This document shows positions 1-64,000 of a stretch of DNA of 64,000 nt, piece after piece (positions within the stretch are counted from its first letter, which is position 1; every line of letters begins with the position of its first letter). The position numbers and the translations under genes were made by a program. The notes beneath the pieces were generated by a model, which was not told the origin of the DNA, did no database searches, and saw nothing but the letters and a program-made list of their open reading frames with translations. Where the stretch lies: contig NW_015169194.1 of NCBI RefSeq assembly GCF_001447785.1, forward strand, positions 488,459-552,458. Direction: 5' to 3'. Origin of the DNA: Gekko japonicus. Taxonomy: Eukaryota.

Positions 1-316
1 TTGAGGAGAGTTTAGGTTAGGTTGGAGAAGGAGCACCTGGTCGCGTCCCGCCGCAGAGCTGCCAGGAAATCTGAGGCGGTCTCGTTGAGGCCCTGGACCT
101 TTGCGAAAAAGTCCAGGCACTCCACAAACTTCGTTGGTTTGGGAGCCAGGTGATCGGTTAGTGCCTTGGCCAAAGAGCTGTACGACTCGTCTTTGGTCAG
201 CTTGGGCGCTATCCACTTTGTGGATGGTGAAGTGGCTCTCGAGAGTTTCCAGCCAGGTCTCCCACTGCAAGGGTTGGGAGATGTAAAACTGGGAGACTCT
301 CTGATGCGGCAGCCAT
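1..316 (-). mobile_element. Degenerate Gypsy/Ty3 gag N-terminus, running off the window start
   Basis: Minus-strand frames give QWETWLETLESHFTIHKV and APKLTKDESYSSLAKALTDHLAPKPTKFVECLDFFAKVQGLNETASDFLAALRRDATRCSF, a Gypsy gag pattern. Frameshifts and a stop are present. Confidence 0.75.
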
Positions 317-568
317 CTTACGGGTTACACGTGGAAGCGAGCGGCGTAGATGGCGGAGCGGTGCTGCTCTCGGGGTTAGCGGGGCGATGCTTGGCGTTGC
401 ATAGAGGCGGAGTGGTGCGGTGCTGCTCTCGGGGTCAGCGGTCCGATGCTCGGAGCTCGGGAGCGGTGAGTGCCGCTTCTCGAAGATGTTCAATGCTGGC
501 GGTGGTGGCAAATTCAGCGCGGCGGCTCACGGCGATGTCCGGAACGTGGTCTCTGTTCAGAGGGAGAT

Positions 569-588
569 GAATCCCACCTTTGTCACTA
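569..588 (-). promoter_or_regulatory. Primer-binding site, tRNA-Ser(GCT)-like
   Basis: Plus-strand gaatcccacctttgtcacta matches a recalled tRNA-Ser 3' end (gaatcccaccttcgtcgcca) at 17/20, mostly CpG-type changes. It lies 1 nt inside the LTR end. Confidence 0.65.
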
Positions 589-589
589 G

Positions 590-899
590 TGAAAAGTGCG
601 CAGACAGAGAGTGATTTCAGCAAAGCGTACTTTATTCAATCAGGAACCAGACGACTTTGGCCGGCTTGCAGGCCGGCTTATATTCCCCGAGAAACCGCCA
701 CCCAAAACACCCCCCCCACTTCCCAATAGGTTATTTACAGTGGCCGAGAGTCCCATAGGCTCTCGGCCGGGAACCTAGCCCCCTGATTGGAGTGGGCTAG
801 GATCCGCATAGTCCATTGTCTCTTGGAGCAAAGCTCGACGTTTGTGCCTGACCGTGTGGAGCCCAAGCCGGCCACGCGGTCTGGACTGGATACATTACA
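590..899 (-). mobile_element. 5' LTR of the Gypsy element, 310 bp
   Basis: Minus strand starts TGTAATGTATCC and ends TTTTCA. It contains CCAAT, a TATA-like box and AATAAA (plus tttatt 631-636), and is followed by the PBS and gag. Confidence 0.75.
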
Positions 900-1994
900 C
901 TTCTCCTCTCTCTTAAGCTTTCTCTCCTCCATGATTCCCCATTTCCTTTTATTTCTGCTGCCTCCCAAGGAAGCAAGCAGCAGGTTCAGGTAATCTGAAG
1001 GCACACAATGCCACTACATTATTAAGACTAAGCCTGTCACTGTGTGGTAGGTGTATTCATACATGCTTTCAATTTTTCAGGCAGACTACTGGAGATCAGC
1101 AGTGACAGTATATTGCCTGCAAGGAACAGAGACACCAAGACAGCATACCAGAGCTGTGAAACAAAACCTGCATAGACACACCACAAATACCAGGCTTTGT
1201 TTTTAGCTCTATCAGAGGGTCTGAGGGCCTGAGGGCCTTCAAAAAGTCACTTAGACGATCTGTGATCTAAGTTAGGTTTGCTTTGTAATGTGCCCCTGTT
1301 ATGCTGAATATTTTTGGAAAACTCTGTATACCCAGTAAGAATAAGTACAGACAAACTTTTATAAAGAATGTTTGTGCATCTTAGCACAAAGGCTCAAGGG
1401 GTTTGGTTCCCATATCTTCAGAAGTTGGTGCTGGTACCTATGAATTTGAAACACTTATTCAGACTTGGGCATGGTTAATACTAAAATCTTTGTTATCAAG
1501 TTCCTAATGAATGATGTTAGTATCTATGTATTTCTAGCCTTACTACTGAACCATAAATTCTATTAATTCTAGGATTCCAATTCTGTACTTTATTATGAAG
1601 CAAGGTATCATTATGAGTGTGTGACATTCTACACAGATTTTCATATTCTGTAACCGCAAACACAAATTTTACTTTGTGAAGACAGATCAGCAAATGGAAT
1701 AAATCTGCATACTGTGAACAATTTATATATATAATAATTCATATGTTTGAGTAAGGAAAGAACTATCTAATTTGTAATATTTTGCAAAATGTTGAGGGGA
1801 GAGGCACTGGAGAAAAGTGTCAGGGAAAAGGAGCAAATCTGTAAAAACAGGATTGTGCAAAGCAGGAGCTCTAAAGTGGGTCTGGCAGTTGTGCTAAAGT
1901 AATAAAATCTGACTTTTTTGGGTGTGTGTGTGTGTACAAATCTAAGTTTCTCAGCTGCTGGGTCCAGCATTAAGATTGTAAGAAAAAGAGATTC

Positions 1995-2575
1995 AATTTA
2001 TACCCCAACTATCCGAAGGAGTCTCAGGCTGATTTCGCACTAGAGCTGCCTCGCTGTTGCGCTGCCGTTTGCCCGGTTCTATTGGTCAATTTCACATCCG
2101 AAGCTGCGCAGCTGATTTTGACCTGCGGCTTCGCCCGATTTCCCCTGCAGTTTCATTATCCTGTTTTTTGAGGATCAACGAAACTGCGGAGAAAATCAGG
2201 CAAAGCTGCGGGTCAAAATCAGCCACGCGGCTTTGGGTGTGAAATTGACCAATAGAACCGGTAGCTTACAACCTTCTTTCCCTTCCCCTCCCCACAACAA
2301 AGGATCATTATTTGATGGATCAGTTAAACTTGTCGCACAGTCGAATCCGAGTCTTTCTGACCCCATGGACCACATGGGGTCCCCACAACAAACACCCTGT
2401 GAAGTAGGTGGGGCTGAGAGAGCTCTTTCAAGAACTGCTCATGAGAGAACAGTTCTGAAAAAACTTATGACTGACCCAAGGTCACACCAGCAGCTTCATG
2501 TGGAGGAGTGGGGAATCAAACCTGGTTCTCCCAGATTAGAGTCCACACTCCTAACCACTACACCAAACTGGCTGC
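1995..2575 (-). mobile_element. tRNA-derived SINE with an L2-like tail, interrupted by two insertions
   Basis: Antisense tRNA-like head (gggaatcaaacctggttctcc...ctaaccactacacc) and a tttataccc...gcttaca tail. Confidence 0.55.
2027..2261. mobile_element. Palindromic MITE-like element, probably Harbinger-type, right end truncated
   Basis: Inverted arms of about 90 bp (2073-2162 and 2171-2261). The element begins GGCTGATTTCGCAC and interrupts a SINE. Confidence 0.65.
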
Positions 2576-3120
2576 CTTGCTGGAGCAGACGACTAGATTA
2601 TTTAGTCCAGCATCCTGGCTTATAAAGTAGCCACGCAGTTATTCTTGAGGGCCAACAGAGCATAGAGCTGAAGGCCATTCTACAATGTTGCCTTCTAGCA
2701 ATAGTATTCAGAGGTTTGGTGCTTTTGAATGTGGAGGTTCCCTTTAGTCACCATGGCTAGTAGCCACTGATAGACCTTATCCTCTATAAATGTGTTCAAG
2801 TCCCTTTTGGGAGAGGCAGAAAAAGTTCTGTCTGCTCTCTCTGCTCCATGCATAGCTTTATAAACCGCTAACACGCCTCCTCCCATTGTCTTTTTTCCTA
2901 AACTGGAAAGTACCAGATTCTTCCTTCATAGAAAGGTGCTAAAACCCCCTGATCATCTTGGTTGCCCGCTTCTGTATTTTTTCCATCTCTTCAATGTCCT
3001 TTTTGAGATATGAAGACCAAAACTGTACCTAACATAGATCTATACAGGGGCATTATAATACTGACAGTTTTATTTTCAATCCCTTTCCTAATAATCCTCA
3101 GCATGGAGTTTGGCTTTAAA
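2575..3120 (-). mobile_element. CR1 LINE 3' fragment
   Basis: Carries the tagtccagcatc...ccatggctagtagccactgatagac block. Related copies lie at about 14095-14400 and 45010-45380. Confidence 0.6.
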
Positions 3121-4209
3121 ACTAAACAGCATACAGATTTCCAGAATCATTGACCAGTGGACTCTGCTAAAGGAAGGTTAGCCATGAGACCTGTCACTTC
3201 AACACCTTTATCATCAAATCATGCAACTCCAGGTTCCAGGTGTTTCACTGAAAAAACAATATAAACTAAATCCACATTGCCACTGTACACTATGTTAAGC
3301 TAATACTAAATAAAAATTGCATTTATGGTCCTGTTTCCCTTTTTAATTTCTCACTGCAACATTAGAAGAGGCACTGTTGTGCTAGTGCCAAGAGAAGCAA
3401 GAATTCATAAACACATGGGAAACACAGAATGATGATTTTTCTCAAGGTTGATCTTGAAACCTAAGTTTGATACCCATACATTTCTGCATCTCTCCAAACA
3501 TATGCAATGTTCTCAAATTACATAGACTAACAGTTTAAGAAGTAGCAGTTGTTTTAGGGGAAATTATACTGAAGAAAGTAGTGGAAGGGATTGGTCAGAA
3601 TATTATGAAAGGCCTTAATTTCCTCAACATTGGCACAACACATAACCCAGCTAACCTTACTATAGCAATTCCTTATGAACACATTATACTAGGTAATAAC
3701 ATCCAGAAGTAAAGGAACAGCAACAATCTCAACTCAGTTCCAAACTGTAGTTAAAAACCATTTGAAGCCCCTTTTTTGGCACACAGAGGAAGGTGCCTGG
3801 CACACTCCAACTTCTCATGCACCCATGGAATTAGGATGTATTTATTTTTAAAATATAACAAATTGTGAAAATAGCTCTTCCTAAAAGAACCATGATTCTT
3901 TTGCCTTCAAGAGGACAGAACTTTGCATGGATTTGAAAATATGAGAAGTTCGTAAAGGAGCTTCAAGACTTGAAATCAAAGTATTGCAGGAAACTGTAGT
4001 GATATCAGTGGTGGTCGCATCAAGGTAAAAAAGAAAGGAAATACGAAGAACCTTTCCCACTATTCCTTAATTGTTGCTTAAAAATTGTACAAAACAGATC
4101 TCTGACCATCAGCAGACCATATTTCCAAATTATAATCAAAAGAGCCATAAAAGTGTCCCAACTAACTCTGTTAGAGTACTGTTACATTAGTAAAACAATA
4201 AAATTTGAG

Positions 4210-5607
4210 AGCACACAATGTTCTTCAATATCTCTGTTCCTAACCAGACTGTATGGATTAAAGCATTTATTCCATCATCTGTTCCCATGTCCATAGTGGG
4301 GATAATATGGAATAAATATTCTGCTTTCCCAATGGCAACCAACAGATGTTTCTCTCAGACATACTCAATACATGGGATACCTTCTGACACAAATTGCTAC
4401 CACCACTCTCCCACTTCTCCATGTTTTTGCATTGACTGATTCCCCCCGCCCCCAGGGTGGACTTAGACCTAATACCTGTTTGGATGAAGGCCAATGTCAC
4501 ACGTCTGATAGACATTGCCTCCAAAACGGACATCCTGTCGAAGGCAGCTCTTGAACAGAAGACAGATCATACAATCCCGTGCATTTTTATCTCCAGCTAA
4601 AACACATGGCTTTGCAGCAACAACTCATAATCCTTACTGCTCCTAAAACTAAATTTGAAGGTTTACTGGATGACTCAACTGGGAAGGAGGGATTAATTAC
4701 CAAGACATATGACATACTTCTACCACTAGACAAACCCAAATTGTTGAATTACCAAAAATTATGGCACCAAGACTGCAAATCGGATTTTACAGACGAGCAA
4801 TGGACCAATATATGATCTGCCACTCTCACTAACACATCAGCTACAACAACCAAACTACAAAACTTTAAGATCCTGACAAGATGGTACCTTACCCACCACA
4901 AATTAGCACTAATCATGTCTTCTTATTCACCATTGTGCTGGAAAGGTTGTAGGGAGGTGGGTTCCTATGCCCACTGCTGGTGGAATGTGGTATCATAAAG
5001 GATTTCTGGAGAGAAATAGCAGCTCAGATACACCTAATATCAGGGCTGGAAATTATTTTTCTGAATATATGGTGTGACACAACAGTCCCTTCAATTAGGC
5101 GGAACCTCATCAGAAGTTTGCTGACTACGACCAAGACGGTGATAGCGTCAAGATGGAAATCTTATCTGCCCCCCTCAAGAGCACTCTGGCTCCAAAAAGT
5201 ATGGGAACATTTCCTGATGGAGACAATAACAAACAACCTCTACCAATCGGAAGTATACCAAAAATCAACTAACTTTATAGAAACATGGTACCCTTTTTAT
5301 GAGTACACCACTGCAAATGACATTTTGCCTCAAAATAGATACTATAAAAATCTGGTAATGATCTAATCATCTTCCCTATTTTTAGATCCTATTCATTTCT
5401 ACATGTTACATTGTTGATGCAGAGCTGATTGCTGAGTTATTCTATTTGCACTTACACACCAGCTTACAAATTCAAAGTACTGTATACTTACCTGGTATGT
5501 TGGATAGTCTAGTTCCACTATTTCTATATGTATGAACCAAGTTTATTTTGTGAAAACCATTTATTTCTTTGTACTATTGCACACTGAAAACATTTTTTCT
5601 AAAAAAA
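4210..5607 (+). mobile_element. 5'-truncated L1 (ORF2 C-terminus, 3' UTR, short A tail)
   Basis: Translates to WYLTHHKL...LCWKGCREVGSYAHCWWEC..IKDFW (L1 ORF2 Cys-rich motif) and IASRWKS..PPS..W. Stops and frameshifts are present. Confidence 0.8.
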
Positions 5608-7768
5608 TCCCTGTTCCTCTTGCATCCTATATCTAGCCCAAAATAGGTTGTGTTTTACCTCTCCAACATATTTATGTGGAGAACAGGTAGTTAATGAAAA
5701 AGAATGAGACGTTTTTATCAAACTGCTGGGTTTTAACTCTTAAATAGGAATGTGCTGCTGGTGCAGAATTAACCAGCTAAAATAACTGTTCTGTTGTACA
5801 CTAGTGAATTACCCATATGTTTGCTTTTCATAAAAGTGATACAAATGTACCTGTGCATAAAGTGAGCTTCTATAAATCATATGTCAAAATTAATCAAATA
5901 AATAGCAGTGTACCTGACATTTTGGTTGATTCTTTCAAAAAGTTTCTCATCCCTTTTGAAGGGTGATGAAGCCACTTCAATTTATGTCAGCCACAAAGAC
6001 AATAAGACAACAGTGAAATGACAACATGTAACTATTATTCTGTATAAAATGTGAGGAATTGCACACCAAACTCAAACCATCAGTTGAAGGCAATATTGCG
6101 CTATAGTTTTAAAAAAGATCAAGTGCCAAGTTCAAACTAGCCTTGATGGATTGATCCAACCCTGAAATTCTGCCCTGCCAACCACCACAAATTCACAGTA
6201 ATCTGTGCGTTGTGTTTCCGCACTGAAAAGGCATCAGGTATGATCATCAATCACAACAGTCATGACATTCAGCAAACCACCCAAAATGTAGGACTGTAAA
6301 ATTGCCATGTATGTGTTATTCCACTCAAGGAAAAAAATAAGCTTTTTTTCTTGAGAACCATTTTATTTTAAGACATTTGCAGGTCTAATATGCCATAATA
6401 AGTCTCATTATGAATCAACAATAAAGTGCTGAATTATGTTACCTGAATCTTAATCTCATTTGTAGTCTTCACTTATGGTTTCCTTATCAAGTCTAAAAAG
6501 CCCTTTCTGCTGCAATAGCTAAGCTGTTGTGCAAGTATTATAAAAATAGATAGCTTTCAGTGGTGTACGTAGCCTCAACATGGCCTCTGATGTTTCCATT
6601 AATATGGCTGAAAGGTATTAGAGAATAAAATGCATGCAAATTATCCATAAGAGTTATTTTAAAACGAAGAGTTGGGGATACTACTTCTGAACTTCCAAAG
6701 CCCCTGCAGAAGCCTACTGATTACAACCATATAGTTATATTAGTAGATGGCTAGGTCTGGACTGACAAGCATCATGCCAACATGCTTTAGTTTCATTTTG
6801 TAGCTAAGAAATGTAGAGTTGTAATTTCAAACTATGTTTGATCTAGTTCTCACTGAACAGTATGATTAAGTTTCAGGTTAAATTTGAAGAAACTCTCTAT
6901 GCCCGGTCACATAATCAGCTCAAGCAAGACATTAGTGCAGAGTCAAAGATGGCAATTCATTAACCTCTTCCCTTACTGCAAGACACAGTAAAATGACTTT
7001 CAGACTTAATTTAAAATGGGTTTGCCAACAAAAACACATTTTACTCCCAAATTCAACACACAGCTATATATATAAAAAAATAGAAAGCAACTATAGAAAC
7101 AGCTTGGGGCAAAAAGTGAGAATTTGGACAGCTGACTGGTATCTTCAAAAATTGTCATGCTGTAAAGAGTATATTTTCAAAGCTCTAAGAAAACTGCAAG
7201 AAACAGGTCAGAGCTGAAAATGGCCAACCGCTGCATAGAAATATGCCAACACACAACAGTCATGTTCAAGCCAGTGCATAGAGAGGATAAAAGCACTTAT
7301 GGTAATTGCAAATGTTAACAAGTTCATACAACTTATAGTTCAGCAATGAACTCATTAGAAAGAGAAGAATAGAAACGCTCAAGCCAGAACAAAAAAAGAT
7401 GACTTTCCAACTATATAAGATCCACACCGGTAAGAGAAAGACAACACCACAAAAATTATTCAACTCGGGCCCAAACAACCAACAGGCAAACTAAACCAGA
7501 ATAGACAAGCCGTTGGCAGACAATTTTAGTGAGTTCAAATATAGCATTACATTTCTAAATAATCCACAAATTATATTATAAGGTATGTTTAAATACTGAG
7601 TAACCAGTTCTGCAAATTTGATTTCAGTAATGCCTTAGCCAATGAGCAGAATGGACCAAGCTAAATGAATGATCGTGAATCGCTGGCATATCACAACAGT
7701 GCTTGAGAAAGCAACAATTAGTGTCACTAACTCAAGTTCCCACAGTACCAAAGGCCTATATCAGACTA

Positions 7769-9078
7769 TCATCTATGGAGCAAAACAAAGTTCTCAAGCT
7801 TTTCTGGGATGTGCCCTTGGTAACCTATGCAATGATTCACAATGACACGGGCAGCAAGACACTGCAGTGTAGTATGGTTGATAGGTTGGATCAAGTTCTT
7901 TGCCATTTCCTTCTCATCCAGCAAGTCAATAGCAGTTTGTTTATGCAAGTTTGTGGCATCAAAATGTGAACCTGACTTGATAAGAAGATTCATGATATCA
8001 GGGTGGTTATTCAGTGCAGATATGTGTAAAGGACTGTTGTCATCAGAGTCTCTAGCATTTACATCAGCACCACATTCCACTAGTATAGCAGTAACTTGCA
8101 AAGAGGGAAATTTACAAACTGGGTAGCGTCCCACACATGTGGTATTCTTGTCAACAGAAAGGTGAAGCGGGCTAAAGTTATTCTTTCCTCTAGGATGTAG
8201 CTTAAGAAATTTGTATATAGTCTGTTTCTTAAAATGATCCTGTTCAGGATTACAGGGAACTTTTTCCAGCAAGCAAATTAGATGCAAAATGATGGAAAGG
8301 GCTTTGTTGAGCTGTATTTGGTCAGGCGGACATTGAGTTTGTTTGATGGCACGCTCTATTTCGAGGACACTTTTGCACAGTATACCCATAAGATCATCAA
8401 ATGTAACAGTTGTGCCAAGCAGGCCTTTTGCCCTGTCCTGTAACATGAAAGAGAAAAGTTCAGCAAATGAGAGAAGACTGCTAGCAGTCATAGGACTCAG
8501 TGGGTCCAAATTGCTCTGCTGCATATCTAAAGCATACTTCCACAAGTTGATGCATCGTTTGAAGTTTCCAGAATCTGCATAGACAGCACCTCTGTACCGA
8601 ATATAGTAGGATGTATCTGGGTGAGAAGGCCCCAGAATACGTTCTCTAATTAACAGCGCTTGCATTCTCATCTCATCAGGGTCTGCAATGAGGTTTTCCA
8701 GCTCTTCAGCACTATTTACCTCCTTGGCATAATCATAGGCCATTATTAATGTTTGAGGTACAGGTTTGCTTAGGATATTAGTCCTATCACTGTACCTCAT
8801 ATCCATAGCTCTTTTCCAGTATTTCAAAGCACCAAGCAAATCTCTCTTTTTGTCCACAAATGTGGCTCCTAGAAGTTCCAGTGCATTGATACGTTCCACT
8901 TTACTTGTCTCAACATGCTGGGTCAAAAAGTCAACTATGTTTGTGTGGCCTGTAACGCTAGCCGAGAGAAGTGGAGTCATTCCATAGCCATCTTTTTCCA
9001 TCTTTGCACAATACTTGAGAAGCATCTTCATGATTTCCAAGCTACCAGATTCTGCACAGTCATGCAAAGCTGTGTTTC
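7769..9078 (-). CDS. FEM1C: Protein fem-1 homolog C, last coding exon
   Basis: GNTALHDCAESG...HTTLQCLAARVI (ankyrin/TPR repeats, VHL box). Acceptor ttttccccacag. 544+1310 nt = 617 aa plus stop. Confidence 0.98.
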
Positions 9079-9276
9079 CTGTGGGGAAAAAGAAAGCAAT
9101 GATCATGTATGCTATGATGCACTTTCAAAGAAAGGCCACACCAATTGAAAGAGAAAAGCTTGCAGCCTTGCACACATCAAATTAATCTGCAAGTAAGTTA
9201 GGTTGAGAACGTTGAACATCATAAATAGCTGTGAGAGTTGATGTTTGACAAAAGTGGTATTTTAATCTATATCGCA

Positions 9277-9460
9277 TGAACACACAAATCAGAACCTTGG
9301 TCCATCAAAGTTAGTAGTGTCTTCTCAGACTGCTCCAGGATCTCAGGTAGAGGTGTTTCACATCACCCACTGTGAGTTACTTTAACAAAAGATGCAACGG
9401 ATTGAATTTGGGACCTTCTGCATACCAACCAGATGCTCTACCACTGAGCCACAGCCCCAC
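9277..9460 (-). mobile_element. Squam3-like tRNA-derived SINE
   Basis: Antisense head gggaccttctgcat...gctctaccactgagc and catgaacaca tail. Related to the copy at 40778-40988. Confidence 0.55.
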
Positions 9461-12084
9461 TCCCACACATCATTAACACATCAATAGGGTAACATTCCTC
9501 ATTAGTCACTTATATAACTTTTCATAGTTGCATTTGAAAAAAATAATAACCATGAATAGTCTTGGGTTCCCCACCCCTCATTTGCCAACCCAAAGATACA
9601 CCAACCTTTCACTAGGACCTTCTACTGTAGCTGTTCTACTGGAGCACTTATTGTAAAAGTCTGTTGATACACATTTTTAACTGGACATTTAGCTGCATTC
9701 CAAATCATTTACAGTACCTGAGCAAATAAGCTTGGGAAGAAGATATGGGAAAGCCCTTTCTACTAGCATAATCAGATTACCTATTCCATAGGCAATATTT
9801 GAGCTGCAATCACATGAAACAATGATAATAGTGTTAGATAACTACTTTCTGCAAGTGTCATTCACATGCCATGCTTTACCTCTATACTGTTCACACACTT
9901 TGAGAAAGACATATATTATTTCCCCCCCAAGAGTTAAGCAGACGGGCATATTTTTTATGGTACAGAGGTTGCTGGTTTTATTGCAGCAAACAGTGGTGTA
10001 CAATTTAAGAAAGTGTTTTTACTTTTCTATTCTGTTTAAGCATACCATTCTTCTATCAACCAACAATCAGATTCCTCCAAGAGAAATACATTCACTAACA
10101 GAGTTCTCTTTTCAACAGTGCAAACAGCCACCCTCTCCATCACAGAGAACCACGCTAGAATGTAGAACCATCCACCATTATTTTAGCATGTTTCCCATAA
10201 AGAAACATAGCAAGGTGGAAAGTTATAGTAGACACAAAGCTCCATGTAGGTTTCTAGTCAGCACATACAAAGACCAAAGGAAATTATAAAATAATCATCA
10301 TACAACCTAGAGTAGGCACCTTTCTCTGCTGTGTCAAAGAGGCAAGCCAAGACAATTTCTTGCAAGCAGAATCTCTGTTGGGGTGGGGGGTGGGGAGTCT
10401 ACCACTTAACCTGAGAGACTAGGGCAATTCCATGGTAAGTACCCCATTTCTGGCATGTTCTCACAAATATGTCTGACAATAATAAGACAACTGAAATGGC
10501 AGACAGAGGTGTTCATATAATAAAAGTAAACACTGCTTTTGATACACTTCAAGTTGCATAACTGAAAGTATATATGCCTATGTAGGTAGGTGTATGTCAA
10601 GGAGTTCAAGGCCTGAACCCTGTGGGTCCTCAGGGCAGTTGCATACAAGTAACCAGAACATTGTTTATTTTAAAAAAGAATTTAAAATGTATTTCAATTT
10701 CAATCAATAGAAAGATTTAATATGCAGCCAACACACTACTCTAAAATCATAAGAAACACTAACTCAACTGTCTAACACTCTCAGGGCTTGCATTAGACAG
10801 CACAAACCTTAAATTCCAAAATCAAAGCCCAAAGCACAGGTGTGGTCTACATTGCTGGCAACTGCAATACAAGACAGGTCCATTAAGATCGCAGCTAGTC
10901 TCTCTTCTTCAGGGCCTACACTAACTTATACTTTTTGGCTCAGTAGCATCAGGCGAGGATGACATCCAATCAAAACACATTCTTAGGGAAAGCCTCTAGA
11001 AAATTACCTCATCGCCCTTGACACACACACACACCCCATCCAACAGGCTGCGGGTTCTCATGAGACGCTAATCATGCCATTTCCATTCCTGGCCTTGAGG
11101 ATGACAAGGCCAAGAGACCAATTCGTGACACCTGCAAGATGGACCAGGCCCATTACTATTCACATTAACCTCATTAACCCATTACTATTCACATTTGCCT
11201 CATAGTGTATCATCAGCATTCACTTGTAAGTATATCTGCTTATGCCGAGCTTGTCCATTGAAACTGCAAATTAGAGTGCTTTTTCAGAACAGGTAAATGT
11301 ACAGGTATCCATTCAAGCAATAAATATTACTTAATCACCTGCTATCACTGCAATGCTGCAGAACGTTCATGAAAAATCCAACTAAGGAAACTTCCAATTA
11401 AAAAAATGTTTCCAAGCAGTGCTGTTTCTGGAAGAAAAAAAGAAGCCAGCCTGTCTCGAAAAATGTTCACATGGGGCTTGGATAAAGGAGGACCATTACA
11501 GGCAAGCAAGCAAACATTGCTGGGATAACACCCAAAGGGATAACCAAGCCAGGGTGCATTGAGGTAGGATACTTTAAAGAAAGGGTGAAGAAATCTGAAA
11601 TTGATGGGGGCCAGGGATCTGAAAATTTTAAATACCACAGCATTTATTACCATTTAAAACATTTATTAGCCAACTTTTTCACTTGCAGCACTCAAGGTGC
11701 CTTATAATGTAAACAAAACAAGCATTAAAAACACATTAAAATATCCACAATTTAAAATCTCAATCAGGACTGCCAATAAATAAAAAATAAATTAGTCAAA
11801 TGCAGTCCTAAATAAAAATGTATTCAACTGCCTCCTGAAGAACAAAAGCACACCTCCCTGGGAAGACTGTTCCATAGCCATGGGACTGCCACTGAAGAGG
11901 CCCTCTCTTGTGTGCCCCCCAGATGAGCTTCTTTGATCAGTGGGATAGTCAGGAGGGCCTCTCCCTATGTTCTTAATTCCCAGGCAGGAACATGTGGGAG
12001 AAAACAATCCTTCATACACCCTGGTCCCAAGCCATGAACGACACTAAAGGACAAAACCAACAGCTATCCCAGAGACACCCACTG

Positions 12085-13560
12085 GATTGTGGTGTGCCTC
12101 AAGGGGCGGTGCTGTCCCTGATGCTCTTCAACATCCATATGCGCCCCCTTGCCCAGATTGCCTGAAGGCATGGGCTGGGTTGTCACCAGTGTGTGGATGA
12201 CACCCAGCTCTATCTGCTGTTGGGCGGCCAGTCTGACTTCAAACCAGAAGATCTGGACCGGGCGTTACAAGCCGTGGCTGGTTGGCTTAGACTGAGCCGA
12301 CTGAAACGGAATTCTTGTGCCTGAGTTGGAGTGGGTCGGGGTTAGGGTTCCCACTCCCGACCTTTGATGGGGCACCCTTGGTGCCAGCACCAGAGGTTAG
12401 GAGCTTGGGAGTGCTCCATCAAGGCCCAGGTAGCAGCCACTGCCAAATCGGCATTTTACCATCTTCAGCTGATGAGGCAGCTGGTTCCCTTCCTCGAATG
12501 CAACAACCTGGCGACAGTGATCCATGCAATGGTCACCTCAAGATTGGACTACTGTAGTGCTCTCTACATGGGGCTGCCCTTGCGTCAATTCCGGAAGCTG
12601 CAGCTGGTGCAAAATGCCGCGGCCAGGCTTTTGATGGGGCTCTCTGGGCAGGAGCACATACAGCCTGTGCTGAAGGCATTGCACTGGCTGCCGATAGCAT
12701 ACCAGATTCGTTTCAAGGTGCTGGTTCTAACCTTTAAAGCCTTACATGGTCAGGGACCTACATACCTAAGGGACCGCCTTTCCCCACATGTTCCTCAGAG
12801 AGCACTATGGTCAGGGGCCCAGAATCGACTGGCCCTTCAGGGTCTTAAGGAGGCTAGGCTGTTGACGACCAGGGCCAGGGCCTTTTCGGTGGTGGCCCCA
12901 TCCTGGTGGAATGAGCTCCCGGAGGAGATCAGGGCCCCGCGGGACCTTTTACAGTTCCTCAGGGCCTGTAAAACAGAGCTCTTCCACCAGGCTTTTGGGA
13001 GCCACCACCACCAGTGAAGAATATCAGTTGGCTGAAAGTGAGAGGGCCCTGGACTCTGGACTCCGGAAATAGCCATCAACAGCCTAAAGAACAGCAAGCC
13101 CTACAAGGACATTCCAAATGAACACTAAGAGCTGATTGTGAGATAAGAACTTTGTACGTTGTTTACTGGCTACTACCATTGTACGAATACCAACAACTAG
13201 TTCCCTTGCTCGAAAGCCAGTCGAATCCGACTCTAGGGTTGCGGTGCTCATCTCCGTTTCAAAGCCGAAGAGCCAGCGCTTTCCGAAGACGTTTCCGTGG
13301 TCATGTGGCCGGCATGACTAAACACCAAGGCGCACGGAACGCTGTTACCTTCCCACCGAAGTGGTCCCTATTTATCTACTTGCAATTTCTTGCTTTCGAA
13401 CTGCTAGGTTGGCAGGAGTACCAACAACTACTAGCACTTTAATATGATTTTATAATTTGTTTTAATTGCAACTTACATTTTTAATGTAATTACCTGGTTT
13501 TATGTAAGCCGCCCTGAGCCGGCTTCGGCTGGGAGAGTGGGGTAAAAATCTGAATAAATT
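12085..13560 (+). mobile_element. Younger L2 LINE 3' portion inserted into the older L2
   Basis: gtgcctcaaggggcggtg (VPQG motif), DDTQLY and the 217-aa ORF 12364-13017 with L2 C-terminal motifs. The 3' end is gtaagccgccctgagcc...aataaa. Confidence 0.9.
13200..13418 (-). mobile_element. 5'-truncated Sauria SINE
   Basis: Matches the copy at 61941-62291. 12-bp TSD taccaacaacta at 13188-13199 and 13419-13430. Confidence 0.85.
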
Positions 13561-16500
13561 TTAAAAAGAAATTGAATTGGGCCTGGAAACCTATCAGTAG
13601 CCAGTGTAATTGCTGTAATATCAGGGTCACATGCTCCTGGTAGCTGGCCCCAACCATCAGTCTAGCTGTAGCGTTCTGTACTACCGGTAGCTGCAGCTTC
13701 CAAATATTCTTCAAGGGCAGCCCTAAGTACAGTGCATTGCAACAGTCCAGTCTCGATATAACTAAGGCATGGATCACTGTGGCTAGATCTGACTGAACCA
13801 GGAATGGGCGCAGCTGACACACCAGCCAAAGCTGAGCAAAAGCACTCCAAACGACTGCAGCCACCTACTTTTCTAAGGTGACTGCTGTGTCAAACAGCAC
13901 TCCCAAGCTGCAAACCTGGCTTTTCAAGGCAAGTATAATCCCATCTCAGACAAGAGAAATCTCAAGTCCCCAGTCTGCCTTTCTACTACCCCAGAGAGCC
14001 TCTGTCTTGTCAAAATTTAGTGGTATCTGTCCCATTTACACTGACTTCACATACATGTGACTCATTATCATAACTTTAAACTCAAGTTTAAGAACATAAA
14101 GATCTGCTGTTTCAAACTGATGATGTATTTAGTCCAGCATCATATTTCCTGCAATGGCCAATCAGAGACCTCAGAAGGACCACAAGCAGGACTACAATAG
14201 CCAAAGTCTCATCCAGCTGCTGTTCCAGGAACTGGTATTCAGAAGCCCATTATCTCTGAACACAGAGGTTCTATTAAGCCATCACAGTGAATATTCATTA
14301 ACAGGCCTTTCATCCTTGAATACGTCTTAATCCCTTTTTAAAACCACCTACGCTAGTCAGTTTCATTACATCTTGATTATAAATTGCATAAAGAAGTACT
14401 TTTTCTATTTATTTGTAGTCCACCTTTCTCATATAAAACTCAAGACAGATTACAAAAACTAAAAGCCATAATTAAATACAGTAAAAGCAAAGTTGTCCTC
14501 ATGAAAGCACCTTGTAGTGAATCAGACCTTTGGTCCATCAAAGTTAGTAGTGTTCTGCACAGTCTCAGGCAGAGGTCTTTCCCATCACCTACTACCTGCT
14601 CCTTTTAACTGGAGATTGTCATGATTGGTATGCCACGGCCCCCTCTATCTACAGTCTACAGATCCTGTCAACAGATTCTGTCTACTGAATCTACTGTCCA
14701 TCAATTTCTCTGCATATCCTTAAGATCTAGTATGTGGGGAGAGAGCGTAAAGTTCTTTCTTCACATCATGCATAATTTTATAAACACTAAACCTTTAATC
14801 AACATAGTTACAGAATTATGCAGCAAGTAACAGGCATACGTTGGGATAATGTCCTATTCCCAAAGCAGGATAAGTATTTTAACATTAGTACAATATGCTA
14901 ACATTTTTGCTTCATAACTAAAGCCTGAAATTCTCTCCAATAGCTCATCATATGACTGGCCTTATCCATGTACTGGCCTGTAGTAAAGATTCAGTCTAAG
15001 ATATTTGGCCAGCTTCCCAGAACATCCTGTCTCTGTAACAGGTAGCAGGATTCACACGGCATTCATACAATTGAAAATCTAGTGACTGCTGCTATTTATA
15101 ATTGTTCACAAAGGAGGATTAAAAAAAAAAGATATTGTGCAACATTTTTCCTAGTAATAAGAAGTTAGTCAATGCCATTTAAAATTAATCATTGTCTTTA
15201 TTTGTCTGCATGGTAAAGCTGCCTGGAAATTATCTATTAATGCCAGATTTTGATTTTAAAAATTATTAATCAAATTTTATGTTGTGCTTTACAGATAAGA
15301 GATCACATCATCATACATGTAAAAATGTGATTTTTAAAACTATTCTGGCAATCTGACAGTAATATTTCCATGTGATTCTAGACCTTATTTTAACTTCTTC
15401 TGCAACAACCTTTTTTCTGATAATTAAACTATGTAATTCTTGATGATGCTTACTAAATAGAAGTCAATTAAAGAGAATGTTATTCTGAACTATGGAACGT
15501 CCAAAGAATTTCACCGTCAAGATTAGAGGCACCTTCCAACAGAATATTACTAATGACTCACAACTTGTGGATCCTTGAGTCATAGACATTACAATTATTT
15601 TGGTACACAAAATCCATAATTCATGGGTTGATCATGTCCTGTCTGACCATATTTCCTTGTTTTGTTATTCAAAGATTCAATTCAGGACTAACACTGAAGC
15701 AGAGAGGCAGTGTAATATAACATTAGAGTTGATACCCAAGGTTAAACTCTTATGTATATATCTGGTAATAAGTCTCAATAAACAATGGGATGTAGGACAA
15801 AACTGTATATTTTTAATTACCTCTCAGCTTCATCACCGATACACTGAAAAAATATACAGAATTCCATTATTTTCACATAGAAAGTTTCACACAGAACATC
15901 ACAGAGTTACCCTTTTTTCATTATAATGCTCCACTGGGGAAACAGTACAACATTTTCCTAGTCCTAATACAGAATCTCTCCAAAGTCAAATAACTTGATT
16001 GTTCCTCATGCTGTCATGAGGAAAGTCTGGAAACTCAGTAGTTCAGAACAATAAATCATGATTGTGCCATGTTTATATTTACAGTGAGATTAATGCAGAA
16101 TGCTCATAGTTCTTTTGGCATATCCTGAGCATGCTCTCACACATATCTTCCAGAAGGCAATCTAACAAAACTAGGAGACTGAGCAATTTATACTTAAATA
16201 TAAGTAGCAGTGCACAGCAGAAGAGCTTGAACTGCAAGATTTTAAAAGGCAGGATCAAGCCCAATGCCAGCAACAATATACCAAGCAAGCTTGGTCCCTC
16301 ATATACTTTCAAGCACAAACTAAGTATTTTCAAAGAAGAGGCAGAAACAGAATTCTCTGACAGAAAGCACTGCTGCTCATAATATTGCCATAGCATGGAG
16401 GACTTAAACAGGAAGGAAATGATTCTGTACAAGTTTGTGCATAAAGGGCTTTCCAAAAGTGAATGGTGAATTTTGCTGTAAATTACTGCTTTGATAAAGA

Positions 16501-17094
16501 AACAGATTTAAATGAAGAAAGGCACACACTTCCTTGTAACCTCAAGCTGCTTTAGCATGAGTTCAGAAATTGGAGTGCTTCCTCTCCCCTTTCAAATGTT
16601 ACCAGCAAAATATAAGCTTTACAGCAAAATGTGCACACAGATGTCTCCTATTTCATATATAAACAGAAGGAAAGGAACTTGAAGTAAGGCACCCATGACG
16701 ACTTCACAGCAACAGAAGGAGGCTTTTAAAATGAAACTGGCATTTGTGAGATTCCTACCTCCCCCAGTCTGCACAAACACAGTATTAAAGCATTTACCAA
16801 GCTCTGACACATTTACTTTCAGTGTGGTTTTCTAAAGTTCAAGGCCAAATAATTACTCAAAGACCAAAACTGACACTGATATTCAAAAAACATTACCAGT
16901 TTAGCCACCAGAATATATGGGGGAGGAACTGAATTGCTCCTATTAATAATTCAGAAAAATGAATATTATCAGGGAAGAAATTAATCAGATTTTTATTAAA
17001 AGCTGACAACAAAAAGGAGACATGTTATCAGATAACTGCTGATAAAGTTACTTTTTTTGTTACTTTTGACTGTAACAAATAAGCCATGACTACT

Positions 17095-17292
17095 TAGATA
17101 GCCCAGGCTGGCTTGATCTCATCAGACCTCAGAAGCTAAACAGGGTCAGCCCAAGATAGTACTTGGATGGGAGACCACCAAGCAAGTCTAGAGCTGTTAT
17201 GCCAAGACAGGCAATGGCAAACCACCTCTGAATGTCTCTTGCCTCGAAAACCCTACAGGTTTGCTTTAAGTCAGCTTCGACTTGATGGCAAA
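17095..17292 (+). mobile_element. 5S rRNA-derived SINE
   Basis: gatctcatcagacctcagaagctaaacagggtcag...agtacttggatgggagacc resembles the 5S internal promoter and is followed by a non-5S body. Confidence 0.7.
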
Positions 17293-19137
17293 TAGAAAAA
17301 GAATTCCAGCCCCTCCCCCCCGGGGGGGGGGGGAGCCATGCCTAAGATGAACTACTTTGAACTCCTCCCCAAATCCACCAATACCATGGTTTATAACTGC
17401 AAAAAGATACATGACAATTTCCATGGGTACCTACTTGTAGATCTTCAACTATAAACACTTGGCTACTGAAAAGAAACCCTGACCTTGACGCAGCTCTTTT
17501 TAATGACTGTATCAAAACAATGCAGAGACTCTAACACAGTATAATAGGAGGAGGTTAGGCTCTGCTGCCAAACATCAGTGACAGCGGTAGACTTTTTCTC
17601 ATTTTAAAAATAGCATTCCTTTTGCATTGCTGTAAGGGTAGAACTGTGTTTAAGTTATGAGTCATCCAGAAACAGAGTGAAGACACAAAAGGGCTGGATC
17701 CAAAGAACTGTGAGCAAAGTGAAGCTCATGGAACAGGACTTCCCTGCCTCCCTTGTCCTGATGCATGACAGCTGAGAATCCTGAAGTTCTAGGGGGTTAG
17801 GGGACCAATACAAACTGTGATATGAAGGTCTGCGATGGGGAAACTGGCAAAAATCAACTATCCCTCTGCCAATGGAGATGCTGTTCTGATAATGGAAATG
17901 CCATTAAGTCAGTGGAAAGCACCTCCAGATTCAACCCATTCAAAAACCAAGAACCACAACATTACCACCATTTACATTATCTCAATGCACACAGTCTTTA
18001 CAAAAACCCTAAGGTTGGTCACTATTACCCTTCCCATATTGCATATGGGGAACTGAGAGTCCACCATGGAGGTAAACTGCAGACTTCCTGATTCATAGCT
18101 CAGCATGTACTCTCTTAGACAGGGAGTCATCTGACATACGAACAATATATAGTATTTCATAATGGACATGATCTGGCCAGAACTAGAAATCTTAAATCCT
18201 ACTGATTTAAGTAAGAGAATTAAGGACTTAAATCTCTCTTAGTTGTTATGCCCAATCTTTTACTTATGGTTTCAACTGCATACAGATAAGAGACAGGCTC
18301 TAGGGAGGAATATCAAGGTAGCTGTTTGAAGCAACTCACATTCTTACCAAAAAGTAACAATGTGAAAGAAGCATTAAAAAGCCATGACATGCCCTCAACT
18401 AAAACAAAAGGACAAGGTAATTACAATCATGATCCAAAAACAAAAGCAATGTAATAGCTTCTGTATGTAATAGCTTCTGTTGGGAGCAACCAAAACAACA
18501 CAAAATAATGTGAAAGCTTTTGAGTTCTCCAGGACTATTCATTAGGCTGGATCTTAAGGGGTGAGGAGATAATTCATGCCCTGATTTTAGGCATTCTTAC
18601 AGAATGTAGATTTTAATAGATAAAGTGTTGTGGTGTGGAGCTAGCACCAGATTTGCACCTTTGGCCTTCTGGGAAGAAGGTGAGATAATGGCAGCCTCTA
18701 ACTGAAAAAATGAAACTTACTAGTTGATTGAATGTCTCACTAACACCAAACAGAACACACAGGTCTGTTAAAAGGATGAAAGCAGAGAAAAACACAGTAT
18801 TAATTTTAGATGATACCCTAGGTAAAGATTCAATGTAAGCCAAATTGGGTAATACTGCCTACCAGTGGGGATAAGCTGCCCTGAGCCTGCTTTGGCAGGG
18901 AGGGTGGGGTATAAATCAAATGAATAAATAAATAATCCATAAATACAGACTCATTCTGGATTACCATTGTATAGCCACAGAAACACTTTCCTGAACAACC
19001 GTGGTAGTCATACAGCATACACAACAGCAAAAAGAACAAAGAAGAATCTTTTGTGATCACATTGTCATTATGTCTTGCTTGCATGACTGTTTAATAATAC
19101 ATATATATTAGATAAAATTAGTGAACATCCTTGTGAC

Positions 19138-19344
19138 CAGTGTTCCCTCTAAGCTGAATTAGTGTGAGCTAGCTTGCAGTGTTTTAGCCTCCAACTCACA
19201 CATTTTTGTCTTAGCTCAGGAAGGATGGCTCCAGAGCAAACTAATGTATGCAGTAGTCAAAGCGCTGGCTCACAGCTTTAATGCCAGTAGCTCAACAAAG
19301 TAGAATTTTTGCTCACAAGACTCCACAGCTTAGAGGGAGCATTG
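19138..19344. mobile_element. hAT MITE (Tip100-like TIR)
   Basis: TIRs cagtgttccctctaag / cttagagggagcattg. 8-bp TSD cttgtgac/cttgtggc. Confidence 0.85.
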
Positions 19345-19812
19345 CTTGTGGCCTGATTAAAAACAAGCCTAAGTACATAAAAATGCAAAGGTAATTTAAT
19401 GATTTGTAGGATATTCTATTTTAATATTGCCAACAAGATATTGCCATTCAGTGGTCAAAGTCTTTCTAGTTTCCAACTGATCCCACCTTTACAAAATGTG
19501 AAGAGATCCATCATATAACTCCCAAAAATATTCACAACTGTTATCCATAATTTGTACTCCACACACAAATCTCTGCATCTATATTGCAACCACTTTTTAA
19601 AAATCACTTTTATAAGTTATGGCCTGTTGATTTGGAGTACAAGTAATTTGTTTTTAAGTAGTAAAGAAATGTTGGGAAAACACACTGTTAAACTTAGTCT
19701 TCTTGGACTTTGAACCTTTGAGCTGTCAGACCAGATGAACGTTCTGAATAGAGCTCTTAAGTAGTCACCAAACCTATTTCAACTCTGTTGCAAACAGGTA
19801 TTGAAAACTCAC

Positions 19813-20356
19813 CTTTGACACTTTTTCTATTTACATCAGCCCCTTTTTCAAGCAAATACTGAGCAATTTCTTTGTGGCCTTTGTAACAAGATATCATAAG
19901 GCATGTATGCCCGTGACGATTTGATACTTCCAAGTCAGCTTTGTGCTCCACAAGGTACTTCACAATTTCCAGGTGGCCATCAAAGCAGGCAGCTCTAAGC
20001 GGTGTTGAGTTTGTCAGAGTGGTATTGTTGACAGATGCACCGTGATTTAACAAAGACTGGACCACCTTCAAATGACCGGCAGCCGATGCGGCCCATAATG
20101 GTGGTGCACCCTCAATAGTCTCACCATCGAAATTCACTGAGCCACCAATTTCTATAGAAGCACTACAATGTTCCAACAGATATTCCACCATGTCAAGATG
20201 TCCATAGCGGGCTGCCATTAGAAGGGGTGTGGCACCATTTGTTTTTTCTGACATCAGCAAGGCTACCTCTTCTTTTGCTTTATTTGCCAGCAACTTGGTG
20301 AGGAGCCGCAGCTTGCCATCACGAGCTGCATTGAATACTGCTGTCTTAAGATCCAT
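19813..20356 (-). CDS. FEM1C: Protein fem-1 homolog C, first coding exon
   Basis: MDLKTAVFNAARDGKLRLL... ankyrin repeats. Donor AAAG|GTGAGT at 19812 is phase 1 and matches the acceptor at 9078. The exon starts at 20524 (ttttcccctctag). Confidence 0.98.
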
Positions 20357-21149
20357 TTAGTCTCTGCCTCTCTTAATCTTTCTCTTCGGAATCACAAACG
20401 ATGGACTCAATGGAATCACAGAGCTGGAAACAGTCTCTGCACACACTTGATAGATCCGTGTTACCTCTGTGTACAGCATGAAGATTCAGCATTGACCTCT
20501 CAAAGAAGGTGCTATGTCGGCAATCTAGAGGGGAAAAGTTAAGAATTCTCTATTTTTGTTTTAGAACTGAAGACACACAAAACATCTATGCTTTTAGTTA
20601 TACTGTTTGCACCTTGCATTACATCAACTCTACGAAAAGGAACATAAATAATTAGATGCAAACATTTCCCCCCACGAAATGTTGGCTTTTAGGACCACAG
20701 AGTGAATTCAAGTTGCCTGCCAAGATCCAAGTGACTCCACAGTCACCCTTTGGACAAGCTCAAATTTCAGAGCTTACTTATCCAATAGTGTCAGATGGAG
20801 TCCATCCAAGATTCAGCTGTCTTAGACAACCTCGGTAGATAGTGAGTTGCCACCACCCGATAGCTATGAAAGTAATGAAATTTAATACAAAGACGGGTCT
20901 ATCTAAACCCGAAAACAAAAAAAGGAGCATGAAGCTTGCTGCCAGCAGACAAGGTGGCTGGAGGGCTCCCCTTCCCCCCCCCCTTCTCTGTGTATAAAGG
21001 GTTTTCGGCATGAATATTCTCCTCCTCTCTCCACCCACCCCCCCAAGTAGTTTAAGCAGGCTCACGATTTCCCCCACGTCTGCAAGACTATTACGGGCAC
21101 AGAGCCACTGAGAACGCCCTTTGCTTCTCCCCTGGGAAGGCTTCAATGA

Positions 21150-22100
21150 CCCAACCTCACAGGCAGGACAGACAGGCAGACGCGAAGGAAGTCTCGGTTC
21201 GGACGCTACCGCCACCCCTCATCCGCGAAGCCTCCCCCTCGCCTACTAGCCCTGCTGTCCTAATCCGTCCTTGCCCCGCATTCCCCCATCCCTTTCACTC
21301 CGAAGGCTCCTCATACAGCATTTCCTCGCCGCTGCCACCGCCGAAGCTCCGATTGCTTCACTTCCTTCATAACACCCGGCAAGGCAGAAAGACTCGGCGA
21401 CGCCGGAGCTGTGAGGCAGTGGCCGGAGATGTCTCTGCAACCCCGGGTGGAGACACACACCAACTACCTTCCCCTACCGGTTCCCTCTTCTGAGAGCTAC
21501 CAGTGCACCAGTCTCGCGACTATGCCGTCGCCGCCGTCGCCGCCGCGCCCCGTTCCTCCCTCAGTTCCTCCATGACAGGCGTTCCAAACAACGAAAAGAG
21601 AGAGGCTCTATAGCGTCCACCTTCTCCACCCGCTTAAACGGACGAACACAGAATCCAGCACAACCTAACCCGCTACCTCGCCTCCTTCCCAACTCTCCCC
21701 CCCCCCTCACGTCGGTCCTAAAGTGGGGGGGACACGCTGTCTGTCAGCCCGCCTTGATCGCTTCGTAAGGCGCAGTACGATGAAGGAGGCGGGACTCAGT
21801 TGGGAACAAGTTAGACTGAGAGAGCAAGCGCTAAGGAGACTGATGAGGAAAGAGGAGAGCGACGAGGGCCGAGATGGTGCGGGGGCGGTGCCATTGCGGC
21901 GGCGCTATTCCGGGCGGAGGAAAGTCGGGGAAGCCGAGTAGCGCAACGCGGGATAAATTAGCACATAATGGAGGCGGGTAGGTGCCAGGGGAGCGTGGCC
22001 TAGGACGGAGGAGGAGGAGGAGGAGTTCGACTCCGGCTGCGTGAACCTTTACTTCATGTTCCGTCTGTTTCTCTGCGTGAGGCTTGCTGAGGAAGACATG
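21150..22100 (-). promoter_or_regulatory. FEM1C: FEM1C CpG-island promoter and probable non-coding exon 1
   Basis: CpG-dense, with GGGCGG boxes and TCTCGCGA at about 21512. Candidate donors at about 21467, 21477 and 21500; the true one cannot be resolved. Confidence 0.75.
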
Positions 22101-25100
22101 GGGGGGTCCCTGATTTGAGTGCAGTGTCTGAAGAGGGCCAGGGAAGGGAACGCGTCTGGGAACACGACAGAAAATGGTTCGTCCTCTAGTGAGCGGACAA
22201 GAAGCACCCCGTCCACAAAGAGTATTTCCCCCCCATTATAATTGCCATATTTTCTAGAAAGTGCATTTAAGAGAGAGAAAGTGCCCTGCCGAGGAAACAT
22301 TCTCCACCTATTCAGAGCATATTAAAAAAGGGATAGAAGACGTGTTCTATCAAAAAGAAAAAGACAGTCTGAACATATTGCATCTGAGTCAGGTCCATAG
22401 AGCCAGTTTATTAAAATAGTGAAAGAAAGTAATTTTACCCGTGGATTGATTTTGCCTTTCAGACAACAAAAGTTGTCACCCCGAAAAAAGGCAGGTTTAT
22501 TACCACAGTTCCATAGAAATCTCCAAAAAGACAGGTCAGGTGTTATTGTGGTGCTGGGGAAGGTGGCAGGATGCAAGAGTTGTGCCCAGCTGGCTCAAGA
22601 TGAAAGATTAAGCCTCATGGTGTAAGATCAATAGGTGGGCATAGTAGCTTAGAGAGATTCTAAAGATCACCAAGTCTGATCCTCAGTGCTAGTGCTAATA
22701 AGATGAGTTTTAACTGGACACATCAGCTAAATATAGAGCTGAGACACAGAAATTCACTGCATCCCAATCATCTGAGGCATTAGACATGCCTAAACTCATT
22801 GAAATCACCGAACTGCATAAATCGAGTTATCAATACTCTTACAGAATTTGCCATGGCTTCAGACTGACCAAAAGCTGTCATTCTGAGGACAGCTTGAGAA
22901 TTATACAACATAACTAACTTTTCTAGACTAACAAGTATTATGACCATTGTAAAATTAACATGTACAAGTTTTTAAATTGTAGTATGTCAAGAAGAATGTA
23001 AAAGTCAACCACAGAGCACTATGCTAGAAGAGCAGGAAAAAATAATTTTAGTAAGTCCAGAGGTTCAAGCTGTGCTACACATTACAGGACAAGAAAGACT
23101 AAAAAACAGAATCATTAACCAAGGTGACCAGATCATTTCCAGACTCCCTTTCCAACCATCAGGTCCTCAAGAAGGCCAACAGATTAAAATAAACAGTTAA
23201 AATAAAAACCTCTTAAATAATTAAGAAGGTAAACAGGCTCAGAATATAAACAGTAAGCACTGCTTCCTAATTCAGTCTAGTTTGAAGGCCTTTTGGAAGA
23301 AAAAAAGCCTTGAGTTTGGTCTGGAAGATAAGTGAGAATGGTGAGAATAAGTGAGATAAGTGAGAATTCCTGGAGAGGGAATTCCACAGTTTGGGAACAG
23401 TGGCCAAAAAGGCCCTGCCACTTGCCCCAGCCAACCTGATCTTCACCTTAGGGTGATTCCTGCAGTAAGGCAATATTGTATGGATCTCAAAGCCTGTCTC
23501 CAAACAGGAGTATCCTCAGTATGAAATAAAACTTCCTTACACCTGATCCCATCTCATATTGGAGAGTGGGACATCAAAAATTCAAAGTCGAAGAAAAAAA
23601 TCCAGTCGTGCTTGAACCATTTACAGTATTAAGCATGGTGTTTATACCAACATTTTTGATATGTTTACCTCTTTGCTAGGATAATATATTCATCCAGACT
23701 CCACCATCTTTCTAGAACATTAAACCTTTCTGGAACTTTTCGAGCTATCCTTGTTGCTTTTCCACATTCTAAAAAGTAGTTGGTTAAAGCCAATTATCCA
23801 AGCTAGCCAACGGTTTCTGTGCCCTTCATACATATTTGTTTGTATAGAAGCTGGCTTGAAAGCATGGATGAGAAGCATTCTGAATTCACCTAGTTGGCAT
23901 TTTCAAAAAGCTGTTCCTTATTAAATCGTGCAGATAAGCAGCACCTAGTGGTACGACTATACTGTTTCATCATGTTAGAAATACAGAGTTCTCTATGATT
24001 CAGAACACTTCTAAAGGGTACCTTATGAGAATAAAAAAACAGCAAAGAAGTCTGCAGACATGGGAAGAGAACCATTCATGCACAGCCCCAGTAGCCTTTC
24101 TAGCATAGGGCTGGGCAAGTACAAAACCTGGATCTTTTAAAAAGACAGTACATAGGTGATAGAATCCTTAAAACTCCATCTTTCATTTGGTGGTGGTGGG
24201 GAGTTTCTAGTCTTTATACTGCAATAAAAACAATATATGACTGCTAAAATGGCAGTATGGTCTTTATTGAAGGAACCTACTTCTCTGCAGAAATATAGAG
24301 TTGGATCCTGACAATGATATCTGCTAATGGAAGCCACTTCCAGTTGTGGAATATAACTTACCTGTCCCCACCCCCGTCCCTGCCAAAGTCTGCTGTTCTC
24401 CCCAAATTGCTGCCCCTGGGAGACAGAATTAGGGGATGAATCCGAAGTCTGCATTGGGAGATCCCTTTTCTGTTGGTGGATATTATCAGAATCCAAGCCA
24501 TAGGATTTAACTGTGATCGGGTAGCAGTTAAAGGAGTAAAGAAGCTTGTCTAGTAGATCCCCAAGACTCAGCCCTTTTCAGTGGTAGCCCCATGATTATG
24601 GAACAACCTCCTTAGAGAGGTGCATCTGGTTCCTTCCCTCTTGATCTTTAGGAAGAAACTGAGGACAGTTTTATTCGTGATGGCTATTCAATTAGTTGAT
24701 TCTGCCTATTGGCCATTTTAAATGATTGATTTTAATCTAGTGATTTTTATGTATTGTATTATATTTTGTTATTGTTCATGTTGTAAGCCTTACATTGAAT
24801 TCTGTAAGATACACAGGCAGCTAATAAATGTTAATAATAAGTGGACAGCCATACTTTTTTTGTTTATTGAACTTTTATCCTGCTTTTCAGCTAGTGACCA
24901 TCATGACAGAATCTGTGGAAACCATGCACAAATAAACTACAGGAAGTACCTTAACTTACTAGCAATACTAGAACCTCTGTGGTACAAGGGTGGGACCTGG
25001 GATACCTGGGTTCAGATTCACTCTCTTTTAGCCAAACTGAGTGATTTTCATCCAGTCACTCTCTGTTAGCCTCATGGGGTTAGGAGAATGAAATGGAGGA

Positions 25101-25130
25101 GGAGAAAGCTATATATGCCGCAGTGTGCTG

Positions 25131-27938
25131 CAGGGGTGGGAAATGATCAGTAAAAGTCAGTTTTTTCATCTTGGTCAGTAATTTGTCAGTTTTTTAAAAA
25201 ATTGGTCAGTAAAGTCAGTATTTCTTTGATTTTTGTGAATGCAGTTTGTGTTTCTTTGTTTTCATTACTGCATTTTGGGGGAAACATGATGACTTCCCAG
25301 TGAGAAGACAGATTGTTTTTAGTTCAGTTATGAAGTACTTTAAGGACTTTGTTCCTAAGAGTAAAAGTGATTTGATGAAATCTTACACAACTAGAAACAT
25401 AATTAACCTCTTAAAACACAAGATAATGAAAGCAGAGGTGATATTTTTTTTGCATGAGTGCCCGCTTATTTACAAAGTTCACTAGAGTGTTCCAGTAAGA
25501 AGAGCCTTTGGTGCATGTGATACACAGTGAAGTAAAAACACAAGAATTTGTAAGAGTTCAGCACCATTGTCTCTTGAAGTGATGAGCACTACATACCTGT
25601 GAGAGAAGTAATCAGTGAAAGTAGAATCTGTGATGAACTGAAAAAACTTTCTGAAAAGGAACAGCTACTCTTTTTAACAAGAGCAAATAAACATTTCATA
25701 GCAGCCTGCAAACACCTTTTACTCCAATCATCTTTGGACAAGCCTGTCTTCAGCTATCTTCAATGTTTAGCTCCAGCACAGAGGGTCAAGGAAGGAACCC
25801 ACAAGGATATAATGAAAGTTGCAGCAGCACTCCCAATGGATATTCCAGTGGACATGATTGCGGATGAATGGAAATTTCTTATGACTTGAAGATGAAACTG
25901 CCAGTGAAACTTGCCGCATAGATACATACTGGAATCAGTTCTTGGAAAAGACACACCCATCTGGAGATCCAAAATACCCACTGGCTACCAAGGTGGTGAA
26001 AGGAGCATTATCATTATTGCATGGTAGTACTGCAGTCGGATTCGACTGGCTTTCGAGCAAGGGAACCTTTACCTTTACCTTTACTGACATAGAAAGAGGG
26101 TTTTCAAAAAATAGATGCATTTTGACCGAAAGGGCTTGGATGTCAGAAAGAACTTTGAATGCCCACCTAATCGTCAAAGAAACTTTATATCATGTATATG
26201 AAAACAATGTATACCATGTTAATATCACACAGGAGCTTTTATAGATGGCAAGAGCAGTTCATGTTCATTACAAGCAATATTGTGATGAACAGTGTGTCAT
26301 TAAAGAGGAGTAAAGCAAAAAAGAAAATAAAGAGGGGGGAAAGGCAGAGGAGTTAGAAAGGTTTAAGAAGATAGACAGTGAAAAGGAAGAGAAGGAGAGC
26401 AAAGAGAAGGAAGCAAAACTGAAAAGGCTGAGACAGCAGAACGAGAAGAGGATGACTGCTCGAACATTGCTAAATGATGCAACCAAATGTGTAAAGGAGG
26501 CTGTTGAGAAAAAGGATATGGTGGGATTCAACACAGCACAGCTCATGCTAGAAGGAGTGGAGAAAGCAATGGAAGAAGACAAGAAGAAAAAAATGCTTGC
26601 GGATGCAGTGCAGAAAACTGTTGAGAAATGAAAGAGTTCGTTAATAACATTGACAACTGGACTCTCTATAACCAGTATCCACAGAAAGAAGACAGCATAT
26701 AACTGGAACTACATCTAGCTGTGCAGATGTTATTATTGACCCTTTTGTGTAACCCCTTTTCTGATCAAATAATATTTTTATCCACAAAGCTTGTGTTTTC
26801 TGTTTTAACGCCTACTTTTTCTAGTCTGGCACTCCTCTTTCTCTTACTTCCCCACCTCCTTCCTCTACAAGGCAATGCTACTCCAGGAATATCACCAGCA
26901 GATTCGCTTAGGCTGCTGTAACTATATTTTTATGTATTTTACCTTCAAAACCTTTGTAAGATTTGTAATTTTATCACTGTTGTATGCCACCCTCAGCCCT
27001 GTTTTCAGAGGAGTGAGGCCTAAAAGTTGAAGTTAATAAATAAATAAAATAATACTTTTCATTTAGCAAAAATTAAGGTACTTGTACCCAGGTAGCATAG
27101 GGGATATAAGATTGCAATTTTCTCTCAACTTTTCAGATAGCAAAAGTTCAAGTATGAGTACTCAGGTAGTAAACGGGACATAAACATGCAATTTTTTCCT
27201 CAACTCCTTACTGGTGAAACGGCTCCTTACTGGTAGAACAAGTTTCCGAACGAGATCAGGGCCCTGCAGGACCTCTCACAGTTCCGCAGGGCCTGCAAGA
27301 CAGAGCTCTTCCGCCAGGCTTTCAAATAGGAGCCGCCACCACAGTTACCATCAATCCAGAATATTGGACTGGCCCACTCTGAGCCTCACCGGCGAACATC
27401 TGGACCGTAGGACTGATGTTAAGATCTGAAGACAGAAGGAATGCAGATACAACGCCATTCATCTTAAGGTTACTCTGTTGTAGCGAGCACTTTATTGTTA
27501 AGATTGTTTTTTAAGGGATTTTAATATTTTTATTGTTTTATTTGTATTGGCCTGTCAGCCGTCTCCTGTAAGCCACCCAGAGCCTGTTTACAGGGTAATG
27601 TAAATATAAATAAATAAATAAACTTTTCAGATAGCAAAATGTAAGGCACATGTACCAAGGTAGCATAGAGGACATAAGCTTGCCATTTTCTCTCAAGCAT
27701 CAGGTATATTTGCAGTTTTTCCTTGCATAAACTAAGACATTTATAACTTTAAATTTCCATAAATATGTCAAATATTTCAGTTTTATATGCTAAGTTATAA
27801 ATGATGCATTTTTAAAGCAGTAAAATTAGTTTTGGTTTGATAAATTTCCCCCAAGATTTCCATCCCCCCCCCAGCTTCAGAATTTCCAGATCCATCCCCC
27901 CCCCCCAGCTTCAGAATTTCCAGAAAGTTTCCATCTCT
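25131..27938 (+). mobile_element. Decayed hAT-like DNA transposon with transposase C-terminal remnant
   Basis: RIDTYW..KYPLATKVVKGALSLLHGS[insert]DIERGFS resembles a hAT dimerisation motif and is followed by a K/E-rich tail. Ends are degenerate (caggggtgggaaa / tttccatctct). About 72-bp subterminal repeats at 27050-27700. Confidence 0.65.
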
Positions 27939-30058
27939 TTTTTTTCTGCCTTCAGCAAATATGACTCTTTCACCACCACCAGTGCACCTGACAGTGTCAA
28001 TTTTGCTTCTTTTTAAAAAAAATTAATTCATTTAAAATAATCATTAACAACAATTAACATCAAACGCATTAAACAAGCAACAACAAGATATAAGGATCAA
28101 GTAGCCTCAAAAGTCTATTATGTAACAGTAAAAACTATTTTAACATTTTTGAACATTTAACAACCAATAATGAAGAGTATGAAGTGCTGAGATACATACA
28201 AAAGTTTTCTGCATCTAAGTTTCCATCTCTGCATATAGCTATGGTTTATAGGAGAGAGGTATTATGGCATAAAGATGAACAGTGTGCCATGATTCCCAAC
28301 TTTTCAAGATGGTTTTCAAAGAGCAACATACCTTGCACCCCTTTTAATTGCAAATGTTCCCATCAGCAAGCAAACCACTTTAGTACCTTACATGAGCAGG
28401 GAGAGCTTTTTCAGCCTCACAATTAAGTTGTCAAGTTCTCACTCAGAGACTGTATTTAAACTTTTTAATGCTTGAAGGTCAAATTTTTTTTGAAGGGGAA
28501 AAGCTGTTTCTAACTGTAGTAAAGAAGCAGTGCATGTGTTTGTGGAGAAGTGGCCAGTGGGGAATGAGCACTTAACCCTTTGGCCATCACCCATTTCTCT
28601 GTTCCAGAATGCCCCCCCCCCCCAGTGGTTTTTCCTGCCATATGATTTCAAGTATATGCTTACAAGGAAAGGGATTTGCTGCCTACAGTAACATATTTGC
28701 ATGTAACATGTAGTTTGGCCCTAAGACTCCAAGTTGCAATGCAGTGTGTCTCCTGCTCTGCTTCCACAGGTCCTGTAATCTACTCTTGTCCACATGGCCA
28801 ACAGGACTTTAGTGTTGTGCCCAAACTAAGTAAATGTCAGAGAGGATGTCAGTGAAAGAAGGTGGTAGGAGGTGCAGCAGCTGTAGCCTGTCTCAATAAC
28901 CATCTTCAGGATGGGCTTCTCCATGTGTAGGGAGAAACGCCATGTAGAATACACAATGTATTTTATGAATCTTAGCATTAGAAAGATGAAGACTAATTGA
29001 ACAGAATTCCAAGAACAGCACAGCTACCCATCTTGATCTAAACTATCCTAGTTTTTAATAAATAGAATTTAGCTCTCCCCAAAACAAGTGTGGGATATTG
29101 GCAGAAGAGTGCCTATCCTTGGATATTTCAGTCCCACAGTAAGACAAAATAACTAGTTATACCCCTGAAGATACAAATAGGGCATATATAAAAATATCCT
29201 TTCATGGGAATTCTTCTCATTAATCCATGTCCTTGCTGGTTTGATGCTGCACAACATAGATGAGAATATGCTTTTTCCAGTTGTTGCTGCTAAAAGCCAC
29301 TCAAAATATAAATGTATGTAAGGAGCATGTAGTACACAACTCTTAGTTATCTTTTTGTAATTCTTTTACAAATGAATTCTTAGAAAGAACAGGTTATGCC
29401 CATATTAATAAATGCAAATAAAGCCACATGAATAGAAAGCTGATTAGAAGGGCATTTGTGACTTAATTCTTTACCTGTTCCACATTCTTTATATGCAAAT
29501 TTTCAGATTGCTCTGCTTTCCAGGGGTAAAGACCTTTGTTGGAAAGCAAATAGTATAAGCCTGGGAAGAGATGTTGGTCCCATGTTACTAAGGTCCACAT
29601 CAACAAATAGTTCAGCAATAGAGGCATGCATCTCTAAGACAAATGTCACCTAATTTTCATTTGTTCAATAAAGAATTGTGTCCAGGGTTTGTTAAACTAA
29701 AGTACTTGTGAGAGCAGAGCCTAAAGTAATGTACAATGTATCAAATAGAAAAAATATCGGTACACATTATGTACTGAATTACTATCATCCCTGCAAGCAA
29801 AAGCACTGAGAATGCTTAAGGCATATCATTAAATTATGCAGACATAGCTATATATTGTTAAAAATGCCTTACATCCAGATTAGAGTATTTCAGTAAAACT
29901 TCTGTGGGGCTGCCCTTGGAAATGGTACAAAGTACAACAACAAGATTTGACTGGCAGAACATACTTGGGACATATCACCTATTTTTAAGGAATTACACAG
30001 GCTGACTATTCACTTCTGGGCACAATTCAGAGACGCGATTATCTTTAAAGCCTTAAGG

Positions 30059-31165
30059 AAGGGATGTCAAACATACAGCCCAAAGGCTGGAACTAGCCCG
30101 TCCAGGCTGGAACTGGCCCGCGGGCAACTGGTGCAAAGGCAAGAGGCTGTTCGATGGGGTGAGTGGGCAAGTAGATACACGTAGTGAGGTGTGTGTGTGG
30201 TCAAAGCTGTCAAATAAAGAGAAAGGAAATGGCTAGGGGACTGGGTTAAGAGGCTGAGATAAAATAGTGTGGGTGGAATGAAAGCAAAGGTGGAGAAAGA
30301 GGTGTGGTGTTTTCTTCCTCTCCTGCCTTCTCCAACTGCACCTCAGTGACGATTGGTGAAGCCACTACATGGGGGGGGGGCATAGCACAGCATCCAGTGT
30401 TGCCACTGCCGCACCAACCAGCTTCGTTTTTTTCAAATGGCAACCATGGGGGGGGGGTTTGGTGAGAGCAGGCCGCACGTGGAGTGGCGGTTTGCCAACA
30501 AAGGGATGGGGCCAGTGGACAAGAGAGGAGGAGGAGGGCCGGCACACGGATTGGTAGGCAACTGGGCTTTCTTTTGTGTGCCACTCTGAGGCAAAAGACC
30601 TCCCAGCTTTGGAAGCAAGTGGAGGTGTGAAGGGGAAAAGGGGTGCCAATATTGCTGCCGCATGTCTGAACAGCAGCAGATCCAGGAGACAGAGTGAGTG
30701 TTGGGGTGGATGGGGACCAGTATCTTTCCTTCTCCCCCCAACTTGTTCTCAGCCTGTGATCAAAAAGGGGTCATGGGAGGATAAAGAGCACCCCCTGGAG
30801 GTTTCAGAACCCACGTCTCCATCAGGCTTTCCCCTCAGCCCCACTGCTTCTGTGGGAAATGCAGGAGAGATGAGAACTGGTGGGAGAGTCGGGTTCAGAA
30901 CCACCCTCCTCAGGAGCCAGGAGCCTGTCATCTTGAGGTCCTCAGAGGATCCCCAGTAAATCAACTGCTCTCACTGGTAGGAATCAATTGCTTTTGTTTG
31001 TATTTTGAGGGGGAAAAAATATTGTTAATTGGGTTTGTCTGTGTCCTTTATAAAATTTATATCTCCGGTACCTGGCATTACAGTTTATGGCACACATGGC
31101 CCAGCCTGACAAAGTGACATTTATGTCAGATCTAGCCCTCATAACAAATGAGTTTGACACCTCTG
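30059..31165. mobile_element. Non-autonomous hAT element
   Basis: TIRs aagggatgtcaaac / gtttgacacctctg. Degenerate 8-bp TSD ccttaagg/ccctaagt. Confidence 0.7.
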
Positions 31166-31276
31166 CCCTAAGTAGTTCAGCTTCTGGATCAGGGCAGATT
31201 GGAAGTACTGTTGCTGTTGGACCTGTCGGAGGTTAGGAGTTTGGAAGTACTCTTGGATGCCTCCTTAACAATGGAG

Positions 31277-33492
31277 ACCACTTCCTGGTTCCAGTCGGGA
31301 CGGCGGCGGATGGCGGCAGGAACACTCCTGGCCGAGTCCACTGATATTCCTTGTCTCCCAGGGGCCAAGCAGTATAGTTTGCGCCTCAACAAACTCTCTT
31401 GGGGGAGAGCTTGTAGCAGGGAGCTTGCTTCAGGGAAGCAGAGGCGAGCGGCAGCTGGCACAAAAACCCGGAGTTGCTCCAACACGGGAGGTGATGGAAG
31501 AAGCTCAACAGTCTGTGCTGAGCATTAGTCGAGACCAACGAACCTCACGGAGTCTTCTAGATGAAATTAAGCCTGGAAGTACCATGAGCACACCATCAAG
31601 AAATAATTTATTTCAGTGTTTTATTTTGAGCCTCCCCTTTCGGATTACATGAAAAAACAAACTTGCCCTTTAAATCAATAGGGAGACCTAAATGTGAGGA
31701 TGAGTTTCTCTTCCTAATAAGCGGGGAAGAAAAGGAGTTCAGGCTACCCGATATTGAAATGCTAATTTTTCTCCCTTTAAGCTGACTACAGTATCCTTCT
31801 ACAGTTAAAAGTGGGACAGCGACTGGGGCGTGAGTAGAAATGCTGGCGAATCTGCGTGAGTCACAATACTTCATTGGACTGTACGGATGGTAGTGGAGGT
31901 GGAGTAGAGACAGTAGAAAGCATTAAGACAGAGGCAACAGAAAGAAGACAGAAAAAAAAGATAAGGAAGAAAGACAGAAGAAAAAAGCAGCAAGAAAGAA
32001 GAAAAGAAAAAAAGGGAGGAGTTTGGAAAATCTGTCTATCACCTACATATGTTATGGTATTAGGATATTAGGATACAATTTAGGTTTATAGTAAAGACAG
32101 GCGGTTAGATACTAGGATAGAATTTAGGTTAAATAGTAAGGATAGGTAATGGGAAAACACTTAGAGCTTAACTGGGATATTTAGAAAAAGCCAATAAATA
32201 TGGATAAGGCGGATGGAGGTAGAAGAGCATCTATCTCATCCTCTCCATTGAGTGCAGATCAGATAAGTATAAATGATTTACAGAATGTGATACGAGAATC
32301 TGTTATACTAGCAGTGAACTTGGATGTTGAAACAATTTTGTCTAAAGCATTAGAACCAATACATACAAAAATAGATGCTTTGGCAAATCATCTGTCTATG
32401 CAAACACAGGAAATTAAAAAATCAATCTCTGTAAATAAACAAGAGGCTTCAGCCTTAACAACTGTGACTAATAAGGTAGAAATCAGAATTGGAAAAATAG
32501 GACACCAACTATATGAAGATCTACCAGAAAATAAAAACAACTTACAAACAATAGACTTGTTACAAAGACAAGCTATAAATTTGACATGCGGGGACATGTG
32601 TGACAACACAACTAGAACCAAGACACAGAAATCATAAACAATCTGATCCTCATGGAAAGCCCACAGAGTTAGATAAAACATGTCCATACAATATTTTGCT
32701 AGACGTGGAAATGCAAAGTGAATGGCTTGAACCCCCTCTGATAGTCCAGGCCAAGATTCTGGGATTTAAAACAGAGGTAGACCANNNNNNNNNNNNNNNN
32801 NNNNNNNNNNNNNNNNNNNNNNNNNNNNNNNNNNNNNNNNNNNNNNNNNNNNNNNNNNNNNNNNNNNNNNNNNNNNNNNNNNNNNNNNNNNNNNNNNNNN
32901 NNNNNNNNNNNNNNNNNNNNNNNNNNNNNNNNNNNNNNNNNNNNNNNNNNNNNNNNNNNNNNNNNNNNNNNNNNNNNNNNNNNNNNNNNNNNNNNNNNNN
33001 NNNNNNNNNNNNNNNNNNNNNNNNNNNNNNNNNNNNNNNNNNNNNNNNNNNNNNNNNNNNNNNNNNNNNNNNNNNNNNNNNNNNNNNNNNNNNNNNNNNN
33101 NNNNNNNNNNNNNNNNNNNNNNNNNNNNNNNNNNNNNNNNNNNNNNNNNNNNNNNNNNNNNNNNNNNNNNNNNNNNNNNNNNNNNNNNNNNNNNNNNNNN
33201 NNNNNNNNNNNNNNNNNNNNNNNNNNNNNNNNNNNNNNNNNNNNNNNNNNNNNNNNNNNNNNNNNNNNNNNNNNNNNNNNNNNNNNNNNNNNNNNNNNNN
33301 NNNNNNNNNNNNNNNNNNNNNNNNNNNNNNNNNNNNNNNNNNNNNNNNNNNNNNNNNNNNNNNNNNNNNNNNNNNNNNNNNNNNNNNNNNNNNNNNNNNN
33401 NNNNNNNNNNNNNNNNNNNNNNNNNNNNNNNNNNNNNNNNNNNNNNNNNNNNNNNNNNNNNNNNNNNNNNNNNNNNNNNNTTATTAAAAAAA
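31277..33492 (+). mobile_element. L1-like LINE (5' UTR, coiled-coil ORF1 start, gap, A tail) inserted into an L2 fragment
   Basis: 10-bp TSD aacaatggag at 31267-31276 and 33493-33502. CpG-rich 5' end (acttcctgg...gatggcggc), coiled-coil-like ORF at 32200-32637 and an A tail. The L2 frame LLDASLTME|AQV resumes after it. Confidence 0.7.
32785..33480. other. Assembly gap, 696 N
   Basis: Run of N. Confidence 1.
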
Positions 33493-34479
33493 AACAATGG
33501 AGGCCCAGGTAGCAACCATTGCAAAGTCAGCCTTTTACCATCTTTGGCTGATTAGGCAGTTGGGTCCTTCCTCGACTGCAACAACTTGGCAACAGTGATC
33601 CATGCAATGGTCACCTTGAGATTAGACTACTGTAACGCTGTCTACGTGGGGCCGCCCTTGTCACAAATCTTGGGTATACTTGCTATTTTTCTTATAGAAA
33701 ATGAAGATATTTATACTTTTAAATCCCATAAATATACCAAATAGGACAATTGTATATGATAACTAAATTATAAATGATGCATTTTTGTTGTTCAATCAGT
33801 AAAAGTAGTTTAGGAAAATAAGTATTGCATAGATTTCCATTTTTCCTCAAATTTACTTTTTGGCTGTGGCTTCAACATTGTTGGAAATTTTACATGTCAA
33901 GCTCTTGTTGCCTGATGTTTTCAGTCCCTCACAGTATTACATTCTGTCCCCAAGCAGCTTGTCATTTCTATCCAATATTTTTAAAAGGTTGAATGTTGCT
34001 TGTCTTCAAAAAAGCCTGCATAAGGAATCATTTTCACTGTGCCTGCCACATTAGAGACATAAAAGGCTTTCTTCCTTCCAGGGCGAAACAGAATTTATCC
34101 CAGCAGACAACCCCAATGGTATGCTGGGCATTCACTGCTGTTTTCTAAGCAAGAACAACTTGCACTGCTGATCATTTGCCAGCCAGTGTCTCTTACTGTT
34201 AACTTCACCCCTTTTTCCACCAAATGTCTTCTGTACAATATACTTCCTGAATACCAAAGTTGTAACTCTTTCAGCTGCATTTCTTTTTCTCTTGCTCCCA
34301 TTTGTCTTAAATGAACGAACCCTCCTTGTTCTGCAACAGTAGGAGAGGTAGACTTTGTCCCACTAGATACTGAAATGGGAAGTTTAAAAAGGCAGAGTAT
34401 TCTTTGCAGAATAACTGGCAGAATTGCACAATAATATTGCCTTTTTAAAAATAAAAGCAAGATCATATTCTTTTAAGAA

Positions 34480-36340
34480 AGTATTATTGTCTCTTAAAAG
34501 AAGTCATGGTTGCAGATCTGAAGAGACTGATAGGTTCTTGATGTCATCCTAGGTTGCTCTAACACCATGTCCAATCGAAAATAGAACTCCACAGTTTTAC
34601 CTCTTGCCAAAAATCCATAAAGGTGTGTGTAACGATTTCTTGTTTGTGTGTGTGTGTGTGTGTGTCCTTAAAAGTTTGGTTGCATGGCTGTAGTAGATAG
34701 ACTAGAGTGGTTGAGAGAGGCAAGTGTGGTATGATTGGTGGTTGACAGAGGGGGAGGGGTTTTGGAAGTGAATCTGGTTGGATGAGTATGTGAGTCAGTC
34801 AGTAGTTTCAGTTACAAGTTGACAGTTGAGTTAGACAAGCAGTTTTTGTAGAAGCAGTTATAAGCGGATAGCTGAGGTAGTTCAGTGAGAAACAGAAGGA
34901 AAGCTGAGTGTATAGGAAAAAGTAAATGAAAGTTTAATTGAAGACAAGTTATAGGAAAGGTTGTATGTCCTGATAAACTGGAGAGAAACAGTGAACATAT
35001 ATGACCTTGAGTTAAACAAGTGTTACAAAGTTACCTGAAAGATCCCTGTCAGTGAGGGATAAGATTGTGTGATACCAAAGCAATTGTTCATCATTTATAC
35101 ATTACTAGTTACATTGTACAACCCTCTTATTTAGTAGTTATTTCAATAAATCCTCTTTCATCCAAGTTTATACCAGCTCTGAATGAAATACTTCCCAGGA
35201 CCACATAGATCCCTGTAAGCCTTGAACTCGGTCTACCAAATAAAGAAGAGTAACAGTAAAAACATAAAGGTTCGGAAATCCTTTAATTTCCTGGTGGCAG
35301 CCGTATATACCCAGTAAAAGAAAATAAAGAACACTTTTAAAGTGAAATTAGTCCTCCCCAATAAGGAGGATGTCACAGTGTGCTCCCAGTATCCAGAAGA
35401 ACCATTGTCTCAGGATGTGGTTCTATTCTTGAACCTTTAGTTATGTATCTGGGTGAATTTTTGAAACCATTCATTCCTAAAATTGACACATACCTAAAGC
35501 ATACAATGGATTTCCTAGGCCAAGTGGACTGGTTATGTGTTTGACATAATGTTGTCCTATCAGTATTTAGTTACTGTGTTACTATCATTGATATTCATTA
35601 ACACATTGGATTGGTATATTCACAATGTATGTGTTCCCCCCCCCCATTCTGATTGCATCATCCATCCTGATTGCATCATCCCTCAGCCGGACAACTAAGA
35701 AATATGACACTTGACACTTTGCACTAGACACCACTGTGTTACATTGGCTCCATACTGCACTTGAAAGTAATTTCCTTTGGACCAGAATAGGAAGGTAATT
35801 TTTATAGTTGAGTAATAGTAAACCTAATAATTATATGTGGTTAGGGTTCTTTTTCAAATATTTTTTATAAAAATGTGGTTATCAGGATATTTGTGAATAT
35901 TTTTAGGTACACAATTGAACTACCACTCAAGATACATGAACTTGAAAATGGCAGAAGGTGATTTCAAATGAGGCCTCTTAATTATATCTCTGCCTTGAGT
36001 CAGGGATATTGATTAGAAGTAATTCCAAATAACTATTTTTGAATATAACTTCATGTTATAACTAAAATATTATAAATATTGCATCAATTTTAACTATAAA
36101 AAATCCCCCCCCCAGAACAATCCCAACTTGGCCCTAACATATTGAGTAATTGTTATTATTGCAATATCTGGAGCTAATGTGTAATAACAATGCTTGACCA
36201 CTGAAGAAGGCCATAAGGCTGAAACGTGTTTGGCAAGGGTCCCATGTGGTCTTTGTTTGAGATAACTTATGATTTTAATCTGTATTGAGGCAATATTTGG
36301 CCCTATAGTTGCTTTTAAATCATTTTGTAATAAATACATA
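34480..36340 (+). mobile_element. Degenerate Penelope-like element
   Basis: With the LTR removed, the frame reads FYLLPKIHKGVLPVSRRTIVSGCGSILEPL..YL..FLKP....DTYLKHTMDFL (Penelope RT). A hammerhead-like core lies at 36197-36234. Confidence 0.75.
34628..35377 (+). mobile_element. Solo LTR, 750 bp
   Basis: TGTAAC...GTCACA termini, 5-bp TSD gtgtg (34623-34627 and 35378-35382) and an internal AATAAA. Confidence 0.8.
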
Positions 36341-36806
36341 AATTGTTATATATTTGACAAATATTCATATCTTATAATCAGTTGTTTAAATACTGGGCCC
36401 TTTAATTTGGATTCATTTAACCTTCTAGGTTCTTAATTCAAAATCAGTTACCAAAGGCAAATGTGCCCTTAATTTATAGACCTAGCAATTAAGCTTGGTC
36501 CTTGCCAATTATTCAACTGAAGCCTTTCAGGTAGTATTTAAAGGTTGCAGGTCTAATATGCTGGAAGAACCATGTTTTTTGGCAATAGCCAAGGGATATC
36601 TGCCGTTATTCTTCAGGAGTACACGTAATGCATTTGTTAATGTCAGACTAGTTTTAAAAGCTGAGAAATTACCCAAGGCAGCCCAAGAGATAATCTTTAA
36701 AATAAAAGCAAAAGGCCTATGACCTATGAGGTCAAGGCCTATGAGGGTCCACAACCCCTTTTCAGTGTTGGGAGAAGGACATGAGAGAAAGTTTGCATGT
36801 GGTGGC

Positions 36807-37002
36807 CTACATTCCCTCTAAGCTGTGGAGTCTTGTGAGCAAAAATTCTATTTTGTGAGCCCCTGGCATTAAAGCAATTTGGCTGCTGCATCAATTAGTT
36901 TGCTCTGGAGCCCTCCTTCCTGGAGCCGAGACAAAAATGTGCGAGCTGGAGGCCAGAAAACTGTGAGCTAGCTCACACTAACTCAGCTTAGAGGGAACAC
37001 TG
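36807..37002. mobile_element. hAT MITE, same family as 19138-19344, opposite orientation
   Basis: Perfect 8-bp TSD gtggtggc. TIR ttccctctaag / cttagagggaacactg. Confidence 0.85.
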
Positions 37003-37923
37003 GTGGTGGCACTGCCTGGGGTCTAACCCAATCTGAACTGACAAACAGATCTTTTGAATAACACAGTCATGGTAATTATCAGACACACTGTGGTTATGCT
37101 GCTGAACATGCCATTATTTAATAACCAAAAACTTGTGCAAATAAGGCTGCCAACATCTCGTAACGGATTCATCACTTAAAAACATTTTGACTACACAGAC
37201 ACAAAAAAACTTTCCTTATTTCAAAACTTCATGGGGCAGACCTTACAACTTCATTGTCCCTGTAAAAATGCAATTTGTAACCCAGCTGTTCCAACGGAAA
37301 GCTCTGGAATAGGTGTGTTCAGCATGTCAGGTGGAAATGGCATTATTAAATGGGACTAGTAATTCCTGCTATGTTTGGAGATACAGAAGTCTTTTATTCT
37401 CATATGTACCAGAGCAAAATTTGCAGATATTGAGAGATCTCATGGAGAAGTTATGAGCCTGCCCACAGCTTCACCAAATCTCAGGAGGTCCAGATAACCT
37501 GGCACACATAAACAGAGGCTACAGCAAACCTGATACAAACACATGGAATCTGGAAATAGACAATTTTAAAAGTGATTTCAGGGAAGCACAGACACACACA
37601 CACACACACACACACTCCCACGACACAGATTTTTCAATAAAACAGATTTTCCAGCTTTCTGAAATTACAAAAGCCTGCACCCCCTGTTTACAAGAGGCAG
37701 GAGTACCACTGAACTATGCCCACTCTTCTTAGGATCTTCTTCTGCCAGGGTTGTAGAAGTAGAACATAATGACAAATTAACACCATGCAGATAATCTAAT
37801 CAGAAGAGTAAATTCCCATCTCAAATGGTTCTTGGGAGATGTCCGCAGCATAATCCACAAGGCAGAAATGGACCAAATTATTACGAAGACTTTGTTCAGC
37901 TTCACTTTAAATTGTCTACACTT

Positions 37924-38595
37924 TCACCATTCCAGCAACTCTTGTACATCTTCCTTCTTTTTATTTTTCCATACAGCTTGCTGTTGCCTATAGCTAGACT
38001 CCTGAAAAATTTTCTTTACTTGTACAGCAAACCCAGGACTATCTTCTTGTAGAGCATTAAGGGCCCCAAGAACAAGAGGAGTCCTCTCCAGTGGAAGCGA
38101 GGTATTCCGTGGCCTGAGAGGAATGACTGTGTTGCTCTTGTGTGGCTTGGTAAGTGAACTGAACAGACAAGCGTAAGCCTGGAATTCACAGCAATGCTCA
38201 CTAAGGAAGTTTTCTGTCAACAAGATAATTGTCCATGCAGAGCCATTCATGGCATCTTGTAAATTTTCCAACAGGTGCCTACCACTAGGCATTTCAGCAA
38301 AGATTATTCCTGGTTTAATACAGAATTCATTTTGCAGCAGCTCCTGGACTCTAACAGCTTCATCTATATCATCCTCAGCATGAAGAATCACAAACCTGTA
38401 AAATATGCCCCCAGTGTCCTCATCACTGCTGTAAGTTTCTGGTGTGTCTGTATGGCTATTGGTGTCTGTGTCCAATGATAAATCACCCAGTGCAGAATTT
38501 TGATTGAAGACTTTCTGTTCTACACTTCTATAGTGGTCCTTCACACTGTTCCTTGGAGAAAATGGAAACTTTATTTTGGAGTTACTGCTTCCCAT
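37924..38595 (-). CDS. TICAM2: TIR domain-containing adapter molecule 2 (TRAM)
   Basis: MGSSNSK myristoylation motif and a TIR domain (FVILHAEDDIDEAVRVQ..KPGIIFAEMP..NGSAWTIILLTENFL). Single coding exon with an acceptor at 38621, syntenic between TMED7 and FEM1C. Confidence 0.95.
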   Translation of the reverse strand: MGSSNSKIKFPFSPRNSVKDHYRSVEQKVFNQNSALGDLSLDTDTNSHTDTPETYSSDEDTGGIFYRFVILHAEDDIDEAVRVQELLQNEFCIKPGIIFAEMPSGRHLLENLQDAMNGSAWTIILLTENFLSEHCCEFQAYACLFSSLTKPHKSNTVIPLRPRNTSLPLERTPLVLGALNALQEDSPGFAVQVKKIFQESSYRQQQAVWKNKKKEDVQELLEW

Positions 38596-39208
38596 TGTCT
38601 AAAGGCAGTGCTTCTTCCAGTCTATAAACAAATTGAAAGAAGTATCATATCTCATAAAATTTCCAAAATACACTGGTAGCTATACTGATGTCATGTGAGT
38701 GAAAAACAGAAGGCTGGAAAGTAAATCACAGCTAACCATGTGATCCTACATAAAGGAAAGGAGAAAAAAGAGAACTTTTACTTCTTATTCACATAAACAG
38801 AACAGACATTTTCTGCAGAAGAGTAGTATATGCCCATAATACTGTGAACCATAAAAGCATGTGCATTCAGACAAAAAGTTTCGTTTTGTGAGCTTGAATT
38901 CTTATTATGCAGACATTATTTATGCAGTAGGCCACGCACATTTCATTGCATAGCTATAATGAACTCATAAACAAACTAGAATATTTAGAAACTGTGAATT
39001 GAAAATGAAGGCTTAAAATGTGACAATTCACATCTGGGGTATAATTTGACCATGCAGAGATTTATCATCAGGACTGGATCTAAAGATTGCATGTGAGTTG
39101 AATCCAAAGTAACTTGAGCAGAGCTCACAGAACAAGCCCTTCTCACCTCCTATTTTCACTGAGCCCTCTGCAGTCCACATAGACAATAAGTTTCAGCCCA
39201 CCCTAACC

Positions 39209-39690
39209 TAGAAATGTAAAGATGGAGGGGGGGGAGAGAGAAATTTACATGCTCACAAATACTTCTCCCCCCAAGACACAGATTTTTTTTCCCAATGAGA
39301 AAAAAATCTAGCTTTTATTTCAGCTTTTTCAGTGTGTGGGGGAATTAGGAAATTTGGGGGAGCACTGGAAAAAATCCCCCCCTTTTGGAATAAGTAAAAT
39401 GTGCTAAGATTGCATTGAGCACAGCAGTTTGCTTTAATGTTGGGTTATTTGATATTTAGTTAGTAGAAAAACTGATACATTCTATAAATATTCCAATTAA
39501 TACAATTATATATACTAAGTTATAAACAATGCAGTTTATATCATTAAAGAAGCAAAACGGGTTTATGTTTGATAATAAAGTATTGTATTGCATATTTCAG
39601 GGTTTTTTAGTTTAGAACCCCCCCCCCCCCCCGGAAGACAAACAGTTATTTTTCTATGGCTCTAAAATTTCTGGAAATTTTACATCTCTA
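39209..39690. mobile_element. Old non-autonomous hAT copy related to 55107-55741
   Basis: Ends tagaaatgtaaa / ggaaattttacatctcta. No TSD is retained. Confidence 0.55.
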
Positions 39691-40777
39691 CTCAGATCTC
39701 TTTAAGTAGACAAGTGTAGTTTTAGGACAGATCGATTCCATGATTTTAGCCAGCATTCTAGACCTCCCTGGATAACTGTGGGCTGAGTCTATGCAGGAAT
39801 TATACTGGACTAATGAAACAGAGGGCTCAATGGAGGGGGGGAAACTTTGGAGTGGCTTGGCTTTCTGCACACATGAGACCTAAGACCTCCAGATTTCCAG
39901 TCTATGTCGGCCTTTATGAACTTCAAGCCTTGGGCCCCACTGCAGAGGATACAGCAGCAGGGCCAGGCTTGAAATTAAGTACAGACTACCCAATCTGCAC
40001 ATCTTACACTACTCGTTGTTGTACTGCAACATCCAGCCAGAGTAGAAAGCTGCCACTGAATGTACCCAGTTCCTGTGAGACCTACACTGAAATTACCAAA
40101 GCAGCAGAATCAAGACAGACATAACGGAACATGGGAAGCCTTAATCCCTTCCCCAGAACTAGCATTATAGTCCTTCAATCTACTTTGAACTCAGTAGCTA
40201 ACATTTTATAGCAGCTGACATGCAAAGGTGATCTCCACTATTACTTTTAGGTAAAGATTTATGCCGGACTCCCGTCTCTGTCATCCAGGCAAGAACAAAG
40301 AGACACACTCACATATTATCGCAGATAAAAATAGGGAAAGAACACCTGGGACTCTAACCTCAGCTGATCCCGAGGGCCTTCTATCTAATTAGCCTCTTGG
40401 CACAGAGTTGCTAAACAAACTAACTAATAGATATTGTAGAAGCTACTATTCTTACACACTCCAGATGGCAAATGCTCTCAATAACCAATCCATGTATAAA
40501 ACAGAGAAAACAGGGAGGCAGAACCCAGCACTGCAAAATGAGCTATATGAATTTCATACAGCTTATCCCCTTTTTTGACAGAGTTACTATCTTCAAGACA
40601 AAAAGAAATTGAACTTGTCAGTATAATTCCATTTCTGCATAAAAATGCAGCTATGAATCTAATTATTTTTTAAGTGTTGCAATGTGCATTTTGCATGCTC
40701 ATGGGATTGCCACACAAAAGCAGATTATGGGCCCTATTACAGGATTTTGTGCTTCAAGATGCTCAGGTTTAAAATTG

Positions 40778-40988
40778 GGGAGGGGCCATGGCTCAGTAGC
40801 ACAGTATCTGTTTTGCATGTAGACGGTCCCAGCTTCAGTCCCCAGCATCTCCAGTTAAAGGATCAGGTATCAGGTGATGTGAAAAACCTCCAGCTCAGAC
40901 CCTGGAGAATCCCTGCCAATTTGAACAGACAATACTGACGGTGATGGACCAATAGTCTGATTCAGTATAAGACAGCTCCATGTGTTCA
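40778..40988 (+). mobile_element. Squam3-like tRNA-derived SINE
   Basis: Head with A/B-like boxes (tggctcagtag; cttcagtccc) and a CR1-like tail gatggacc...ctgattcagtataagacagc. Confidence 0.65.
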
Positions 40989-41859
40989 AAATACCCCAAA
41001 ACAGAGTTTCTAGCTCTCATCACTACAGAAAAAAGTGTTAATCATGTGGACAATAGATGGTGAATATTCAGAAACCAGAAAGCACATAGGGCTTCCTATG
41101 GTCAGAGTTTGTGTCAGCATACCTGCCTTCTTTACAGGCACTGAATCTCCATGCTGGGAAAAGCAGCTTCTGTTGAATTTCTACCTGTTGCAAAGCTACT
41201 AAACTCAGGAACCAATTTTAGAGCCATTAAAGAGATATATGGGTTGGTAACAAAAGAGATGCTTAGGCTCATGCAGAAGACTTACAGACTGTGGCTGTGG
41301 ACTTTTAAAATGTTTTTCTTCAAGCACCTAATATCCATGCCACTTCACAAACCTTCTGGAACACCACTCACTTTCAAAAACACTTTGCCATGTAGAATGG
41401 GTTAAAGTTCTACATGACCTTAAATATCGCTGCCTCTAGTTCTGGCAACTGCCCATTCATACAGCAGAAAGCGATAGATCCCTTTCCATTTCTTCGAGTT
41501 TTCCATCATGCAATCACAGACAACTTTGGATGGAAGAGGTCACCTACTTTATGTTGGGCACTATAAACAGGACCGGTATTGCTTCTTCCTTCTCCCCCCT
41601 TGTCATCTAAGACAACTTAAGGAAGGATACATGGTAACCACAAATCACACCTGACTACTAAGCCAATCTAAAATGTTTAGATGTTCTGGCTAAAATTTAA
41701 AAAATCAAATATAAATTCCCCTTGGGCGTATCTTAATAGCTTTCATATTTTTCTGGATCTTGAATACAAACTTCGGTTAGGTCAAAGAAAATAAAACAGA
41801 GAGTGCTACAAGGGGAAAATTATATGTGACAAGTAATTAAAGATCAAAACTTTGATCCA

Positions 41860-43050
41860 CAATGACTTTACGAATCCTCAGTGTCTCTTCTTGCTCCCCA
41901 CCACCACTTCCCTGTGCCTTACTCTCCACTCAAAACTTCACCAATAGTTTGAACCTCTGCTCTCTCTGCTTCCCCACCTTTTCCATTGTCTTCCCATTCT
42001 CCCATCTCACTCAACGTGTTGACTTCTATCATCCTCATTTAATCCTCCCACCCCCTCAAATCCTGATCATCTTCTTTATTACCCTTCCCTACCTCATTCA
42101 AACTTGCCACTGCTCCAATTCTCTAAAAAAGAACCCCTCTTCCAAAAAGGCCCACTGCACACCCCTAACTACCAGCTGATTTCCCTTCTACTTTACTCTC
42201 TAAAGCCTGGGGACATGGCCACTTACTCCCACACTCTCTCTACTATCTCCTTCCTCAGATTCCTCTCCTGTCCCTCTACAGCCTGACTTTCATCCTTTGC
42301 CAATGATTTTCATGAGTGCTCTCCATGGAAACTGCCACCTCCTCATTGGCAAACCTCTCTGCTGCCTTTGATACATCCATCACTCTTTACTGCTTGACTC
42401 CATTCACACCCTAGGCTTCCAGGACCCTGTCCTTTGCTAGTTTTCATCTTACCCTCCAATCGGTCACCCAGTGTTTCCACAGAGGGAGGCTTCCCTGCTG
42501 CTTTCTCCCCCTCTGCTGTGGCCGTGCAAGGATTTGTCTTTGGTCATGTTATACTTACACTCTGTCCCTGGATGACCCTCATCAGTCCTCATAGCTTTCA
42601 AGTACCAGCTGTGCTCTGGTGACACTCAGTTCCACATGTCTCCCTCACAAGCTAGTCCCTCCATCTAGTCCTGGATCTACAACTGCAAGTCCAGTAATTC
42701 ATTGTCACTTCAAGAATCAATTTCTCATCTTTCTTCCCAAGCCACCACCTCCTTCTTTAGTCTCACTGTCCATTGAACAACCTCACTGTCTACCCTGTTG
42801 ATCAGGTGCATCCTCTTGGTTTGATTCCTTCCTTTACTTTGCTTGCTGTATCAGCTTATTGCCAAGTTGCCCCCTAGGTGAAAACTCTGGTACACAGGCC
42901 AGTCATCTCCCCCCCCTCCCCTTCTCTAGTGCCCTTTCCCTTTTCTCAGATCCCCGAACTGCTTATCTGTCTGCTCACAGGTTTAGCACAAACTTATTGC
43001 CCTTACTTGCAAAGCCCTGCATGGCCTGGCTCCCTATGTCTGTGCCCTGC
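41860..43050 (+). mobile_element. Ancient L2 remnant
   Basis: Pyrimidine-rich, with ctctctgctgcctttgataca (LSAAFDT, an RT motif) at about 42355. Confidence 0.55.
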
Positions 43051-43199
43051 GACCATCTGAAAGTTTCCAGCACCCTTAAGTGACTCCACCCTTTCTCCCT
43101 TGCAGCCACCTTCCTGTACATTAGAAGCAAATCTTGTGCTGCCTCCCAATTACAGCCAGGCGAGTCCAGGCTTCCCGCAGAAAGACAGCCCTGGCCTGC

Positions 43200-44130
43200 A
43201 CTGGGGAATCGCCACACTGAAAATACGCGCGCCTGCATCTTTGGTACAAAAGCGATGCCTCCACGAAGAGCATCCTGAGCTAGGCTACGGCGAGAAAAGG
43301 GAGCAATCCTGGACCAGACCTGGTAACGCTCCAAGACGTTGAGCGGAAGAAGGTTTCGCCCGCTGCTGCTGCCGCCGCTTGAGGCCGCTCTGGTTGAAGA
43401 AAATCGGGAGGGGAGGGGGGGGGGACGCAGCGCCTGAAGGGGTCTAGCACCGCCTTGTGCAGAAGGGGCTGCTCGGGACGGAGACCTCTAGCTTCGCGCC
43501 AGGCAAGGGGAAGGCATGTGGTGGAGGGCCTGGGCCGCAACTTCTGGGCTGGGTCAAGTCGCGAGCGAGCGACCCCGGAGGCGCACCCAGCCCGCCCGCC
43601 CGCCCCGCCCTAAGAAGTGGTGCTTACCAGGACGGCCCCGGCCCGGGAGAAGATTCACGTTGCCCGCAGAGAAGCTTCGCTACTGTCCCGCCGAGAAAGG
43701 GAAGCCGAAGCGCGGGTGGGGCGGAATCAAGAGCTCTTGGTGGGGGCGGCTGTGAGACTCCGCTCCAGCGGCGGGGGAGGGAGAGGCAGGAAGCTTGGCC
43801 GACAAAAGGGGCATTCCGGCTTGGCTTGGCTTCCTCTTTCCTCCGCTGAAGGCTGGAGCGAGGTTTTACTTGAAGCTGTGCAGCTTTGCTTCCGTCCCAT
43901 CAGAAACTTCGTCGTCATCCGTCGCGGTGCAAGAAGAGAGAGAAGGACGTCTCCCAATGAACGGGGGAGGAGGAAGGGAGGGCCCCTAACTGGGTTGGGA
44001 GGAGAAAATGCGAAGAAGGGTCGTACATGATGATTTTTACAGTGTATTTTATAGCGGGCGAGAGAGTAGTTCCAAAACTCGTTGAAGCAAGAAAAGAGGC
44101 CGCAGATGCGTAGATTTTAATTTCGCTAGG
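43200..44130 (-). promoter_or_regulatory. TICAM2: TICAM2 CpG-island promoter and probable non-coding exon 1
   Basis: CpG-rich, with GC boxes and GGAAG motifs. Strong minus-strand donor CTG|GTAAGC (exon end 43628) lies upstream of the 38621 acceptor. Confidence 0.7.
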
Positions 44131-44574
44131 TCTGGGACACGCTCTTCAAAAAGTCATTTTTGTCACTCGTTTGCCTTTTGAGTCCCGTCCCTCCCTTTTC
44201 CAAGTGTGTTTTGCTCCCTCTGGGACTACTAAAGAGAGCAAAACACATTGGGGGAAAGAACCCTGAAGCAATAGGGACAAACGAGTGACCAAAATGACAG
44301 TGCGGAAGAGCCCTATGGGCAGACAGACAGACACGCAACAAGACCTTGCCCATTATGTTTGGTTTCCCTTGCCTCTGCATAGCAGCCATTCCCCAAGCAT
44401 TCGGACATAAACCAGAGCAGGTTTTAAGTCTGAAATAATTCTACGAATAGAATAAGCAGATACATGATGACATTGTAGCTTTCATGACTAAACCACCAGC
44501 AGAAATCAAGAGTAATTGTGTTTAAACAAAGTAGATGCCAGATTAACCGAGGCTGTCCAATTTTAACAAACACA

Positions 44575-44862
44575 GTTTCTAGCTAGATTAAAATACATTT
44601 CAATTAATGTATGTATTCAAATAAACTGGCTACAGTACATAATTACCAGAGAGAGCTGTTGATGGAATACTCCAGGCATGTTCATTCTATTAATTTTGCT
44701 TCACTTTTCTCTGAACCATTCGTTTCTAGCTAGATGAAAATACATTTCTATTAATGTATGTATTCAAATAAACTGGTATATAATTACCAGAGAGAGCTGT
44801 TGATGGAGTACTCCAGGCATGTTCATTCTATTAATTTTGCTTCACTTTTCTCTGAATCATTC
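44575..44862. repeat. Tandem duplication, 147 bp + 141 bp
   Basis: 44575-44721 is nearly identical to 44722-44862. Confidence 0.95.
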
Positions 44863-45009
44863 TTTTAAGGAAAAAACCACATATTACAAATCAAAATTTA
44901 CATACACATCAATCTGATTTGAATATGGGAGTTTTCCCTATCTGACCCATACCAGTTCTGTCTTCACTCTGGTCTTGTGTGGATTCAGCTTCAGGTGTTT
45001 TCTTTAAGG

Positions 45010-45380
45010 CCATAAGAAAGAGCCCTGCTGAATCAGACCGATAGTCCATCTAGTCCAGCATCTTGTTTCACACAATGGGCAACCAGTTCCTCTGGATGGC
45101 CAATAACAGGGCATAGAGTCTGAGGCCTTCCCCTGATATTGCCTCCTGGCTTTGGGATTTAGAGGATTAGTGCTTCTGAATGTGGAGATTTCCCTGTCAC
45201 CATGGCTAGTAGCCATTGATAGACTTATCTTCCGTGGATCTATCTAATCCCCCTTTAAAGCTGTTTATTCCTGTGGCCATCACTACATCCTCTCTGGCAG
45301 CAAATTCCACATTTTAATTACTCTGTATAAAATAGTATTGCCTTTTGTCCATTCTGAATCTACTGCCCATCAGCTTCTTT
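45010..45380 (-). mobile_element. CR1 3' end
   Basis: cataagaaagagccctgctgaatcagacc...tagtccagcatc, homologous to 2575-3120. Confidence 0.65.
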
Positions 45381-46986
45381 CTGCCACTTGATCACAGCTG
45401 TCAGACACTGGCTAGGAGGGAGACAGCTGCTTCTGAAGGCTTAAATAATGTATACTCAGTGTCATCAATGTATCTGACACCAAACTACAAAAAACAACTG
45501 AGACTACATATGGGGCTTTAACCAATTTCCCAGTTCAGCAGCAAACCTCTCCAACTCCCCCCCCACACACACACACACTGTTCTTGAGGTTCCATTGTCC
45601 CTTGGGACAGCAGGGGAAACTGAGAAACTTATGCTGTGCTGATGGAAATCCTTTCTATCAGTGGCGATTTCTGGTGGATCCAAGGCTTTGCCTCCTCCCT
45701 TGGTATTTCTTACATCACTATGCAGGCCTTCCCCACTAGATCTTAGGGAAAGGATTTCAGACCACCACACCTGAGGGTCTCCAGAGTTAAGATAAATTTG
45801 TTGCTTGTCTAGAGCTGAAAACAAAGGCAGCTGCCATGGTACTTACAGAGCTTTGTTACAGTGGTTGGACTATTAAGAGACATAAAAACTTTAATAAAAA
45901 AACAGTATAGTAGTGATGAAGCAAACCAATGGGCCACAGAGACACCATTTTCTGATACAAGTAACCCCATATGGAAGTTCACATACTAGAGAAGAGGGTG
46001 ATATTAATTCCTGGTTGTTAGTTTTCCACATCTTATAATTTGTGGTTTCTTTGAAAATGGTAGGTATAACTCTGGTTGCTATGGTTTACCATAATACCCT
46101 GAATTCTCCAGGATCAGTCATTTCCACACTTTCTGCAGATTTTTTAAATGGTTGTGCATGCCTTGTGGAATACTTTTCCAGAATACATGAGGACAGGTGC
46201 ATAGCCACGATGGGGCATTTAAGGGCCATGTCCTCTCACTAGTTAGTCCTGCCCCACCAGCAGCAGTAACTCCAGCACCTCGCAGGCCCTGCTGCCCACC
46301 TTCCGTGCCACACTGGGAATAGCCACCCACAGGGCCAGGCATACCACCCAAAGGTCAGCTGGTGGGCCAGAAGCAGGGAGGGAGGAGAGGTGTATCCCAG
46401 CAGGCTGGCCACACAAACTCCCACGAGGCTGAAGGCACACTGTCCAAAGCCACAAGTGGAGGTGAGAGGTCAAGGCAGCCTGCCATTGCTCCCCTGCCCC
46501 ACCACCCAGAAATTCCTGGGTACACCCCTGTGTGAGGAAGGCTTCTACTCTGGCACAGTTCTGGAAGTTGGGCAAGGATGAACGTTTTGAGAAGCCGCCC
46601 CCCTCCATCCAGTAGCTTCCATCAGTGGCAACTGTCCACACGTTAAAAATATTGAAACAATTTTTAATGGCACTTGCTGTTTTAATTCCTTTTCCTATTA
46701 ATGCCTAAGTACTGTATTTGCTTTTTTGTGTGTGTAGCATGACATTTTCAGTGATCCCTTCACCGACATGCCCGATAAATTGTTCTCAGCTGTCACAAGA
46801 TACTGTAAAGTGTTTATGAAGTCATATGATTAGTCAGAAAGTAACACATGGAATTTCCACTAAAGCAAATATCTACTGCATATATTATTTCCCCCTTTAA
46901 TCTCTCTTCCTCTTTCTTTATAGTCTCATCTTCTTCAACTGTAAGCCTGAAAGACAAGTTCATTTTGTTTTTTAAAATTCCGTTAA

Positions 46987-47367
46987 CAGGCGGAGGGAAG
47001 AGAGGGGATGCTTGCTAGCAGGAAGAAGACTCGGAGGACAAGGAGGCCATGTGGCTGCCCCTCCCTCCCCTCTCTTCCCCCACCAGCTGAGTAGAGAGAT
47101 TTAAATTTTAAACCGCCTCTCTGGAGTTGTGCCACAGCTACAGCACGATTTTTTCATTGTATCCAGTGGAGAAATTGTGCTGCCACTACAGCATGACTCC
47201 AGAGAGGGGGTTTAAAGTTTGAACTGCCCATTTGCCCATCCTCCTTTAAAACTCCTCCCTGCTCAGCTGGCTAGCAGGGGAAGGGGGGGTGGCTGTGTGG
47301 CCTCTGTTGCCGGCCACGAAGACTCTGCTGGCAAGAGGCTGCACCTCCCCTCTCTTCATCCTGCCTG
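46987..47367. repeat. Degenerate inverted repeat of about 380 bp (MITE-like)
   Basis: Nested complementary arms around about 47161, for example ctctctggagt/actccagagag, cagctgag/ctcagctg, gaagagagggg/cccctctcttc. Confidence 0.7.
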
Positions 47368-48593
47368 CCAGCTTCTTAAGGCACTGCAGACTTCACTTTG
47401 GGTGGAAGGAGGGAAATCTTGTGGGGCTGCCCCCTTAAGGGAGGGGGTGGAGCCCGCAATAGCCCCACCGTAGCTCCAGGACAGATAACAGTATTTTAAG
47501 GTGCCTTCTGTTTATAACTGAACACGAGTGCTTCTTGATCAATTATGAAACAACATGCACACCTAACAGATGTCGTAAAATATGAGATAATGCAATAATA
47601 CTAAAAGCCATTTCTGAAGATAGGTTTTCTTTTCATTTTGCTTTAATTGCTTAAATGCTCAAATTACAGTATCCAGGTACAGGTATAGTTTTGAATACTT
47701 AATATAGACCGGTATTAAAAGTGTTGCTTAGGTTTATACCATGTGGCTTATGCTAACTTAGCATAAATTTGCCTTTTCTTCTTAGAATGCCTATTTGATT
47801 CTCCAAATGCCCTGTTGCACCCTCCAGCTTCAAAACTGTCTTGCAGCACAGAGATGCTGCAGTTAAAGGCAACCTAGTCTTGGAGATTGTTTTCCCCCTT
47901 ACAAACCAGGATTAAATTGAGGTTTAGAATCTAGGGAATAATATGTTTTGTCCAGACAACTGCATTTGAATGTCATGTCAAATTAAAACAGGATTCTAGG
48001 CTACCCGGCCATCAAAACTTAAATTTCTTTCTATCCACAATGGGGGAAAGCAGGGTTGAATAAGGCAATATGGCCACAAGCTGTGTTTGTGCCCATCAGA
48101 AAATGCTTTTTCATGGCACTGTTTGTAGCAGTATTTTAAACAACGGGGGATGATAGATATATTAGAGGGTTGAAGTATTTTTTATATTAAAGCACTTTCA
48201 ATTGCAGCCATTTTAGCCCCTTGTTTGTTTGTTTTCTTGCTCTAAAACTAATGGCGGTTACTCAGAACCTCAAAAATTATAGGGAACATTTTTGAAGCAC
48301 ATTGTTTGACTTGACATTGAATTGACATATATAGATCCCATTTGCACTGAATATCCTTTAAGTGACACTTAGTTTAAGAATCCAAAGACAATCCTAGTAA
48401 CTATATCAACAATTAAGAGTTAGACTGCAATCTTATACCTATTTCCTTTAAAGTAATCCTACTAAGTAGGGGCCACTGCTGAGTAAACATAAAACCAGGC
48501 TGTTAGTTTTCAGATTCCCTCATATTAGAATCATTCTAACTCGAGCTTTAGAATGGTCCCGATATAAACCAACCCCCTTGATTTGAGAAATAT

Positions 48594-48919
48594 TTGTTGT
48601 TCAGTCGCACAGTCGAGTCCGACTCTTCGCGACCCCATGGACCAGATCACGCCAGCACCTCCTCTTCCGCCGTCCTCTGAAGTTGGCTCAATTTCATGTT
48701 CGTTGCATCTATAACACTATCTAACCATCTCATCCTTTGCCGTCCCCGTCTTCTTTGACCTTCAGTCTTTCCCAGTATCAGGGTCTTCTCCAGTGAGTGC
48801 TCCCTTCTCATTTGGTGGCCAAAGTATTTGAGCTTCAGTTTCATTATCTGGCCTTCCAGGGAACAGTCAAGGTTGATTTCTTTTAGGATTGACTGATTTG
48901 ATCTTGCAGTCCAAGGGAA
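48594..48919 (-). mobile_element. 5'-truncated BovB (RTE) LINE
   Basis: KLKLKYFGHQMRREHSLEKTLILGKTEGQRRRGRQRMRWLD and a (caa)n tail. 9-bp TSD gagaaatat at 48585-48593 and 48920-48928. Confidence 0.92.
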
Positions 48920-48984
48920 GAGAAATATATGTGCTGTATTAAGTCCTCAAAGAAAGATCCACTCCAGCAGAACTTTATATTAAT

Positions 48985-48990
48985 TTTATT
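48985..48990 (-). terminator. Candidate distal TMED7 polyadenylation signal
   Basis: AATAAA about 3 kb past the stop codon, at the end of a largely repeat-poor AT-rich stretch. Usage is inferred. Confidence 0.4.
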
Positions 48991-50583
48991 ATCCCATATA
49001 ACGTTCACAGGGCCAATTTAGTGTCAGTAAGAAAAAGGCTTGCAAATTATATCAGTACTTAGACATTTCACATCATGAAACACATGTAGACTTAAAACAT
49101 CTTTTGTTGTGGTTATTACTTCAACCTCAGATGTGCACCACAGGTTTTGTTTGTACAACTGTTCAGTTTTTACAGCATTTTAAAACCCACTTTTATATCA
49201 ATTCTCCTGTGTGCCTGTTAACTCCTACTACCTAATCAGGTGATTTGGAATTTGTGTGAAGCATGAAATACATTTTTTTTTAATGTGCCGTCCAGAAAGA
49301 TAGGAGATAGGTGGAACACAACTAGTTTAAGAGCTAGTGTCACAAACCCACTACAGCAGAACCACCAAGTTAGGCAGACCCATATACATTAACATTACTA
49401 GCAGGGGAAATTATGAAGCAGAACTCACACACAGTTCAACATATAGTAAAGGATTAATTCAGATAACTAGCAGCCATACAGCAACCACTTAGAACATGTA
49501 ATTGCATGAGGGAGTCATATGTAGATGCTAACCATGTGGCTTTATCTATAGTCTTTAACAATATGGCTGGTCACAACTGTACTGTTTGGAAATCCGTGGA
49601 ACCTGAAGATTTGATAAGCTTTGCCACTTGGTTAGAGACCAGAGAAAACTACCTCTCATGTTTTTACAGGCACAAGTGGTATAGTTTTAACTGGCTACTG
49701 CATGGCCCTTGGTTGTCTGAATCTACCTAATATCAGAACATAATTAGTCATGAACTTATCAACTGGGATGTTATTTAAGTCCCTCAACTGGCCTACTTAC
49801 AAGTAGCTTTCAGCTTTAATCTGAACAGGTATGCTTTCACAAGACCTTTGCTCTTTATAGCCAAATCCCCTAACCATTATTGGTAACATACCAACCCTTT
49901 GTTTATGTAAGGCTCCTAAATATTTCTCAATAGTAGAAATGGAGCGGCAAGTTAGTCTCCAGCAATAATGAGTTTATTTTATAGTCTTGTCATAATTACC
50001 CTGCAGGTACAGTCAAGTTTATTTTATACAAGCTGAAGCGCTACAGTAAAAAATGAAATAAAATCACACACTGAGTTACTTGTATGGGGCTTTAATCATT
50101 TACAGGTCTTCCCTGGCCCTAAAATACACACTTTTATAGGGTTTTTTTAAAGCCTCTCTCTCTCACACGCACACAGAGTAATTAAGGGGACACTTTAACA
50201 TACTCAATAACTAAATAAACTAAGAATCCTCAGATTCATCATCGAAGCTGAACTGCTCAATATGAAGGTGAATCTAACTCTCCCCTCCTTACAACCACCA
50301 GCATTTAAATTTGACACAATGATCCAGGTTCATACATGGGTGTGTGTAACACATTTTTCTGGGACTGATAGCATACCTACACAATTGTAGGGACTACCTA
50401 CAATTGCAAAAACAGAGTGAGGCAACTTTGTTGGAAAATTCAATGCGAAGTGTGTTTCTGTGATTGTTAGCTTCAGTGGTCTTCATGTTTACCAACACTG
50501 CAAGTCAAGTTTCTATTTTTTCCTTGATACAAGCTGCCTTCTTTATTTCAAAATATACAAATAAACTCTCTTGAAGTCTGTGA

Positions 50584-50812
50584 GGGCCAAACTACATGTT
50601 TGTGTTTTTAAAGACTTGAGTAACGGGGCTGGGTTCCCCACAGCAGCTGCATGTGACAACTTTTAAAAAATAAATGAAAGCCTGTTTGGTCTTGAAGCAC
50701 CAACACGTGTACAGGAAGAGCTACTGCCTTCCTCTGAATGGCTTTCCTGCACTGCTTGGCTGCAGGGAACCAGGACCCAACTCTTCAAAAACACGAACAA
50801 CTAGTTTGGCCC
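50584..50812. mobile_element. PIF/Harbinger MITE
   Basis: TIR gggccaaacta / tagtttggccc with a 3-bp TSD TGA. Confidence 0.75.
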
Positions 50813-52006
50813 TGAGACTTACTTTCAAATAGATGTGTTTATCATGTTACTTTGATTGCTTTTGACTACAGTACAATATGCGATCTCACATACCTATGAA
50901 ACCTTTGAGTATATGCTAGTCATGAGCAAAGAGAGTGATTGATCCAAGCTAAGAAAATCCAAATACCAAGAAGATTGTAAACTACTGCACAAGGAGGCTC
51001 TCCAGCTCAAAAGTGGTGGCTGCTGGCACCAAGCAACAAATTAGTGCATCACACCCATGAAAACTAGGTTTCCAGCAGTTAATTTAAAGACTCCAAAAGG
51101 AGATATATTGAACTCACAGATTTTATACAGCCATGCTGGGTGGTTGTACAGATGTTGCTTAATAAGCCATTTTTAAAGGTTATAATCCTCAAACCACTTA
51201 TTCAAACCTGGTCCCAGAGAACATGGGACTACCTACATATTATACTGAAAGCGACCTTCTGCTCGGAGGCACAAATCATTTATCCCAGTCCACTTGCACT
51301 TTAGCTCAGTCCTACTGATGTCAAGTGGGAATGGCTGACTCAGATTATTTGTGGATCTGCCTGTAGATTTCAATTCTTCAAAGCAGCAGCATCACAATTT
51401 GAACAATTCTGAGAGTTACAAGACATTCTCCCAATTTATTTAAAAGAAAAATGAAAATCAATTAGATAAACATTTTCCAAGTACAGAGAACTGGATTCCC
51501 CACGGTCCTCAGTTTTAAATTTGGTTCAGTAAAACAAGAAATTACAAGAAAATGTGACTGGCATTTTCATAGAAAAATCAAAACAGTGCAGTACATGGCT
51601 TTGAGACTACAATTAATCACATTGTTTTTTGTTTTAGTCCCATAACTTTTTTCTTGAGAAATCAGACTGCCATCCACTTTTCATATGGATGATCTCCCAA
51701 ATCAACATTTTAAAGGATATTTTAAAGCATTATACTCCCATGTAGTCTCATTTGTTTAAAAAAATGTAGCAACCTTAAGTTAAATCTCTGTGCAGACATA
51801 AACAGGACAAAATCCATATATTACAAATAAAAAGCTGCCTTTTTCCACAGCTTTTGGGGAACGTGTATTTTGCAACTTTAAGCAGAGAGGGAAGGCTAAA
51901 CATATTTAAAATGTTCTCCATATTTAATTGTTCTGTAACTAGAAATTATTTGAAGAACAGTATTTTACAAAGGAACAGTGGATTTGAAATATTTTCTCAA
52001 CATGAG

Positions 52007-52243
52007 TTACGATCCAACACGGGTTGTGGTGGTTCTTTTGTCTGAGAAGAAGCTTTTGAGAAGAAAAACCTGCCCAATGCTAACTACAAGAAGAATGATA
52101 GCTTCTCCTACTGACCAATAAGCCACCCGTGTGTTTAAATCTTCCGCTCTGCTGCGGCCTTGGGCTTCTCTTAATCGAAAATGAGTTTGGTGATCAATGA
52201 CAGACTTTAAAGCTTCATGAATTGCAACACATGCAGATTCCAT
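52007..52243 (-). CDS. TMED7: Transmembrane p24 trafficking protein 7, exon 3
   Basis: [13 protein letters not shown]...[39 protein letters not shown]. Acceptor ctttatccag. Confidence 0.98.
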
Positions 52244-53479
52244 CTGGATAAAGAAAAAAAATAATATTAATAAATAGTTCTCCCATTGGACAATATACTT
52301 TTGCAATTGTTGAGGTTTCTTCACTTAGTTGAGCTTTATTTTCTGAAGGTTAACCAACAGCTGTTGATATGGCTACACTGTTTCTTCATCTAAGTATTGT
52401 TTGCAGTGATATGAAGGCATTGAGCTTTAAGGATAAAGAAAACAGAAACCAAATAACTCGATTTTAGCATATAGGAAGTTTCATCGCTTACAGTAGAAGG
52501 ACATGGAAATATTATATTCTCTAGGAGTGTTTTTCTCTATGTCAGTAAAATTTTGGTCCAGATGCTCACCCTTCTCCCTTTAAGTCAGAAAGCAATAACC
52601 TTAAAATCACATTTCAGTAGTGGCTGAAGCAAAACTATGACCAATAACTAGGTTTTCAAAAACACCCATATTTTAATTGTAGTATAAGCACTCAAACCTG
52701 TTCACACTCAACTGTATGATTAATGCTTTTGCATGTTATGTTCTTGATATTAATTCTGCACAGACATTTGTATTCTTGCCACTTGACACTTTCCTCCATT
52801 GTGGCAAACAGATTATACAATCTGACAGCTAGTGTATTAGTGAACCCCCTAATTCATATTAAGCTGCATTTTACACTACTGCTACAGAAGTCTGTGACTG
52901 ACTGCAATGCTGAACACTCTCTTTGGCTGTATTTCCTGCAGAACAAGAACCTGAGAAGTCAATAACATTTGGAACCAGAGGGCGGCCAGGATGGAAGACC
53001 CTTCCCTTGTTCAGTTCCCTTAGACGTCCTTTCTGATTCTGGAAAAGATTGTTTCCAGGGCTGCGGGACCCACATGATCCAATAGCTGCATTGCTTACAA
53101 GGGGAATGGGCAAAATCATCCTTTCCTCTCGTCGGTCATCACAATTCCACTGACAGAAGATGCAGGAAAAGTGATTTCACCCTCTACACTGCAGCTTTCC
53201 ATCCCATGTGATTTATTAGTCCCACCTGCTCCCGCAACTGCCCCAAGGTCATAAAAGACTGTTGGGGGAAGAGAGGAACAAGGTAAGGATCTGCATCAGT
53301 TAATTGCTCTCAGCATTCCACAGTTAAGAAGGATACATCTGCCCACCAGTCTCTGATTTTGATATATTTATTTCCTATCCTACATATCCCCCCCCCCGGG
53401 CATTAAACACAAACAAAGGGTGACCATATAAAGTAAGCTTGTTATTTCAGTTTGGTCCTTGCATCTGTTAAACACCTTC

Positions 53480-53680
53480 ATTATGCTGTATGCTAATTTG
53501 CTGCTCACTCTCTACCTATATGTATGGACTAGTAATGTCCATTTCAATGTATGTGAAGATGTGTGTGTGTGCACATGAAAGCTTATACCTTGAATAAAAT
53601 GTTGCTGGTCCTAAAGGAGCCACTGGACTTGAACCTTGTTCTGCTGCTTCAGACCAACACAGCTACCCGCCTGAACCTAA
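53480..53680 (+). mobile_element. Penelope-derived short repeat with decayed hammerhead-like core
   Basis: tgaaga..gtgtg..gcaca tgaaagcttatacc..aataaa..ggtcctaaaggagccactggact. Confidence 0.45.
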
Positions 53681-53797
53681 ATAAAGCTTAGTATGACTAA
53701 TAATCAATGTATGTGCTGTACTCAAGTAACTATCCCTAGAAACCTAATGTCTCAGTAAGATGTTGCCTATTCTAAATCAAGTAAAAAGCAACTCTAC

Positions 53798-54043
53798 CTG
53801 AGTAAGTGCAGTGACTCTGTTTTCACTAGGAAACAGAGGTGGATCATCTCCAACCTGGAAGTCGAAGTACACAGTTTTGTGTGTGAAGGTAGAAAACTCG
53901 TTGCTGAAACAAAATTTATATGTTCCATTTCTGGATGCAGTAAAAGTAAAACTATCATACTGTTTCTTCATCTCCTTGTATAACACAATGCCATCTGGAT
54001 CTTCTAAGCGACAGTCAACATCATAGTGTCCTCCAGTGATCAC
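53798..54043 (-). CDS. TMED7: TMED7 exon 2 (GOLD domain)
   Basis: [11 protein letters not shown]...[22 protein letters not shown]. 246 nt with cag| and |gtagag boundaries. Confidence 0.98.
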
Positions 54044-55106
54044 CTGTGGAACAAAGAAAACATTTTTGGGGAATGCTCAATAGTCAGCAGCATTATAATT
54101 CCTGGCAAATGTGGCAAGCACATTTATAGAACACTGAACACAGCCCCAGGAAGCAATTTTCTATAAACCAGCAGAGCTAAGATGAAGGGCAGCTTTATTA
54201 AAACTGTTCAGTTGTAATAAAATTTCCAACTTTAACAGCCCCAAACTATGTCAAGAAAACCAAGGAGAAATCAACAGGAGATGTCCAAGTGGAGACCCTA
54301 AGATACTTGGCCTAATCTACATAAGTGTCACAAATCAGACTGGAACTATGGTTTCTACTACTCTCTCTGTCACGATACAAGCAGGAGTCCTTCTAATGTG
54401 ATTTCTCAAAAGAAGATAATTTTCATTAAAGGCTTGTACAAACTTTGGTTATGGTAACGTTTAAAGAGAAGCTGAATATTAAAACAGAATGGATTGTATT
54501 CTATGACCATCCTACTGACAGAAGCAGATCTTTCCACACTTTCCCTTTCCCCCAGCAGCCCCTTTTGAAAAACAATTGCCACGTGAAGAGTGGACCCTCA
54601 CAGACAAAGAAAGCCAAACAGATCAGGATCGACTGTAGTGAGAAGGGAAATCAGGACAGATCACCTCTCCTTCCTCTGCAGAATGGCAAAAGGAAGCAAT
54701 TCAATAGAGAAGAACAGTTGTTCTTCTCCAGGGCTAGATCTCACGTCCCCTACCAATGTAAAGATAAAAATAGTAGAACAGGTTCCAAGTAAACGCATCT
54801 TATAGGAGTCAAGGCAGCAGCCGGCAATGACTGCCCCACCCAACTACATTGACTCCTGAGTTAGCCAATATCCCAAATCACGGCACAGCCCCAGAAAAGA
54901 AAACACATCAGGCATTTTGCACATACCACAATCAAGGTAAACAAATACAGGAACATCTTCTCAAAAACCCTTACAGGTACTCTGCCTCAGAACACCAAGC
55001 ACATACACCTATCGGAAACTTCCACTTCAATACTGAAACAAGCCACTCAAGTATAGTGGGGCCAGAGGGACCAAAGAGAGCTCCTGCAGCTTGACCTTCC
55101 TCTGTC

Positions 55107-55741
55107 TAGAGATGTGAAGGCCCGGAAAAAAACCGGAAAAATTCGGAAAAAAACCGTTTTCCCCCCGTTTTTTTCCCTGAAGCTTTTTTGTTTTTTTCCG
55201 AAAAATTGGAAAAATTGAAAAAAGAAAAGAAAAGAAATTGATTATGGAATGTTTTATTTTAACATGATAAATAAAATATTTTAAGACAAGGTGTTCAAAT
55301 ATTTTCCAAATCATTTCTAAAATATATAATGGTATCAGATTGATCTAATTTCTGTGCACTGAGGACAAGCAAGTCCTAGGTTACAAACTGAACTCTCCAA
55401 TGCAAGAACAAGATGCATTTCTTCCTTTAGGAGGTGCGATTGTCAGAAGAAAATAAAAAGGTTTCAGTTTTGTTTTTGCATGTGGGTAGGTATTCTGTTT
55501 GTAATAATTGTTTGGGTACACTATATTTTTAATATGCTAGTTGTGATAATTTCATGCCAAGTAAAAATGTCCATAGTCATTTTTTTTGTTCCTAAAGTAA
55601 CAGAATGACTTTCAATCTAGAAAAGACAAAAGAAATGCTAATGTAGCATTTTTTTCAATTTTTCCGAAAATTTCCGTTTTCCCCCGGAAAAAAACGGGTT
55701 TTTTCCCGAGCTTCAAAATTTCCGGAAATTTTACATCTCTA
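55107..55741. mobile_element. Young non-autonomous hAT element, 635 bp
   Basis: TIR tagagatgtgaa / ttacatctcta. Perfect 8-bp TSD cctctgtc at 55099-55106 and 55742-55749. CCGGAAAA subterminal repeats. Confidence 0.9.
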
Positions 55742-55799
55742 CCTCTGTCTCAAGCAAAATGAAGTGCAAAAAACTCAACATCCATGGCTAGAGAGCATC

Positions 55800-56960
55800 T
55801 CCCACTTCTGTCAATAGACCCACATTAGGAAAAGCTGTATTGTCTTAAGTGCACTCCTTTACTCAATAGACTGGAGTAGTCTCACACAGTGAGCAACCAC
55901 ACTACTGGCACAAAGGACCAAAACATCTTCAAAGCAACTAAACCCTCACTACACACAACAGAGAACTGCAGTGAGCAAAGCCATCTCCATTGATGAACAC
56001 CAAGCACTCTACTGTTTGGGATAACACTTCAGTACTCTCAGTTGTTCAACAGCTTCTAATGAACTCGTAGTTACAAGAACCATCTGTCACAAACATCCAT
56101 AAATTTCTCTTGTATCTCTGTAGGAAATATGACAGGCTCTCCTGGTCAACAGGCAACCATTCAACATGCACAGGGGCAAGGGTTGTGCCACGAAGTACAC
56201 GACTTCCAGAAGCACTAGACTAAACAGCAGTGGAAAATTAGCTGTTCCTATGCAGGGCTGCCACTCATATAGCTTTGAAAATGGCTTAATAGTAATATAA
56301 AAGGCACAGCCATCCCCAACAAAGATGAGTATGCATCTGTATCCTTTTGAGACTACAAGGTAAGAAATGACATGCTATGTGCAGTGTTATTAGCATTGTC
56401 TGTGTGGTCTCACAGAAGGATTCAAAATCCTCTCCCAGTGATCTTGTCATCTATGTACTCTCTGTAAAGGCTTCCTTCCAGGCATACAGTTAGAGAGCTG
56501 GCTGACTGTTGCAATTCAAACAGCAGTATTTCCTTCTCTGCATGGTCTTACTGGTTACCTAACACCGGGTGGCTGTTTGTAAGCAACTGCTTTTTGAGCT
56601 GGTACGGAATTCAAATGCCTGTTTGAGCAGAGTTCTGACATTTGTAACTGTGGACATCAGCTGCTGCCATCCTAAATACTGTGCTAAGGCATTAACAGTG
56701 CTGAAGGAGACACTGTGGGTTCTTCCTGACAGTATTCTTGGGCTCTGTGAGTGGGAATTATTATGGAATGGGTTAAATGACATTTTGGTGCTTCCAACAT
56801 TGTCACATGTCAGTTCCATACAAGGTTAATGTGTGGTGGTGTCAAGAGATATTGTTGTACACATTTTATGAACCACTTTGTACTCTGCCACTGACTAACA
56901 GGTTTGACTTGGTAGGTGTGCTTAGCACTTCCATAATGCATATGATTCTGACATCATGAA
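55800..56960 (-). mobile_element. Highly decayed LTR-type pol remnant
   Basis: Minus-strand EYIDDKITG (about 56434-56460), LNSVPA and DTDAY occur in RT to RNase H order, but the match is fragmentary. Confidence 0.3.
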
Positions 56961-57874
56961 TGTATTCAGGTATTAACTTTGGTTCATTTGTGACTGTTGT
57001 TTGAATGCATGCTGGGAAGAAGGCTGAAATGCTGATACACAGTTATGCTACCCATGACCTTGCTTGTTCTGGCCAGCTACAACTGTGCATGTTTCTAATG
57101 TGAGTTAACCTAGCTAGAATGAAGGACAGTAAGCACTCTGTAACCATATCAGTTATATAGATACAACATTGCTGCTTCATAGCTTCCAAAAGAAAAGTGT
57201 ATTGTTCTGTTAGGAAAAGAAGAACTCTGCCTGGGAACAACCACCCCCCCAGGTCTTAACCCAATGGGAAATAGGTGATGAAATTTGACAATGTTTGATG
57301 GAACCAATAATTCTGTTCTATTTCTCTGATGTAATGTGAAGTATAAAATGCTATTTCACCCATTGTAACACTTGAAGAATCTGTTGGGTATTCAGGGTTC
57401 CAAAACCCTTGAATCTGTATTCTTCCTTATTAATTAATATTTTTGTTGTTGTTTCCAACTCTACAGGACTGCTTTTGTGTGTTTTCTCAAATTGGCCTGG
57501 GCAAACACAATCAGGGACAAAGGTTCTGTCTTACAATATCATGATTAGCAGATGACAATGAAATGGCTAAGGATTCTGGAAGAGTAGCTTGCTCTGCTGC
57601 TTTTTCTACAGCTATGATTAAACTTTGGATGTTACTGCTGAAAGAACATAGGATTCCAACTAAAATTACCAGTATACTCTCCAACACAGCAGCATCTATT
57701 TTAGGCTACACAATAGATAACTCTGCCCATGAATGAAGTGGCAGTAAATATATTCTGTGTTGTTCAACCTAGAGCTATTCAATAACAGATTTGTTTCATT
57801 TACATATTTATTTCCACCTCATTTTAGGATTCTAATTAAATATGCTGATTTTAATTGTTTAAAACAAGATTTAC

Positions 57875-58075
57875 CCTGCCCTGGATAGCCCAGGCAATCC
57901 TGATTTCATAAGATCTCAGAAGCTAAGCAGGGCCAACTCTGGCAAGTACTTGGAACGGCGACCTCCAAGGAATATCAAAAGCGGGATGCAGAGGCAGGCT
58001 ACTCAAGCCACCTCCCTGAAAAATGTCTAGGCCCCCAGGAGAGGTCGCCAGAAGTCACCATGACTTCCAAGCATG
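57875..58075 (+). mobile_element. 5S rRNA-derived SINE
   Basis: agatctcagaagctaagcagggcc...agtacttgga, related to 17095-17292. Confidence 0.65.
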
Positions 58076-58806
58076 CACACAAACACACACACAAAATATC
58101 TAATTTACCTCTTCCCCACTTGCCCAAGTATAATTGTTGTTCTCCTTACATCCATTAACATACAGAAGCAATTAGTATTGCCTAAAATATGTTCTCTTGA
58201 AACATCTGCTTTAAATCAAGGAGTCTTAATTCAAGGTAAGTATTTAGGGCTGAAATTTAATACTTAATTCTTTCTCAGTTCTACACATTTTCACAGGTAT
58301 TTGAAGGCTCGCTACATATACTACAGTACTCCAAGCCTGCACTCTTATTCAACATTTATATCCTAACTTTCCCATTGACTACAGTGTCCGAAGGCACCTT
58401 ACAAAAGCCAAGCAAGCAAGCAACAGAAGCATTAGGACCAGGAAATAGTACAACTGTAAGAAACAGTAGCACCACTGAATTATCTTGTATGCCTTCCATA
58501 GCGTTCAGTGTTTAAGGAACCAGGCCAATGTGGGGACCCTCCTTACTCTGTCAGGAAGGGCATTCCAAAGGGCCAGTGGCACTGCTGAAGAAGGCTGAGC
58601 CCAAGCAGCAGCCAATCAGATACCTTCAAAGGAAGACACCAAAAGGAGGCAGCACTAAAAGACTCATAGTGAGACAGAAAGAGTATTAATAAAGCTAATA
58701 TTTTGTTATATACATAACTCATGGTTTCCAAGTATGGAACAACATGAATGTACTGGGCAGAACTGCCCTACAAGCAAATAATGTATATAGGAAACAATCT
58801 CTACAG

Positions 58807-59003
58807 CAGTGGTTCTCAACCTTCCTAATGCCGCGACCCTTTAATACAGTTCCTAATGTTGTGGTGACCCCCAACCATAACATTATTTTCGTTTCTATCA
58901 TAAAACCATCGAAAATTTGTGTTTTCCGATGGTCTTAGGCGACCCCTGTGAAAGGGTCATTCGACCCCCAAAGGGGTCGCGACCCACAGATTGAGAACCG
59001 CTG
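58807..59003 (-). mobile_element. SPIN (Space Invader)/URR1-type hAT MITE
   Basis: Ends cagtggttctcaaccttcctaatgccgcgaccc and ggggtcgcgacccacagattgagaaccgctg match the recalled SPIN consensus. TSD ctctacag/ctctatag. Confidence 0.9.
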
Positions 59004-60207
59004 CTCTATAGGGACAGCAGAGTCTTCTGAGTTTAAAGGGCCTTACAAACAAAATAAGGTACACTACTATTTCCAGTTTTGTTTAAAGTACAGATTCTAG
59101 CATAAGAATATAAACCCTAAGATAGAAGCCCACATCACCTGGCCACCTCATGTTCTAAAAACCCCACTTGCCATTAACACTTACCAAAGTAGTACCAGGG
59201 AGGAGTGATACTCAGTGGAGCAACAGAAGGGCAGAAATACATAGTCCTTCCCCCACTGACTATTTTCCCCTGCTAACCAACCCACCCTCTTCCATACCTA
59301 TATTTTCATTTAAAACATTAGTATGAGTCCCCAACTAGAAAAGCAGCTTGAAGAGCAAGGAACTGAAAAGGGGAAGCAATGAGCAAACAAAAGGCCAAGC
59401 TCTCCTTTCCTCCAACCACAGTCTCTAAAGTGGGAATCAACCTCCTTCCCATACCACTTTGCAAAGAACCAGCACCTGGCATCTTAGTACATGAAAGCAC
59501 TGTTTAACAAATAGCTTTAATGTAAGTTGTCAGATGACAGGATTTAAAAAATCAAGTTTTAAAAGCAACACAGAATGGATATTTTCTTACATTATACTAA
59601 GTTCTTGAAACCCCAAATCTTATAGTTAACAGTTTTAATTGCCACACAATTTCAGTCTACCAGTCACCATACACTGTGTGTGGATAATAATCAAATATTA
59701 CTCAAACTGAATGGGGAGAGATAAAGAATGAATATGTAGAAGGTTTAGAGAACAATTAGGATGAATGGAAAAAGATGATGAAACAGACATTACAACAAAC
59801 TGATGTGACCAAATACAGGACAGGGTTATGTTGCTTCACAGTACCAATGGTGCCTCAAAGAATTGCATAAGATAAGTGCTTCCTTTGTTTCACTTGAACA
59901 ATGAGATGATTCACCATTTCAGCTATACAGAAAAGAAAGATGCATTCCTTGAACTATTAAGCTACACCTAATGAAAACTTTTCAGGAAAAACATGGCTTT
60001 ACAGAGCTGACATAAAAGGTTATTTTACAAATTAACCAACTCAAACTTTTCCATTAGTTTTCAGAGACAGGTGGATGACTAACAGTGAAATGCAACAGTA
60101 GGCATACCTCTTTCTATAGAACCGCATATGTTGTGCTCTAACTCAAGCTGCCACTAGACTCCTGTTTATTTATGCTCCAACTCATATGCTTTCATCAGGT
60201 TATATGA

Positions 60208-60620
60208 GGCCCTGTTCATACGAGCCCATTTGGGCCGGGAGCGGGACAGAACGGGGGCGGAGCAAACGGGCACGATCCCACCTCAACATCTGGGGAGCGT
60301 GCCGTCTCCGTCCCTGATCCATCCCAAATGCCGATACCGCGCCGTACAAAAGAACCACCTATCTAGGTGGTTGCATCCATTGGAGCACCTCGAGCTGGGC
60401 TGTGGGATCGGCGGCGCGTCCTTGCGCCGCCGCATCCCGGCCCCCGGCCATACTGCGCATGCTCGAGCATGCGCAGTTCGGCAGCCTCCCCCTCCCATCG
60501 GACTTTTCCTCCCCGGCATCTGATCGTGCCGGGGAGCGATGCGTGGGATCCCGCCACGGCGTCTCAAGTTTGGAGCGGCTCTGAGTAGCCGCGTTTCAGC
60601 CGTCCCGTGTGGCAGGGGCC
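60208..60620. mobile_element. CpG-rich Harbinger-like MITE with a central palindrome
   Basis: Imperfect TIR ggccctgttcatacg / cgtgtggcaggggcc. Perfect 26-bp palindrome at 60452-60477. Confidence 0.6.
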
Positions 60621-61940
60621 AACATAGTTCTATTGGTTGTATATATTATTCAAACCTGTCAAGCCAAAGTGTTTAGTGTATTTCTTCTCCCATGACCATC
60701 CACATAGCAAATGTTTCAAGATGGGGCAGAATGCATGGATTGCCAGGCAGTTGTTACCATTTATTTATGAGTAACATAAAAAGATAACAACCATGAACAG
60801 CAATACAGAGTTCTAAAATCGTCAAGTGAATGTTCAGTTGTGAACTCCAGCAAATAGTTAGCATCCTTATCTGCAGGAACATTTAAACCCATACAACTCT
60901 CCCTACTCCTCCCCCAAAGTGTAATCACATTATGCATGTGTAGCCCCTGGAAAAATCAGGGAAAATTGCAAAAATATCTCCTCTAGGCTTCTTTCTTTCT
61001 TTCTTTTTTTAAAAAACTTTTATTTTATAGAATTTTTCTCTGGAACAAAACTTGGTTAAGGGGGGGGGGCAGAGAGAGCAGCTGGCAATGCTTTTAATTT
61101 CTGAAATATATCATTAAAGAAAAAACTGGTGAGCCCTGATGTAGATGGTGGACAGGGAATATTGTGGAAAATATTGATAGGAAGCACATGGGTGAGAAAA
61201 CATAGCAATATCTCAGCACAGGACACCCATTTAGATATACTTTGCAGATTAACTCACTCTATGCAGGGCTACCCTTGCATTTGACCCAGAAACTTCAGCT
61301 GGTCCAACACCTCTAAGGGCACACGTTCAACCAGTGCTCCACCACTAGCATTTTAATATGTTTTAATATGAATAGTCAGAACTGTTTATTATTAATATTG
61401 TTGTTAATGTATCTTATTATTATTTTACTGTAATTTTATGCTGTTTTGTAAGCCACCCTGAGCCAGCCCTGGCTGGGAGAGCGGGGTAGAAATTTAATAA
61501 ATTAAATCAAATCACCAGCTCCATTGGCTTCCAGCTGTATACTAGATCAAGTTCAAGGTTATAGTATTAACTTTTAAAGCCCTGTGTGGTCTGGGAACAA
61601 CATATCTGCAAGACCTTCTCTTCCTAAATGTCCCCCCCAAAAGCTTTATGCTCCACAGATCAACATCTGCTGGTGGTCTCCAGTCCAAATCAGATCAGCT
61701 TCGCCTCGACCAGAGCCTTTTTGCCTCTAGCTCCAGCCTGGTGGTCCAAAGCGAGATCAGGGCCCTGCGGGATTTGTTGCAATTCTGCTTTGTTGTTGTT
61801 CAATTGCACAGTCGAGTCTGACTCTTCGCGACCCCATAAACCCCATCACGCCAAGCCTCCTGCCATCTTATGTATTACATGATGCTGCATAGGCTTTAAA
61901 TATTCCAGATTGTGTTTTAAATTGTTTTAACTTATTGTAT

Positions 61941-62291
61941 GTAGGAGTTGCGGTGGCTCAAGTGATTGACGCTGAACTGCAGGCTGGAAGGTCGGTAGTT
62001 CAGCAGTTCGAGACCCGAGTGCCGCATGACGGAGTGAGCTCCCATCTCTGGTTCTAGCTCCTGCCAACCTAGCAGTTTGAAAGCAAGAAATTGCAAGTAG
62101 ATAAATAGGTACTGCTTCAATGGGAAGGTAACAGTGTTCCGTGCGCCTTGGCGTTTAGTCATGCCGGCCACATGACCACGGAAATGTCTTTGGACAGCGC
62201 TGGCTCTTCGGCCTGGAAACGGAGATGAGCGCCACAACCCTAGAGTCGGATTCGACTGGCTTTCAAGCAAGGGAAACCTTTACCTTTACCC
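61941..62291 (+). mobile_element. Full-length Sauria SINE
   Basis: tRNA-like head (gtggctcaag, gttcgagaccc) and (acctt t)n tail. 14-bp TSD ttaacttattgtat at 61927-61940 and 62292-62305. Confidence 0.9.
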
Positions 62292-62518
62292 TTAACTTAT
62301 TGTATACATTTAAATGTTGTAACCTGCTCTGAGCTCTGCTATGCAGGGAAGGGTAGGCTAGAAATCCACCAAACAGATAACTGTATTGTGCACTGAACAA
62401 GACTAACAGAAATTAAACAGCAGGAAGTCAACCCTTAATGATCGAGTTAGGGATGCTAGCAATTACCTAACAGGAGGGCATCTACATATGGGCTTTGAAG
62501 GAGGAGTTGTGCTCTTAC

Positions 62519-62698
62519 CTGGAACTCCAGGGTGCACTTGACGCCCTGCATAATCTCCTCGTAGAAGCACTGCTTGGCATTGTCTGGCAACTCAAACGTG
62601 ATCTCCGAGGCTCGCACGGCACGACCCAGGTTTAGCAACAGCAGCAGCCCCCACAGTCTCGCCAAGGCACCAGGGCCCAACCTGCCGCTCAGCATCAT
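62519..62698 (-). CDS. TMED7: TMED7 exon 1 (signal peptide and GOLD start)
   Basis: Hydrophobic leader followed by [28 protein letters not shown]. Donor CAG|GTAAGA. Confidence 0.96.
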
Positions 62699-62699
62699 T

Positions 62700-63400
62700 T
62701 CCTTGGCGGAGATTCAACCGCAAGTGCTGACAGGAATAAAAGAGCACGACGTGAGCCCGGAACAAAGGGGAGAGAGATGTAAAAAGCAGGCCTCGCTCGT
62801 AACGGAAACCTCAAAAGAGTGAGTGGGGAAAATATTAGTCCGGTAACTTACCCGTGCAAACCGCGGATAGGACCCACCACCTTCCAGAGCCGGTTTCTAC
62901 CTGTGGCGTGGCCAAAGGCTTTTTTTTCTTTCAAAGGCCCGGAAGTAATGGGAATCCACCGTATGCCGATAAAGAATACTTCCGGGTGAATTGTCATTTG
63001 CAGACGTGGAGTTGTTTGGACGTGAAAGGTGGAGCTGGAAGGGGGTGGGGCCATGCAAAGAACTGGGCGGGGCTTGAGCGGCGAAGGGCTGCTATTGTGA
63101 TTTGCCGATGGTTACACGGCTTTTATTGGCGCTTCCAACATTGACGCTAATAGGACGTTGCTCTGCGAAAACCGTCGCGATGCGTGGCAGAGCTTCCTTG
63201 CCAGCTTTTACTCGTTTAATTCTATTGGTTCTTTGGCGATTACTCGGGCTGCTACAGTAAATTTGCGTACCAGAGAACAACTTCTAATGTTTCGCGTCTT
63301 TGAGAGAAGTGTGCCTTGGATCCTGTGCGAAGAACTTCAAAAATGAAGAAAGACGCGACTGGATCTCCTGGCTGGGGAGGGGAGGGGGAATCAAGAATCC
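62700..63400 (-). promoter_or_regulatory. TMED7: TMED7 CpG-island promoter
   Basis: CCGGAAGT at 62939-62946, ACTTCCGG at 62978-62985, GACGTG motifs, a GC box at about 63065 and CCAAT boxes. Confidence 0.75.
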
Positions 63401-64000
63401 ACCCCTTTCTTTTAAAAGAGATTTAAAGAGTTGGAGATCCAGTCACAGGAGTCTGACTTGCTGGATTTTGGTCCCAGAGGATACGCAGTTGTCTATGGGA
63501 CTGATCCACTAAATTGGCATCCAAGTCTAATTAAGTCTAGAAATCGGTGAAGTTTTATTATAGGGTGATGGCTGATATAAGGACCTGGAGGAGGAGAATT
63601 GATCTTCATTTTATTTCTCTTGATATTCGATTAAATGATTCCAAAGTTGCTGGTTTATGGGTGAAAAGAAGGACGTTTAGTAGCATTGGGTCCTGTTTAT
63701 ATTAATAATGTATTATTTGTGCACAATCGTAGTGTAGAAAGAAAAGCAGTAGACTTCAGAAACTCCTGGGACTGAACGTGCAAACCACAGTGAGCACAGC
63801 TTGTTACTCCTTAAAATATTTTCATTGCCCTTCTCCCCCCACTTTAACAGATGGCCCATATTAAGATACTTTTCAAAACATGATTTCAAGTTTTTTGGCC
63901 TTCAGAATATAGTCTATTTACATTTATTGTTACCATAGAGGTCAATATACCTAGATACTTGTAGCTCAGTGATTATGTATGTGGAACTCTAGAACTAGAG

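Follow-up and report, generated by a model that had tools for sequence, protein, structure and literature searches.

Candidate splice sites for an in-frame TMED7-TICAM2 (TAG-type) fusion in Gekko japonicus, with low or no use predicted

Organization of the locus

The window analyzed here, a stretch of 64,000 nucleotides of Gekko japonicus contig NW_015169194.1, carries TMED7, TICAM2, and FEM1C in this order, all on the minus strand, with TMED7 (62698-52007) immediately upstream of the coding sequence of TICAM2 (38595-37924), which encodes TRAM. The features relevant to a possible fusion of the two genes are given below, along with the evidence for each, with a slash marking exon boundaries in splice motifs.

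62519..62698, minus strand: coding portion of TMED7 exon 1 (start codon ATG at 62698, signal peptide, beginning of GOLD); open reading frame list, sequence, Pfam PF01105 E 8e-5
53798..54043, minus strand: TMED7 exon 2 (GOLD core); open reading frame list, sequence, Pfam PF01105 E 8e-20
52007..52243, minus strand: coding portion of TMED7 exon 3 (coiled-coil region, TM helix, stop); sequence, open reading frame list, Pfam PF01105 E 2e-17
52110..52118, minus strand: internal candidate donor TTG/GTCAGT in TMED7 exon 3, exon end 52116; sequence, donor score
43628..43800 (5' end approximate), minus strand: TICAM2 non-coding exon 1, inside a CpG island (43201-43800); CpG island, RNA depth, junctions
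38745, minus strand: upstream alternative acceptor of the TICAM2 coding exon (ctttatgtAG/G); 6 junction reads, 15/17 pyrimidines
38621, minus strand: canonical acceptor of the TICAM2 coding exon (tttgtttatAG/ACTGG); 4 junction reads, 13/17 pyrimidines
38551..38575, minus strand: internal candidate acceptor, tract aaataaagtttccattttctcc then AAG, exon start 38551; sequence, tract score
37924..38595, minus strand: TICAM2 (TRAM) coding sequence, 223 aa, TIR_2 at residues 68-168; sequence, open reading frame list, homology, Pfam PF13676

The TMED7 product possesses a signal peptide, a GOLD/EMP24 domain (PF01105 over exons 1-3), and a C-terminal TM helix, and its TM segment and C-terminal tail are identical to those of annotated TMED7. 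The TICAM2 product starts with MGSSNSK, a myristoylation-type MGxxxS motif, encodes a TIR domain (PF13676, 29.1 bits versus a cut-off of 28), and is 90% identical to TICAM2 of Heteronotia binoei. TMED7 exon 1 ends in the donor CAG/GTAAGA and TICAM2 exon 1 in the donor CTG/GTAAGC (last exon base 43628), scoring 10.99 and 9.33, respectively, with an approximate donor matrix based on published compilations, while TMED7 exon 2 is flanked by the acceptor ...ttccacAG/GTG and the donor CAG/GTAGAG.

Candidate junction and predicted product

The first-pass annotation of this DNA had pointed to internal splice sites that would join TMED7 to TICAM2, and these sites are indeed present, as TTG/GTCAGT (exon end 52116) and AAG/G (exon start 38551), each outranking the other cryptic candidates of its exon. 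On the donor side, the minus strand reads ...GTG GCT TAT TG/G TCA GTA... (t52117, g52116, g52115, t52114); with its last exon base at 52116, the donor retains TG from the Trp codon that precedes the TM helix, and the intron opens with GTCAGT. On the same approximate matrix this donor reaches 4.95 bits, the top score among the 13 GTs of TMED7 exon 3, on par with the genuine exon 2 donor (5.03). On the acceptor side, the context is ...aaagtttccattttctccaAG/Gaacagtgtgaag, with the AG at 38553-38552 and the exon start at the third base of the TICAM2 Arg15 codon (AGG), the codon before NSV. With 13 of 17 pyrimidines at -20 to -4, this site ranks first among the 22 AGs that precede the TIR-coding part of the exon, and its tract equals that of the genuine acceptor at 38621. 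Both candidate sites are weak by consensus, with a C at donor +3 and an A at acceptor -3, and the -3 base is better at both 38745 and 38621. The two sites lie 13.5 kb apart.

The phases are compatible: TG plus G restores Trp, followed by NSVKDH, to give ...RVAYW-NSVKDH..., and from 38551 the frame runs on for 208 codons until the regular TICAM2 stop. The sum of 60 (exon 1), 82 (exon 2), 42 (part of exon 3), 1, and 208 codons is 393, in agreement with the product of about 393 aa originally proposed. As also proposed, the predicted product would combine GOLD/EMP24 (PF01105, recognized in the three TMED7 pieces, as domains were searched exon by exon) with TIR (PF13676), and would contain neither the TM helix nor the myristoylation site. 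Judging from the sequence, a TAG-type GOLD-TIR frame of 393 codons is structurally possible in this gecko, which carries real, homologous-looking cryptic sites at the position of the human TAG junction, their use being putative. After the donor at 52116, a TAG-type transcript would continue from 38551 as GAACAGTG..., while the upstream acceptors would give the stop-type continuations ACTGGAAG... or GATCACAT...: joined to 38621, the donor creates an immediate TGA (TG+ACT), and joined to 38745 it encodes W and 17 further residues before a stop.

RNA evidence

RNA was sampled from about 12% of one run, the only gecko run with usable TICAM2 depth, over one 6 kb stretch covering the acceptor side and TICAM2 exon 1. 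Depth is about 58 across 38400-38599, and on the exon 1 side it is confined to 43600-43799. All 10 junction reads listed leave TICAM2 exon 1 (43628/43627), four of them entering at 38621 and six at 38744/5, the latter recorded as 43627 to 38744 (cut +1). Neither a junction nor a loose end is found at 38551 among those listed for the acceptor side of this one shallow run, and the search for junction reads that the first-pass annotation had suggested yields, in this sample, 10 reads that all go into 38621 or 38745. Eight weaker loose ends fall outside those listed, and up to about five short-overhang reads at 38551 are compatible with the data. At 38621 and 38745, likewise, no loose end pointing outside the 6 kb stretch is among those listed for this run. 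Only about 1% of the reads of this run that align to the stretch continue for at least 20 unlike letters, and these are accounted for by three reads joining TICAM2 exon 1 to FEM1C exon 2. Human TAG is itself a minor isoform, and a rare junction might easily escape notice.

Conservation and protein constraint

Conservation in reptiles was judged at the protein level. The N-terminus of TICAM2 had been described as otherwise divergent, and retention of the acceptor as the informative part. For squamates the former is incorrect, residues 1-20 being more conserved (0.71) than residues 21-62 (0.55), with R15 present in 16 of 18 sequences and N16 and K19 in 17 of 18 each. The latter is weakened, as the conserved motif R-N-S-x-K-D covers both sides of the candidate junction, and because this peptide spans the junction, the AG at 38551 can be kept by protein constraint. 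As to the donor, which protein constraint alone had been said to be able to keep, the GT is forced because Trp-Ser is encoded there, and Trp-Ser is conserved, among the protein matches, also in ray-finned fishes, described in a 2022 paper as devoid of TICAM2 (PMC9440496). The donor +5G/+6T derives from a Val codon, which is replaced by Ile in Eublepharis, Phrynocephalus, and Pantherophis, and the donor context in Phrynocephalus (an agamid, with Ile after Trp-Ser) is probably weaker than in the gecko.

Conservation of the junction residue is uneven. In the protein comparison, lizards keep the Arg, whereas snakes and one agamid have Lys in its place, and turtles, crocodilians, paleognath birds, a marsupial, and monotremes show no recognizable counterpart; the suggested origin in the amniote ancestor stays a conjecture. 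Paleognaths do possess TICAM2, as seen in the protein search, and birds as a whole cannot serve as a group lacking this gene. In placental mammals, almost all of some 65 sequences have Ser or Arg (AGN-type) at the junction codon. The Arg codon is AGG in both readable squamates, in the gecko directly and in Pogona vitticeps via the Trp at its junction.

Interpretation

We consider it most likely, with a probability of about 0.6, that the fusion is absent from this gecko or is at most a rare by-product of read-through. We infer low or no use of the junction from the RNA pattern, the weak consensus, the equal or better upstream acceptors, the protein constraint, and the lack of a fusion model in the RefSeq geckos searched. 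The candidate sites are weak cryptic signals inside protein-constrained codons (Trp-Ser-Val in TMED7 and the conserved N-terminal Pro-Arg-Asn-Ser in TRAM). In the RNA examined, TICAM2 transcripts start in the gene's own exon 1 within the CpG island, and donor 43628 is spliced to 38621 and 38745. Any read-through would be expected to meet these stronger upstream acceptors first, and as either one brings in a stop codon at the junction or shortly past it, a TM-less TMED7 would result, and not a GOLD-TIR protein. Set against such low use are the models from Pogona vitticeps, which share the exact junction, the top scores and compatible phases of both sites, the shallow depth of an RNA sample taken on the acceptor side, and the minor status of TAG in humans as well.

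A genuine, conserved TAG orthologue, in which transcription from the TMED7 promoter would proceed past the TMED7 poly(A) site, 52116 would be spliced over 13.5 kb to 38551, and the GOLD-TIR protein would dampen TRAM-TRIF signaling in lizards as human TAG does, possibly in a restricted set of cells or upon stimulation, appears unlikely. The identity of the junction to those of human TAG and the Pogona RefSeq isoform, the in-frame pairing of the best cryptic sites of both exons, the AGG codon in both readable squamates, and, in placentals, the AGN-type residues (Ser or Arg) of nearly all sequences and the existence of fusion models in five orders all argue for it. Counting against it are the lack of a junction read among those listed in the sampled RNA, the change of Arg to Lys in snakes and one agamid and the lack of an equivalent in turtles, crocodilians, birds, the marsupial, and monotremes, the Ile for Val that leaves donor +5/+6 not conserved in squamates, and the presence of a fusion model in only one of about 20 annotated squamates. 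In addition, a signal peptide without a TM helix would by default place the TIR domain in the ER lumen, a puzzle equally posed by human TAG. Less likely still is read-through ending at 38745 or 38621 to produce a truncated, soluble GOLD protein, with the in-frame pairing to 38551 incidental: these acceptors are proven, their tracts hold 15/17 and 13/17 pyrimidines, their -3 base is better than that of 38551, and they lead to a stop at once or after 17 residues, but no outward-pointing loose end is listed at either in the sampled gecko run.

Overall, the earlier interpretation of a read-through regulator in a reptile is partly supported, and the idea as such is not new: TAG-like proteins in one squamate were already listed in a 2022 paper (PMC9440496), and such a protein is annotated for Pogona vitticeps. 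In two reviews, TAG is called human-only or primate-only (PMC7904555, PMC9755862). It is rather doubtful that a TAG-type GOLD-TIR isoform is really expressed in lizards at the same junction; if it were, it would either go back to the amniote ancestor and have been lost in snakes, turtles, archosaurs, and non-placental mammals, or have been recruited several times from the same latent sites. A truly expressed lizard TAG would make this negative regulator of TLR4-TRAM-TRIF signaling much older than assumed, and would open it to study in non-primate models. The gain from the gecko is modest, a sequence potential, the RefSeq lizard model and the 2022 paper having come first.

Comparison with known TAG proteins

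In the protein search, every one of the 2,542 candidates of 215-684 aa that shared words with the query was scored, the lower bound for the TICAM2 query being 123 aa. Among proteins of 215-684 aa, no fusion model is found in the RefSeq geckos Heteronotia, Paroedura, Sphaerodactylus, Eublepharis, and Euleptes. The squamate that does have one is Pogona vitticeps, with TICAM2 isoform X3 (A0ABM5FT16; XP_020635703.1) of 391 aa, a fusion model in two annotation releases. While a computational RefSeq prediction, it resembles the predicted gecko product in the RVAYW/NSV junction and in possessing PF01105 and PF13676.

Other database models differ in kind. In ruminants (Cervus, Bos, Bubalus, Odocoileus, Dama, Muntiacus, Rangifer), TICAM2 isoform X2 of 402 aa is a GOLD-TIR model devoid of the TM helix; its junction, unlike those of human and gecko, is AYWS/SVD (TRAM GKSQ/SVD), implying, from these protein models, a shifted pair of sites, with the donor one codon and one base later (after Ser) and the acceptor after the Gln codon. 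The models from Alligator sinensis (433 aa), Rhea (465), Tinamus (490), Vulpes (648), Neofelis (526), and Erinaceus (539) also combine PF01105 and PF13676, and they retain both the entire C-terminus of TMED7, TM helix included, and the complete N-terminus of TRAM (MG...). These models are of a different type and present no evidence for a TAG junction, even though architectures of this kind appear to be counted as TAG in PMC9440496. The non-mammalian database "TAG" proteins are of two kinds, that of Pogona alone having the TAG junction, and the crocodilian and bird models keeping the TM helix.

Human TAG, by comparison, has cDNA and functional evidence (Palsson-McDermott 2009, as cited in PMC9755862 and PMC7904555). 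Unlike human TAG, the gecko fusion is predicted from the sequence, and the junction is not seen among the sampled RNA reads. In other respects the two are alike: TICAM2 follows TMED7 directly and on the same strand, the junction lies within the Trp codon that precedes the TM helix and within the codon ahead of the xSV of TRAM, and the frame encodes GOLD and TIR, with neither the TM helix nor the myristoylation site. The human junction VAYW-HSV, as given in the first-pass annotation, is correct: the human protein (isoform 1, 404 aa) reads RVAYW/HSVD, versus RVAYW/NSVK in the gecko and RVAYW/NSVRD in the Pogona vitticeps RefSeq model, all at the same position, and the TRAM junction codon of the gecko, R15, aligns with human R20 and Pogona R15.

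Gene Layout and Candidate Splice Sites

Three genes follow one another on the minus strand, in the order TMED7, TICAM2 (TRAM) and FEM1C, with these features:

62698-62519, minus strand: TMED7 coding exon 1, Pfam EMP24_GP25L/GOLD match
54043-53798, minus strand: TMED7 coding exon 2, Pfam EMP24_GP25L/GOLD match
52243-52007, minus strand: TMED7 coding exon 3, Pfam EMP24_GP25L/GOLD match
43201-43800: CpG island in which TICAM2 exon 1 lies
38595-37924, minus strand: TICAM2 CDS in a single coding exon, 223 aa, start MGSSNSK, TIR_2 (Pfam) at residues 68-168
From 20524, minus strand: FEM1C exon 2, with the FEM1C ATG at 20356

The closest relatives of this TICAM2 are from geckos (Heteronotia binoei, 90%; Euleptes europaea and Paroedura picta, 84-85%). 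A second CpG island (60301-60600; GC 0.65, observed/expected 1.02) lies within TMED7 intron 1, and 696 N (gap or mask) occupy 32785-33480, between FEM1C and TICAM2.

The first-pass annotation had proposed that an internal donor in TMED7 exon 3 and an internal acceptor in the TICAM2 coding exon allow a fusion of the type of TAG, the human TMED7-TICAM2 read-through GOLD-TIR isoform, and the sites themselves are as it described. The donor reads GCT TAT TG/G TCA GTA, with 52116 as the last exon base and GTCAGT as the intron start, and the acceptor reads aaagtttccattttctccAAG/G AAC AGT GTG AAG, with the exon start at 38551, the third base of Arg15 (AGG). The phases are compatible (TG+G = Trp), exon 3 contributes 42 open codons up to the donor, and past 38551 a further 208 codons run without interruption as far as the normal TICAM2 stop, the predicted fusion thus counting the proposed 393 codons (60+82+42+1+208). 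Scored with an approximate matrix, the donor (4.95 bits) outranks all the others among the 13 GTs of exon 3 and is on a par with the genuine donor of exon 2 (5.03). The acceptor, with 13 pyrimidines of 17, matches the proven acceptor at 38621 and has the best tract among the 22 AGs that lie ahead of the TIR region in its exon. Both are weak by consensus (C at donor +3, A at acceptor -3), and the pair exceeds a random GT/AG pair. The two sites are real and, by their position, homologous to the TAG junction; use of them in this gecko is unproven and was not seen in the RNA examined.

Transcripts From the TICAM2 Region

Three raw RNA-seq runs of Gekko japonicus and one Logan contig set were aligned to 38200-44199, which takes in the acceptor side together with the CpG island (43201-43800). 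Usable TICAM2 depth was found in a single run, X21 (approximately 58 over 38400-38599), in which two joints with GT..AG ends on the minus strand, 43628 to 38621 (4 reads) and 43627 to 38744 (6 reads; exon start 38745 after a +1 cut), indicate that TICAM2 is transcribed from its own exon 1, which is spliced to two acceptors that precede the ATG. The one further upstream, 38745, lengthens the 5' UTR by 124 nt and is used no less often than the start-proximal one. No joint or loose end at 38551 is among those listed for X21, a list that represents approximately 12% of the run, from unspecified tissue, on the acceptor side only, and omits eight weaker loose ends; the RNA result on the fusion junction is thus negative but underpowered.

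Only approximately 1% of the X21 reads continue with at least 20 unlike letters, a share due to three reads with a loose end mapping to 20495-20524, where FEM1C exon 2 begins. These three reads connect TICAM2 exon 1 (donor 43628) to the FEM1C acceptor (20524), skipping the TICAM2 coding exon. They are about one third as numerous as the canonical TICAM2 junction reads and reflect either read-through from TICAM2 into FEM1C or a first exon common to the two genes. In another run, X20, reads 95-99% alike pile up at 39664-39695 and 40825-40859, with both flanks showing loose ends (69 and 65 reads); they appear to stem from a dispersed repeat family represented in the TICAM2 intron, rather than from local expression.

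To produce the fusion, transcription from the TMED7 promoter would have to pass the TMED7 poly(A) site and continue for a further 13.5 kb, through the TICAM2 promoter, and the weak donor at 52116 would have to choose 38551 over the proven acceptors 38745 and 38621, both met earlier. Joined to 38621, the donor gives TGA, a stop at the junction (TG+A), and joined to 38745 it gives Trp and 17 residues before a stop; either product would be a TMED7 devoid of the TM helix.

Conservation of the Junction Region

Conservation was judged from protein sequences only. Of 18 squamate TICAM2 sequences, 16 carry Arg15 and the other two, both from snakes, Lys; the residues that follow are also well kept (Asn16 in 17, Ser17 in 15, Lys19 in 17, Asp20 in 15), mean conservation being 0.71 for residues 1-20 versus 0.55 for residues 21-62. 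The view that the TICAM2 N-terminus is otherwise divergent is therefore contradicted in squamates, in which a conserved motif covers both sides of the junction, a pattern to be expected of a constrained peptide, not of a constrained splice site. The junction column is Lys in one agamid-like protein predicted from Logan contigs (P0021). In placentals it is nearly always Ser or Arg, which fits an AGN codon, and protein comparison revealed no equivalent Arg or Ser in turtles, crocodilians, paleognath birds, a marsupial or monotremes. Birds had been described as lacking TICAM2, and this does not hold for all of them: paleognaths (ostrich, kiwi, emu, tinamous, rhea; P0032, P0034, P0035, P0038, P0122, P0131) carry the gene.

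On the donor side, the Trp-Ser of TMED7 is conserved from sharks to mammals, including ray-finned fishes, which are without TICAM2 according to PMC9440496, and with a TCN codon for Ser this dipeptide fixes the donor GT. The gecko +5G/+6T derive from a Val codon (GTA); this position is Ile in leopard gecko, Phrynocephalus, Pantherophis, birds and fish, so squamates do not share the favourable donor context. Retention of both sites can be explained by protein constraint. Two TICAM2 models, one gecko-like from Logan (P0008) and one from Phrynosoma (P0020), lack the MG... start and begin at Met18 (MKDHY.../MKDNY...), just past the internal acceptor position; they could be caller artefacts or reflect a transcript spliced at that acceptor.

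Comparison With Known GOLD-TIR Models

TAG has been reviewed as "expressed exclusively in humans" (PMC7904555) or as present in "Human & other primates" (PMC9755862). The evolutionary inference of a fusion beyond primates is not new: it is anticipated both by database models and in print, PMC9440496 (2022) naming TAG-like proteins for one squamate. The junction in human TAG (P0123) is RVAYW/HSVDTSP, in agreement with the VAYW-HSV of the first-pass annotation. A 391-aa protein of Pogona vitticeps (XP_020635703.1 and isoform X3, A0ABM5FT16; the canonical isoform X1 has 224 aa) carries PF01105 and PF13676 joined at RVAYW/NSVRDNC, so a TAG-type model is already annotated in a squamate. Models with the junction at the same position are found in aardvark and two pikas (RVAYC/HSVD) and in hyena and panda (RVAYC/PGV), the junction Cys implying an AGY Ser codon there. 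Ruminant isoform X2 models (P0125, P0218-P0227) read AYWS/SVD and their TRAM (P0216, P0110) GKSQ/SVD; these proteins seem to imply that donor and acceptor are both displaced from their positions at the human junction.

The two-domain proteins of Alligator, Rhea, Tinamus, Vulpes, Neofelis and Erinaceus (P0121, P0122, P0131, P0126, P0127, P0129) retain the TM helix and tail of TMED7 in full, as well as the complete MG... start of TRAM, and were rejected as TAG-type on these grounds. Such crocodilian, bird and some carnivore and hedgehog proteins resemble run-on gene models rather than TAG. Proteins built in this way seem to be among those scored as TAG in PMC9440496, which drew no line between them and models with the TAG junction.

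With the TMED7 signal peptide and without the TM helix, a fusion would by default place its TIR domain in the lumen, a puzzle common to human TAG and the putative gecko fusion.
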